Origin: a virus
Taxonomy: Duplodnaviria > Heunggongvirae > Uroviricota > Caudoviricetes
Length of the DNA: 44,739 nucleotides
Direction: 5' to 3' (one strand)
IMG/VR virus record: IMGVR_UViG_647533158_000005
Shown: piece after piece, positions 1 through 44,739 of the stretch
How the letters are laid out: each line of letters opens with the position of its first letter
Numbering within the stretch: position 1 is the stretch's first letter
Notes under the pieces: model-generated
What the model was told of the DNA's origin: nothing
What the model saw: the letters and a program-made list of their open reading frames with translations, nothing else
Databases searched by the model: none
Translations under genes and position numbers: made by a program

Positions 1-1131
1 TCAAATGACCAGTTTTTTCCATTCCTTACCGCGTGCATCGTTGTAAATATCGGTCATTTTTTGATTCGAATGGCCCAGCAAAATTTTGGTATCAATTCCC
101 TGTTCTCTGAACAATCGTTCTGATAAAGATCTCTGCTCATGGAAAGAGGGTGGGGTGCCATTAGCACGCCAGTTGTAATCCACAGAATCCCTGGCTTTTT
201 TAAATGCAATTGTTAACGTTGCTGGCTTAACCATCCCGCCACGTTTACCTGTCCCTTTAGCGTGATGATGATGTAATAACCACGGACTAAGAACGCAATC
301 GCGACAGGATGACACCACATCATCCAGGGTGAGATTTAATTTATCGCAACGCAGAGCCAGAGGGATGGCAATCCGGGTTCCTGTTTTTTGCTGTTCGACA
401 TGAAGATAACCATCCCGGATATCCGAAAATTGCATTTTGCAAATATCTGAAAGGCGCTGGCCTGTCATCAGTGCCAGCAGCATACCGCGCTGTAAAAAGT
501 AACCATCCTTTTCCGCTGCGTTATAAATCATCGTCCACTCATCAAAAGTCAGTCGCTGTCTTGATATCCGCACCTGTGGTTTTTTTGCCGATTCTGCAGG
601 GTTAAAGCCTGGCGGGACATCGCCCGTTTGCTGAGCTTCCCGGAAAACATCGATCAGTACCTTCCTGAAAATTTGTCCCATTCTGTTATGTCCTCTGGAC
701 TTGTACTCTTCCAGCACCGATACCACATCCTTTACGGTTATGGCATTTAACGGTCTGGTGCCAAAACGTTCATCAAAAACCCTGAGAGGGGCCGCTTTCT
801 GTTTCAGCGTGTTGAGTTTGATTTCTCCGTTTTCATATCTTTCCTGTTGAATTTTTCTGTAATTATTCAGAAAAATGGAAACGGTTGATGAACCGCCGGT
901 ATCATTAATAATTTTCTCCTGCAGACTGAGCATTTGTTCCATTTGCTGCCTGGCAAGACGGCTGTTCGCTTCTGCTGCAATAGTTTCTGCCAGTTTCTGG
1001 TCAATACTGCCGAGACCGTGATTTTTGCCTGTTATGGGATGCCTGTAACGCCAGTAAACTTTGTTATTTCTTTTGTCAAAATACGGAGATAATCCCGGAA
1101 CATTGGTTTTATATTTTCGCGGGCGCGCCAT
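1..1131 (-). CDS. int: Phage integrase, tyrosine recombinase (lambda Int-like)
   Basis: 376-aa ORF; C-terminus LLGHSNQKMTDIYNDARGKEWKKLVI closely resembles the catalytic-Tyr C-terminal region of lambda Int; followed by overlapping xis-like ORF at the prophage end. Confidence 0.88.
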   Translation of the reverse strand: MARPRKYKTNVPGLSPYFDKRNNKVYWRYRHPITGKNHGLGSIDQKLAETIAAEANSRLARQQMEQMLSLQEKIINDTGGSSTVSIFLNNYRKIQQERYENGEIKLNTLKQKAAPLRVFDERFGTRPLNAITVKDVVSVLEEYKSRGHNRMGQIFRKVLIDVFREAQQTGDVPPGFNPAESAKKPQVRISRQRLTFDEWTMIYNAAEKDGYFLQRGMLLALMTGQRLSDICKMQFSDIRDGYLHVEQQKTGTRIAIPLALRCDKLNLTLDDVVSSCRDCVLSPWLLHHHHAKGTGKRGGMVKPATLTIAFKKARDSVDYNWRANGTPPSFHEQRSLSERLFREQGIDTKILLGHSNQKMTDIYNDARGKEWKKLVI

Positions 1132-1357
1132 CTTCCAGTATCCTCTTCAAAGCAGGGTGATCTGTGGCGATCACCTCCGGCTTGTTTACCATTCCGACAA
1201 AGCGAGCTCGCGGATCCACACGCCAGTGTCTTCCAACTTTTTTGGGGAGAGGAAATATCATTCCGGCTTTAGCGTATTTACTTAACGTGCCCGGAGTAGG
1301 GACCGGATCGCTGAATTCCTCTTTTGCCCACTCAGTGAGCAGAATAAGTCTTGCCAT
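1109..1357 (-). CDS. xis: Excisionase-like small DNA-binding protein
   Basis: 82-aa ORF immediately upstream of int on the same strand, overlapping its start by 23 nt; small basic protein with W/P-rich pattern as in lambda Xis. Confidence 0.6.
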   Translation of the reverse strand: MARLILLTEWAKEEFSDPVPTPGTLSKYAKAGMIFPLPKKVGRHWRVDPRARFVGMVNKPEVIATDHPALKRILEDGAPAKI

Positions 1358-1421
1358 GAGCGTCGTTCGCTAATCATGGTCGCCGCCACTATAGCTGGTG
1401 GGCGACGACCGGGGTTGAACA

Positions 1422-3866
1422 TTAAAAATCAGCCTGACTCGGGATCAGTTTTTGCCAGATAGCTGAAACGTATTTTGCCTGGTAACGGGCGTCATCAAGT
1501 GCATTATGGCGCTCACCTTCGAATGGAATAGCCGTTCTGGCATCGAAGTCTATGGCTTTCCCCAGCTCAACAATTGTGCGTACATCGCGATCGTTGTGGT
1601 AGCGCCACGGGCAGGGGATCTCCTGCCGTTCGTATGAACGGCGCAAAATCGTGTTGTCGAAGTTGGCTCCATTTCCCCAGACCTGAACAAAAAATTCATC
1701 GGAGTTTTCGTCGATAAATTCCCGCAATTGTAACAGTGCATCATCTAACGGGATTTCATCGGTCATAATGGCAGATTGCGCTTCGCGTGATTGCTTCAGC
1801 CACCATTTAATGGTGTCCCGATCAATGACTCCGCCAGCAGTTTCCAGATCGATAGTCTTACTAAATTCCGGTCCCATATCTCCGGTTTGCGGATCGAAAA
1901 ATATTGCACCTATTGAGATAATCGCGGCATCAGGATTTTTTCCCATGGTTTCAAGGTCGATCATTAGATGGTCACACGTCCTGCTGGTGGATGTGATTTC
2001 GTGATGACCGTTCACCTTAATTGAGAGAGCTGCCGCCTCGCCAGTTTTATTATCGCTGGCGTGATACTGATCACCACCAGTGTCCTCCTTATGAGGATGG
2101 TCAGTGCCTTTCATTTCCTCCGGATCTTTTTTCTGAGATTCAGCCTGATTTTCTTCATCGAATGTTTCCTGATATGTTGCGTCGCCCATCACCGCGCCAC
2201 AATCAGGGCAGTTGCCGCCACCGCGCTGACCGCAGGCGGTGCAGACTTTTTCCGGTTCCTGTTGCGCTACTGGTTCAAGCAGTTTCGTTTCTGGCTCGTT
2301 TTGTCGCGCATTTGGGCCGTTTTGTTCTGCATTTTGGTCGTTCTGTTCCGTTTCTTGCTGGTTCTGGTTCACAGAATCGCGGGTTTCAATCCCCTTCACC
2401 CATTTCGGATCATTCGGGTCGCTAATCCCTTCAACAAATTCTCCACGAGAAGCAGCCAGTAACTTGTCGGCATCAACAGGATTTTGGGGTGGAATGTTTT
2501 TCCTTGCTTCATGGAGTTCTGCCCGCAGTTTCTGATATTTCGCATCAACAGAATTTATCTGTGGCTGAGCATCCATCGACTGAGTGTCCTGATGATGTTC
2601 AGTTGTATCCGGTTCCACTGCTTCAGGCGTTGCCTGTTCATTTGCCATTGCGCCAGATGGTTGCAGTTTTTCTTCATCATCCTGTTTTCCTTCTTCTGTT
2701 ACACGCTGCGGCATCGGGGCAGAGGAGCGACCGCAGGCAATATCTACGATTTCCGGATCAGGGTTGGCATGATCGGTTTCAGTAAGTACCCTGTTCAGAT
2801 ATTCAGTGACATGTGCAGGGATGACCTCGATACCAATTGGTGCTTCTTTCACGGACGCAACCACGATGGCGCGGGAATAATCCAGCCCACCAGGCATGGC
2901 GATGAATTTGTCGCGGAAAACAGAAAAGGGCGGTTTATTTTCAGCGATAATTTCCTCAATGCGTTTAGCTTGTGCCGGATGAAGGTTATAAATGTCCACG
3001 TCCATTGAACGGGCCAGTACGCCAGTGGCTATGTCGCGCGCCAATGATGCCTGATCGTGGATGAAACCGTCGCCGCGATCGGTAAGGTTCCCGCCTCCAG
3101 CATTAGCACCGGAAGCCGTGCGAGTGATGCGTGAAACACGATTTCCTTTCATCCACTCTTTTGTCAGCAGACCTCGATCGGTGTAGTCAGTGTCCAGGTA
3201 TGCTTCGATGAAAGCGGTCATTATCCCTAGTTCCGAATTTACGGGGACGGGAAAAACACTGTCAGTATCCCGAACCAGTTTGTATAAATCCCGAATTTCC
3301 AGCGGCCCCAGTTGAGCTGCTTTATTTGAGATGGCACGGGTTGTAACCGTAGGGAGTTCTTCATCCAGTGCACTATGCAATGCCCGAAGTTTTTCCCGTG
3401 AAACGTGTGTTACCGGTTTCTCGCTGCCGTGTTGTGCAAGCCAGCGAACGGGCAGTTCCTGACCAGAAATCGGCAGGAGCATACCATCCTCAATCTCTGT
3501 CATATCTTCGCCGTTGACGTTGGTATTGTCAGTGCTGGCTGGTTTGTGCTGCGAAGAGGAAGAGGGCGCGCTAAATATCATTGTGATGCCATCTTCCCCG
3601 CCTTTTTCATATCGATTGCAGAATTCGGTATCAAACACGCCTTCCGGTGGAAGGTCATTCACAACGGGTAAATGGACACGGACGGGTTTTTTAAAGTCGT
3701 CTTCATCATAATCGTTGTCATCCATTGCAGTAATGCAGCGGGAGATAGCAACAGATAATTTTTTTGCTGTAGTCCAGTAAAAACCACCTTTAATTCCCAG
3801 GCGTTTTCTGACTTTGTCATTTTTTGCTTCGCAATATAGTGCAAATTCTTCTTTATCAGTGCTCAT
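1422..3866 (-). CDS. Large phage exonuclease-domain protein (C-terminal DEDD-type 3'-5' exonuclease, central CxxC zinc ribbon)
   Basis: 814-aa ORF; C-terminal ~180 aa contain DEDD-like motifs ([10 protein letters not shown] ... HNALDDARY); CTACGQ...CPDCG zinc-ribbon mid-protein; position matches the exo/recombination slot of lambdoid phages. Confidence 0.6.
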
Positions 3867-4137
3867 TGATAAACCTCATAACTATTTTAAGTTGTATGAA
3901 CCCCTGCCATTTCAGGCATGCTTAATCAGTTGGTATGGCGTTAATATGGCTGGTGGGTTATCCAGCCGGTGTTTCGTTATTACAGAGATACTTTTTTTAA
4001 CGGGAGGCATTCGCCGGAAAATTTTTGCTCATCTCTTGTCTGAAGGCAGGTTGCCTTACTGTCATAAATTCCGGTAATCATATTCTGTGACTCACCTGCT
4101 GTAAGAAAAACCGTCATCACCAGTGCAAATGCCGAAG

Positions 4138-4323
4138 TCATCGCTGTTCTCCAAAAATGCCAAGTTGAAGAAGAGCAATTCTTGAAAGTATGGAATTATC
4201 ATTCAGAAGATAAGGCTCATATTTCCTCATATTAATGGCATCATCAGTGAAGTCTTTATTACTGAGCTGAATGCCAATATTAAAACAACCTTCAGACGTA
4301 TTAACGTTTGGTAATAACGTTTC
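4138..4323 (-). CDS. Hypothetical small protein (61 aa)
   Basis: Internal ATG of the 4138..4482 ORF preceded by GAGGA about 8 nt upstream; low-GC sequence; no recognisable motif. Confidence 0.25.
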   Translation of the reverse strand, partial: ETLLPNVNTSEGCFNIGIQLSNKDFTDDAINMRKYEPYLLNDNSILSRIALLQLGIFGEQR

Positions 4324-4897
4324 CATTATCGCGTCCTCAACAATGAATTTTGTGATGCAGTGCCTGGTGCCTCCAGGTGACGTTAACCAGTTAACAATTA
4401 ACGCCGGAATACATAAGAGGATACTTACGCCAGTAAAAGACCTCTTTACTGATTTAACTGTTCCGCGTGCGCATAGCCGCATTCACCGCATCACAAAATT
4501 CACTTTAAAAAGGGCGGCAGAGCAGTCACGGAGTAAAACTGATACCGCCAAATGTCACCAGAAAATTGATAACAGAGGGCGTTGCAGCGGGGTTGTCACT
4601 TAAGCGTATGGTCAACCTGACAACCCGGTGTCCTCAACGGGGAAGGAATAACCCCGCCATACTTACCGCCGCGCCATTTCGCGGAGTGCCGCAACCGGAA
4701 GCGCACGGTCGACGAAAATTTAACGACAGGCTATCTATGAACCAGCTACCTCGCCGTGCGCTTTCGCGTTATGGTCTGACTTTTCAGGGAAATATCCTTT
4801 CAGTAAACTGTCAGTGCCGGATGCTCACCCGTGTCCGGCGCACGCACTCCACCTCACCCGTGGAGAACTCCTTAATCACCAACCCTCAGGAGGGTGA

Positions 4898-5120
4898 AAT
4901 GGCTAGTAAAAATGTAAATATCCAGTTTAACCACGATGTTTCTCCTGCTGGACTTGCGGATGAACTCAGGGCTATAAAAACGGCAATTATGCTACTTGCT
5001 GCTAAGTTGCCAGCAGCATCACAACCATCAGATATTTGTGACTCATTACGTAAGATGAATTCAACAAAATGCAACGAGATGGCATCACTTATTGAAATAG
5101 CTATTGATTTTAATGATTAA
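4898..5120 (+). CDS. Hypothetical small protein (73 aa)
   Basis: ATG at 4898 preceded by GGAGGG Shine-Dalgarno (inside the longer 4566..5120 ORF whose 5' part looks non-coding); 3' end converges on the 5110..5502 ORF. Confidence 0.35.
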
Positions 5121-5502
5121 TTGATATTTCATTTTCATGCCTAACTGTAAAACAAGCATCCGAAGTGCAATACTTTAAATCACCAGAATTAATGGTGCAC
5201 TCAGTAAAATGGTTCTTAAGGGGTTCTATTCGAATCCCTTTATTTTTCATCAACAAACCAAGCCCCTTATTAATTATATCCATTAACTCCAAAAAGTATT
5301 TGTCAGGTGAGTCTTGGTTATCAGAGCTCTGCTTATCTTCGTACAGCCCGATAAAGGCTCGGCGCACGTTACCGGATATATTATCGATGGTTTCTTTTTC
5401 TACGGTACTCAGGTCAAGAGTCGCCAGTTGAGAACGAACTATATTCGATGCCATTTCCTGGAATGGTACTGGTAAATCTTTAAATTCCATCGTCAACCTC
5501 AT
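5110..5502 (-). CDS. Hypothetical protein (130 aa), low-GC accessory gene
   Basis: ORF with TGATG stop/start overlap to the upstream 76-aa ORF (translational coupling); about 38% GC versus about 50% for the phage backbone; no recognisable domain. Confidence 0.45.
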   Translation of the reverse strand: MRLTMEFKDLPVPFQEMASNIVRSQLATLDLSTVEKETIDNISGNVRRAFIGLYEDKQSSDNQDSPDKYFLELMDIINKGLGLLMKNKGIRIEPLKNHFTECTINSGDLKYCTSDACFTVRHENEISINH

Positions 5503-5732
5503 CAGTCAGTGTTTCTGGCTAACCAGCGACGCGCGCCAGATTCGGTTTTAAACGTTTTACTTTTGGTATACGTCATCGTAGTGAACGTACCGTCATGGTT
5601 GGGAAACACGCCGCACACCAGAGAATCGTTGTTGCTAAGATCGATAGTATCCATGCTGACCTCATTTCCCCTTAACGCCGGGGTAGCGGAACAAAAACCT
5701 GCTGCATAGTTAAAGTTGAACCCTGCCGTCAT
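5502..5732 (-). CDS. Hypothetical small protein (76 aa, or 50 aa from internal start at 5654)
   Basis: First gene leftward of the oL-like operator region; both candidate starts have GAGG Shine-Dalgarno; basic C-terminus. Confidence 0.35.
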   Translation of the reverse strand: MTAGFNFNYAAGFCSATPALRGNEVSMDTIDLSNNDSLVCGVFPNHDGTFTTMTYTKSKTFKTESGARRWLARNTD

Positions 5733-5836
5733 GTTCTTACGCCTCGGGCTGGCTACTTAACCCCTGACCACTGCCTGGTAACTCGAAGTATTGCCCTGCG
5801 TTCTGTGGGGCGGGGTGGGTTGGTATGAAAAGAAGG

Positions 5837-5874
5837 ATACCCATGGGTATTTAAAAAGTAAATACCTGTGGGTA
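5837..5874. promoter_or_regulatory. Putative leftward operator/promoter region (oL-like): two TACC-N4-GGTA palindromes
   Basis: atacccatgggtat (5837-5850, perfect palindrome) and tacctgtgggta (5863-5874), in the intergenic region 3' of the repressor gene. Confidence 0.45.
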
Positions 5875-5917
5875 ATTTTTTTGCGGTGTCTTAACTGGTG
5901 ACTGGTTGTTTGGTGAG

Positions 5918-6337
5918 CTATGATGCGTTTTGTGCTTTCTTTTTACGGATTTCTTCGTAGATCATATTGTAATACTGTTTTTTCTCTTCAAGAGTTTTTA
6001 ATAAGTTATCCGCTTCACTTTCTGGCAGTTCGTCTAAGAGATCTAAAAAAATACGTTGTCGTGGCGTTAGAACCCTTGTTTCATAACTGGAGGCTGTGTT
6101 CGTTGATGATGAAACGATACCATCCATCCATCCCCGGGGTAACCCAAAGGACTCTTCGATAATCTCCACCATATCATCAGCGATCCGTTTTTTTCCCTTT
6201 TTCCCCTCTGGGTACAACATTCTTGATACATAAGAAGGCTCGCGCCCGATCTTTCTGGCCACGTTAACCGCTTTACCATCGCATTTCTCATCACGAATTT
6301 TGATGAGTTGCTGTCGTCTAAATTCATATTTGTCCAT
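5918..6337 (-). CDS. Prophage repressor (short HTH repressor, RacR-like, no peptidase domain)
   Basis: 139-aa ORF divergent from a Cro-like gene across a 100-bp region containing three operator-like palindromes; N-terminal HTH-like segment (KAVNVARKIGREPSYVSRML). Confidence 0.65.
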   Translation of the reverse strand: MDKYEFRRQQLIKIRDEKCDGKAVNVARKIGREPSYVSRMLYPEGKKGKKRIADDMVEIIEESFGLPRGWMDGIVSSSTNTASSYETRVLTPRQRIFLDLLDELPESEADNLLKTLEEKKQYYNMIYEEIRKKKAQNAS

Positions 6338-6357
6338 AGGTAAATAATAGATGCAAT

Positions 6358-6408
6358 TACCGCAAGGTAAACAACCTGTGGGTATTGACTTTTGTTTACC
6401 TGCAGGTA
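6358..6408. promoter_or_regulatory. Putative oR-like tripartite operator with divergent promoters
   Basis: taccgcaaggta (6358-6369), acctgtgggta (6374-6384), tacctgcaggta (6397-6408, perfect palindrome); TTGACT -35-like hexamer at 6385-6390 overlapping the operators. Confidence 0.5.
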
Positions 6409-6437
6409 TTCTTTGCTGTGTTTACTAAGGAGTAGCT

Positions 6438-6719
6438 ATGGAAGAATTAAGAATATTTCTCAATTCTCTTTCGTCAGATGAACAGCGTATGTTTGCATAC
6501 GAGTGTGGTACCAGCATCGGTTATCTAAGAAAGGCATTGAGTAAAGGTCAAGTGCTAGGGGCATCGTTATGTGTCCTTATTGAGCGAGCCAGTACTGGTG
6601 AAGTTACACGTCAGCAACTAAGGCCTTTTGATTGGATGAATATTTGGCCCGAGCTGGAAGATACCAAAACGTTAACACAACCATTTTCTAGGAGCTTGAT
6701 TCATGAAAATCAAGCATGA
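6438..6719 (+). CDS. Cro/YdaS-like small transcriptional regulator
   Basis: 93-aa ORF divergent from repressor; HTH-like segment (ECGTSIGYLRKALSKGQ); strong AGGAG Shine-Dalgarno; gene order as RacR-YdaS-YdaT. Confidence 0.65.
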   Translation: MEELRIFLNSLSSDEQRMFAYECGTSIGYLRKALSKGQVLGASLCVLIERASTGEVTRQQLRPFDWMNIWPELEDTKTLTQPFSRSLIHENQA

Positions 6720-7128
6720 GCACATCCGCATGGCGATGAATGCCTGGGCGTATCCGGACGGTGAAAAAGTTCCAGCAGCTGGAATAACCCAGGCTTATTT
6801 CGAACTGGGAATGACGTTCCCGGAACTGTACGACGACAGCCATCCGGAAGCCCTGGCTCGCAATACCCAGAAAATTTTCCGCTGGGTAGAGAAAGACACC
6901 CCTGATGCTGTTGAAAAAATTCAGGCGTTGTTACCAGCGATCGAAAAGGCAATGCCACCTTTGCTGGTGGCCAGAATGCGCAGCCACAGTTCAGCTTATT
7001 TTCGGGAGCTGGTGGAAACGCGGGAGCGATTGGTGAGAGACGCTGATGATTTTGTCGCAGTGGCAATCGCCGGTTTCAATCAGATGAACCGTGGTGGCCC
7101 GGCAGGAAATGCTGTGGCAGCACATTGA
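6703..7128 (+). CDS. CII-like regulator (YdaT family)
   Basis: 141-aa ORF overlapping the Cro-like stop; position and size as YdaT/CII in Rac-type immunity regions. Confidence 0.55.
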   Translation: MKIKHEHIRMAMNAWAYPDGEKVPAAGITQAYFELGMTFPELYDDSHPEALARNTQKIFRWVEKDTPDAVEKIQALLPAIEKAMPPLLVARMRSHSSAYFRELVETRERLVRDADDFVAVAIAGFNQMNRGGPAGNAVAAH

Positions 7129-7199
7129 CTGACAATAGCCATATCGAATCGCTTCCGGCAACTCGTGAGTAAAAAGATTCGGTATCAGAAGAGGTGAGT

Positions 7200-8276
7200 A
7201 TGGCTAACGCCTGGCTCAGATTATGGCATGACATGCCAAATGACCCTAAGTGGCGAACAATTGCCAGGGTGTCAGGGCAGCCAATTGCAACAGTGATGGC
7301 AGTGTATATCCACCTCCTGGTGAGCGCGTCACGAAATGTCACGCGAGGTCACATTGATGTCACGACAGAAGATTTGGCAAGTGCGCTCGACGAGACAGAA
7401 GAGGTAATTGATTCAATTTTGCAGACGATGCAGGGGCGGGTACTTGATGGTGATTTAATCACTGGATGGGAAAAACGCCAGGTGCTGAAAGAGGACAACG
7501 GCAATATTTCGCAAACCGCAAAATCCCCTGCAGAGCGCAAGAGGGCGCAGCGAGAGAGGGAAAGAAAGCGGGAACAAAATGGCGATTGTCACGATGCGTC
7601 ACGAAATGTCACGCATATGTCACGCCGAGTCACGACAGATAAAGATACAGATAAAGATAAAGATACAGATAAAGAAGATCAAAACACTATGGTCCATGGC
7701 GTAAAAAACGCCACGAACCTGGTATGGGATGTTCAGACCGTCAATCCTGGTCAGCCAGCAGGCACGATACCGGAAGCCGATTCAGCGTATGCGCTGAAAG
7801 CCGATTCGGACGCTGTGCAGCAGGTAATGACCGCAAGGCAGGAGCAATCACACCAACTGCAGCAGCCTGAAGCCGATTCCGCCATTCAGCGGGAAGCCGA
7901 TCGGGTAGTCCCGGAAAACACCGGGCAGCCTGTGGGACGAGTGGATTATCCGGATGTGTTCGAACGGGTCTGGCGGGAATACCCGTTGCGTGCTGGAGCA
8001 AACCCGAAGAAATCCGCTTTCAGTGCATGGAAGGCCAGATTACGCGAGGGGGTGTTACCAGAGGCCATGCTGGATGGTGTGAGGCGTTACGCAAGATACC
8101 TGGCGGCTACCGGGAAAACGGGAACGGAATTTGTTCAGCGAGCGACGACGTTTTTTGGACCAGACCGGAATTTCGAAAACCCCTGGTTGCTTCCGGTAAG
8201 CGGCACGAACAACCAGCGTTGTGTGAATCATATTTCTGAACCGGATACCGAAATTCCGCCTGGCTTCAGGGGGTAA
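7200..8276 (+). CDS. Putative phage replication initiation protein (O-like / YdaU-like)
   Basis: ATG at 7200 with GAGG Shine-Dalgarno; sits at the O-gene position after the CII-like gene; contains two internal arrays of GTCAC(G) repeats at 10-11 bp phasing (iteron-like). Confidence 0.5.
   Translation: MANAWLRLWHDMPNDPKWRTIARVSGQPIATVMAVYIHLLVSASRNVTRGHIDVTTEDLASALDETEEVIDSILQTMQGRVLDGDLITGWEKRQVLKEDNGNISQTAKSPAERKRAQRERERKREQNGDCHDASRNVTHMSRRVTTDKDTDKDKDTDKEDQNTMVHGVKNATNLVWDVQTVNPGQPAGTIPEADSAYALKADSDAVQQVMTARQEQSHQLQQPEADSAIQREADRVVPENTGQPVGRVDYPDVFERVWREYPLRAGANPKKSAFSAWKARLREGVLPEAMLDGVRRYARYLAATGKTGTEFVQRATTFFGPDRNFENPWLLPVSGTNNQRCVNHISEPDTEIPPGFRG
7328..7680. repeat. Iteron-like repeat arrays (candidate replication origin) inside replication gene
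   Basis: GTCAC(G) at 7328, 7338, 7348, 7359 and at 7588, 7598, 7608, 7619, 7629 (10-11 bp spacing), followed by tandem GATAAAGATACA-type repeats 7639-7680. Confidence 0.5.
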
Positions 8277-8316
8277 GTGCTGATTTCAGGTCATGAGGTA
8301 ATTTTCAGGAGGACTT

Positions 8317-8727
8317 GTGGCAAAAGTTTTTACACAAGAAGAGCGAGAAAAAATTAAAGGGCAGGTTGCTGAACTCGTACGCCAGAGTGGGCGCGAGACG
8401 TTACGACAACTGGAAGCTAAAACCGGGGCAACAAGATATCTGATGAGCGTTCTGGCCAGAGAGCTGGTTACCAGTGGCGATGTATACAACTCTGGCTACG
8501 GGTTATTCCCGTCAGAACAGGCTCGTAAGGACTGGCAAAATGCCCGCAAAAAACTCTCGAGGGCAAAGGTGAAGAAACCATCTGTGGTTGATCCGGACCT
8601 TATCTGGTCATTACCTGACGGAGAAATACGTCGCTACGACAGGAGATTGAACATAATTTGTAGCGAGTGCCGGAAGAGCGAAGTTATGCAGCGTGTACTG
8701 GTGTTTTATCAGGGAAACTTTTATTGA
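8317..8727 (+). CDS. Hypothetical phage protein (136 aa)
   Basis: ORF with GTG start downstream of AGGAGG; follows replication gene; no recognisable motif. Confidence 0.4.
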   Translation: MAKVFTQEEREKIKGQVAELVRQSGRETLRQLEAKTGATRYLMSVLARELVTSGDVYNSGYGLFPSEQARKDWQNARKKLSRAKVKKPSVVDPDLIWSLPDGEIRRYDRRLNIICSECRKSEVMQRVLVFYQGNFY

Positions 8728-9319
8728 CGCGACGAGATTAAAGAGCATTTGTTCAGATGTGAATTACCATTTTTGTGGCGCAGGATAGAGCTAAAGTGGT
8801 TGTCTGCTTTGTACCAGAAGCGGGCGTTGTAATGTTTGCCAGACAAAATCTGGTCGGCTCAATGGTTATACCCCAGCTTCTGGTATAACCATGCGCGTTG
8901 TCGGTTACCGGCCTATCCGTAGCAGGCGCGACATCAATGGATAGGCATGACAGCATTTAATCAGTCAACGACAAAGACTGATTTTCTGATAATCGTTCAG
9001 CCCGTAGGTGTCGCACAAAAAAAGTGGTGTGGCTGGCAATCCAGTCTGCGTCCCAGAAATGGGCGATGCCGCTGAAGGACTGGCGTATGGCAATGAGCCG
9101 CTTCATTATCGAGTTCGGTGACCGCCTGGACGGTCACTTCTGAGAAAAAGTATTTACACAGAATCCTAAACAGGCTCCTTCCAGATGAAAAAGGAGGGAT
9201 CGGTTGTGACAATAAATGTGTCTTTGCTACAACGCAGATGCCAATTATTCACCGAACTTCTCCTGCTGGGTTACTTGTGATGAGGCCGGACCATGGCTGT
9301 TCTCAATACCGGGAAATGC

Positions 9320-9922
9320 TCAGGATACTTTTTCATGTACTGTCATGATAAATACCAGCGGGCTTTCTCCCTGATTTTCATAGAAATGAGGGACGTCTGT
9401 TCTGGCTGTTGCTGAACAGCCTGTTTTTACCAAATACTCGTGCTCCTGTATGCCCAGTGTGAGCGTACCCGATTGAACAAAAAACAGTTCAAGCGTTCCT
9501 TCCGTGTGGCCGGGGGAAGCAAATTTTTCCCCGGGCTGCATTTCCCACATCCAGAGCTCGGTCATATCAGGGCCACCGGAACCTGCGAGCAATCTTGCTT
9601 TCCCGCCTTTTTCACCTTCCCACAATTCAGGGATCTCACTTTCTGTAATGAGATGCACGGTCGGTTTGGAACTGACATCCACAAAATCAGCTACCGAAAC
9701 TCCCATCGCGGCAGCCAGGCGGCATAACATGGTAATGCTGGGATTCGCCCGGCATCCCTCTATCTCAACCAGCGCTCCCTTGCTGACGCCTGCTCGACGG
9801 GAGAGTTCATCAAGGGATATTTTCTTTTGCTTACGATAAAGTTTAATTCGCTGAGATACGGCTTCATTCACAGTGCTGACGATAGAATTTACATCGGTCA
9901 TTAAATTGACTTTTTTGGTCAT
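9320..9922 (-). CDS. XRE-family HTH transcriptional regulator with C-terminal cupin domain
   Basis: 200-aa ORF; N-terminal HTH (ISLDELSRRAGVSKGALVEIE) and C-terminal cupin-like beta-barrel region; divergent from B3/4-domain gene. Confidence 0.7.
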   Translation of the reverse strand: MTKKVNLMTDVNSIVSTVNEAVSQRIKLYRKQKKISLDELSRRAGVSKGALVEIEGCRANPSITMLCRLAAAMGVSVADFVDVSSKPTVHLITESEIPELWEGEKGGKARLLAGSGGPDMTELWMWEMQPGEKFASPGHTEGTLELFFVQSGTLTLGIQEHEYLVKTGCSATARTDVPHFYENQGESPLVFIMTVHEKVS

Positions 9923-9965
9923 TGGTCATTATCATGGAATAAATTAGTCATTATAGGATTGTCAC

Positions 9966-18003: not shown

Positions 18004-19944
18004 ATGGCGTTTAAACATTACGATCTGGTTTCTGCCAGTAGCTGTGATGAACTGCAAAAAAAACTGGCAGAAAAAATAAGTGAAGGGTGGCAGCCATATA
18101 GTTCGCCGTTTACTTCGTATGACGATAACGGGATGAAGTTTATTCAGGCTGTTGCCGCAGAAGGTGAAGTCAGGGTTCCTGTTGAAGTTCCTGATGACGG
18201 TGATGGTTCACAGACCACAATTACCTCTGGTGCACCTGACTATTACTACGTGGTGGTACTCGCCGGCCAGTCCAACGGGATGGCCTACGGTGAAGGGCTT
18301 CCGTTACCGGATTCATTTGACCGTCCTGAACCGCGAATTAAACAACTGGCACGCCGCAGCACTGTGACGCCGGGCGGTACGCTGTGTAAATATAACGACC
18401 TTATTCAGGCAGACCACTGCCTGCATCATGTGCAGGACATGAGCGGGATAAACCACCCGAAAGCTGACCTGAGTAAAGGGCAGTATGGCTGTGTCGGTCA
18501 GGGGCTGCATATTGCCAAAAAACTTCTGCCTTATATTCCGCAGAATGCCGGGATACTTCTGGTTCCCTGCTGTCGTGGTGCTTCGGCATTCACCACCGGG
18601 GATGACGGCTCATTCAGTGAGGTCAGCGGTGCTTCCGCTGATTCTTCACGCTGGGGAGCCGGTAAACCCCTGTATCAGGACCTGCTCAGTCGCACCAGAG
18701 CGGCGCTGGCGAAGAACCCGAAAAATAAACTTCTGGCTGTGGTATGGATGCAGGGAGAGGCAGACCTTGCTTCAGGAAGTCAGCAGCATAATGGTTTATT
18801 CACAGCCATGGTTCAGCAGTTCAGAACCGACCTGTCTTCGCTTGCTGCGCAGTGCGTAAGTGGAAATGCTGCCACGGTGCCGTGGATTTGTGGTGATACC
18901 ACGTATTACTGGAAAAACACGTATGCCACGCAGTATGAAACAGTCTATGGCGCATATAAAAATCTGACCGCACAGAATATTTTCTTTGTGCCGTTCCTGA
19001 CGGATGAGAATGGACAGAACACGCCAACGAATGCTCCGGCGGAAGACCCGGATATTGTGGCTGTCGGGTATTACGGTGCGGCATCCCGTACCCAGGGCAG
19101 TTTTGTCTCCACACAGCGTGACAGCCATTTCAGCTCATGGGCACGCAGGGGCATCATTTCTGACCGTCTGGCCTCCGCTATTCTGCTCCATGCAGGGCGC
19201 ACGGCTGAACTGATGGGCGGGCAGGCCGTGACACCACCGGATGAGAAGCCGTCACCTGACACCCCGTCAGCGGACGGGAAATCAATGACAACGCTGCTTT
19301 CTTACCGGGCATCGGAGTCAGGCGGAGCACTGAAGTCACAGGGATGGGCGGCTGCCGGTGGGAGTGCCATTATTGTTGATGATGCCGGTGCCAGCGGGGG
19401 CAAGGCGCTGAAGCTGACAAAACAGACCGGAAAGTCATGGTTTATGCAGCATGATGCCGGTAATGGTGCTGACCTGCTGGAAAAAGGTGGCCTTGTCAGC
19501 TGTCGTTTTAAACTTGATGGCGCGCTTACGGCTAATCAGTACGCACTGGCGCTGTACTGGCCGGTTTCTTCGCTGCCTCAGGGCGTCACACTGGAAGGTA
19601 ATGCCGGTCATAACCTGCTGGCATCGTTTTACGTTCAGAGCGATGCCACAGACCTTAACGTGATGTACCACAAGGGTAATCCGGACCAGAACACGAAGCT
19701 GGGTTCATTCGGTGCATTTAATAACGAGTGGCATACGCTGGCATTCCGTTTTGCCGGTAATAACAGCATTCAGGTGACGCCGGTGATTGATGGTAAGGAC
19801 GGGACACCGTTCATGCTGTCGCAGTCTCCGGTAGGGACACTGGCGGCAGACAAGTTACGCCTGACAGATTTAACCAGTACGGCAACATATCCGGTGCTGA
19901 TTGACAGCATTTTGGTGGAAGTGAATAACCCGTCAGCAGGATAA
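18004..19944 (+). CDS. Prophage sialate O-acetylesterase-like protein (NanS-p family, SGNH/SASA domain)
   Basis: 646-aa ORF with GAGGA Shine-Dalgarno; VVLAGQSNG motif typical of SASA/SGNH esterases; size and position (upstream of lysis genes) match NanS-p of Stx phages. Confidence 0.75.
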   Translation: MAFKHYDLVSASSCDELQKKLAEKISEGWQPYSSPFTSYDDNGMKFIQAVAAEGEVRVPVEVPDDGDGSQTTITSGAPDYYYVVVLAGQSNGMAYGEGLPLPDSFDRPEPRIKQLARRSTVTPGGTLCKYNDLIQADHCLHHVQDMSGINHPKADLSKGQYGCVGQGLHIAKKLLPYIPQNAGILLVPCCRGASAFTTGDDGSFSEVSGASADSSRWGAGKPLYQDLLSRTRAALAKNPKNKLLAVVWMQGEADLASGSQQHNGLFTAMVQQFRTDLSSLAAQCVSGNAATVPWICGDTTYYWKNTYATQYETVYGAYKNLTAQNIFFVPFLTDENGQNTPTNAPAEDPDIVAVGYYGAASRTQGSFVSTQRDSHFSSWARRGIISDRLASAILLHAGRTAELMGGQAVTPPDEKPSPDTPSADGKSMTTLLSYRASESGGALKSQGWAAAGGSAIIVDDAGASGGKALKLTKQTGKSWFMQHDAGNGADLLEKGGLVSCRFKLDGALTANQYALALYWPVSSLPQGVTLEGNAGHNLLASFYVQSDATDLNVMYHKGNPDQNTKLGSFGAFNNEWHTLAFRFAGNNSIQVTPVIDGKDGTPFMLSQSPVGTLAADKLRLTDLTSTATYPVLIDSILVEVNNPSAG

Positions 19945-20083
19945 AAAAAATGCCGCCGGGAAAGGGAAACAAGGAGAAAAACCGGCGGCAAAGGTTGTCA
20001 CATCCAAAGCAAAACATGCAGGACGCTTTTTTAACCAACAGGTATTAACGATGTCAACACCATATCAATAACTGGGAGGGATA

Positions 20084-20266
20084 ATGACATTTTTACAGCT
20101 TATTTTATTGTATTTCTGCACGGTGGTGTGTGCGTTATATCTGGTGAGTGGCGGATATAAGGTAATACGTAATTATGTCCGCCGCAAAATTGATGATGCA
20201 GCGGCAGAGAAAGTTAAATCCGCATCATCATCCACGACGCAGTCAGTTAACCAGCCCCTGCCATAA
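20084..20266 (+). CDS. Small membrane protein (60 aa)
   Basis: GGGAGGG Shine-Dalgarno; one N-terminal hydrophobic helix. Confidence 0.4.
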   Translation: MTFLQLILLYFCTVVCALYLVSGGYKVIRNYVRRKIDDAAAEKVKSASSSTTQSVNQPLP

Positions 20267-20300
20267 CGGCGGGGGTTTTGTTTAAGAGAGGAACGAGTTT

Positions 20301-20684
20301 ATGGCAGAAGTGAAAAACACGGGACTGGTCACGACAGAGGTACTGAAACAGGCGCTGTCAGCGCAGGTGGTGCTGAATGCTGTGGAAGCACAGGTAAGAC
20401 AAATCATCAGTAAACAGATTGATGAGGAAGTAAGGGGGGCACTTGCCGGTCTGACGGCGGCGACGCCCGGTGATACTGGTGTGGCGGAGACGCAGGAAAA
20501 ACCTGCGGTAACTGAAAATGCGGCTGCTGCGTCCACCGCAGGCACGGGAACATCACCGGAGCCGGGAACGGATACTTCCGGAACAGAGGCGCATAGTGGC
20601 ACTGCCACTACGACAGGCGGTGAAGCGACAGACAATGGTACTGCGGGGAGCGAGGGTATGGCGGAAGCGCAGCCTTTGCCATAA
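20301..20684 (+). CDS. Hypothetical protein with low-complexity Thr/Gly/Ala-rich C-terminus
   Basis: 127-aa ORF with AGAGGA Shine-Dalgarno immediately upstream of the holin gene. Confidence 0.45.
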
Positions 20685-20749
20685 GCATCCCTGTGTTGCA
20701 GGAAAACGTGGCTCCCGTCATCAGGCGGGAGTGTTACGGAGCGGGGATT

Positions 20750-20962
20750 ATGAAGATGGATAAACTGGCAACAGGTGTGTCCTATGGTTCATCGGCGGCA
20801 GGAACGGGTTACTGGCTGTTTCAGTTGCTGGATAAGGTGACGCCTTCACAGTGGACGGCGATAGGCGTGCTGGGGAGCCTGCTGTTTGGTCTGCTGACAT
20901 ACCTGACGAACCTGTATTTCAAAATTAAAGAAGACCGACGCAAGGCGGCGCGGGGAGAGTAA
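20750..20962 (+). CDS. S: Class II holin (phage 21 S-like pinholin) with dual-start motif
   Basis: 70-aa product [13 protein letters not shown]...[33 protein letters not shown] matches S21; Met-Lys-Met dual start. Confidence 0.85.
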
Positions 20963-20966
20963 AGCG

Positions 20967-21281
20967 ATGAAGAAAAAATATGAACTGGTTGTTAAAGGGA
21001 TAACTAATTACGGGGATAAGATTACTGTTACTGTGAAGCCGGAAGGTGACTGGCAAGCGTCGCTGTTGTCGCAATATGTGGTGATTGATCTTGAACGTGT
21101 TGAAGGTGCCCCGCTGGAATTTTACGAAGCGGAGGCGAAAAAACAGGCGAAGCAGTTTTTCATGGATATTGCTGTCGGGTTACGTGAAGGGGATGACCTG
21201 CTGACAGAAAAACGCCTCCGTTCAGAGGCGCTGTACACTATAAAAATTAACAGCTCAGATAACACGATTGCTGGTTGTTAG
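20967..21281 (+). CDS. Hypothetical protein inserted between holin and endolysin
   Basis: 104-aa ORF starting 5 nt after the holin stop; no recognisable motif. Confidence 0.45.
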   Translation: MKKKYELVVKGITNYGDKITVTVKPEGDWQASLLSQYVVIDLERVEGAPLEFYEAEAKKQAKQFFMDIAVGLREGDDLLTEKRLRSEALYTIKINSSDNTIAGC

Positions 21282-21517
21282 CCTTTTGTTTCAGTTGGCT
21301 TTCCAATATCTTTCATTGGTAGCAGCATTTCCAGATTGCTTTTGATATATGGATTATTTACATGTTCATTTAATTGATGAATGATTCCATTTTTTTCATT
21401 CTGGTCCAGTACAGAAAATATTACTGTAATCATATATTTAAGAGCTTCAATTTCTTTTGCTGTTGAGGAAGGAGATGAGCAGTCCACTGCAATATTAATC
21501 ATAGCTTCTTTTTGCAT
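21278..21517 (-). CDS. Hypothetical small protein (79 aa), antisense to lysis operon
   Basis: GAGGA Shine-Dalgarno 7 nt upstream of ATG; very AT-rich; 3' end overlaps the 20967..21281 gene by 4 nt. Confidence 0.35.
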   Translation of the reverse strand: MQKEAMINIAVDCSSPSSTAKEIEALKYMITVIFSVLDQNEKNGIIHQLNEHVNNPYIKSNLEMLLPMKDIGKPTETKG

Positions 21518-21647
21518 ATAAAATCCTCAGATGGGGTAGCTCAGCCAACCACCCGGATACTTAACTGGAACACCAGTGTCGCACTACTGGCGGGTGAAGA
21601 TTTAACATATCCAGGGATTCGGAACCGATAAATCCTGATAAATATCC

Positions 21648-22181
21648 ATGAACGCAAAAATCAAATACGGCCTGTCGGCTGCCGTTCTGGCGCTGATTGC
21701 CGCAGGTGCTTCTGCGCCTGAAATCCTCGACCAGTTTCTGGATGAGAAAGAAGGCAACCACCTGACGGCATACCGTGACGGTGCCGGGATATGGACTATC
21801 TGCCGTGGTGCCACCCGGGTGGATGGCAGACCAGTAGTCCCCGGCATGAAGCTGACGAAGGAAAAATGCGCTCAGGTTAATGCCATTGAACGTGACAGGG
21901 CGCTGGCGTGGGTGGAGAAAAACATCAAAGTGCCACTGACTGAACCGCAGAAAGCGGGGATTGCGTCGTTCTGTCCGTACAACATCGGGCCGTCGAAATG
22001 CTTCACCTCAACGTTTTACCGGAAGCTGAACGCCGGAGACCGGAAAGGTGCATGTGCTGAAATCCGTCGCTGGATATATGACGGCGGTAAAGACTGCCGG
22101 AACCACTCAAATAACTGTTACGGGCAGGTGTCGCGGCGTGACCAGGAAAGTGCGCTGGCGTGCTGGGGAATTGATGAATGA
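21648..22181 (+). CDS. R: Endolysin, phage lysozyme with N-terminal SAR (signal-anchor-release) segment
   Basis: 177-aa ORF; hydrophobic Ala/Gly-rich N-terminus ([15 protein letters not shown]) followed by lysozyme-like catalytic region ([20 protein letters not shown]); followed by Rz/Rz1. Confidence 0.85.
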
Positions 22182-22645
22182 ATCGTATCTTAGCCGGAGT
22201 GGCAGTTGTCCTCCTGGTGGCCTGCGGTGCGCTGTGGCTGGCAACAGACCACTACCGGGATAACGCCATCACCTACAAGGCGCAGCGCGATAAAAAAGCC
22301 AGTGAACTGAAGCTGGCGAACGCCACCATTACTGACATGCAGCAGCGCCAGCGTGATGTTGCTGCACTCGATGCAAAATACACGAAGGAGTTAGCCGATG
22401 CGAAAGCTGAAAATGAAACTCTGCGCGCTGATGTTGCCGCTGGTCGCCGCAGCCTGCGCGTCAACGCCACCTGCGTGTCCACCACAGACAAAACCACCGG
22501 AACCGCCAGCATGGATAATGCAGCCCGCCCCAGACTGGCAGACGCCGCTGAATGGAATTATTTCACCCTCAGAGACAAGTTGAAAACGATGCAGGCGCAA
22601 CTGGAAGGGGCGCAGGCATATATCCGTACTCAGTGTCTGAAATAA
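22178..22645 (+). CDS. Rz: Rz-like inner-membrane spanin
   Basis: 155-aa ORF overlapping the endolysin stop; N-terminal transmembrane helix then coiled-coil-like region; contains embedded Rz1 frame. Confidence 0.8.
22398..22583 (+). CDS. Rz1: Rz1-like outer-membrane lipoprotein spanin (embedded in Rz, +1 frame)
   Basis: 61-aa ORF wholly inside Rz; signal peptide with lipobox-like Cys, Pro-rich mature region. Confidence 0.65.
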
Positions 22646-23710
22646 GTTTTGCTGATGCGCCGTATCGTCACCGTATTCCCGCATTAACAGAGACCGCAGC
22701 CATTGCGGGATACTCCTCTGCGTGAGTGTGCGGGGATAATCAAAAACGATACACACCGGGGTTTACCGTGTTAACGGAGCGCGGCGTTGTCCCCTCATGG
22801 TCGCCCGTCCGGTGCGATGGTGGAAGAAACCGGAATGATGAATTGTGAATGCAAAATATGGTTCTGCATTGAATAATACTGGCATTGTTTCCTGTTTACA
22901 TCCAGAACATATTTAAATATGCCTGCCTGGGACAGAGTAAAGTGGCTACGGAAAAAAGGTATGCTACCGGATAAATGTTTTTTGATAACCAGTTTTGTCC
23001 AGATATTGTTTGATCTGTGGTTTATATAAACAGGTCTTTTTTTGGTCTGTACCGTGATCATACTATGGTTATGTGTGGTAAAGCGTATATTCCCTGTAGA
23101 CAGGAAATAAAAACAATGCGAGATATCATTTTTTTTAAGATAGTCAGTGACGGAAATAATATCGCTATTGTGTGATGAAATAAGCAAGGATATAACAGAG
23201 CTAAGCCGGTTGTTCTCTGTGGTGACACAATCTGGAGGCGATAAATCAGAATGCGTGATGTAAAGATTAAGCATGTAAAACCATGGTGTTTAACTGAAGG
23301 TTACTGTGCGGCGGGAAAATAATGAAGTGAAAAGCTAATGTCTATTTGTTATTTTCGCATGATAAAGCAGAGGTATTATTTTTTTGCTAATTTATTCTTT
23401 TGATATGTCTTATCTGTATTTGTGGTTGGTTGTAAACCTCTATTGCAACTGACATCGTCAGCAATGTTGCATACTCATTCAGGTGCAACATGGCGTGGAA
23501 GAAAGAATACAGGTATGAGGATATTTGAGTGGATGATAAAAAAAAGCCGCAGGTGGTATGCGGCATGAAATGGCACGAATCAGTGGATATATCTTTTTTC
23601 GTTTGTATTTTTATCTTATTTCCAGAGGTGTAATCAATTCGAAAAATACGTGAGAACAGAGCGTATATTTTCGACCTTTTTATGGGTCCTCCTGGTGGGG
23701 TCGGCCTGTC

Positions 23711-23735
23711 CACGGGGCGGGTCGGCGCGGAAAAA
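23711..23735. other. Candidate cos site (cosN-like) about 190 bp upstream of terminase small subunit
   Basis: cacggggcgggtcggcgcgg resembles the lambda cosN region (acggggcggcgacctcgcggg); spacing to the terminase small-subunit start matches lambda cosN to Nu1. Confidence 0.4.
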
Positions 23736-23917
23736 GGCGCATTTTTGTGATTTTATCGTCATCATCATCATGTGTGTAACTTATTGTTTTTAATTGTTTT
23801 AATGCAAAAAAGATGATGGATGTGGTTGATTTTTGTTCGACATCTTTGTGGGGCGGTATTTCTTTACAAAAAAAACAGAGTCACTTCTGTTTTGCGGGTT
23901 ACGTGGAGGACGTGTAA

Positions 23918-24394
23918 ATGGACGGCGAGCTGAAAAATATGAAGTTAAATATTAATCAACTGGCATCCCTTTCAGGCCTGCACCGGCAGACTGTTACCGC
24001 AAGAATGGCAGATGTTCCTCTTGCACCAGGCAGCAATGAGAAGAAAAAACTTTATTTCCTGACGGATTTGATTACCTCGCTGCTGGAAAAAACACCATCC
24101 ACCGAAGATGAGGAGATGAATCCACACGATCGCAAGGCATGGTATCAGTCCGAGCGCGAGCGTCTTAAATTTCAGCATGAAACTGTTCAGCTTGTGCCCG
24201 TCAGTGATGTCAGGCGGTCGTTTTCCGTCGTGGTGAAAGCGATAGTTCAGATACTGGAAACATGGCCTGACAGGCTGGAAAGGGACAGGGGGTGGACTGC
24301 ATCACAACTGAACGAAGTGCAGATCGTTGTTGATGAGATCCGTGACACGCTGGAAAAGGCAGTGATTGCCTGCTGTGATGAGGCTGATATGTGA
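23918..24394 (+). CDS. Terminase small subunit (Nu1-like, HTH)
   Basis: 158-aa ORF with GGAGGA Shine-Dalgarno; N-terminal HTH-like segment (LNINQLASLSGLHRQTV); stop overlaps start of terminase large subunit. Confidence 0.75.
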   Translation: MDGELKNMKLNINQLASLSGLHRQTVTARMADVPLAPGSNEKKKLYFLTDLITSLLEKTPSTEDEEMNPHDRKAWYQSERERLKFQHETVQLVPVSDVRRSFSVVVKAIVQILETWPDRLERDRGWTASQLNEVQIVVDEIRDTLEKAVIACCDEADM

Positions 24395-26514
24395 ATCAGG
24401 TGAACGAGAGCCATAGCCGCGCATCCGATATCTGGCGCGAAGTGGCCTCGCTGTTTCGCCCACCTGGCCGGTTACCTGTGGCGGAAGCCATCAGGCGTTA
24501 TATGCGGGTACCACGGGGAGCCAATACTTCCGGTCCGTGGGAGTCATCGCTGACGCCCTATATGATTGACCCCATTAATACATTATCAGCCCGTGAATAT
24601 GACGCGGTGGTGTTTGTGGGACCGGCGCGAACCGGGAAAACCGAAGGGCTGATTGATGGCTGGATTGTGTACGGCATCATCTGTGATCCGGCGGATATGC
24701 TGGTGGTGCAGATGACCGAGACCAAGGCGCGTGAGCATTCCAGAACGCGTCTTTCCAGGACGTTTCGTCACAGCCCGGAGGTCTGCAAACGCCTCAGTCC
24801 TTCCCGTAATGACAACAACGTCCACGATAAAATGTTTCTTGACGGCTCCTTCCTGAAGATTGGCTGGCCGTCGATCACCGTATTTTCCTCTTCGGATTAC
24901 CGTCGTGTGGCGCTGACGGATTATGACCGTTTTCCTGAGAACGTTGACGGTGAAGGGGATGCCTTCACCCTGGCATCAAAGCGTACCACCACCTTTATGT
25001 CCTCAGGGATGACCCTGGTCGAAAGTTCACCCGGGCGGGATATCACTGACACCAAATGGCGATGTGGTGGTGCACATGAGGCTCCGCCAACAACGGGGAT
25101 CCTGTCGCTGTATAACCGGGGAGACCGCCGCCGGTGGTACTGGCCGTGTCCGCACTGCGGGGAATATTTTCAGCCGGTGATGGATAACATGACCGGCTAC
25201 CGGAATAACCCCGATTTTGTGGCTGCAGGTCAGGCTGCCCGTCTGATGTGCCCGCACTGTCGTGGGCTGATTGCCCCGGAGCAGAAACGTGAACTGAATA
25301 ACCAGGGGATCTGGCTTCGTGAAGGTGAACGGGCGGCGGCGGACGGCAGTATCACCGGAACACCACGAAATTCCAGGATTGCGTCATTCTGGATGGAGGG
25401 GCCAGCTGCCGCGTTTCAGACCTGGGAACAACTGATTTTTAAACTGCTGGCGGCAGAAGAAGAGTATGAGCGAACCGGCAGTGAAGAGACCCTGAAAGCG
25501 GTGGTGAACACCGATATCGGACGGCCCTATCTGCCCCGTTCAGCCACGGAACAGCGTAAAAGTGAGCTGCTTGAACAGCGTGCGGAGCCGGTTCCACGGC
25601 GATGTGTGCCGGATGGCGTGCGCTTCATTGAGGCAACAGTGGACGTACAGGGCGGTAAAAACAGACGTTTTGTGGTGCAGATCACCGGATACGGAGAACA
25701 GGGAGAACGCTGGATTGTTGATCGCTACAACATCCGGCATTCACTGCGATGCAGTCCCAACGGTGAAAGTCTGCTGGTTGATCCGGCGGCATATCCGGAG
25801 GACTGGGATTTGTTGCTGACGGATGTGTTCCATAAAACATGGCCGCTGGCGTCTGATCCGGATGTGCGCATGCGGCTGATGGCCATGGCGGTGGATACGG
25901 GCGGTGAAGCCGGGGTGACGGATAACGCCTATCGTTTCTGGCGGCAGTGCCGCCGCGAAGGGCTGGGTAACCGGGTGTTTCTGTTCAAGGGTGATGGCCT
26001 GCGTCGCGACAGACTGATTAACCGTACTTTCCCGGATAACACCGGCAGAAGTGCCCGCCGTGCCAGGGCCAGCGGTGATGTTGCCCTGTGGCTGGTGCAG
26101 ACCGATGCGTTTAAGGACCGGGTGAATAATGCCCTGTGGCGTGACACACCTGGGCCTAACTATATCCACTTTCCCGACTGGCTGGGGCGGTGGTTTTTCG
26201 ATGAACTGACCTATGAGGAGCGCGGCAGTGACGGAAAATGGCGAAAACCGGGCAGGGGCGCTAACGAAGCGTTTGACCTGCTGGTCTACGCGGATGCGCT
26301 TGCCGTTCTGCATGGTTACGAAAAGATCCGCTGGTCGTCTGCACCTGACTGGGCACAACGGGAAACGTGGCTTGTCGGTCCGGAGGAGCGTTCAGGGCTG
26401 ACAACATCACGGGCGCTGCCGGGAAGGAAAGAAAAACGCCGTCACTGGCAGGAAAAGCTGCGCACAGAGCGTGCAGAGGATAATCCGTGGATAACATCAG
26501 GAGGCTGGTTGTGA
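24391..26514 (+). CDS. Terminase large subunit (GpA family)
   Basis: 707-aa ORF; Walker A-like VFVGPARTGKT; CPHCGEYF zinc-finger-like motif as in lambda gpA; GTG start overlapping upstream stop. Confidence 0.9.
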   Translation: MNQVNESHSRASDIWREVASLFRPPGRLPVAEAIRRYMRVPRGANTSGPWESSLTPYMIDPINTLSAREYDAVVFVGPARTGKTEGLIDGWIVYGIICDPADMLVVQMTETKAREHSRTRLSRTFRHSPEVCKRLSPSRNDNNVHDKMFLDGSFLKIGWPSITVFSSSDYRRVALTDYDRFPENVDGEGDAFTLASKRTTTFMSSGMTLVESSPGRDITDTKWRCGGAHEAPPTTGILSLYNRGDRRRWYWPCPHCGEYFQPVMDNMTGYRNNPDFVAAGQAARLMCPHCRGLIAPEQKRELNNQGIWLREGERAAADGSITGTPRNSRIASFWMEGPAAAFQTWEQLIFKLLAAEEEYERTGSEETLKAVVNTDIGRPYLPRSATEQRKSELLEQRAEPVPRRCVPDGVRFIEATVDVQGGKNRRFVVQITGYGEQGERWIVDRYNIRHSLRCSPNGESLLVDPAAYPEDWDLLLTDVFHKTWPLASDPDVRMRLMAMAVDTGGEAGVTDNAYRFWRQCRREGLGNRVFLFKGDGLRRDRLINRTFPDNTGRSARRARASGDVALWLVQTDAFKDRVNNALWRDTPGPNYIHFPDWLGRWFFDELTYEERGSDGKWRKPGRGANEAFDLLVYADALAVLHGYEKIRWSSAPDWAQRETWLVGPEERSGLTTSRALPGRKEKRRHWQEKLRTERAEDNPWITSGGWL

Positions 26515-26723
26515 GTATTGATGATGTCAGGAACATGATACAGAGGTACCGCGATGCGGAAATGGCGGTACTGGAGGGAAAATCTGTCACGTTTAACGGG
26601 CAGCAACTGACGCTGGAAAGTCTGTCCCAGATCCGCGCCGGTCGTCAGGAGTGGGAGCGAAGACTTACGGCGATGGTGAACCGCAGACGGGGGAGTCCGG
26701 GGTTTAAACTGGCGAGGTTCTGA
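26511..26723 (+). CDS. Head-tail joining protein W-like
   Basis: GTG start after AGGAGG; C-terminus ...RRRGSPGF resembles lambda gpW C-terminus; sits between terminase and portal. Confidence 0.6.
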   Translation: MSIDDVRNMIQRYRDAEMAVLEGKSVTFNGQQLTLESLSQIRAGRQEWERRLTAMVNRRRGSPGFKLARF

Positions 26724-28228
26724 TGGCAATTAGTGATGATGTGATTGGTTTTTTCTCGCCTGGCTGGAAGGCAGCGCGATTACGCTCAAGGGCGTTAATT
26801 ATGGCCTATGAGGCCGTGAAACCCACCAGGACGCATAAAGCCAGGCGGGAAAACCGTTCTGCCGATCAGCTCAGTAAATACGGTGCGGTTTCCCTGCGCG
26901 AGCAGGCCCGCTTTCTGGATATCAATCATGACCTGGTGATAGGCGTGTTTGACAAGCTGGAGGAGCGGGTGATTGGTGCGAAGGGGATCACCGTTGAGCC
27001 TCATCCGGTGATGAAAAACGGGGAGATTGCGGCGGAGCTGGCAGCGGATATCCGACGGCTGTGGGCGGAATGGTCTGTCAGTCCGGATGTGACCGGACAG
27101 TACACCCGCCCCATGCTGGAGCGTCTGTTGCTGCGTACCTGGTTGCGTGACGGGGAAGTGTTTGCGCAGATGGTCAGTGGTGCGGCAAACGGTCTTAAGC
27201 GGTCTGCCGGTGTGCCTTTCTGGCTTGATGCGATGGAGCCGGATTTTGTACCCATGCGCAGTGATGAGTCTGCCGGACTGAATCAGGGCGTTTTTCTGGA
27301 TGAGTGGGGCAGGCCGAAAAAATATCTGGTTTACAAAAGTTATCCGGTTTCCGGGATACAGAGTGATACCAAAGAGATCGCCGCAGACAAAATGGTCCAT
27401 CTGAAATTCACCCGCCGCCTGCACCAGACGCGTGGTGCGTCCATGTTGTCCGGTGTGATGGTGCGTATCAGTGCGCTTAAGGAATATGAAGATGCCGAAC
27501 TGACAGCGGCGCGTATTGCTGCGGCACTGGGGCTGTATATCCGTAAGGGTGACGGACAGGATTACGACGAACAGGGGGCAGACAAAAAAGAAGAGCGGGA
27601 AGTGCATATCACTCCGGGCATTATCTATGACGATTTGCGCAAGGGTGAGGATATCGGCATGGTCAAATCCGACCGTCCTAATCCCAATCTTGAAAATTTT
27701 CGTAACGGTCAGCTGCGTGCGGTGGCGGCAGGCAGTCGTCTGAGCTTTTCCAGTACCGCACGCAACTACAACGGCACCTACAGTTCACAGCGGCAGGAGC
27801 TGGTCGAGTCCACCGACGGTTACCTTATCCTGCAGGACTGCTTTATTGGCGCGGTAACCCGCCCGGTGTACCGTGCATGGCTGAATATGGTGGTTGCTGC
27901 CGGTCTGCTGAAAATCCCGTCTTGCCTGGATATGAAGACGTTATATAACGCGACATATTCCGGTCCGGTGATGCCGTGGATAGATCCGGTTAAGGAGGCT
28001 GAAGCCTGGCGGATACAGATCCGGGGTGGTGCCGCGACGGAATCAGACTGGGTACGTGCCGGTGGACGTCATCCGGATGAGGTTAAACGTCGCCGCAAGG
28101 CTGAAACTGAGGAAAACCGCAGACTGGGGCTGGTCTATGATACTGACCCCGTCAACGACAAAGGAGGCAACAGTGCCGGAACTGAACAACAGCGTCAGCA
28201 GGCCACCGACAGCCAGCATGAAGAATAA
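26723..28228 (+). CDS. Portal protein
   Basis: 501-aa ORF directly after terminase/W, before the protease-capsid gene; size and order typical of a lambdoid portal. Confidence 0.8.
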   Translation: MAISDDVIGFFSPGWKAARLRSRALIMAYEAVKPTRTHKARRENRSADQLSKYGAVSLREQARFLDINHDLVIGVFDKLEERVIGAKGITVEPHPVMKNGEIAAELAADIRRLWAEWSVSPDVTGQYTRPMLERLLLRTWLRDGEVFAQMVSGAANGLKRSAGVPFWLDAMEPDFVPMRSDESAGLNQGVFLDEWGRPKKYLVYKSYPVSGIQSDTKEIAADKMVHLKFTRRLHQTRGASMLSGVMVRISALKEYEDAELTAARIAAALGLYIRKGDGQDYDEQGADKKEEREVHITPGIIYDDLRKGEDIGMVKSDRPNPNLENFRNGQLRAVAAGSRLSFSSTARNYNGTYSSQRQELVESTDGYLILQDCFIGAVTRPVYRAWLNMVVAAGLLKIPSCLDMKTLYNATYSGPVMPWIDPVKEAEAWRIQIRGGAATESDWVRAGGRHPDEVKRRRKAETEENRRLGLVYDTDPVNDKGGNSAGTEQQRQQATDSQHEE

Positions 28229-30197
28229 ATCCTGGTTCAGGATGCAGGCGGGTGGTCAGGGTGAGGCGGATATTTATATTTATGACGAGATTGGTTTCTG
28301 GGGAGTTACCGCGAAGCAGTTTGTCTGCGATCTGAATGCTCTGGGTGATATCACCCACATTAATCTCCATATCAACTCACCGGGTGGCGATGTCTTTGAA
28401 GGCATCGCCATTTTTAATGCCCTGAAAAATCAGGGGGCGACCATTACCGTGTATGTGGATGGCGTTGCCGCATCGATGGCATCCGTGATTGCGATGGCCG
28501 GTGATACGGTCATTATGCCGGAAAATGCTTTCATGATGATCCATAAGCCATGGGGCTTCAGTGAGGGGGATGCTGAGGATATGCGCAGTTATGCCGATCT
28601 GCTGGATAAAATCGAATCGGTACTGTTGCCAGCCTATGCGCAAAAAACAGGAAAAACCACCGATGAAATTGCCGCCATGCTGGCGGATGAGACCTGGATG
28701 TCAGGTGCCGAGTGTCTGGCACACGGATTTGCTGACCAGGTGACGCCAGCCGTTAAGGCAATGGCATGTATTCAGTCAAAACGTACAGAGGAATTTAAAA
28801 AGATGCCGGAATCCATCCGAAACATGATTACTCCGCCACGCAACAGTGCCCCGCGTGATACCACAGTGACAATCCCTGCACCGGCGGTAACAGAACCATC
28901 ACCGGTACCGGCAGTGTCTGATGAGGAGACCATTCGCGCTGGTGTCCTGGCTGAGCAGAAAGCCCGCATGTCAGGCATTAACGATCTGTTTGCCATGTTT
29001 GGCGGTCGCTATCAGACGCTTCAGGCACAGTGCGTGGCCGATCCTGACTGTTCGCTGGAAATGGCCCGTGAACGTCTGCTGAATGAAATGGGTAAGGAAT
29101 CCTCACCGACTAACAAAACGGCACCGGCTCATATTTATGCCGGAAACGGTAATTTTGTTGGAGACGGGATCCGCAAGGCGCTGATGGCCCGCGCCGGATT
29201 TGAGACTACGGAGAAGGATAATGCCTATAACGGTATGACCCTGCGTGAATGCGCCCGCATGTCACTGACGGAACGGGGGATCGGGGTGGCCAGTTATAAC
29301 CCTATGCAGATGGTGGGGCTGGCGCTGACGCACAGTACCTCGGATTTTGGCAATATTCTACTGGATGTGTCGAATAAGGGGCTGATCCAGGGCTGGGAGG
29401 AATCAGAAGAAACCTTCCAGAAATGGACCCGCAAAGGTCGCCTGTCTGACTTCAAAACGGCATACCGTGTGGGGATGGGGGGATTTGGCTCTCTGCGTCA
29501 GGTGCGGGAAGGGGCGGAGTACAAATACATCACCACCTCTGACCGTAAGGAGACCATTGCACTGGCGACCTACGGGGAAATTTTCTCCATCACCCGTCAG
29601 GCCATTATCAATGATGACCTGAATATGCTGGTGGATGTGCCGATGAAGATGGGGCGTGCCGCGAAAGCGACGATTGGTGACCTGGTCTACAAGGTGTTAA
29701 CGGATAACCCGAAACTGTCAGACGGTAAGGCGCTGTTCCATGCCGATCACAAGAATATTGCCACGGGCGGGATCTCCGTTTCGGGGCTGGATGCGGCACG
29801 TCAGATGATGCGTCTGCAGAAAGAGGGCGATCGTGCGCTGAATATCCGTCCGGCCTTTATGCTGGTGCCGGTGGCACTGGAGACAGTGGCAAACCAGACC
29901 ATCAAATCGGCCAGTGTGAAAGGGGCGGATGCAAACGCCGGTGTCATTAACCCCATCCAGAACTTTGCTGAAGTGATTGCAGAAGCGCGTCTCGATGCGG
30001 CAGATCCGAAAACCTGGTATCTGGCTGCGGCACAGGGGACCGACACCATTGAAGTGGCCTGGCTGGATGGTGTGGACACGCCCTACATTGACCAGCAGGA
30101 GGGTTTCACCACTGACGGTATCGCCACAAAAATCCGTATCGATGCCGGTGTGGCACCGCTTGACTGGCGTGGGCTGGTGCGTTCAGCCGCTGCCTGA
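28218..30197 (+). CDS. Prohead protease (ClpP/S49-like) fused to major capsid protein
   Basis: ATG at 28218; N-terminal ClpP-like region (...HINSPGGDV...VAASMASVIAMAGD...MIHKPWG), Ala/Pro-rich linker, C-terminal major-capsid-like domain; fusion architecture as in 933W-type head modules. Confidence 0.8.
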   Translation: MKNKSWFRMQAGGQGEADIYIYDEIGFWGVTAKQFVCDLNALGDITHINLHINSPGGDVFEGIAIFNALKNQGATITVYVDGVAASMASVIAMAGDTVIMPENAFMMIHKPWGFSEGDAEDMRSYADLLDKIESVLLPAYAQKTGKTTDEIAAMLADETWMSGAECLAHGFADQVTPAVKAMACIQSKRTEEFKKMPESIRNMITPPRNSAPRDTTVTIPAPAVTEPSPVPAVSDEETIRAGVLAEQKARMSGINDLFAMFGGRYQTLQAQCVADPDCSLEMARERLLNEMGKESSPTNKTAPAHIYAGNGNFVGDGIRKALMARAGFETTEKDNAYNGMTLRECARMSLTERGIGVASYNPMQMVGLALTHSTSDFGNILLDVSNKGLIQGWEESEETFQKWTRKGRLSDFKTAYRVGMGGFGSLRQVREGAEYKYITTSDRKETIALATYGEIFSITRQAIINDDLNMLVDVPMKMGRAAKATIGDLVYKVLTDNPKLSDGKALFHADHKNIATGGISVSGLDAARQMMRLQKEGDRALNIRPAFMLVPVALETVANQTIKSASVKGADANAGVINPIQNFAEVIAEARLDAADPKTWYLAAAQGTDTIEVAWLDGVDTPYIDQQEGFTTDGIATKIRIDAGVAPLDWRGLVRSAAA

Positions 30198-30284
30198 TAA
30201 TACCTGCGTCACAATCACTGCCCGAAAGGGCTTTTTTTATGTCTGAAAACAGCCCCGCCGGGGGCTGTCAGGAGATACAGCATT

Positions 30285-30611
30285 ATGGCTAAAAATTTTG
30301 TACAGGACGGCACCACCATTGAACTGGTGAATGCCGGGGATCAAAGCATTCTGAGCGGTGCCGCTGTGGTGGTCGGCAGCATGGTGGCGGTGGCCATTAC
30401 CGATATTCCTGCCGGGGAGACCGGTGACGGGTTCGCCGAAGGCGTGTTCCTGCTGCCAAAACAGTCTGCCGACGATATTCAGGCCGGTGTGGCGGTTTAT
30501 CTGAAGGACGGGACTGTGCAGTCTGCCGCAGACGGCGCTGTGGCGGCGGGAATGACATGGGAGCATGCGCCGTCAGGCACCACCACGGTGGCGGTCAAAA
30601 TCAATGCCTGA
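30285..30611 (+). CDS. Small head-associated protein (DUF2190-like)
   Basis: 108-aa Ala/Gly/Val-rich ORF immediately after capsid gene. Confidence 0.45.
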   Translation: MAKNFVQDGTTIELVNAGDQSILSGAAVVVGSMVAVAITDIPAGETGDGFAEGVFLLPKQSADDIQAGVAVYLKDGTVQSAADGAVAAGMTWEHAPSGTTTVAVKINA

Positions 30612-30885
30612 TCTGTTTGCGCGAATGTGCAGCCGGATGGACCTGGCGACCGTACGCATGATGGGGAAAACGGCGGAGATTAACGGCGTCAGTTATGACG
30701 TGATACCGGAGTATGAGTCTGCGGATATGGGGGCGCTTTCCGGTAGTCAGTTGTCACTGGTGGTGTTTTCAGCGCAGTACCGGCCTGCCCGCGATGATGT
30801 GGTTGTGTTTGACGGTCGCTCACTGGTGGTGACCCGTTATGACACGTACAACGGTAAACCCCGGATTTTTGTCGAACAGGAGTAA
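30604..30885 (+). CDS. Head-tail joining protein FII-like
   Basis: 93-aa product MPDLFARMCSRMDLATVRMMG... follows the pattern of lambda FII N-terminus (MADFDNLFDAAIARAD...); precedes Z-like gene. Confidence 0.6.
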   Translation: MPDLFARMCSRMDLATVRMMGKTAEINGVSYDVIPEYESADMGALSGSQLSLVVFSAQYRPARDDVVVFDGRSLVVTRYDTYNGKPRIFVEQE

Positions 30886-30887
30886 GT

Positions 30888-31514
30888 ATGGCGATAAAAG
30901 GTCTGGCGCAGGCCATGAAAAATCTGGATGCGATTAACCGCCTTGCCGTTCCCCGGGCTGCCGCCACGACGCTTAACCGCGTGGCTGAGTCCATCATCGC
31001 GAAAACGGCCTCTTCGGTTGCCCGGGATCTGGTGGTCCCACGTCGTCTTATCCGTGAGCGTATCCGCCTGCAACAGGCCAGCGCTGACAGGGTTTATGCG
31101 AAGGTCATCATTAACACTGGTAATCTTCCCGCCATAAAACTGGGGACGGCCAGCGTGCGGCTTTCCCGCAGAAAGCGGCGAAAGAAAGGCGAGCGATCGG
31201 TCACGAAAGGCGGTGGCAGCGTGCTGATTGTCGGGAAACGGCGGATCCCGAATGCCTTTATTACCCGGCTGGAAAATGGCCGGTGGCATGTGATGCAGCG
31301 TATGCCGTGGGCGTCGTCGTCAACCGGTGTTGACCGTAAGGGCAGGCCAGCGCGTTATCGTCTGCCAATTGAAGTGGTGAAAATACCGACGGCCAGACCG
31401 CTGGCGGAAACCTTTGAGCGGGAACGTGACCGGATGTACCGGGAAAAACTACCGGAACAGATGATGAAAGCCATGACGCATCAGTTACGTCTTGTTCTGA
31501 AACGAAAACTGTAA
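30888..31514 (+). CDS. Z: Tail completion protein Z
   Basis: 208-aa product begins MAIKGL.QA..NL...AVP.AAA and contains RRKRRKKGERS...KGGGSVL.VG.RRIP.AFI..L.NGRWHVMQR, matching lambda gpZ. Confidence 0.85.
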   Translation: MAIKGLAQAMKNLDAINRLAVPRAAATTLNRVAESIIAKTASSVARDLVVPRRLIRERIRLQQASADRVYAKVIINTGNLPAIKLGTASVRLSRRKRRKKGERSVTKGGGSVLIVGKRRIPNAFITRLENGRWHVMQRMPWASSSTGVDRKGRPARYRLPIEVVKIPTARPLAETFERERDRMYREKLPEQMMKAMTHQLRLVLKRKL

Positions 31515-31523
31515 GGAGGTGGA

Positions 31524-31922
31524 ATGAAACATCGGGAAATACGGGCGGCAGTTCTGTCTGCCCTGAAGGCAAATATTACTGAGCAGGTGACCTGGTTTGA
31601 CGGGCGACCTGCTTTTATTGACGAGCTGGAGCTTCCGGCAGTGGCGGTCTACCTGACTGATGCGTCGTCGGCTGACGAGTTCGTGGATGAGGACACCTGG
31701 GAGGCGGTACTGCATATCGAAGTGTTTCTCAGGGCGAAAGAGACGGACTCGGCACTGGATATGTGGATGGAAGAAAAAATTTTTCCGGCGCTGGAGGGCG
31801 TGCCCGGTCTCAGTGCACTACTGCTGAAAATGAACCTTCAGGGGTACGACTACCGCCGCGATGATGAGTTTATGATGTGGGGATCGGCAGATCTCCGGTG
31901 GAATATTACCTACGAAATGTGA
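31524..31922 (+). CDS. U: Tail terminator protein U
   Basis: 132-aa product [14 protein letters not shown]...[21 protein letters not shown]...[10 protein letters not shown]...ITYEM closely matches lambda gpU. Confidence 0.9.
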
Positions 31923-31929
31923 GGACGCT

Positions 31930-32688
31930 ATGCCAACACCTAATCCCCTTGAGCCGGTAAAAGGCTCAGGCACCACACTCTGGCTTTATTCCGGGAATGG
32001 TGATGCCTATGCGAATCCGTTGTCTGATGATGACTGGACGCGACTGGCGAAAATCAAGGATCTGACACCGGGAGAAATGACGGCAGAGTCCTACGACGAT
32101 AACTACCTGGACGACGATGATGCTGACTGGGTATCCACCGGACAGGGACAGAAATCAGCCGGTGATACCAGTTTTACCCTGGCCTGGAAACCCGGCGAAG
32201 CCGGTCAGCAGGCGTTGTTGCGGTGGTTTGATGAGGGCGATTCAAGAGCCTACAAAATTCGTTTTCCCAATGGCACGGTGGATGTGTTCCGTGGCTGGGT
32301 GAGCAGTATCGGCAAGGCAGTCACCGCAAAAGAGGTGATCACCCGCACGGTGAAAGTCACCAATATCGGACGCCCGTCGCTGGCGGAGGACAGCGGCACC
32401 ATCACGCCGGTGACGGGGATCTCCGTCACACCGGCCACGGCCTCTGTTGAGGTCGGGAAAACGGTGGAACTGACGGTGGCCGTTCAGCCTGATACAGCAT
32501 CGGACAAAACCTTCAGGGTGTCATCTGACCACAACAGTGTGGCGACAGTGACCGTGAAGGACAGCATCATAACGGTGAAAGGGGTGGCAAAAGGCACTGC
32601 GCTTATTCCTGTCATGAGCAATGGCGGCGATTTTGCTGCAGTAGCCACAGTAACGGTCACCGACCCTGCAGCACAACCCACCACGTAA
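31930..32688 (+). CDS. V: Major tail protein V with C-terminal Ig-like domain
   Basis: 252-aa ORF in the lambda gpV position; C-terminal Thr/Val-rich Ig-like region. Confidence 0.85.
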
Positions 32689-32706
32689 TTATCCCGGAGT
32701 GAATTT

Positions 32707-33123
32707 ATGTTTCTGAAAACTGAAACGTTTGAATATAACGGGCAGACCGTCACGCTCAGCGAACTGTCCGCCCTGCAGCGCCTCGAGTACCTGGCCTGGG
32801 TGAAGGAGAAGGAAGAACAGCGGGAAGAGGCTGTCAGTGAGCAGCAGGCGCTTGATGATCTCGTCAGAGAGGGTGCCCTGCTGGTTGCGATGTCGCTCTG
32901 GCATAACCATGAACTGAAAGGCACGTTACCCTCCCTGCGTCAGGAGACTGACAGGATCATGCAGGAGGTGCTGACCACCTGGCCTGTGGAGGCCATCGCC
33001 GCAGGTCGAAACGTGGCAGTCAGGCTGAGCGGTATGTCCGCGCCTGTGGATGAGCCATCCGGGAAACAGGAGAAAAAACCGGCTGAACCGGTAACGGCAA
33101 AAAAGCGTACGAAGGCGAGCTGA
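32707..33123 (+). CDS. G: Tail assembly chaperone G
   Basis: 138-aa product MFLKTETFEYNGQTVTLSELSALQRLEYLA...LVAMSLWHNH...EVLTTWP closely matches lambda gpG. Confidence 0.88.
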   Translation: MFLKTETFEYNGQTVTLSELSALQRLEYLAWVKEKEEQREEAVSEQQALDDLVREGALLVAMSLWHNHELKGTLPSLRQETDRIMQEVLTTWPVEAIAAGRNVAVRLSGMSAPVDEPSGKQEKKPAEPVTAKKRTKAS

Positions 33124-33533
33124 ATTTTGCCCTGAAACTGGCGCGCGAGATGGGACGTCCTGACTGGCGCGCCATGCTTGCCGGGATGTCATCAACTGAA
33201 TATGCCGACTGGTGTCATTTTTACCGCACGCATTATTTTCACGATGCACAACTGGACATGCATTTTGCCGGGCTGACGTACGCTGTACTCAGCCTGTTTT
33301 TTGCCGATCCACAGATGCATCCGTCTGACTTCAGCCTCCTGCGAGCGACGGAGAACGGGGAGGACGATGATGTGCTGATGCAAAAAGCAGCAGGGCTGGC
33401 TGGTGGTGTCCGTTATGGTCCGGATGGTGTGGTGGTGGAATATGACCGCCTGACACCCTCCGTGCCTGAAGATGACGCCATGCTGATGACGGTATCAGAA
33501 GGTATCGCAGGAGGTGTCCGCTATGTCGGGTAA
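32707..33533 (+). CDS. Tail assembly chaperone G-T fusion via programmed -1 ribosomal frameshift
   Basis: Slippery heptamer A AAA AAG at 33099-33105 in the G frame; the -1 frame is open from the slip site through the T-like ORF (33150..33533) to its stop. Confidence 0.7.
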
Positions 33534-36135
33534 CTTTGCAGATCTGACAGCAATTCTTACCCTGGATTCCACCCGTTTTTCTGAAGAAATGGGGCGGGTG
33601 AAAAAATCGCTGGGCGAAACCAGTTCACTGGCAGACACGATGTCAGGAAAGGTCAGCCAGTCCTTAAAAAAACCTGCAGAGGCGATTGAACAGAGTCTCA
33701 GCCGTCAGGCTGTTGCCGCGCAGAAAGCGGGGATATCCATCGGGCAGTATAAAGCTGCCATGCGGACACTGCCCGCCCAGTTCACGGATATTGCCACTCA
33801 GCTTGCCGGTGGTCAGAGTCCGTGGTTGATCCTGCTGCAGCAGGGCGGGCAGATTAAGGACTCCTTTGGTGGTCTTGTCCCGATGTTCAGGAGCCTTGCT
33901 GGTGCGATCACACTGCCTGCTGTCGGGATCACATCACTGGTCGCAGCGACCGGTGCGCTGGCGTATGCCTGGTACCAGGGTGATTCAGTCCTGTCTGAAT
34001 TCAATAAAACCCTGGTTCTTTCCGGTAATCAGTCCGGACTGACTGCCGATCGCATGCTGACTCTCTCCAGAGCCGGACAGGCCGCAGGGCTGACGTTTAA
34101 TCAGGCGAGTGAGTCACTGGCAGCCCTGGTCAGTGCCGGTGTGCGTGGTGGTGAACAGTTTGATGCCATTAATCAGAGTGTGGCGCGTTTTGCTTCTGCA
34201 TCCGGTGTGGAAGTGGACAAGGTTGCAGAGGCTTTCGGAAAACTGACCACCGACCCGACGTCGGGGCTGACGGCGATGGCGCGCCAGTTCCATAACGTGA
34301 CGGCGGAGCAGATTGCGTATGTGGCTCAGTTGCAGCGTTCCGGCGATGAGGCCGGGGCATTGCAGGCGGCGAACGAGGTCGCCACAAAAGGGTTTGATGA
34401 CCAGACCCGACGCCTGAAAGCGAACATGGGCACGCTGGAGACCTTGGCGGATAAGGTCGGCAGTGCGTTTAAATCCATGTGGGATGCAGTGCTGGATATC
34501 GGGCGTCCTGAGTCATCTGCAGAAATGCTGAATAAGGCACAGCAGGCATTCGATGAGGCGGATAAAAAATGGCAGTGGTATCAGAGTCGCAGCCACCGTC
34601 GCGGAAAAACATCCTCCTTCCGTGCCAATCTTCAGGGCGCATGGGATGACCGCGAAAACGCCCGCCTCGGTCTTTCAGCGGCGACACTGCAGGCAGACCT
34701 GGAAAAAGCCAGCGAAATGGCGGCACGGGATCGGGCTGAATCAGAGGCCTCACGGCTGAAGTACACCGAAGAGGCGCAGAAGGCATATGAACGCCTGCTG
34801 ACGCCGCTGGATAAATATACCGCCCGCCAGAAGGAACTGAATAAGGCACTGAAAGACGGGAAAATCCTGCAGGCAGATTACAACACGCTGATGGCGTCGG
34901 CGAAAAAGGACTATGAGTCGACGCTGAAAAAACCGAAGTCGTCAGGTGTAAAAGTGTCAGCCGGTGAACGTCAGGAAGACCAGGCGCATGCTGCCCTGCT
35001 GGCGCTTGAAACCGAGCTCCGGACGCTGGAAAAACACAGCGGTGCGAATGAGAAAATCAGCCAGCAGCGTCGCGATTTATGGAAAGCGGAAAGTCAGTAC
35101 GCGGTACTGGCGGAGGCGGCACAACGTCGCCAGTTGTCCGTACAGGAGAAATCCCTGCTGGCGCATAAAGATGAGACGCTGGAGTACAAACGCCAGCTGG
35201 CTGACCTGGGCGATAAGGTTGAACACCAGAAACGCCTGAATGAGCTGGCGGATCAGGCGGAGAAATTTGCACAGCAGCAGAGTGCAAAACAGGCTGCCAT
35301 CAGTGCAAAAGCCCGTGGGCTGACAGACCGGCAGGCACAGCGGGAGTCGGAAGAACAGCGGTTGCGTGAGGTGTATGGCGACAATCCGCAGGCGCTGGCG
35401 AAGGCAACCGGTGCGCTGAAACAGACATGGGCTGCTGAAGACCAGCTGAGTGGCAGCTGGACAGCCGGACTTAAATCGGGCTGGAGCCAGTGGGCTGAAA
35501 GTGCGATGGACAGTTTTTCGCAGGTAAAAAGTGTTGCCACGCAGACCTTCGACGGGATTGCGCAGAATATGGCGGCGATGCTGACCGGCAGCGAACAGAA
35601 CTGGCGCAGCTTTACCCGTTCCGTGCTGTCCATGATGACGGAAATTCTGCTTAAGCAGGCCATGGTGGGGATTGTCGGGAGTATCGGCAGCGCCATCGGG
35701 GGAGCCATTGGTGGGGGGGCGTCCGCTTCTTCCGGGACTGCCATTCAGGCTGCGGCAGCGAACTTTCATTTTGCGACCGGGGGATTTACGGGTACGGGTG
35801 GAAAATACGAGCCGGCGGGGATTGTTCACCGTGGTGAGTTTGTGTTCACGAAGGAGGCAACCAGCCGGATTGGTGTCGGCAACCTGTACCGCCTGATGCG
35901 GGGATATGCGGATGGGGGCTATGTGGGTGGTGCCGGAAGTCAGGCTCAGATGCGGCGGGAAGACGTCATTAATTTTAATCAGAATAACAATGTGGTGATT
36001 CAGAATGACGGTATCAACGGACAGGCCGGTCCGCAGATGATGAAGGCGGTATATGACATGGCCCGTAAGGGTGCCCGTGATGAACTCCAGGCGCAGATGC
36101 GTGATGGCGGACTGTTCTCCGGAGGTGGCTCATGA
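33514..36135 (+). CDS. H: Tail tape measure protein H
   Basis: 873-aa ORF, Ala/Gln-rich coiled-coil composition, located between G-T and M. Confidence 0.9.
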   Translation: MSAMSGNFADLTAILTLDSTRFSEEMGRVKKSLGETSSLADTMSGKVSQSLKKPAEAIEQSLSRQAVAAQKAGISIGQYKAAMRTLPAQFTDIATQLAGGQSPWLILLQQGGQIKDSFGGLVPMFRSLAGAITLPAVGITSLVAATGALAYAWYQGDSVLSEFNKTLVLSGNQSGLTADRMLTLSRAGQAAGLTFNQASESLAALVSAGVRGGEQFDAINQSVARFASASGVEVDKVAEAFGKLTTDPTSGLTAMARQFHNVTAEQIAYVAQLQRSGDEAGALQAANEVATKGFDDQTRRLKANMGTLETLADKVGSAFKSMWDAVLDIGRPESSAEMLNKAQQAFDEADKKWQWYQSRSHRRGKTSSFRANLQGAWDDRENARLGLSAATLQADLEKASEMAARDRAESEASRLKYTEEAQKAYERLLTPLDKYTARQKELNKALKDGKILQADYNTLMASAKKDYESTLKKPKSSGVKVSAGERQEDQAHAALLALETELRTLEKHSGANEKISQQRRDLWKAESQYAVLAEAAQRRQLSVQEKSLLAHKDETLEYKRQLADLGDKVEHQKRLNELADQAEKFAQQQSAKQAAISAKARGLTDRQAQRESEEQRLREVYGDNPQALAKATGALKQTWAAEDQLSGSWTAGLKSGWSQWAESAMDSFSQVKSVATQTFDGIAQNMAAMLTGSEQNWRSFTRSVLSMMTEILLKQAMVGIVGSIGSAIGGAIGGGASASSGTAIQAAAANFHFATGGFTGTGGKYEPAGIVHRGEFVFTKEATSRIGVGNLYRLMRGYADGGYVGGAGSQAQMRREDVINFNQNNNVVIQNDGINGQAGPQMMKAVYDMARKGARDELQAQMRDGGLFSGGGS

Positions 36136-36461
36136 AAACATTTCGTTGGAAAGTGAAGGCGGATATGGACGTCAGCTCACAGCCATCGGTGCGCGAAGTG
36201 CGCTTTGGTGACGGATATTCCCAGCGTTCGCCTGCGGGGCTGAATGCGGACCTGAAAACGTACAGTGTGACGCTGTCCGTGACGCGGGAGGAGGCACGTT
36301 ATCTGGAGGCTTTTCTGGCAGAGCACGGGGGCTGGAAAGCCTTTCTGTGGACGCCGCCTTATGCCTGGCGGCAGATAAAGGTGACCTGCGCAAAATGGTC
36401 ATCGCGGGTGGGGATGCTGCGGGTGACGTTCAGTGCCGAGTTTAAGCAGGTGGTGAAATGA
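36132..36461 (+). CDS. M: Minor tail protein M
   Basis: 109-aa ORF overlapping the H stop; lambda gpM-like size and position. Confidence 0.85.
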   Translation: MKTFRWKVKADMDVSSQPSVREVRFGDGYSQRSPAGLNADLKTYSVTLSVTREEARYLEAFLAEHGGWKAFLWTPPYAWRQIKVTCAKWSSRVGMLRVTFSAEFKQVVK

Positions 36462-36468
36462 GGAGCGC

Positions 36469-37170
36469 GTGATGCAGGATATTCATGAAGAGAGTCTGAA
36501 TGAATCGGTAAAATCAGAGCAGTCGGCGCTGGTGGTACTGTGGGAAATCGACCTGACGGAGGTCGGCGGGGAACGTTATTTTTTCTGTAATGAGCAGAAT
36601 GAAAAAGGTGAGCCGGTTACCTGGCAGGGGCGTCAGTATCAGGCGTACCCCATTCAGGGAACGGGATTTGAACTGAACGGCAAGGGCAGTAGCGCAAGAC
36701 CGACACTGCAGGTTTCTAACCTGTACGGCATGGTCACCGGTATGGCGGAAGACCTGCAGAGTCTGGTCGGCGGAACGGTGGTCAGGCGTAAGGTTTATGC
36801 CCGTTTTCTGGATGCGGTGAACTTCGTCAACGGAAACAGCGACGCCGATCCGGAGCAGGAGGTGATTAGCCGCTGGCGCATCGAGCAGTGCAGCGAACTG
36901 AGCGCGGTCAGTGCCTCCTTTGTACTGTCCACGCCGACTGAAACGGATGGTGCCGTTTTTCCGGGGCGCATCATGCTGGCCAACACCTGCACCTGGACCT
37001 ATCGCGGCGATGAGTGCGGTTATCACGGTTCGGCGGTCGCGGATGAATATGACCAGCCAACGTCCGATATCACGAAGGATAAATGCAGCAAATGCCTGAG
37101 TGGCTGTAAGTTCCGCAATAATGTCGGCAACTTTGGCGGCTTCCTTTCCATTAACAAACTTTCGCAGTAA
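36469..37170 (+). CDS. L: Minor tail protein L
   Basis: 233-aa ORF in lambda gpL position with C-terminal Cys cluster (CTWTYRGDECGY...CSKCLSGC). Confidence 0.85.
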   Translation: MMQDIHEESLNESVKSEQSALVVLWEIDLTEVGGERYFFCNEQNEKGEPVTWQGRQYQAYPIQGTGFELNGKGSSARPTLQVSNLYGMVTGMAEDLQSLVGGTVVRRKVYARFLDAVNFVNGNSDADPEQEVISRWRIEQCSELSAVSASFVLSTPTETDGAVFPGRIMLANTCTWTYRGDECGYHGSAVADEYDQPTSDITKDKCSKCLSGCKFRNNVGNFGGFLSINKLSQ

Positions 37171-37175
37171 ATCCC

Positions 37176-37919
37176 ATGACAGAGACAGAATCAGCGATTC
37201 TGGCGCACGCCCGGCGATGTGCGCCAGCGGAGTCGTGCGGCTTCGTGGTGAGAACGTCGGAAGGGGAAAGATATTTTCCCTGCGTGAATATCTCCGGTGA
37301 GCCGGAGGCGTATTTCCGGATGTCGCCGGAGGACTGGCTGAGTGCAGAAATGCAGGGTGAGATTGTGGCGCTGGTCCACAGTCATCCCGGCGGTCTGCCA
37401 TGGCTGAGTGAGGCTGACCGGCGGCTGCAGGTGCAGAGTGATTTGCCGTGGTGGCTGGTCTGCCGGGGGGCGATTCACAAGTTCCGCTGTGTGCCGCATC
37501 TTACCGGGCGGCGCTTTGAGCACGGGGTGACGGATTGTTACACGCTGTTCCGGGACGCTTACCATCTGGCGGGGATTGAGATGCCGGATTTTCATCGTGA
37601 GGATGACTGGTGGCGTAACGGCCAGAATCTCTATCTGGATAATCTGGAGGCCACAGGGCTGTATCAGGTGCCGTTGTCATCAGCACAACCGGGTGATGTG
37701 CTGCTGTGCTGTTTTGGTTCATCGGTGCCGAATCATGCCGCCATTTACTGTGGTGACGGCGAGCTGCTGCACCATATTCCTGAACAACTGAGTAAACGAG
37801 AGAGGTATACCGACAAATGGCAGCGACGCACACACTCCCTCTGGCGTCACCGGGCATGGCGCGAATCTGCCTTTACGGGGATTTACAACGATTTGGCCGC
37901 CGCATCGACCTGCGTGTGA
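37176..37919 (+). CDS. K: Tail assembly protein K (JAB/MPN plus NlpC/P60-like)
   Basis: N-terminus MTETESAILAHARRCAPAESCGFVV and HSHPGG motif as in lambda gpK; C-terminal extent uncertain because it overlaps I and lies next to an N gap. Confidence 0.75.
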   Translation: MTETESAILAHARRCAPAESCGFVVRTSEGERYFPCVNISGEPEAYFRMSPEDWLSAEMQGEIVALVHSHPGGLPWLSEADRRLQVQSDLPWWLVCRGAIHKFRCVPHLTGRRFEHGVTDCYTLFRDAYHLAGIEMPDFHREDDWWRNGQNLYLDNLEATGLYQVPLSSAQPGDVLLCCFGSSVPNHAAIYCGDGELLHHIPEQLSKRERYTDKWQRRTHSLWRHRAWRESAFTGIYNDLAAASTCV

Positions 37920-38994
37920 AAACGGGGGCTGAAGCCATCCGCGCACNNNNNNNNNNNNNNNNNNNNNNNNNNNNNNNNNNNNNNNNNNNNNNNNNNNNNN
38001 NNNNNNNNNNNNNNNNNNNNNNNNNNNNNNNNNNNNNNNNNNNNNNNNNNNNNNNNNNNNNNNNNNNNNNNNNNNNNNNNNNNNNNNNNNNNNNNNNNNN
38101 NNNNNNNNNNNNNNNNNNNNNNNNNNNNNNNNNNNNNNNNNNNNNNNNNNNNNNNNNNNNNNNNNNNNNNNNNNNNNNNNNNNNNNNNNNNNNNNNNNNN
38201 NNNNNNNNNNNNNNNNNNNNNNNNNNNNNNNNNNNNNNNNNNNNNNNNNNNNNNNNNNNNNNNNNNNNNNNNNNNNNNNNNNNNNNNNNNNNNNNNNNNN
38301 NNNNNNNNNNNNNNNNNNNNNNNNNNNNNNNNNNNNNNNNNNNNNNNNGGCGTCACCGGGCATGGCGCGAATCTGCCTTTACGGGGATTTACAACGATTT
38401 GGCCGCCGCATCGACCTGCGTGTGAAAACGGGGGCTGAAGCCATCCGCGCACTGGCCACACAGCTCCCGGTGTTTCGTCAGAAACTGAGCGACGGCTGGT
38501 ATCAGGTACGGATTGCCGGGCGGGACGTCAGCACGTTCGGGTTAACGGCGCAGTTACATGAGACTCTGCCTGATGGCGCTGTGATTCATATTGTTCCCAG
38601 AGTCGCCGGGGCCAAGTCAGGTGGCGTATTCCAGATTGTCCTGGGGGCTGCCGCCATTGCCGGATCATTCTTTACCGCCGGAGCCACCCTTGCAGCATGG
38701 GGGGCAGCCATTGGGGCCGGTGGTATGACCGGCATCCTGTTTTCTCTCGGTGCCAGTATGGTGCTCGGTGGTGTGGCGCAGATGCTGGCACCGAAAGCCA
38801 GAACTCCCCGTACACAGACAACGGATAACGGCAAACAGAACACCTATTTCTCCTCACTGGATAACATGGTTGCCCAGGGCAATGTTCTGCCGGTTCTGTA
38901 CGGTGAAATGCGCGTGGGGTCACGCGTGGTTTCTCAGGAGATCAGCACGGCAGACGAAGGGGATGGTGGTCAGGTTGTGGTGATTGGTCGCTGA
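37817..38994 (+). CDS. I: Tail assembly protein I (interrupted by assembly gap and duplicated flank)
   Basis: Starts MAATHTLPLASPGMARICLYGDLQRFGRR as lambda gpI; after the gap the same 104 nt recur and the frame continues to ...QVVVIGR; removing gap plus duplicate gives a 223-aa protein. Confidence 0.75.
37947..38348. other. Assembly gap (402 N)
   Basis: Run of n; identical 104-nt sequence on both sides (37843-37946 = 38349-38452). Confidence 0.95.
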
Positions 38995-39054
38995 TGCAAA
39001 ATGTTTTATGTGAAACCGCCTCCGGGCGGTTTTATCGTTTATGGAGCATGACGA

Positions 39055-42000
39055 ATGGGTAAAGGCAGCAGTAAGGGGCATACCCCGCGCGAAGCGAAGG
39101 ACAACCTGAAGTCCACGCAGCTGCTGAGTGTGATCGATGCCATCAGCGAAGGGCCGGTTGAAGGTCCGGTGGATGGATTAAAAAGCGTGCTGCTGAACAG
39201 TACGCCGGTGCTGGACAGTGAGGGGAATACCAATATATCCGGCGTCACGGTGGTGTTCCGGGCCGGTGAGCAGGAGCAGACACCGCCGGAGGGATTTGAA
39301 TCCTCCGGCTCCGAGACGGTGCTGGGTACGGAAGTGAAGTACGACACGCCGATTACCCGGACCATCACGTCTGCAAACATCGACCGTCTGCGCTTTACCT
39401 TCGGTGTGCAGGCACTGGTGGAAACCACCTCAAAGGGTGACAGGAATCCGTCGGAAGTCCGTCTGCTGGTTCAGATACAACGTAACGGTGGCTGGGTGAC
39501 GGAAAAAGACATCACCATTAAGGGCAAAACCACCTCGCAGTATCTGGCCTCGGTGGTGGTGGGTAACCTGCCGCCGCGCCCGTTTAATATCCGGATGTGC
39601 AGGATGACGCCGGACAGCACCACAGACCAGCTGCAGAACAAAACGCTCTGGTCGTCATACACCGAAATCATCGATGTGAAACAGTGCTACCCGAACACGG
39701 CACTGGTTGGCGTGCAGGTGGACTCGGAGCAGTTCGGCAGCCAGCAGGTGAGCCGTAATTATCATCTTCGCGGGCGCATTCTGCAGGTGCCGTCGAACTA
39801 TAACCCGCAGACACGGCAATACAGCGGTATCTGGGACGGAACGTTTAAGCCGGCATACAGCAACAACCCGGCCTGGTGTCTGTGGGATATGCTGACCCAC
39901 CCGCGCTACGGCATGGGGAAACGTCTTGGTGCGGCAGATGTGGATAAATGGGCGCTGTATGTCATCGGCCAGTACTGCGACCAGTCGGTGCCGGACGGCT
40001 TTGGCGGCACGGAGCCGCGCATCACCTGTAATGCGTACCTGACCACACAGCGCAAGGCGTGGGATGTGCTCAGTGATTTCTGCTCGGCGATGCGCTGTAT
40101 GCCGGTATGGAACGGGCAGACGCTGACGTTCGTGCAGGACCGGCCGTCGGATAAGGTGTGGACCTATAACCGCAGTAATGTGGTGATGCCGGATGATGGC
40201 GNNNNNNNNNNNNNNNNNNNNNNNNNNNNNNNNNNNNNNNNNNNNNNNNNNNNNNNNNNNNNNNNNNNNNNNNNNNNNNNNNNNNNNNNNNNNNNNNNNN
40301 NNNNNNNNNNNNNNNNNNNNNNNNNNNNNNNNNNNNNNNNNNNNNNNNNNNNNNNNNNNNNNNNNNNNNNNNNNNNNNNNNNNNNNNNNNNNNNNNNNNN
40401 NNNNNNNNNNNNNNNNNNNNNNNNNNNNNNNNNNNNNNNNNNNNNNNNNNNNNNNNNNNNNNNNNNNNNNNNNNNNNNNNNNNNNNNNNNNNNNNNNNNN
40501 NNNNNNNNNNNNNNNNNNNNNNNNNNNNNNNNNNNNNNNNNNNNNNNNNNNNNNNNNNNNNNNNNNNNNNNNNNNNNNNNNNNNNNNNNNNNNNNNNNNN
40601 NNNNNNNNNNNNNNNNNNNNNNNNNNNNNNNNNNNNNNNNNNNNNNNNNNNNNNNNNNNNNNNNNNNNNNNNNNNNNNNNNNNNNNNNNNNNNNNNNNNN
40701 NNNNNNNNNNNNNNNNNNNNNNNNNNNNNNNNNNNNNNNNNNNNNNNNNNNNNNNNNNNNNNNNNNNNNNNNNNNNNNNNNNNNNNNNNNNNNNNNNNNN
40801 NNNNNNNNNNNNNNNNNNNNNNNNNNNNNNNNNNNNNNNNNNNNNNNNNNNNNNNNNNNNNNNNNNNNNNNNNNNNNNNNNNNNNNNNNNNNNNNNNNNN
40901 NNNNNNNNNNNNNNNNNNNNNNNNNNNNNNNNNNNNNNNNNNNNNNNNNNNNNNNNNNNNNNNNNNNNNNNNNNNNNNNNNNNNNNNNNNNNNNNNNNNN
41001 NNNNNNNNNNNNNNNNNNNNNNNNNNNNNNNNNNNNNNNNNNNNNNNNNNNNNNNNNNNNNNNNNNNNNNNNNNNNNNNNNNNNNNNNNNNNNNNNNNNN
41101 NNNNNNNNNNNNNNNNNNNNNNNNNNNNNNNNNNNNNNNNNNNNNNNNNNNGGACAGCAGGGCGAACCGGCATCGGTATCGTTCCGGATTGCCGCACCGG
41201 CAGCGCCTGCCACCATTGAACTGATACCGGGGTATTTTCAGATAACGGCGGTCCCGAAACTGGCGGTATATGACCCGACGGTGCAGTTTGAGTTCTGGTT
41301 CTCGGAAAAGCGGATTGCGGAAATCAGGCAGGTTGAAACCACAGCCCGCTATCTTGGCACGGCGCTGTACTGGATAGCCGCCAGTATCAATATCAGGCCA
41401 GGCCATGATTATTATTTTTACGTTCGCAGTGTTAACACCGTGGGTAAGTCGGCATTTGTGGAGGCCGTCGGTCAGCCCAGCGATGATGCGGAAGGTTATC
41501 TTAATTTTTACAAGGGGCTGATTAATAAAACGCATCTTGGCAGGGAACTGCTGGAGAATTTCGAACTGACAGAGGATAACGCCAGCAGGCTTGATGAGTT
41601 CACGAAACAGTGGAAAGACGCTAACGATAAATGGAATGCCATGTGGGGCGTCAAAATTGAGCAGACCGAAGACGGTAAACATTATGTTGCCGGGATTGGC
41701 CTCAGCATGGAGGAGACGGAAGAAGGAAAACTGAGCGAGTTTCTTGTCGCCGCCAACCGTATCGCGTTTATTGACCCGGCAAACGGTAACTCAACGCCGA
41801 TGTTTGTGGCACAGGGCGATCAGATATTCATGAACGACGTGTTCCTGAAACGCCTGACGGCTCCCACCATTACCAGCGGCGGTAATCCCCCTGCATTTTC
41901 CCTGACTCCGGACGGAAAGCTGACCGCTAAAAATGCGGATATCAGCGGCAGTATCACCGCCAGTTCAGGCACGCTCAACAATGTGACGATAAACCAGGAC

Positions 42001-42363
42001 TGTGTGATTAAGGGAAATTTATCTGCAGCACAGATAACCGGAGATATTGCGAAGACGTATGTGCTTAACGGTAACAGTGTGTATATACCGGCTCAGGTAT
42101 TTACCATGAATCTGGTGATGCTGGGTAGTGCTGAACACCTGTACTTTAACGGTAACGAGCAGACACCGGTTTCCTCTGCGATCCTTTCGAGGATGCAGAC
42201 AGACAGTGTCTGGAGCGGCGGAAGTCCGGGGCATGGTGGCGGCAGTTACAGACCTGTCTACAGCACAATCTGGATCAAAGTGTTCAGGCTGAATGCGGGG
42301 ACACCCGTGACGGTGTCGGTTTCAGATAATGCAGTGACGGTTATCTGGATGTCGAAGGCGTAA
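39055..42363 (+). CDS. J: Host specificity / central tail fibre protein J (interrupted by assembly gap)
   Basis: Large ORF after I; N-terminal [22 protein letters not shown] and overall size match lambda gpJ; internal 950-nt run of N. Confidence 0.85.
40202..41151. other. Assembly gap (950 N) inside J
   Basis: Run of n. Confidence 0.95.
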
Positions 42364-42495
42364 ACACGATGAAGATGCCACAACTACCGGAAAAGTCGCC
42401 GGGGGTTCAGGCTGCAGTATCCGTTGACATTTTTATAACCCAGATTAGGTGCCAGAAATGGCGCCTTTTTTATTGCAGAAAAGCGAGAGGTAATT

Positions 42496-43095
42496 ATGCG
42501 TAAATTATGTACTGTTATTTTGTCTGCAGTCGTCTGGCTGGTTGCTGCGGGTGCGCCCGCAGGTGCAGCAGAACATCCCTCCACACTGAGTGCCGGGTAT
42601 CTTCATATTCATTCTGATATGTCCGGCAGTGATGATTTAACAGGGTTCAACGTGAAATACCGCTATGAATTTACGGACACGCTGGGGCTGGTGACGTCAT
42701 TCAGCTATGCAGGAGACAGGAATCGCCAGCTTACCCGTTACAGTGATAGCCGCTGGCATGAAGACTCTGTGCGTAACCGTTGGTTCAGCATGATGGCGGG
42801 ACCGTCTGTACGCGTGAATGAAGGGTTCAGCGTGTATGCGATGGCGGGTGTGGCTTACAGCCGTGTGTCGACTTTTTCCGGGGATTATCTCCGCGTAACT
42901 GACAACAAGGGGAAAACGCACGATGTGCTGACAGGAAGTGATGATGGTCGCCACAGCAACACGTCTCTGGCATGGGGGGCTGGCGTGCAGTTTAACCCGA
43001 CAGAATCCGTGGTTATTGATATTGCTTATGAAGGTTCCGGCAGTGGCGACTGGCGCACTGACGGTTTCATTGTGGGGGGCGGTTATAAATTCTGA
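42496..43095 (+). CDS. lom: Lom/Ail-family outer membrane beta-barrel protein
   Basis: 199-aa ORF with signal peptide, alternating beta-strand pattern and terminal ...GGGYKF; position directly after J as lambda lom. Confidence 0.85.
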
Positions 43096-43122
43096 TTAGC
43101 CTGGTAACACAGAGTAATGACA

Positions 43123-43148
43123 GCCCGCCGGTTCAGGCGGGCTTTTTT
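43123..43148 (+). terminator. Rho-independent terminator after lom
   Basis: gcccgcc-ggttca-ggcgggc hairpin followed by TTTTTT. Confidence 0.7.
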
Positions 43149-43159
43149 GTGGGGGGAAT

Positions 43160-44113
43160 ATGTCAGTACAGATTTCAGGTGTGCTGAAGGATGGTACAGG
43201 AAAACCGGTACCGGACTGTACCATAGAGCTGAAAGCCGTGAGAACCAGCGAGACGGTGATAGTCACCACGGTGGCAGAGCACCAGCCAGGCGAAACGGGC
43301 AGTTACAGCATGCAGGTTGAGCCGGGGCGTTATCGTGTGACCTTGTGCGTGGAAGGTCGTCAGCCGGCATGCGCCGGCGAGATTGATGTCATGGCCGACG
43401 ACGAACCAGGCACCCTGAATGCCTTTCTGCTCCGTGAAACGGATGCAGCGTATTACCCTGATGCACTGAAGAAGCTGGAAGCGGCGGCGGATGAGGCTGT
43501 GCGCAGGGCGCGAGAAGCTGCTGAGAAAGCCGAAACTGCCGTGGGGCCACCGGGGCCGAAAGGGGATAAAGGTGACAAGGGCGATAAGGGGGATACCGGT
43601 CCGAAAGGTGAACAGGGCGATCCGGGCGGACCACCGGGACCGAAGGGCGACAAGGGGGATACAGGCCCGGCAGGTCCACAGGGGCCGAAAGGGGATACGG
43701 GAGCTGCAGGACCGGCAGGGCCTCAGGGTCCAAAAGGGGATACGGGAGCTGCAGGTCCGACAGGTCCACAGGGACCGAAAGGGGATACTGGAGCAGCGGG
43801 TCAGGCAGGTCCGCAGGGACCTAAGGGGGATACTGGAGCCACAGGCCCGGCTGGACCACAGGGACCGAAGGGAGAACCGGGAGCTGGAACTCAACAGGTC
43901 AGTGCGGGTGATATAGGGTCTCTGGTTTATGCCCTGTACGAAGGCACGGCAGACTATGGCGACAGTGTTGCAGCCAGCCAGTTGCACCCTTCATCTTCTT
44001 ATGATGCAGATGTAAGTTTCGATAACTCTGCTGTCACTCTGTCAGGGACATGGCGTTGCCTTGGATATGTAGGGATGCCGACAGGGAAATCACTGTTTAT
44101 GCGTATAAAATAA
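43160..44113 (+). CDS. Side tail fibre (Stf N-terminal-domain) protein with collagen-like Gly-X-Y repeats
   Basis: N-terminus [26 protein letters not shown]... matches lambda Stf N-terminus; aa 129-239 are GPxGPKGDTG-type triple-helix repeats. Confidence 0.7.
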
Positions 44114-44130
44114 ACGAGGAGGAAAAAGTT

Positions 44131-44739
44131 ATGGCAGAGACGGTAACTGGTGTTATTGCCGTTCGTAATGCTGCGTATAACGAAAATGGTGGTATCACGT
44201 GTGATGTGCAGTTTGATGGTGCGGTGAATGAATCGGGTGAACCGCTATGGTTACCGTATGCGGCGACGGAAACAGACAGCACGCCGCACGGCAAAGCATT
44301 ATGGTCGGGACTGATATCAGGAAAATACGGTGTGGTGACGCCCTTTACGGTCACGGATGAGGTACTGGATGAGGCGCGGGAAGCAAAGCGTACGGAAATC
44401 AATCGCTGGCGTGATATTCAGGAGGATACGGAATATGTGATGGAGTTCAACGGCAGGCGGTGGGATTACGGGAAAAAGACGCTGTCCAGGATAAGCACGA
44501 CACGCCTGATGGCAGAGAATAACCGTCTTCCGGAGGGTTTTGCCTGGACCGACGGGGATAATAATGTGGTGCCGGTAACGGCGGCGGAGATAATTGCGCT
44601 GGCAGATGCGACAGAGCAGGCGATGTTTGCGAAGGGTGTGGAGATTAATACACGGCAGTTGCAGATGAAAGCCGAGGTTGAAGCACTGACAGACCTGAAG
44701 GCGATCCGCAGTTATGTTGTCGGATGGCCTGCTGGCTGA
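44131..44739 (+). CDS. Hypothetical phage protein downstream of tail fibre (possible fibre assembly/chaperone)
   Basis: ATG at 44131 preceded by GAGGAGG; 202 aa ending at the last bases of the window; function inferred from position only. Confidence 0.35.
   Translation: MAETVTGVIAVRNAAYNENGGITCDVQFDGAVNESGEPLWLPYAATETDSTPHGKALWSGLISGKYGVVTPFTVTDEVLDEAREAKRTEINRWRDIQEDTEYVMEFNGRRWDYGKKTLSRISTTRLMAENNRLPEGFAWTDGDNNVVPVTAAEIIALADATEQAMFAKGVEINTRQLQMKAEVEALTDLKAIRSYVVGWPAG

What the first reader, a model, noticed from the sequence alone, without database searches (positions are those of the whole stretch)
33099..33105. Conserved programmed -1 frameshift site (A AAA AAG) joining tail chaperones G and T
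The slippery heptamer lies in the G frame 6 codons before its stop, and the -1 frame is open from the slip site through the T-like ORF to its stop, reproducing the lambda G/G-T arrangement.
Basis: partly seen in the sequence, partly recalled or inferred. Interest (0 to 1): 0.35.

Follow-up and report, generated by a model that had tools for sequence, protein, structure and literature searches.

The report
Lambda-type G/G-T tail chaperone frameshift site
This is an ordinary, well-understood phage feature: a slippery A AAA AAG sequence near the end of a lambda-like tail-chaperone gene lets a few percent of ribosomes slip back one base and make a longer G-T fusion protein needed to build the tail.

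Summary
Bases 33099-33105 read AAAAAAG and are phased gcA AAA AAG in a 138-aa ORF (32707-33123). That ORF is a clear lambda gpG homologue (Pfam Phage_TAC_2, 1.7e-40). The -1 frame is open only from 33087 and runs to the stop at 33531-33533 through a Phage_tail_T domain. The heptamer is the only slippery motif in the 37-nt overlap. The genes lie in lambda order, U-V-G-T-H-M-L.

In 110 related loci (50 distinct junctions) the core A_AAG sits at the same place, six codons before the G stop. Lambda-type loci have G GGA AAG there, this clade has A AAA AAG, and Kluyvera/Atlantibacter have G GAA AAG. The T-frame peptide upstream of T's ATG is conserved. That ATG has no Shine-Dalgarno sequence, and it is replaced by Phe in distant relatives.

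Published E. coli assays give A_AAA_AAG and G_GGA_AAG nearly equal frameshift efficiency, so this is a neutral swap of slippery sequence in a textbook system. A conserved downstream hairpin is possible but unproven.

Novelty is low: a new member of a known kind. The most interesting side observation is a prophage tRNA-Lys-like gene with an 8-nt anticodon loop at 16407-16484.

The parts
32707..33123 (+). Gene G: tail assembly chaperone, 138 aa, the product of standard translation. It has a GGAG Shine-Dalgarno sequence upstream.
   Evidence: Pfam PF06894 Phage_TAC_2, E = 1.7e-40, full-length match. 55-59% identity to lambda-type G proteins. SD duplex energy -6.7 kcal/mol.
33099..33105 (+). Slippery heptamer A AAA AAG, phased X XXY YYZ in the G frame. 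This is the site of the -1 shift, with tRNA-Lys in both the P and A sites.
   Evidence: It lies at the same position as lambda G GGA AAG in 110 loci. A_AAG is invariant in 50 distinct junctions. Published efficiencies in PMC4066793 Table S3.
33087..33123 (+). The G/T overlap: the only stretch where both the G frame and the T (-1) frame are open, 37 nt. Any productive shift must occur here.
   Evidence: The -1 frame stop is TGA at 33084-33086 and the G stop is TGA at 33121-33123.
33105..33533 (+). T segment, read in the -1 frame starting from the re-read G at 33105. It forms the C-terminal 142 residues of the G-T fusion (275 aa in total, 32707-33105 joined to 33105-33533). The first 15 codons (AYEGELNFALKLARE) lie upstream of the ATG at 33150 that automatic annotation uses as the start.
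   Evidence: Pfam PF06223 Phage_tail_T, 6.3e-15. Fusion built. 64% identity to the lambda G-T fusion. The pre-ATG peptide is conserved. There is no start codon in the T frame between 33087 and 33150. The ATG has no SD, -1.8 kcal/mol.
33114..33182 (+). Candidate downstream stimulatory hairpin, unproven. Helix A pairs 33114-33120 with 33176-33182. Helix B pairs 33139-33146 with 33167-33174. It begins after an 8-nt spacer from the heptamer.
   Evidence: MFE -34.4 kcal/mol, z = -1.62, not significant. 94.7% of cells are paired across 22 distinct relatives, with one compensatory G:C to A:U change, but the covariation term is only -0.52 and Atlantibacter breaks helix B. Coordinates. PMC4066793 Table S4 flags a downstream structure for both tail-chaperone clusters.
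31930..32688 (+). Gene V: major tail tube protein with a C-terminal Ig-like domain. This is the upstream neighbour and the partner bound by the T domain in lambda.
   Evidence: Pfam Phage_TTP_12 1.7e-68 plus Big_2 1.5e-16.
33523..36135 (+). Gene H: tape measure protein. This is the downstream neighbour and the partner bound by the G domain in lambda. The likely start is ATG 33523, which has a strong SD; the ORF opens at GTG 33514. It overlaps the end of T.
   Evidence: Pfam TMP_2 2.1e-68 and Tape_meas_lam_C 3.7e-21. SD GGAGGUGU, -13.1 kcal/mol, 5 nt before ATG 33523.

Best explanation
This is a programmed -1 ribosomal frameshift site of the lambda G/G-T type. Ribosomes start at ATG 32707. Most terminate at TGA 33121 and make the 138-aa chaperone G. 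A minority, probably a few percent, pause with tRNA-Lys on AAA in the P site and on AAG in the A site. Both tRNAs slip back one base onto AAA AAA. Translation then continues in the -1 frame (GCG TAC GAA ...) to TAA 33531, giving a 275-aa G-T fusion. By homology with lambda, the shared G part binds the tape measure protein H and the T part recruits the tail tube protein V. The fixed low G-T to G ratio set by the slip frequency is what tail assembly needs, and neither protein ends up in the virion. Shown here: the sequence anatomy, the homology, the positional conservation and the lack of independent start signals for T. Inferred: that the shift occurs, its rate, and the protein functions.
For: 1. 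Anatomy. The heptamer is in X XXY YYZ phase. It is the only such motif in a 37-nt overlap, and the -1 frame is open to the T stop.
2. Homology and synteny. G is Phage_TAC_2 at 1.7e-40 and T is Phage_tail_T at 6.3e-15. The flanking genes are U, V, H, M and L in lambda order.
3. Positional homology. In 110 loci (50 distinct junctions) A_AAG lies six codons before the G stop. The variants are G GGA AAG (lambda itself), A AAA AAG (this clade, 8 distinct sequences with variable flanks) and G GAA AAG (Kluyvera, Atlantibacter).
4. T cannot be made on its own. There is no ATG, GTG or TTG in the T frame between 33087 and 33150. The ATG at 33150 has an SD duplex of -1.8 kcal/mol against -5.9 to -13.8 for eight neighbouring starts. 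The 15 codons before it are conserved as protein, with variation concentrated at T-frame third positions. In Kluyvera and Atlantibacter that Met is Phe.
5. The fusion is collinear with the lambda G-T fusion, 64% identity and E = 1e-128.
6. Chance is about 0.25%.
7. Literature. [quoted passage not shown] In-phase A_AAA_AAG is strongly avoided in genes, z = -10.1 (PMC4066793). Lambda G:GT is about 30:1 and the roles of G and T are described in PMC5009743. The lambda shift is about 4% and depends on tRNA-Lys(UUU) modification (PMC3296357). A AAA AAG is already accepted as the shift site of another E. coli prophage tail chaperone, ECs1801, cluster A_AAA_AAG_25.
Against: There is no direct evidence of frameshifting for this locus, and no G-T fusion protein of this clade was found among database proteins. 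Public annotation of the closest prophages lists G and T as separate genes with no slippage join. No significant stimulatory element was demonstrated: there is no upstream SD-like sequence (-3.1 kcal/mol) and the downstream hairpin has z = -1.62. The bare heptamer gives only about 0.3% shifting in reporter assays without stimulators, so the actual rate here is unknown.
Confidence: 0.93

Rival explanations
1. T is an independent gene translated from its own ATG at 33150, either by de novo initiation or by reinitiation after the G stop. This is how automatic annotation shows it. On this reading the heptamer is incidental.
For: An ATG exists at 33150, 26 nt after the G stop. PGAP annotates the equivalent ORF as a separate 'phage tail assembly protein T' in the closest E. 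coli prophages.
Against: There is no Shine-Dalgarno sequence: -1.8 kcal/mol against -5.9 to -13.8 for neighbouring genes. The 15 T-frame codons upstream of the ATG are conserved as protein back to the slip site in all clades. In Kluyvera and Atlantibacter the ATG is TTT. In lambda the T sequence is made only as part of the G-T fusion (PMC5009743). The heptamer is positionally invariant.
Confidence: 0.03
2. The G-T product arises mainly by transcriptional slippage. RNA polymerase adds one extra A in the A6 run (33099-33104), and normal translation of that mRNA gives the same G-T protein.
For: The site contains six consecutive A's. Inserting one A gives exactly the same protein as a -1 ribosomal shift (sequence logic). 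Poly-A runs are known slippage sites (PMC3711429; PMC5009743).
Against: Efficient bacterial transcriptional slippage is documented for runs of about 9 A or T (PMC5009743), or more than 7 A (PMC3711429). Here the run is 6. The homologous sites G GGA AAG and G GAA AAG have only 3-4 A's and cannot work this way, yet they sit at the same position. The invariant element is A_AAG including the G, which is a ribosomal rather than a polymerase signature.
Confidence: 0.03
3. The heptamer is a chance or relic feature in a decaying prophage, and no functional G-T is made.
For: Some relatives are clearly degraded. There are truncated G genes in L031 and L101, a T pseudogene in strain CFIAFB20140388 and an H pseudogene in strain A8. 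The window itself contains masked N runs in the tail-tip region.
Against: In this window G, T and H are intact and full length. The chance of such a heptamer is about 0.25%. It is retained across 8 distinct clade members whose flanking synonymous sites vary.
Confidence: 0.01

Closest known systems
Bacteriophage lambda G / G-T programmed -1 frameshift (slip site G GGA AAG; Levin, Hendrix and Casjens 1993; Xu, Hendrix and Duda 2004, 2013, 2014, as cited in PMC5009743)
   Same: The protein families are the same (Phage_TAC_2 plus Phage_tail_T) and so is the gene order V-G-T-H. The slip position is the same, six codons before the G stop, and the A-site codon AAG is the same. The fusion is collinear with 64% identity. 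Neither has an upstream SD element. The potential downstream hairpin is the same.
   Different: The P-site codon is AAA (Lys) instead of GGA (Gly), so both slipping tRNAs are tRNA-Lys and the junction dipeptide is Lys-Lys rather than Gly-Lys. The overlap is shorter, 37 nt against 52-73 nt. The G domain is only 55-59% identical. Lambda has a GTG codon at the slip site, which its record uses as the start of the T CDS; this window has GCG there.
E. coli O157:H7 Sakai prophage Sp9 ECs1801/ECs1802 (cluster A_AAA_AAG_25, 'tail assembly chaperone; [true]', Sharma et al. 2014, PMC4066793 Table S4)
   Same: It has the same heptamer A AAA AAG, in phase at the end of a tail chaperone gene. The -1 frame continues into a Phage_tail_T domain, and the pair lies between the major tail and tape measure genes.
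   Different: The chaperone belongs to a different family: Phage_TAC_1 (PF06222, HK97-like), with no detectable similarity to this G (BLASTP E = 22). The heptamer directly abuts the stop codon (AAG TAG) rather than lying six codons before it.
E. coli dnaX gamma/tau -1 frameshift (A AAA AAG with an upstream SD-like element and a downstream stem-loop)
   Same: The heptamer is identical and the tRNA-Lys(UUU) slippage chemistry on AAG is the same (PMC5009743; PMC3711429).
   Different: It is an unrelated gene. dnaX shifting is about 50%, driven by two strong stimulators, and it shortens the product. Here there is no SD-like element and only an unproven hairpin, and the shift lengthens the product. 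The expected rate is a few percent by analogy with lambda.

Membership tests
Lambda-type G/G-T tail assembly chaperone frameshift | The upstream ORF is a gpG-family tail assembly chaperone. | tested here: met
   PF06894 Phage_TAC_2, E = 1.7e-40, residues 1-122 of 138. Aligns with lambda-type G proteins.
Lambda-type G/G-T tail assembly chaperone frameshift | The downstream ORF is in the -1 frame, overlaps the end of G and encodes a gpT domain. | tested here: met
   The -1 frame is open from 33087 to 33533. PF06223 Phage_tail_T, 6.3e-15.
Lambda-type G/G-T tail assembly chaperone frameshift | The gene pair lies between the major tail protein and tape measure protein genes. | tested here: met
   V is at 31930-32688 and H at 33514/33523-36135, with U upstream and M and L downstream.
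Lambda-type G/G-T tail assembly chaperone frameshift | A slippery heptamer in X XXY YYZ phase lies inside the overlap, at the position of the proven lambda site. | tested here: met
   A AAA AAG at 33099-33105 is the only such motif in the overlap. It is in the same register as G GGA AAG of lambda NC_001416 and of 37 distinct lambda-type junctions.
Lambda-type G/G-T tail assembly chaperone frameshift | T has no independent translation start, and the T-frame coding sequence extends back to the slip site. | tested here: met
   There is no start codon between 33087 and 33150. There is no SD at ATG 33150. The pre-ATG peptide is conserved, and Met is replaced by Phe in distant relatives.
Lambda-type G/G-T tail assembly chaperone frameshift | A G-T fusion protein is actually made at a low fixed ratio to G (about 1:30 in lambda). 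| not testable with these tools
   This needs protein expression or ribosome profiling. The only support is published heptamer efficiencies and the lambda values.
Lambda-type G/G-T tail assembly chaperone frameshift | G and G-T are required for tail assembly, bind H and V respectively, and are absent from virions. | not testable with these tools
   This is inferred from homology alone. The lambda data are summarised in PMC5009743.
dnaX-type high-efficiency A AAA AAG frameshift signal | An internal Shine-Dalgarno-like stimulator lies about 10 nt upstream of the heptamer. | tested here: not met
   The best anti-SD duplex in the 25 nt upstream is -3.1 kcal/mol, against -7.0 for a dnaX-like AGGGAG.
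dnaX-type high-efficiency A AAA AAG frameshift signal | A stable stem-loop lies 5-9 nt downstream of the heptamer. | tested here: inconclusive
   A bipartite hairpin begins after an 8-nt spacer. Its z-score is -1.62. Pairing is conserved with one compensatory pair, but this is confounded by protein conservation.
Programmed transcriptional slippage | A homopolymeric A or T run long enough for RNA polymerase realignment (about 9 nt, or more than 7 A). | tested here: not met
   The run is 6 A. Homologous sites have 3-4 A. Thresholds come from PMC5009743 and PMC3711429.

The most novel reading that the evidence does not exclude
In this phage both slip-site codons are lysine (AAA AAG), so the G to G-T ratio depends entirely on tRNA-Lys(UUU). 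The same prophage carries a tRNA-Lys-like gene with an expanded 8-nt anticodon loop (anticodon UUUU, 16407-16484). This allele recurs in several complete E. coli genomes. The most novel reading not excluded is that this phage-encoded tRNA acts in trans on A-rich slip sites such as this one. It could tune the -1 shift frequency. Alternatively it could read AAAA as a quadruplet and give a third, +1 product: G with an alternative 20-residue tail, 151 aa in all. A conserved bipartite hairpin 8 nt downstream could be a second, so far uncharacterised modulator shared with lambda.
Probability: 0.03. Interest if true: 0.65.

Novelty: new member of a known kind. Interest (0 to 1): 0.1.

Why it matters
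The main value is for annotation. In this window, and in its closest relatives in RefSeq, T is or would be called as a separate gene starting at an internal ATG. That call drops 15 conserved codons and hides the real 275-aa G-T product. It should be annotated as a ribosomal-slippage join, 32707..33105,33105..33533.

The comparison also gives a small natural experiment. Within one protein family, at one fixed position, the P-site codon of the slip site has been exchanged (GGA, AAA, GAA) while A_AAG never changes. [quoted passage not shown] Nothing here changes the understanding of frameshifting or tail assembly.

Tried and rejected
1. A protein search with the inferred 275-aa fusion returned only partial or chimeric gene calls and no annotated full-length G-T fusion. 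It was uninformative, neither supporting nor refuting.
2. The second AAAAAAG with a long -1 extension, at 13443-13449, was rejected. Its '-1 frame' is simply the frame of the real gene 12963-13784, and its 'zero frame' is a spurious 65-codon open stretch.
3. An in-phase G GGA AAG on the minus strand (31167-31161) lies in an antisense ORF that overlaps plus-strand tail genes. I judged it spurious.
4. An upstream SD-like stimulator was looked for and none was found.
5. The downstream hairpin has a fold z-score of -1.62, which is not significant. The covariation test gave one compensatory pair, but the region encodes a highly conserved peptide and the most distant relative breaks four pairs. I left it as inconclusive.
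6. I tested whether the catalogued A_AAA_AAG tail-chaperone cluster (ECs1801) belongs to the same family as this G. It does not: it is Phage_TAC_1 with no similarity.
7. The odd tRNA was first suspected to be a homopolymer sequencing error unique to this window, with no exact match in IMG/VR. That idea was rejected when the same 8-nt loop was found in complete E. coli genomes.
8. A +1 shift at the site leads to a stop after 20 codons and not into T.

Full report
**1. The observation**

Bases 33099-33105 are AAAAAAG. The ORF 32707-33123 (138 aa) puts 33099 at a third codon position, so the zero-frame reading is GCA AAA AAG. That is the X XXY YYZ phasing needed for tandem -1 slippage.

The -1 frame carries a stop at 33084-33086 and is then open from 33087 to TAA 33531-33533. 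No stop lies between the heptamer and 33150. Both frames are open together for only 37 nt, and the heptamer is the only XXXYYYZ motif there. The +1 frame closes after 20 codons.

**2. Is it more than chance?**

The bare heptamer is common in this A-run-rich window: 24 copies on both strands against about 8 expected. Its mere presence therefore means little.

Only the copy at 33099 combines a long in-phase upstream ORF (137 codons), a stop within 7 codons and a -1 extension of 142 codons. A look-alike at 13443 is an artefact, because its '-1 frame' is the true gene frame of ORF 12963-13784.

The probability that one of the three high-efficiency E. coli heptamers falls in phase in this overlap is 0.24% by base composition and 0.26% by codon resampling of G.

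**3. What the genes are**

- The upstream ORF is a full-length match to Pfam Phage_TAC_2, 'bacteriophage lambda tail assembly chaperone, protein G' (1.7e-40).
- The -1 ORF matches Phage_tail_T (6.3e-15).
- The neighbours are tail terminator U, tail tube V (with an Ig-like domain), tape measure H, and M, all above Pfam thresholds. L follows from the ORF order.

This is the lambda order U-V-G-T-H-M-L. The window as a whole is a lambdoid E. coli-type prophage. Its late region is 88-93% identical to prophages in many E. coli genomes. The G/T allele itself is rare: only 9 of 5426 complete E. coli genomes hold most of the 1051-nt query, and the best match is 95.6% in mouse strains M1 and M3.

**4. 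Comparative evidence**

I collected 119 sequences: the window plus loci from annotated E. coli prophages, lambda-like phages, GTDB genomes and IMG/VR. In 110 of them the junction could be analysed, giving 50 distinct junction sequences with A_AAG at the homologous place. In every intact one, the four bases A_AAG lie at the same place, with AAG six codons from the end of G. These four columns show zero variability.

The three bases before them differ by clade:

| Slip site | Clade | Distinct junctions |
|---|---|---|
| G GGA AAG | lambda and lambda-type loci, including NC_001416 | 37 |
| A AAA AAG | this window's clade, G identity 67-100% | 8 |
| G GAA AAG | Kluyvera and Atlantibacter | 5 |

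Flanking synonymous sites differ within the window's clade, for example GGC/GGT before the heptamer and ACG/ATG after it. The window's site is therefore the positional homologue of the experimentally proven lambda site with the P-site codon changed. The inferred fusion (275 aa) aligns with the lambda fusion (279 aa) without a break across the junction, at 64% identity and E = 1e-128.

**5. T is not an independent gene**

- In the window no ATG, GTG or TTG exists in the T frame between 33087 and the ATG at 33150.
- That ATG has essentially no Shine-Dalgarno complementarity: -1.8 kcal/mol, against -5.9 to -13.8 for the starts of U, V, G, H, M, L and the other neighbouring ORFs.
- The 15 T-frame codons between the slip site and that ATG encode a peptide conserved in all clades: (A/V)(Y/F/L)(E/D/A)(G/S)ELxF(A/V)(L/M)(K/Q)LARE.
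- This nominally intergenic stretch is among the least variable parts of the locus, and its variation is highest at T-frame third positions.
- In Kluyvera and Atlantibacter the Met codon is TTT (Phe). The next in-frame start there would delete conserved sequence.

Public annotation nevertheless lists G and T as separate genes. In this clade T is called from the internal ATG. In lambda-type records, including the lambda reference, the T CDS begins at the last base of the heptamer.

**6. Mechanism**

- In lambda about 4% of ribosomes shift -1 at G GGA AAG, giving gpG and gpGT at about 30:1. The G part binds the tape measure and the T part binds the tail tube protein. Both dissociate and are absent from virions (PMC5009743; PMC3296357).
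- The shift depends on tRNA-Lys(UUU) at AAG. Loss of the U34 thiolation raises shifting and lowers phage yield (PMC3296357).
- In E. coli reporter assays A_AAA_AAG, G_GGA_AAG and C_CCA_AAG are the three most efficient heptamers.

| Heptamer | No stimulator | IS911 stimulators | IS3 pseudoknot |
|---|---|---|---|
| A_AAA_AAG | 0.29% | 4.3% | 39% |
| G_GGA_AAG | 0.28% | 3.8% | 43% |

- In-phase A_AAA_AAG is strongly avoided in E. coli genes, z = -10.1.

The change from GGA to AAA at the P site should therefore be functionally neutral. The one qualitative difference is that here both slipping tRNAs are tRNA-Lys and the junction is Lys-Lys.

**7. Stimulatory elements**

There is no SD-like sequence in the 25 nt upstream (-3.1 kcal/mol). 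Downstream, the minimum-energy fold is a bipartite hairpin that begins after an 8-nt spacer:

- helix A: 33114-33120 pairs with 33176-33182
- helix B: 33139-33146 pairs with 33167-33174

Its energy is not significantly better than shuffles (z = -1.62, 10 of 200 shuffles fold as well). Across 22 distinct relatives 94.7% of cells stay paired. One pair shows a compensatory G:C to A:U change in Kluyvera. Against that, the covariation term is only -0.52 kcal/mol, the Atlantibacter sequence breaks four pairs of helix B, and the region encodes a very conserved peptide.

Sharma et al. flag 'no SD, structure present' for both the gpG cluster and the A_AAA_AAG tail-chaperone cluster. The gap between 0.3% for a bare heptamer and about 4% for lambda suggests some context stimulation. 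I leave the hairpin as a candidate only.

**8. Rivals**

- Independent initiation of T is contradicted by section 5.
- Transcriptional slippage on the A6 run would give the same protein. However, documented bacterial slippage needs about 9 A or T, or more than 7 A. The homologous sites with 3-4 A's also cannot use it.
- A decayed relic is unlikely because G, T and H are intact here, although some relatives are degraded.

**9. Comparison with what is known, and novelty**

The locus meets every computationally testable defining feature of the lambda G/G-T system. The two features that need experiments, product ratio and assembly function, are untested.

A AAA AAG is already accepted as a tail-chaperone slip site in E. 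coli prophages: cluster A_AAA_AAG_25, represented by ECs1801. I checked that gene. It is a Phage_TAC_1 (HK97-type) chaperone with no similarity to this G, and it is joined by A AAA AAG to a Phage_tail_T domain. The lambda-type G cluster in that catalogue is G_GGA_AAG_4.

This window therefore shows the lambda G family using the other heptamer. That is a new member of a known kind, not a new variant of the mechanism. Interest is low. The practical consequence is correct annotation of the 275-aa G-T product.

**10. Side observations**

The most notable is a tRNA-Lys-like gene at 16407-16484, next to an ileZ-like tRNA(CAU). Its anticodon loop has eight bases, CUUUUUAU, and ARAGORN calls the anticodon 'tttt'. 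Rfam tRNA scores it 45.1 bits.

Close relatives have the normal seven-base loop CUUUUAU and are annotated tRNA-Lys. The 8-nt allele is not a one-off error. It is present with the same loop in complete E. coli genomes PG20180057, M3 and CI5, and probably in M18 and M1 from their ungapped hit geometry. There it is annotated tRNA-Lys and is 78 nt long.

Expanded anticodon loops are the hallmark of +1 frameshift-suppressor tRNAs. I found no paper in the searchable library on a natural prophage example. In strain M3 this tRNA and the A AAA AAG G/T allele lie about 0.9 Mb apart, so there is no evidence of functional linkage.

Other items are listed under 'noticed in passing'.

Noticed in passing
window 16407-16484 (+): A tRNA-Lys-like gene has an 8-nt anticodon loop (CUUUUUAU; ARAGORN calls the anticodon 'tttt'; Rfam tRNA 45.1 bits). 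Relatives have the normal 7-nt loop CUUUUAU (tRNA-Lys UUU). The same 8-nt allele occurs in complete E. coli genomes PG20180057, M3 and CI5, and probably in M18 and M1, so it is a real allele and not a sequencing error. It resembles +1 frameshift-suppressor tRNAs. No exact match was found in IMG/VR and no literature was found.
   Followed up: partly
window 16329-16404 (+): A tRNA with anticodon CAT lies directly upstream of the odd tRNA. It is annotated tRNA-Ile (ileZ-like, lysidine type) in E. coli relatives and tRNA-Met in phage records. This is the usual tRNA position downstream of the DNA methylase/Q region in Stx-type lambdoid prophages.
   Followed up: partly
L025-L027 (Kluyvera), L035-L036 (Atlantibacter), junction about 2850-2900 of each locus: Distant G/T homologues carry G GAA AAG, which is not a strict X XXY YYZ heptamer, at the homologous slip position. 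They have Phe instead of Met at the codon that annotation uses as the T start. This suggests that single-tRNA A_AAG slippage, or near-cognate P-site re-pairing, is enough.
   Followed up: partly
window 33114-33182 (+): A bipartite hairpin starts 8 nt after the heptamer. Its pairing potential is conserved from lambda to Kluyvera, with one compensatory pair. It could be a shared and so far uncharacterised modest stimulator of G/T frameshifting, but the evidence is confounded by protein conservation.
   Followed up: partly
window 37947-38348 and 40202-41151: Two runs of N (402 and 950 bases) lie inside the tail-tip and host-specificity (K/I/J) region. They are masked or unassembled sequence.
   Followed up: no
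L010-L022, L028-L029, L032-L034, L037-L038 (genome-contig hits): Sequences encoding lambda-type G (54-59% aa identity to the query; the full-length hits share the lambda-type junction) appear in low-coverage contigs of unlikely hosts, including Neobacillus, Oceanobacillus, Pseudomonas, Shewanella, Kitasatospora, Paenibacillus, Bradyrhizobium and Enterococcus. This is almost certainly phage lambda DNA contamination of those assemblies.
   Followed up: no
window 11127-11302 (+), 4512-4563 (-), 17112-17301 (+): Rfam matches above gathering score: the sok antitoxin RNA of a hok/sok-type toxin-antitoxin locus (116 bits), the DicF antisense sRNA (77 bits) and the STnc100 sRNA (102 bits). All are typical lambdoid prophage cargo.
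   Followed up: no
window 28026-30197 (+): A 723-aa ORF looks like a fusion of a ClpP-like prohead protease and the major capsid protein. This matches the product name given in related E. coli prophages.
   Followed up: no
L003-L006 (E. coli M3, 2017.17.03CC, SCU-111, A8); lambda NC_001416 (L123): Public annotation never shows the G-T fusion. In this clade PGAP starts T at the internal ATG, losing 15 conserved codons. In the lambda reference T is a separate CDS beginning at the last base of the heptamer, which there happens to form GTG.
   Followed up: yes
window 32600-33650 against lambda-like phages: Megablast similarity to many lambda, 434 and mEp-type phages begins at query base 503 (window 33102), right at the slip site, and covers T only at about 80% identity. 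The G part is too diverged to match. The T domain is much more conserved than the G domain, or there is a mosaic junction at the slip site.
   Followed up: no
window 13443-13449 (+) and 31167-31161 (-): Two other heptamers mimic a frameshift layout: AAAAAAG with a 111-codon '-1 extension', and an in-phase GGGAAAG in an antisense ORF. Both are artefacts of spurious ORFs overlapping real genes.
   Followed up: yes

Follow-up and report, generated by a model that had tools for sequence, protein, structure and literature searches.

The stretch of DNA analysed here (44,739 nt; referred to as the window) comprises a complete lambdoid E. coli prophage with the integrase gene at its left end and the fibre genes at its right end (Table 1). 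Across its structural region it shares about 87% identity with lambdoid E. coli phages, among them long-tailed Stx-type ones. A short side tail fibre gene occupies the position known from the lambda order J - lom - stf. The start of the final gene, which codes for a DUF4376 protein and is preceded by its own Shine-Dalgarno sequence, lies 18 nt past the fibre stop codon. The plaque-forming phage PhiR5_1 and E. coli chromosomes show the same succession of J, lom, fibre gene, DUF4376 gene and prophage end.

Table 1. Genes and sequence features of the window referred to in the text (positions in nt).
Feature	Position	Strand	Evidence and remarks
Lambda-type integrase gene	1-1131	minus	PF09003 and PF00589
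J-like ORF, upstream of lom	39055-42363		ORF list
lom (Ail/Lom outer-membrane protein)	42496..43095	+	PF06316, E 4.8e-113; phrog_108 Lom
Short side tail fibre gene, 317 aa plus stop	43160..44113	+	ORF; PF08400, PF01391; phrog_366 tail fiber, E 3.4e-87
N-terminal collar (anchor) domain, aa 1-91	43160..43432	+	phmmer to Ur-lambda Stf chain 9e7m_Ta, E 9.9e-28
Linker and short Ala/Glu/Lys/Arg-rich helical neck (likely), aa 92-128	43433..43543	+	within PF08400 match
Collagen segment 1, 9 Gly-X-Y triplets, aa 129-155	43544..43624	+	sequence
Interruption G-X-P-G-G-P-X-G, present as GDPGGPPG, aa 153-160	43616..43639	+	sequence
Collagen segment 2, 29 Gly-X-Y triplets, mostly in 15-residue units, aa 157-243	43628..43888	+	sequence
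45-bp tandem array, six units	43628..43897	+	Tandem Repeats Finder, repeat families D1/D2, pairwise matrix
C-terminal knob, 74 residues, predicted all-beta	43889..44110	+	HMMER, profile, AF2, Foldseek
Shine-Dalgarno sequence GAGGAGG	44116..44122	+	read from sequence; 8 nt ahead of the DUF4376-gene ATG at 44131
DUF4376 gene, 202 aa plus stop, final gene of the window	44131..44739	+	PF14301, E 4.2e-17, aa 81-188

The fibre protein can be divided into a collar domain, a helical neck, a collagen-like shaft and a C-terminal knob. Its N-terminus had been called lambda Stf-like in a preliminary description of the sequence, which was confirmed by the match to Ur-lambda Stf (Table 1) and by a match to PF08400 (prophage tail fibre N-terminal domain; aa 1-127, E 7.1e-41). 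With 317 residues the protein is, as also stated there, much shorter than lambda Stf. PF08400, PF01391 and PF13620 were the only Pfam families matched by the fibre protein and PF14301 the only one matched by the downstream protein; a gp37-like distal shaft or tip and Caudo_TAP gave no Pfam match in either of them.

In the Ur-lambda structure, the gpV/gpM junction is surrounded by a collar of twelve Stf copies, from which four trimeric fibres arise (PMC12617516). From this structure we infer that the collar domain of the window protein would dock at the corresponding junction. The region following the collar is likely to act as an N-terminal trimerisation segment in the form of a short trimeric helical neck. 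Lambda Stf (residues 92-101 and from 102 on) and the PCoil of the EPcl proteins described below suggest such a coiled-coil role by analogy.

Relatives of the fibre gene carry the RefSeq name 'prophage tail fiber N-terminal domain-containing protein'. Megablast matched the gene in 43 of 5426 complete E. coli genomes. In searches of phage genomes the match was limited to the first 176 bp of the gene (megablast) or to the N-terminal ~100 residues of the protein (tblastn), the latter presumably due to masking of the collagen part by the BLAST low-complexity filter. E. coli chromosomes and look-ups of exact proteins were more informative than these phage-genome searches.

Collagen-like block, 45-bp array and length variants

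The Gly-X-Y run starts at position 43544 (G129), exactly where the preliminary description had placed it, and matched the Pfam Collagen family (PF01391) with an E value of 1.3e-18. Its end had been set too early, at 43877 after about 110 residues; the run continues for another 11 nt to 43888 (G243 triplet) and comprises 115 residues (aa 129-243). It consists of 38 triplets, nine in front of and 29 behind one extra glycine (G156, nt 43625-43627), which moves the Gly register by one. The interruption motif G-X-P-G-G-P-X-G around this residue, at which the triple helix would probably bend or be flexible, was found in most relatives. At 0.286 nm per residue the 115-residue allele corresponds to a length of 33 nm.

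The composition of the X and Y positions deviated by a few percent or less from the values published for E. coli prophage collagen-like proteins (EPclP; Table 4 in Ghosh 2012, PMC3368898). X positions were occupied by Pro (50%; published 48%), Asp/Glu (34%; 36%) and Ala (13%; 10%). In the Y positions we counted 32% Lys, 21% Thr, 18% Ala, 16% Gln and 10.5% Pro, compared with published frequencies of 31% for Arg/Lys, 20% for Thr, 21% for Ala, 14.5% for Gln and 7.4% for Pro.

At the DNA level most of the block forms a tandem array. For 43631-43886, Tandem Repeats Finder reported 5.7 copies at a period of 45 bp (79% matches, score 281). The repeats had been described as near-identical, which is an overstatement: DNA identity among the four central units (43673-43852) amounts to 76-87%, and exact repeats within the block reach 23 nt at most. 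In protein the same units are 87-93% identical, and codon differences among them were synonymous in 39 cases and non-synonymous in nine. The array is therefore old and has been kept constant in protein, rather than being a recent perfect duplication. All seven matches to the degenerate 23-nt unit motif in the 44.7-kb window (0.01 expected from shuffled sequences) fell within the block, so that no second template copy of the variable DNA was detected in the window. Furthermore, no inverted repeats were found in 42400-44739. A diversity-generating retroelement and an invertible fibre segment were therefore rejected as sources of variation.

To what extent the block differs between related prophages could be read from three contigs (L005, L006 and L007) that encode exactly the DUF4376 protein of the window. 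Their fibre proteins are longer, with 329 aa in L005 and 344 aa in both L006 and L007, and the Gly-X-Y blocks comprise 127 and 142 residues, respectively. The N-terminal and knob codons of L006 are identical to those of the window at the DNA level, and the knob proteins of L005 and L006 are identical to that of the window. Alignment of the DNA from 43500 to 43900 revealed that an in-frame indel of 81 bp, with the junction repeat GGGCCAC (7 bp), lies where the block begins, and that L005 lacks exactly one 45-bp unit, with the junction repeat GGGGATACTGGAGC (14 bp). Apart from these two indels the alignment differs at two bases only. All indels observed are multiples of 9 bp and keep the Gly register. 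In-frame indels of this kind, at short direct repeats, are a signature of slippage or unequal recombination. The earlier proposal that the repeats vary fibre length is thus borne out by blocks of 115, 127 and 142 residues on identical flanks. In more distant relatives sharing the same knob, blocks of 133 and 145 residues were present, and among all knob-bearing relatives from the protein search the block ranged from 24 to 183 Gly-X-Y residues, equivalent to approx. 7 to 52 nm. The exact 317-aa allele was not found in a collection of 15 billion proteins, so that the 81-bp deletion is known from this assembly only.

Terminal knob, DUF4376 protein and related fibres

The last 74 residues of the fibre protein gave no Pfam match. 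In particular, hmmscan did not detect PfC (PF06820) even at an E value of 10, and the knob profile aligned to a PfC sequence with an hhalign probability of 0.1%; a PfC domain was therefore rejected. A word-indexed protein search with the knob alone retrieved two near-identical fragments only and was superseded by an exhaustive HMMER search of 1.84 billion representatives, which yielded 25 clusters at E <= 1e-3. In nearly all of them the knob forms the extreme C-terminus, in proteins of 96-1200 aa, and the N-terminal parts of the full-length proteins sampled were unrelated. Among the positions conserved in the knob are a Gly that precedes a hydrophobic strand (GSLVYA), the motif G-T-W-R-C-x-G-Y and a terminal LF-x-R-I. 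The domain fits an unnamed 'GTW' type of ~75 residues at the extreme C-terminus with an invariant G...GTW...G and the ending [LI][FWY]xR[IV]x (alignments A4/A5). Moreover, the profile found the tail fibre gp47 of Pseudomonas phage Pa193 (E 2.6e-8), the match covering its final 78 residues. The AF2 model based on a 20-sequence alignment was all-beta (pLDDT 85), and a Foldseek search of BFVD returned 14 matches at E <= 1e-3, mostly named tail fibre proteins.

Compared with two related loci (L001 and L003), the N-terminal domain and the knob both displayed a dN/dS of 0.15, indicating purifying selection. In contrast, comparison of the window with E. coli M8 (L002) gave 99% identity for the N-terminal domain and only 29% for the knob, and the changeover point coincides with the end of the collagen array. 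By sequence comparison, the collagen-coding DNA would be the joint at which anchor and tip modules are exchanged. C-terminal modules in the wider PfN-Col family comprise the knob described here, Pf2 plus knob, PF21882, PfC and the peptidase-S74 intramolecular chaperone. The minimal PfN-Col-knob architecture was common among database relatives, with short versions in Citrobacter and Salmonella as well. Low dN/dS within a knob type combined with strong divergence between types is in line with the knob being the distal, receptor-binding tip. The receptor-binding part had initially been placed elsewhere. Against this stand a knob under purifying selection with a confidently predicted fold that terminates many unrelated fibres, and the nature of the sole downstream gene: its family, DUF4376, includes proteins demonstrated to be tail fibre chaperones.

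The 202-aa downstream protein is exactly E. coli WP_000852444.1, for which one source gives the name 'phage tail fiber assembly protein'; phrog_1141 (PHROG) and several GenBank records call such proteins 'tail fiber protein'. Membership in the DUF4376 family and gene order point to a tail fibre assembly chaperone or cap. Active fibres require downstream-encoded DUF4376 proteins in Alteromonas phage V22 (gp27) and in a Campylobacter CJIE1-like prophage, and in the Alteromonas work such chaperones were proposed to act as transient caps. A folding function is further supported by sister alleles of the PfN-Col family, which carry a C-terminal intramolecular chaperone domain (PF13884) in place of a separate gene. 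A PDB sequence search with the DUF4376 protein gave no match. In its AF2 model (pLDDT 93), three beta strands make up the N-terminal part, next to a helical body that contains a central beta hairpin. Invariant columns cluster at 93-199, and the N-terminal beta domain is the more variable half. Between E. coli M8 and the window, the N-terminal domain of the DUF4376 protein is 68% and the C-terminal domain 87% identical, next to the 29% of the knob; in this comparison a co-variation of the N-terminal domain with knob type, as expected of a cognate chaperone, was not found. Should the DUF4376 protein act as a chaperone, recognition would probably involve the conserved knob core rather than the variable surface.

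The closest described proteins are EPclA-D, collagen-like tail fibre proteins of E. coli prophages with a PfN domain and a conserved G-X-P-G-G-P-X-G (Ghosh 2012, PMC3368898). Their collagen domains vary in length by multiples of three residues. EPclA was shown to be a trimer with the CD signature of collagen, high thermal stability and a dumbbell shape in EM, in which PCoil and PfC serve as trimerisation modules (PMC3368898). PfN (PF08400), PF01391 with the EPclP preferences in X and Y, and the GxPGGPxG interruption are all present in the window protein, which on sequence grounds would be a member of the EPclP family, closest to the EPclC type. It resembles EPclA (ECs2717 and paralogues from E. 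coli O157:H7 prophages) in having PfN, the same X/Y preferences and a single collagen domain (115 residues versus 111 aa in EPclA). Both the 116-aa PCoil and the PfC (PF06820) of EPclA are missing; EPclA/B, and likewise EPclD, contain a PCoil of 88-116 aa between PfN and Col, whereas the window protein has only ~37 residues in this place.

EPclC ORF-401 of prophage P-EibA shares with the window protein the PfN domain, the lack of a long PCoil, the GxPGGPxG motif, a non-PfC C-terminus and the order J-lom-fibre. Its C-terminus contains GTWR...LFQRI and aligned with the knob profile over the last 29 columns (hhalign probability 94%, E 1.4e-7), with the GS..., GTW and LF.RI positions in common (alignment A4). 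It is also followed by a DUF4376 gene (ORF-191A), the product of which is 48% identical to that of the window. In contrast to the window protein, ORF-401 has 479 aa and two collagen domains split by a non-collagen segment (VQLSSDTNSDDETKAATPKAV...), the Pf2 repeat in the scheme of Ghosh. The listed EPclC examples possess two collagen domains and the Pf2 repeat (PF03406), whereas the window protein contains one collagen block, broken by a single extra Gly, and no PF03406 match; knob identity to ORF-401 is only 21%. With its single collagen block and no Pf2 repeat, the window protein is thus a minimal anchor-shaft-knob version.

More distant systems share single parts of the locus. Ur-lambda Stf has the homologous collar domain and the position after J and lom, and four trimeric fibres are expected for both. 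Lambda Stf itself (774 aa) differs by a coiled-coil/gp37-like shaft, a hinge and an OmpC-binding tip in place of the collagen-like shaft, and its helper is Tfa (Caudo_TAP), while the helper candidate in the window is the DUF4376 protein. In Alteromonas phages V22 (gp26/gp27) and A5 (gp8/gp9), as in the window, the fibre gene is immediately followed by that of a ~200-aa DUF4376 protein. The Alteromonas chaperones were described as having a three-stranded beta sheet at the N-terminus and a helical body carrying a beta-hairpin 'tentacle', to which strands, body and hairpin in the AF2 model of the DUF4376 protein may correspond. In contrast, the fibres of V22 and A5 have a lectin-like head and neither collagen nor PfN, both of which are present in the window fibre, and the beta sheet of their chaperones co-varies with the head, unlike at the window locus. 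Pa193 gp47 (PB1-like myovirus, PDB 9b45) contains the same knob family at residues 884-961 of 962; the rest of this fibre is unrelated to the window protein, and its structure covers residues 1-340, with the knob outside.

Proposed fibre architecture and competing explanations

Taken together, the collagen-like block probably represents the shaft of a short trimeric side tail fibre encoded by a complete lambdoid E. coli prophage. By homology to the solved structure, residues 1-91 would fold as an Stf collar, with twelve chains (four trimers) docking round the junction of tail tube and tip. Register between the three chains may be held by the helical neck (aa ~100-128) together with the C-terminal knob, and the 115-residue block could wind into a collagen triple helix of ~33 nm with a probable kink after the ninth triplet. 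Within the family a triple helix was demonstrated experimentally for EPclA/B only (CD, AUC, EM; PMC3368898). Family relationships and gene order suggest that the 74-residue beta knob would be the distal tip touching the cell surface, and that the DUF4376 protein would aid knob trimerisation and may cap the knob. Slippage or unequal recombination at short direct repeats of the diverged 45-bp array would add or remove whole triplets in frame, and fibre length would consequently differ among otherwise identical prophages. The collagen-coding DNA would double as a joint for swaps of anchor and tip; the indels and one such swap are directly visible in the comparison of loci. The near-constancy of the DUF4376 protein upon a change of the knob seems to fit less well with this model, given the tight co-variation reported for the Alteromonas pairs.

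An explanation that we consider unlikely divides the fibre between two proteins, the 317-aa protein serving as anchor and spacer and a tip-attached DUF4376 protein binding the receptor, like gp38 on T2 and T6 fibres. It is in line with the 'tail fiber protein' labels of phrog_1141 and several GenBank records, with the greater variability of the N-terminal beta domain of the DUF4376 protein and with the proposal from Alteromonas that chaperones stay on as caps. The comparison with E. coli M8 showed the opposite of what is expected for specificity borne by the DUF4376 protein, namely a replaced knob beside a largely retained partner. Moreover, the knob is a conserved terminal domain in many fibres, and the experiments with V22 gp27 and the CJIE1-like prophage favour a chaperone role. 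Between an adhesin function of the DUF4376 protein and the knob as tip, the adhesin reading is the less likely.

That the gene is a decayed remnant, a longer stf truncated in a cryptic prophage and lacking a present function, appears improbable. The short length in comparison with lambda Stf, the unique exact allele and the occurrence of the gene in few complete E. coli genomes could be explained in this way. The frame is intact, however, a defined C-terminal domain is present, and both flanking domains are under purifying selection. Each indel preserves the Gly register, and the same short architecture with the same DUF4376 gene was found in four E. coli chromosomes, in addition to the short PfN-Col-knob proteins of Citrobacter and Salmonella. 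Even lower is the probability of an assembly collapse, in which the true block would have 142 residues as in L006/L007 and which the preliminary description had named as a possible refutation. The 81-bp difference from the nearest relatives was found in the window sequence alone. An artefact in repeat number is nevertheless unlikely: exact repeats in the block do not exceed 23 nt, and a stretch of eight consecutive bases is the most that the sequences on either side of the 81-bp junction have in common, too short for a k-mer or read-level collapse to be probable. In addition, the deletion is in frame and removes exactly nine triplets, and two independent data sets gave the same assembly of the 142-residue version.

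We also weighed a role in lysogenic conversion, with the gene product as a collagen-like protein of the bacterial surface that meets the animal host, comparable to Scl and BclA, and not as a part of the virion. The adjoining lom gene would be compatible with such a role, since lom of lambda is expressed from the lysogen. Collagen-like proteins of Gram-positive pathogens act in this way (PMC3368898). This explanation is extremely improbable for the present gene: the protein starts with the Stf collar domain, a virion component, no hydrophobic stretch resembling a signal peptide was seen in the N-terminal sequence, and the gene lies within the late tail operon right before a gene of fibre chaperone type.

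The literature of 2012 already covered the family, its collagen chemistry, the interruption motif and the variable collagen length. RefSeq routinely annotates such genes, and the finding is real but ordinary; the locus leaves existing knowledge of the family unchanged. New to the databases searched is the exact allele, and the minimal PfN-Col-knob architecture is not among the four named classes. Side fibres of lambdoid phages accelerate adsorption and broaden host range, also in phages carrying virulence genes between E. coli strains. In this respect the locus offers a clean natural case, with three fibre-length alleles on otherwise identical DNA and a swap of the tip module across the collagen-coding joint, which makes it useful as background to the engineering of fibre length or specificity. 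It also draws attention to a widespread tip domain of unsolved structure and to its DUF4376 partner in E. coli.

A more speculative extension, to which we assign a low probability, is that knob and DUF4376 protein constitute a two-part fibre tip, with a DUF4376 trimer staying in place as a removable cap or adhesin, and that slippage in collagen length is a contingency mechanism. If so, collagen length (24-183 residues, ~7-52 nm among relatives) would adjust how far, compared with the central J fibre, the side fibres extend across O-antigen or capsule.

Module exchange in the fibre gene; the helper gene and the prophage flanks

Comparison of the window fibre gene (43160-44113) with its counterpart in E. 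coli M8 (4061-5254 in locus L002) revealed 99% identity in the anchor domain and 29% in the knob. In the M8 gene, the near-identical anchor is connected via a collagen array to another knob. The aligned sequences show a clear swap of modules between the two genes. In bovine OkiPb strains, a gene labelled just 'tail fiber protein' has a collagen end and a knob of the window type, and its match to the window fibre gene is limited to the last 320 nt (hits H173-H180).

Escherichia phage PhiR5_1 (PV340545; listed host E. coli C) is plaque-forming and contains both a fibre gene and a DUF4376 gene, demonstrating that the fibre/helper pairing is present in viable phages. For the DUF4376 gene of the window, the ATG at 44131 is preceded by a Shine-Dalgarno sequence (GAGGAGG) 8 nt 5' and gives a product corresponding to the RefSeq 202-aa protein. 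An upstream ATG at 44050, used by some database entries (229-aa cluster members), would lengthen the ORF to 229 aa and extend it into the 3' end of the fibre gene.

Prophages harboring the fibre module end at differing chromosomal sites, as seen from the flanks of five related loci. The end adjoins prfC/osmY in L001, ompW/yciE-yciF-trpA in L002, L005 and L006, and ykgJ/potB in L003. In L001, IS66-family elements are located between J and lom.

Signals and reading frames around the fibre gene

A G+C-rich, terminator-like hairpin is favourably placed 17 nt upstream of the fibre ATG, in the gap that follows lom; the number of terminator-like sites in the scan was not above that of shuffled sequence. 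Acting as a terminator, this predicted hairpin would make fibre gene expression dependent on antiterminated late transcription.

The Gly-Pro-coding repeat has a G+C content of 67% and few stops. Three further long ORFs crossing the collagen block are most likely side effects of this G+C-rich, stop-poor repeat and not genes.

Features of the window and of the PhiR5_1 fibre locus
Feature	Coordinates	Strand	Remarks
Exonuclease VIII-like ORF	1422-3866		
DNA methylase	15230-16288		
646-aa ORF	18004-19944	+	DUF1737, SASA (sialate O-acetylesterase), DUF6645
N run	37947-38348		402 bases
N run	40202-41151		950 bases
Second terminator-like hairpin	42447-42466		upstream of lom
Strong terminator-like hairpin	43122-43143	+	AGCCCGCC...GGCGGGCT, then TTTTT
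Overlapping ORF, 270 aa	43175-43987	-	crosses collagen block
Overlapping ORF, 126 aa	43389-43769	-	crosses collagen block
Overlapping ORF, 141 aa	43491-43916	+	crosses collagen block, different frame from fibre gene
PhiR5_1 (L008) fibre and helper	4374-6543 (in L008)		523-aa PfN-Col-spacer-Col-knob-variant fibre, then DUF4376 'tail fiber assembly protein'

Other regions of the window

Stretches of the tail genes are hidden by the two N runs, which mask the middle of the J-like ORF among others, so that J is assessable in part only. The 646-aa ORF encodes a NanS-p-like esterase, a typical component of Stx-phage late regions.
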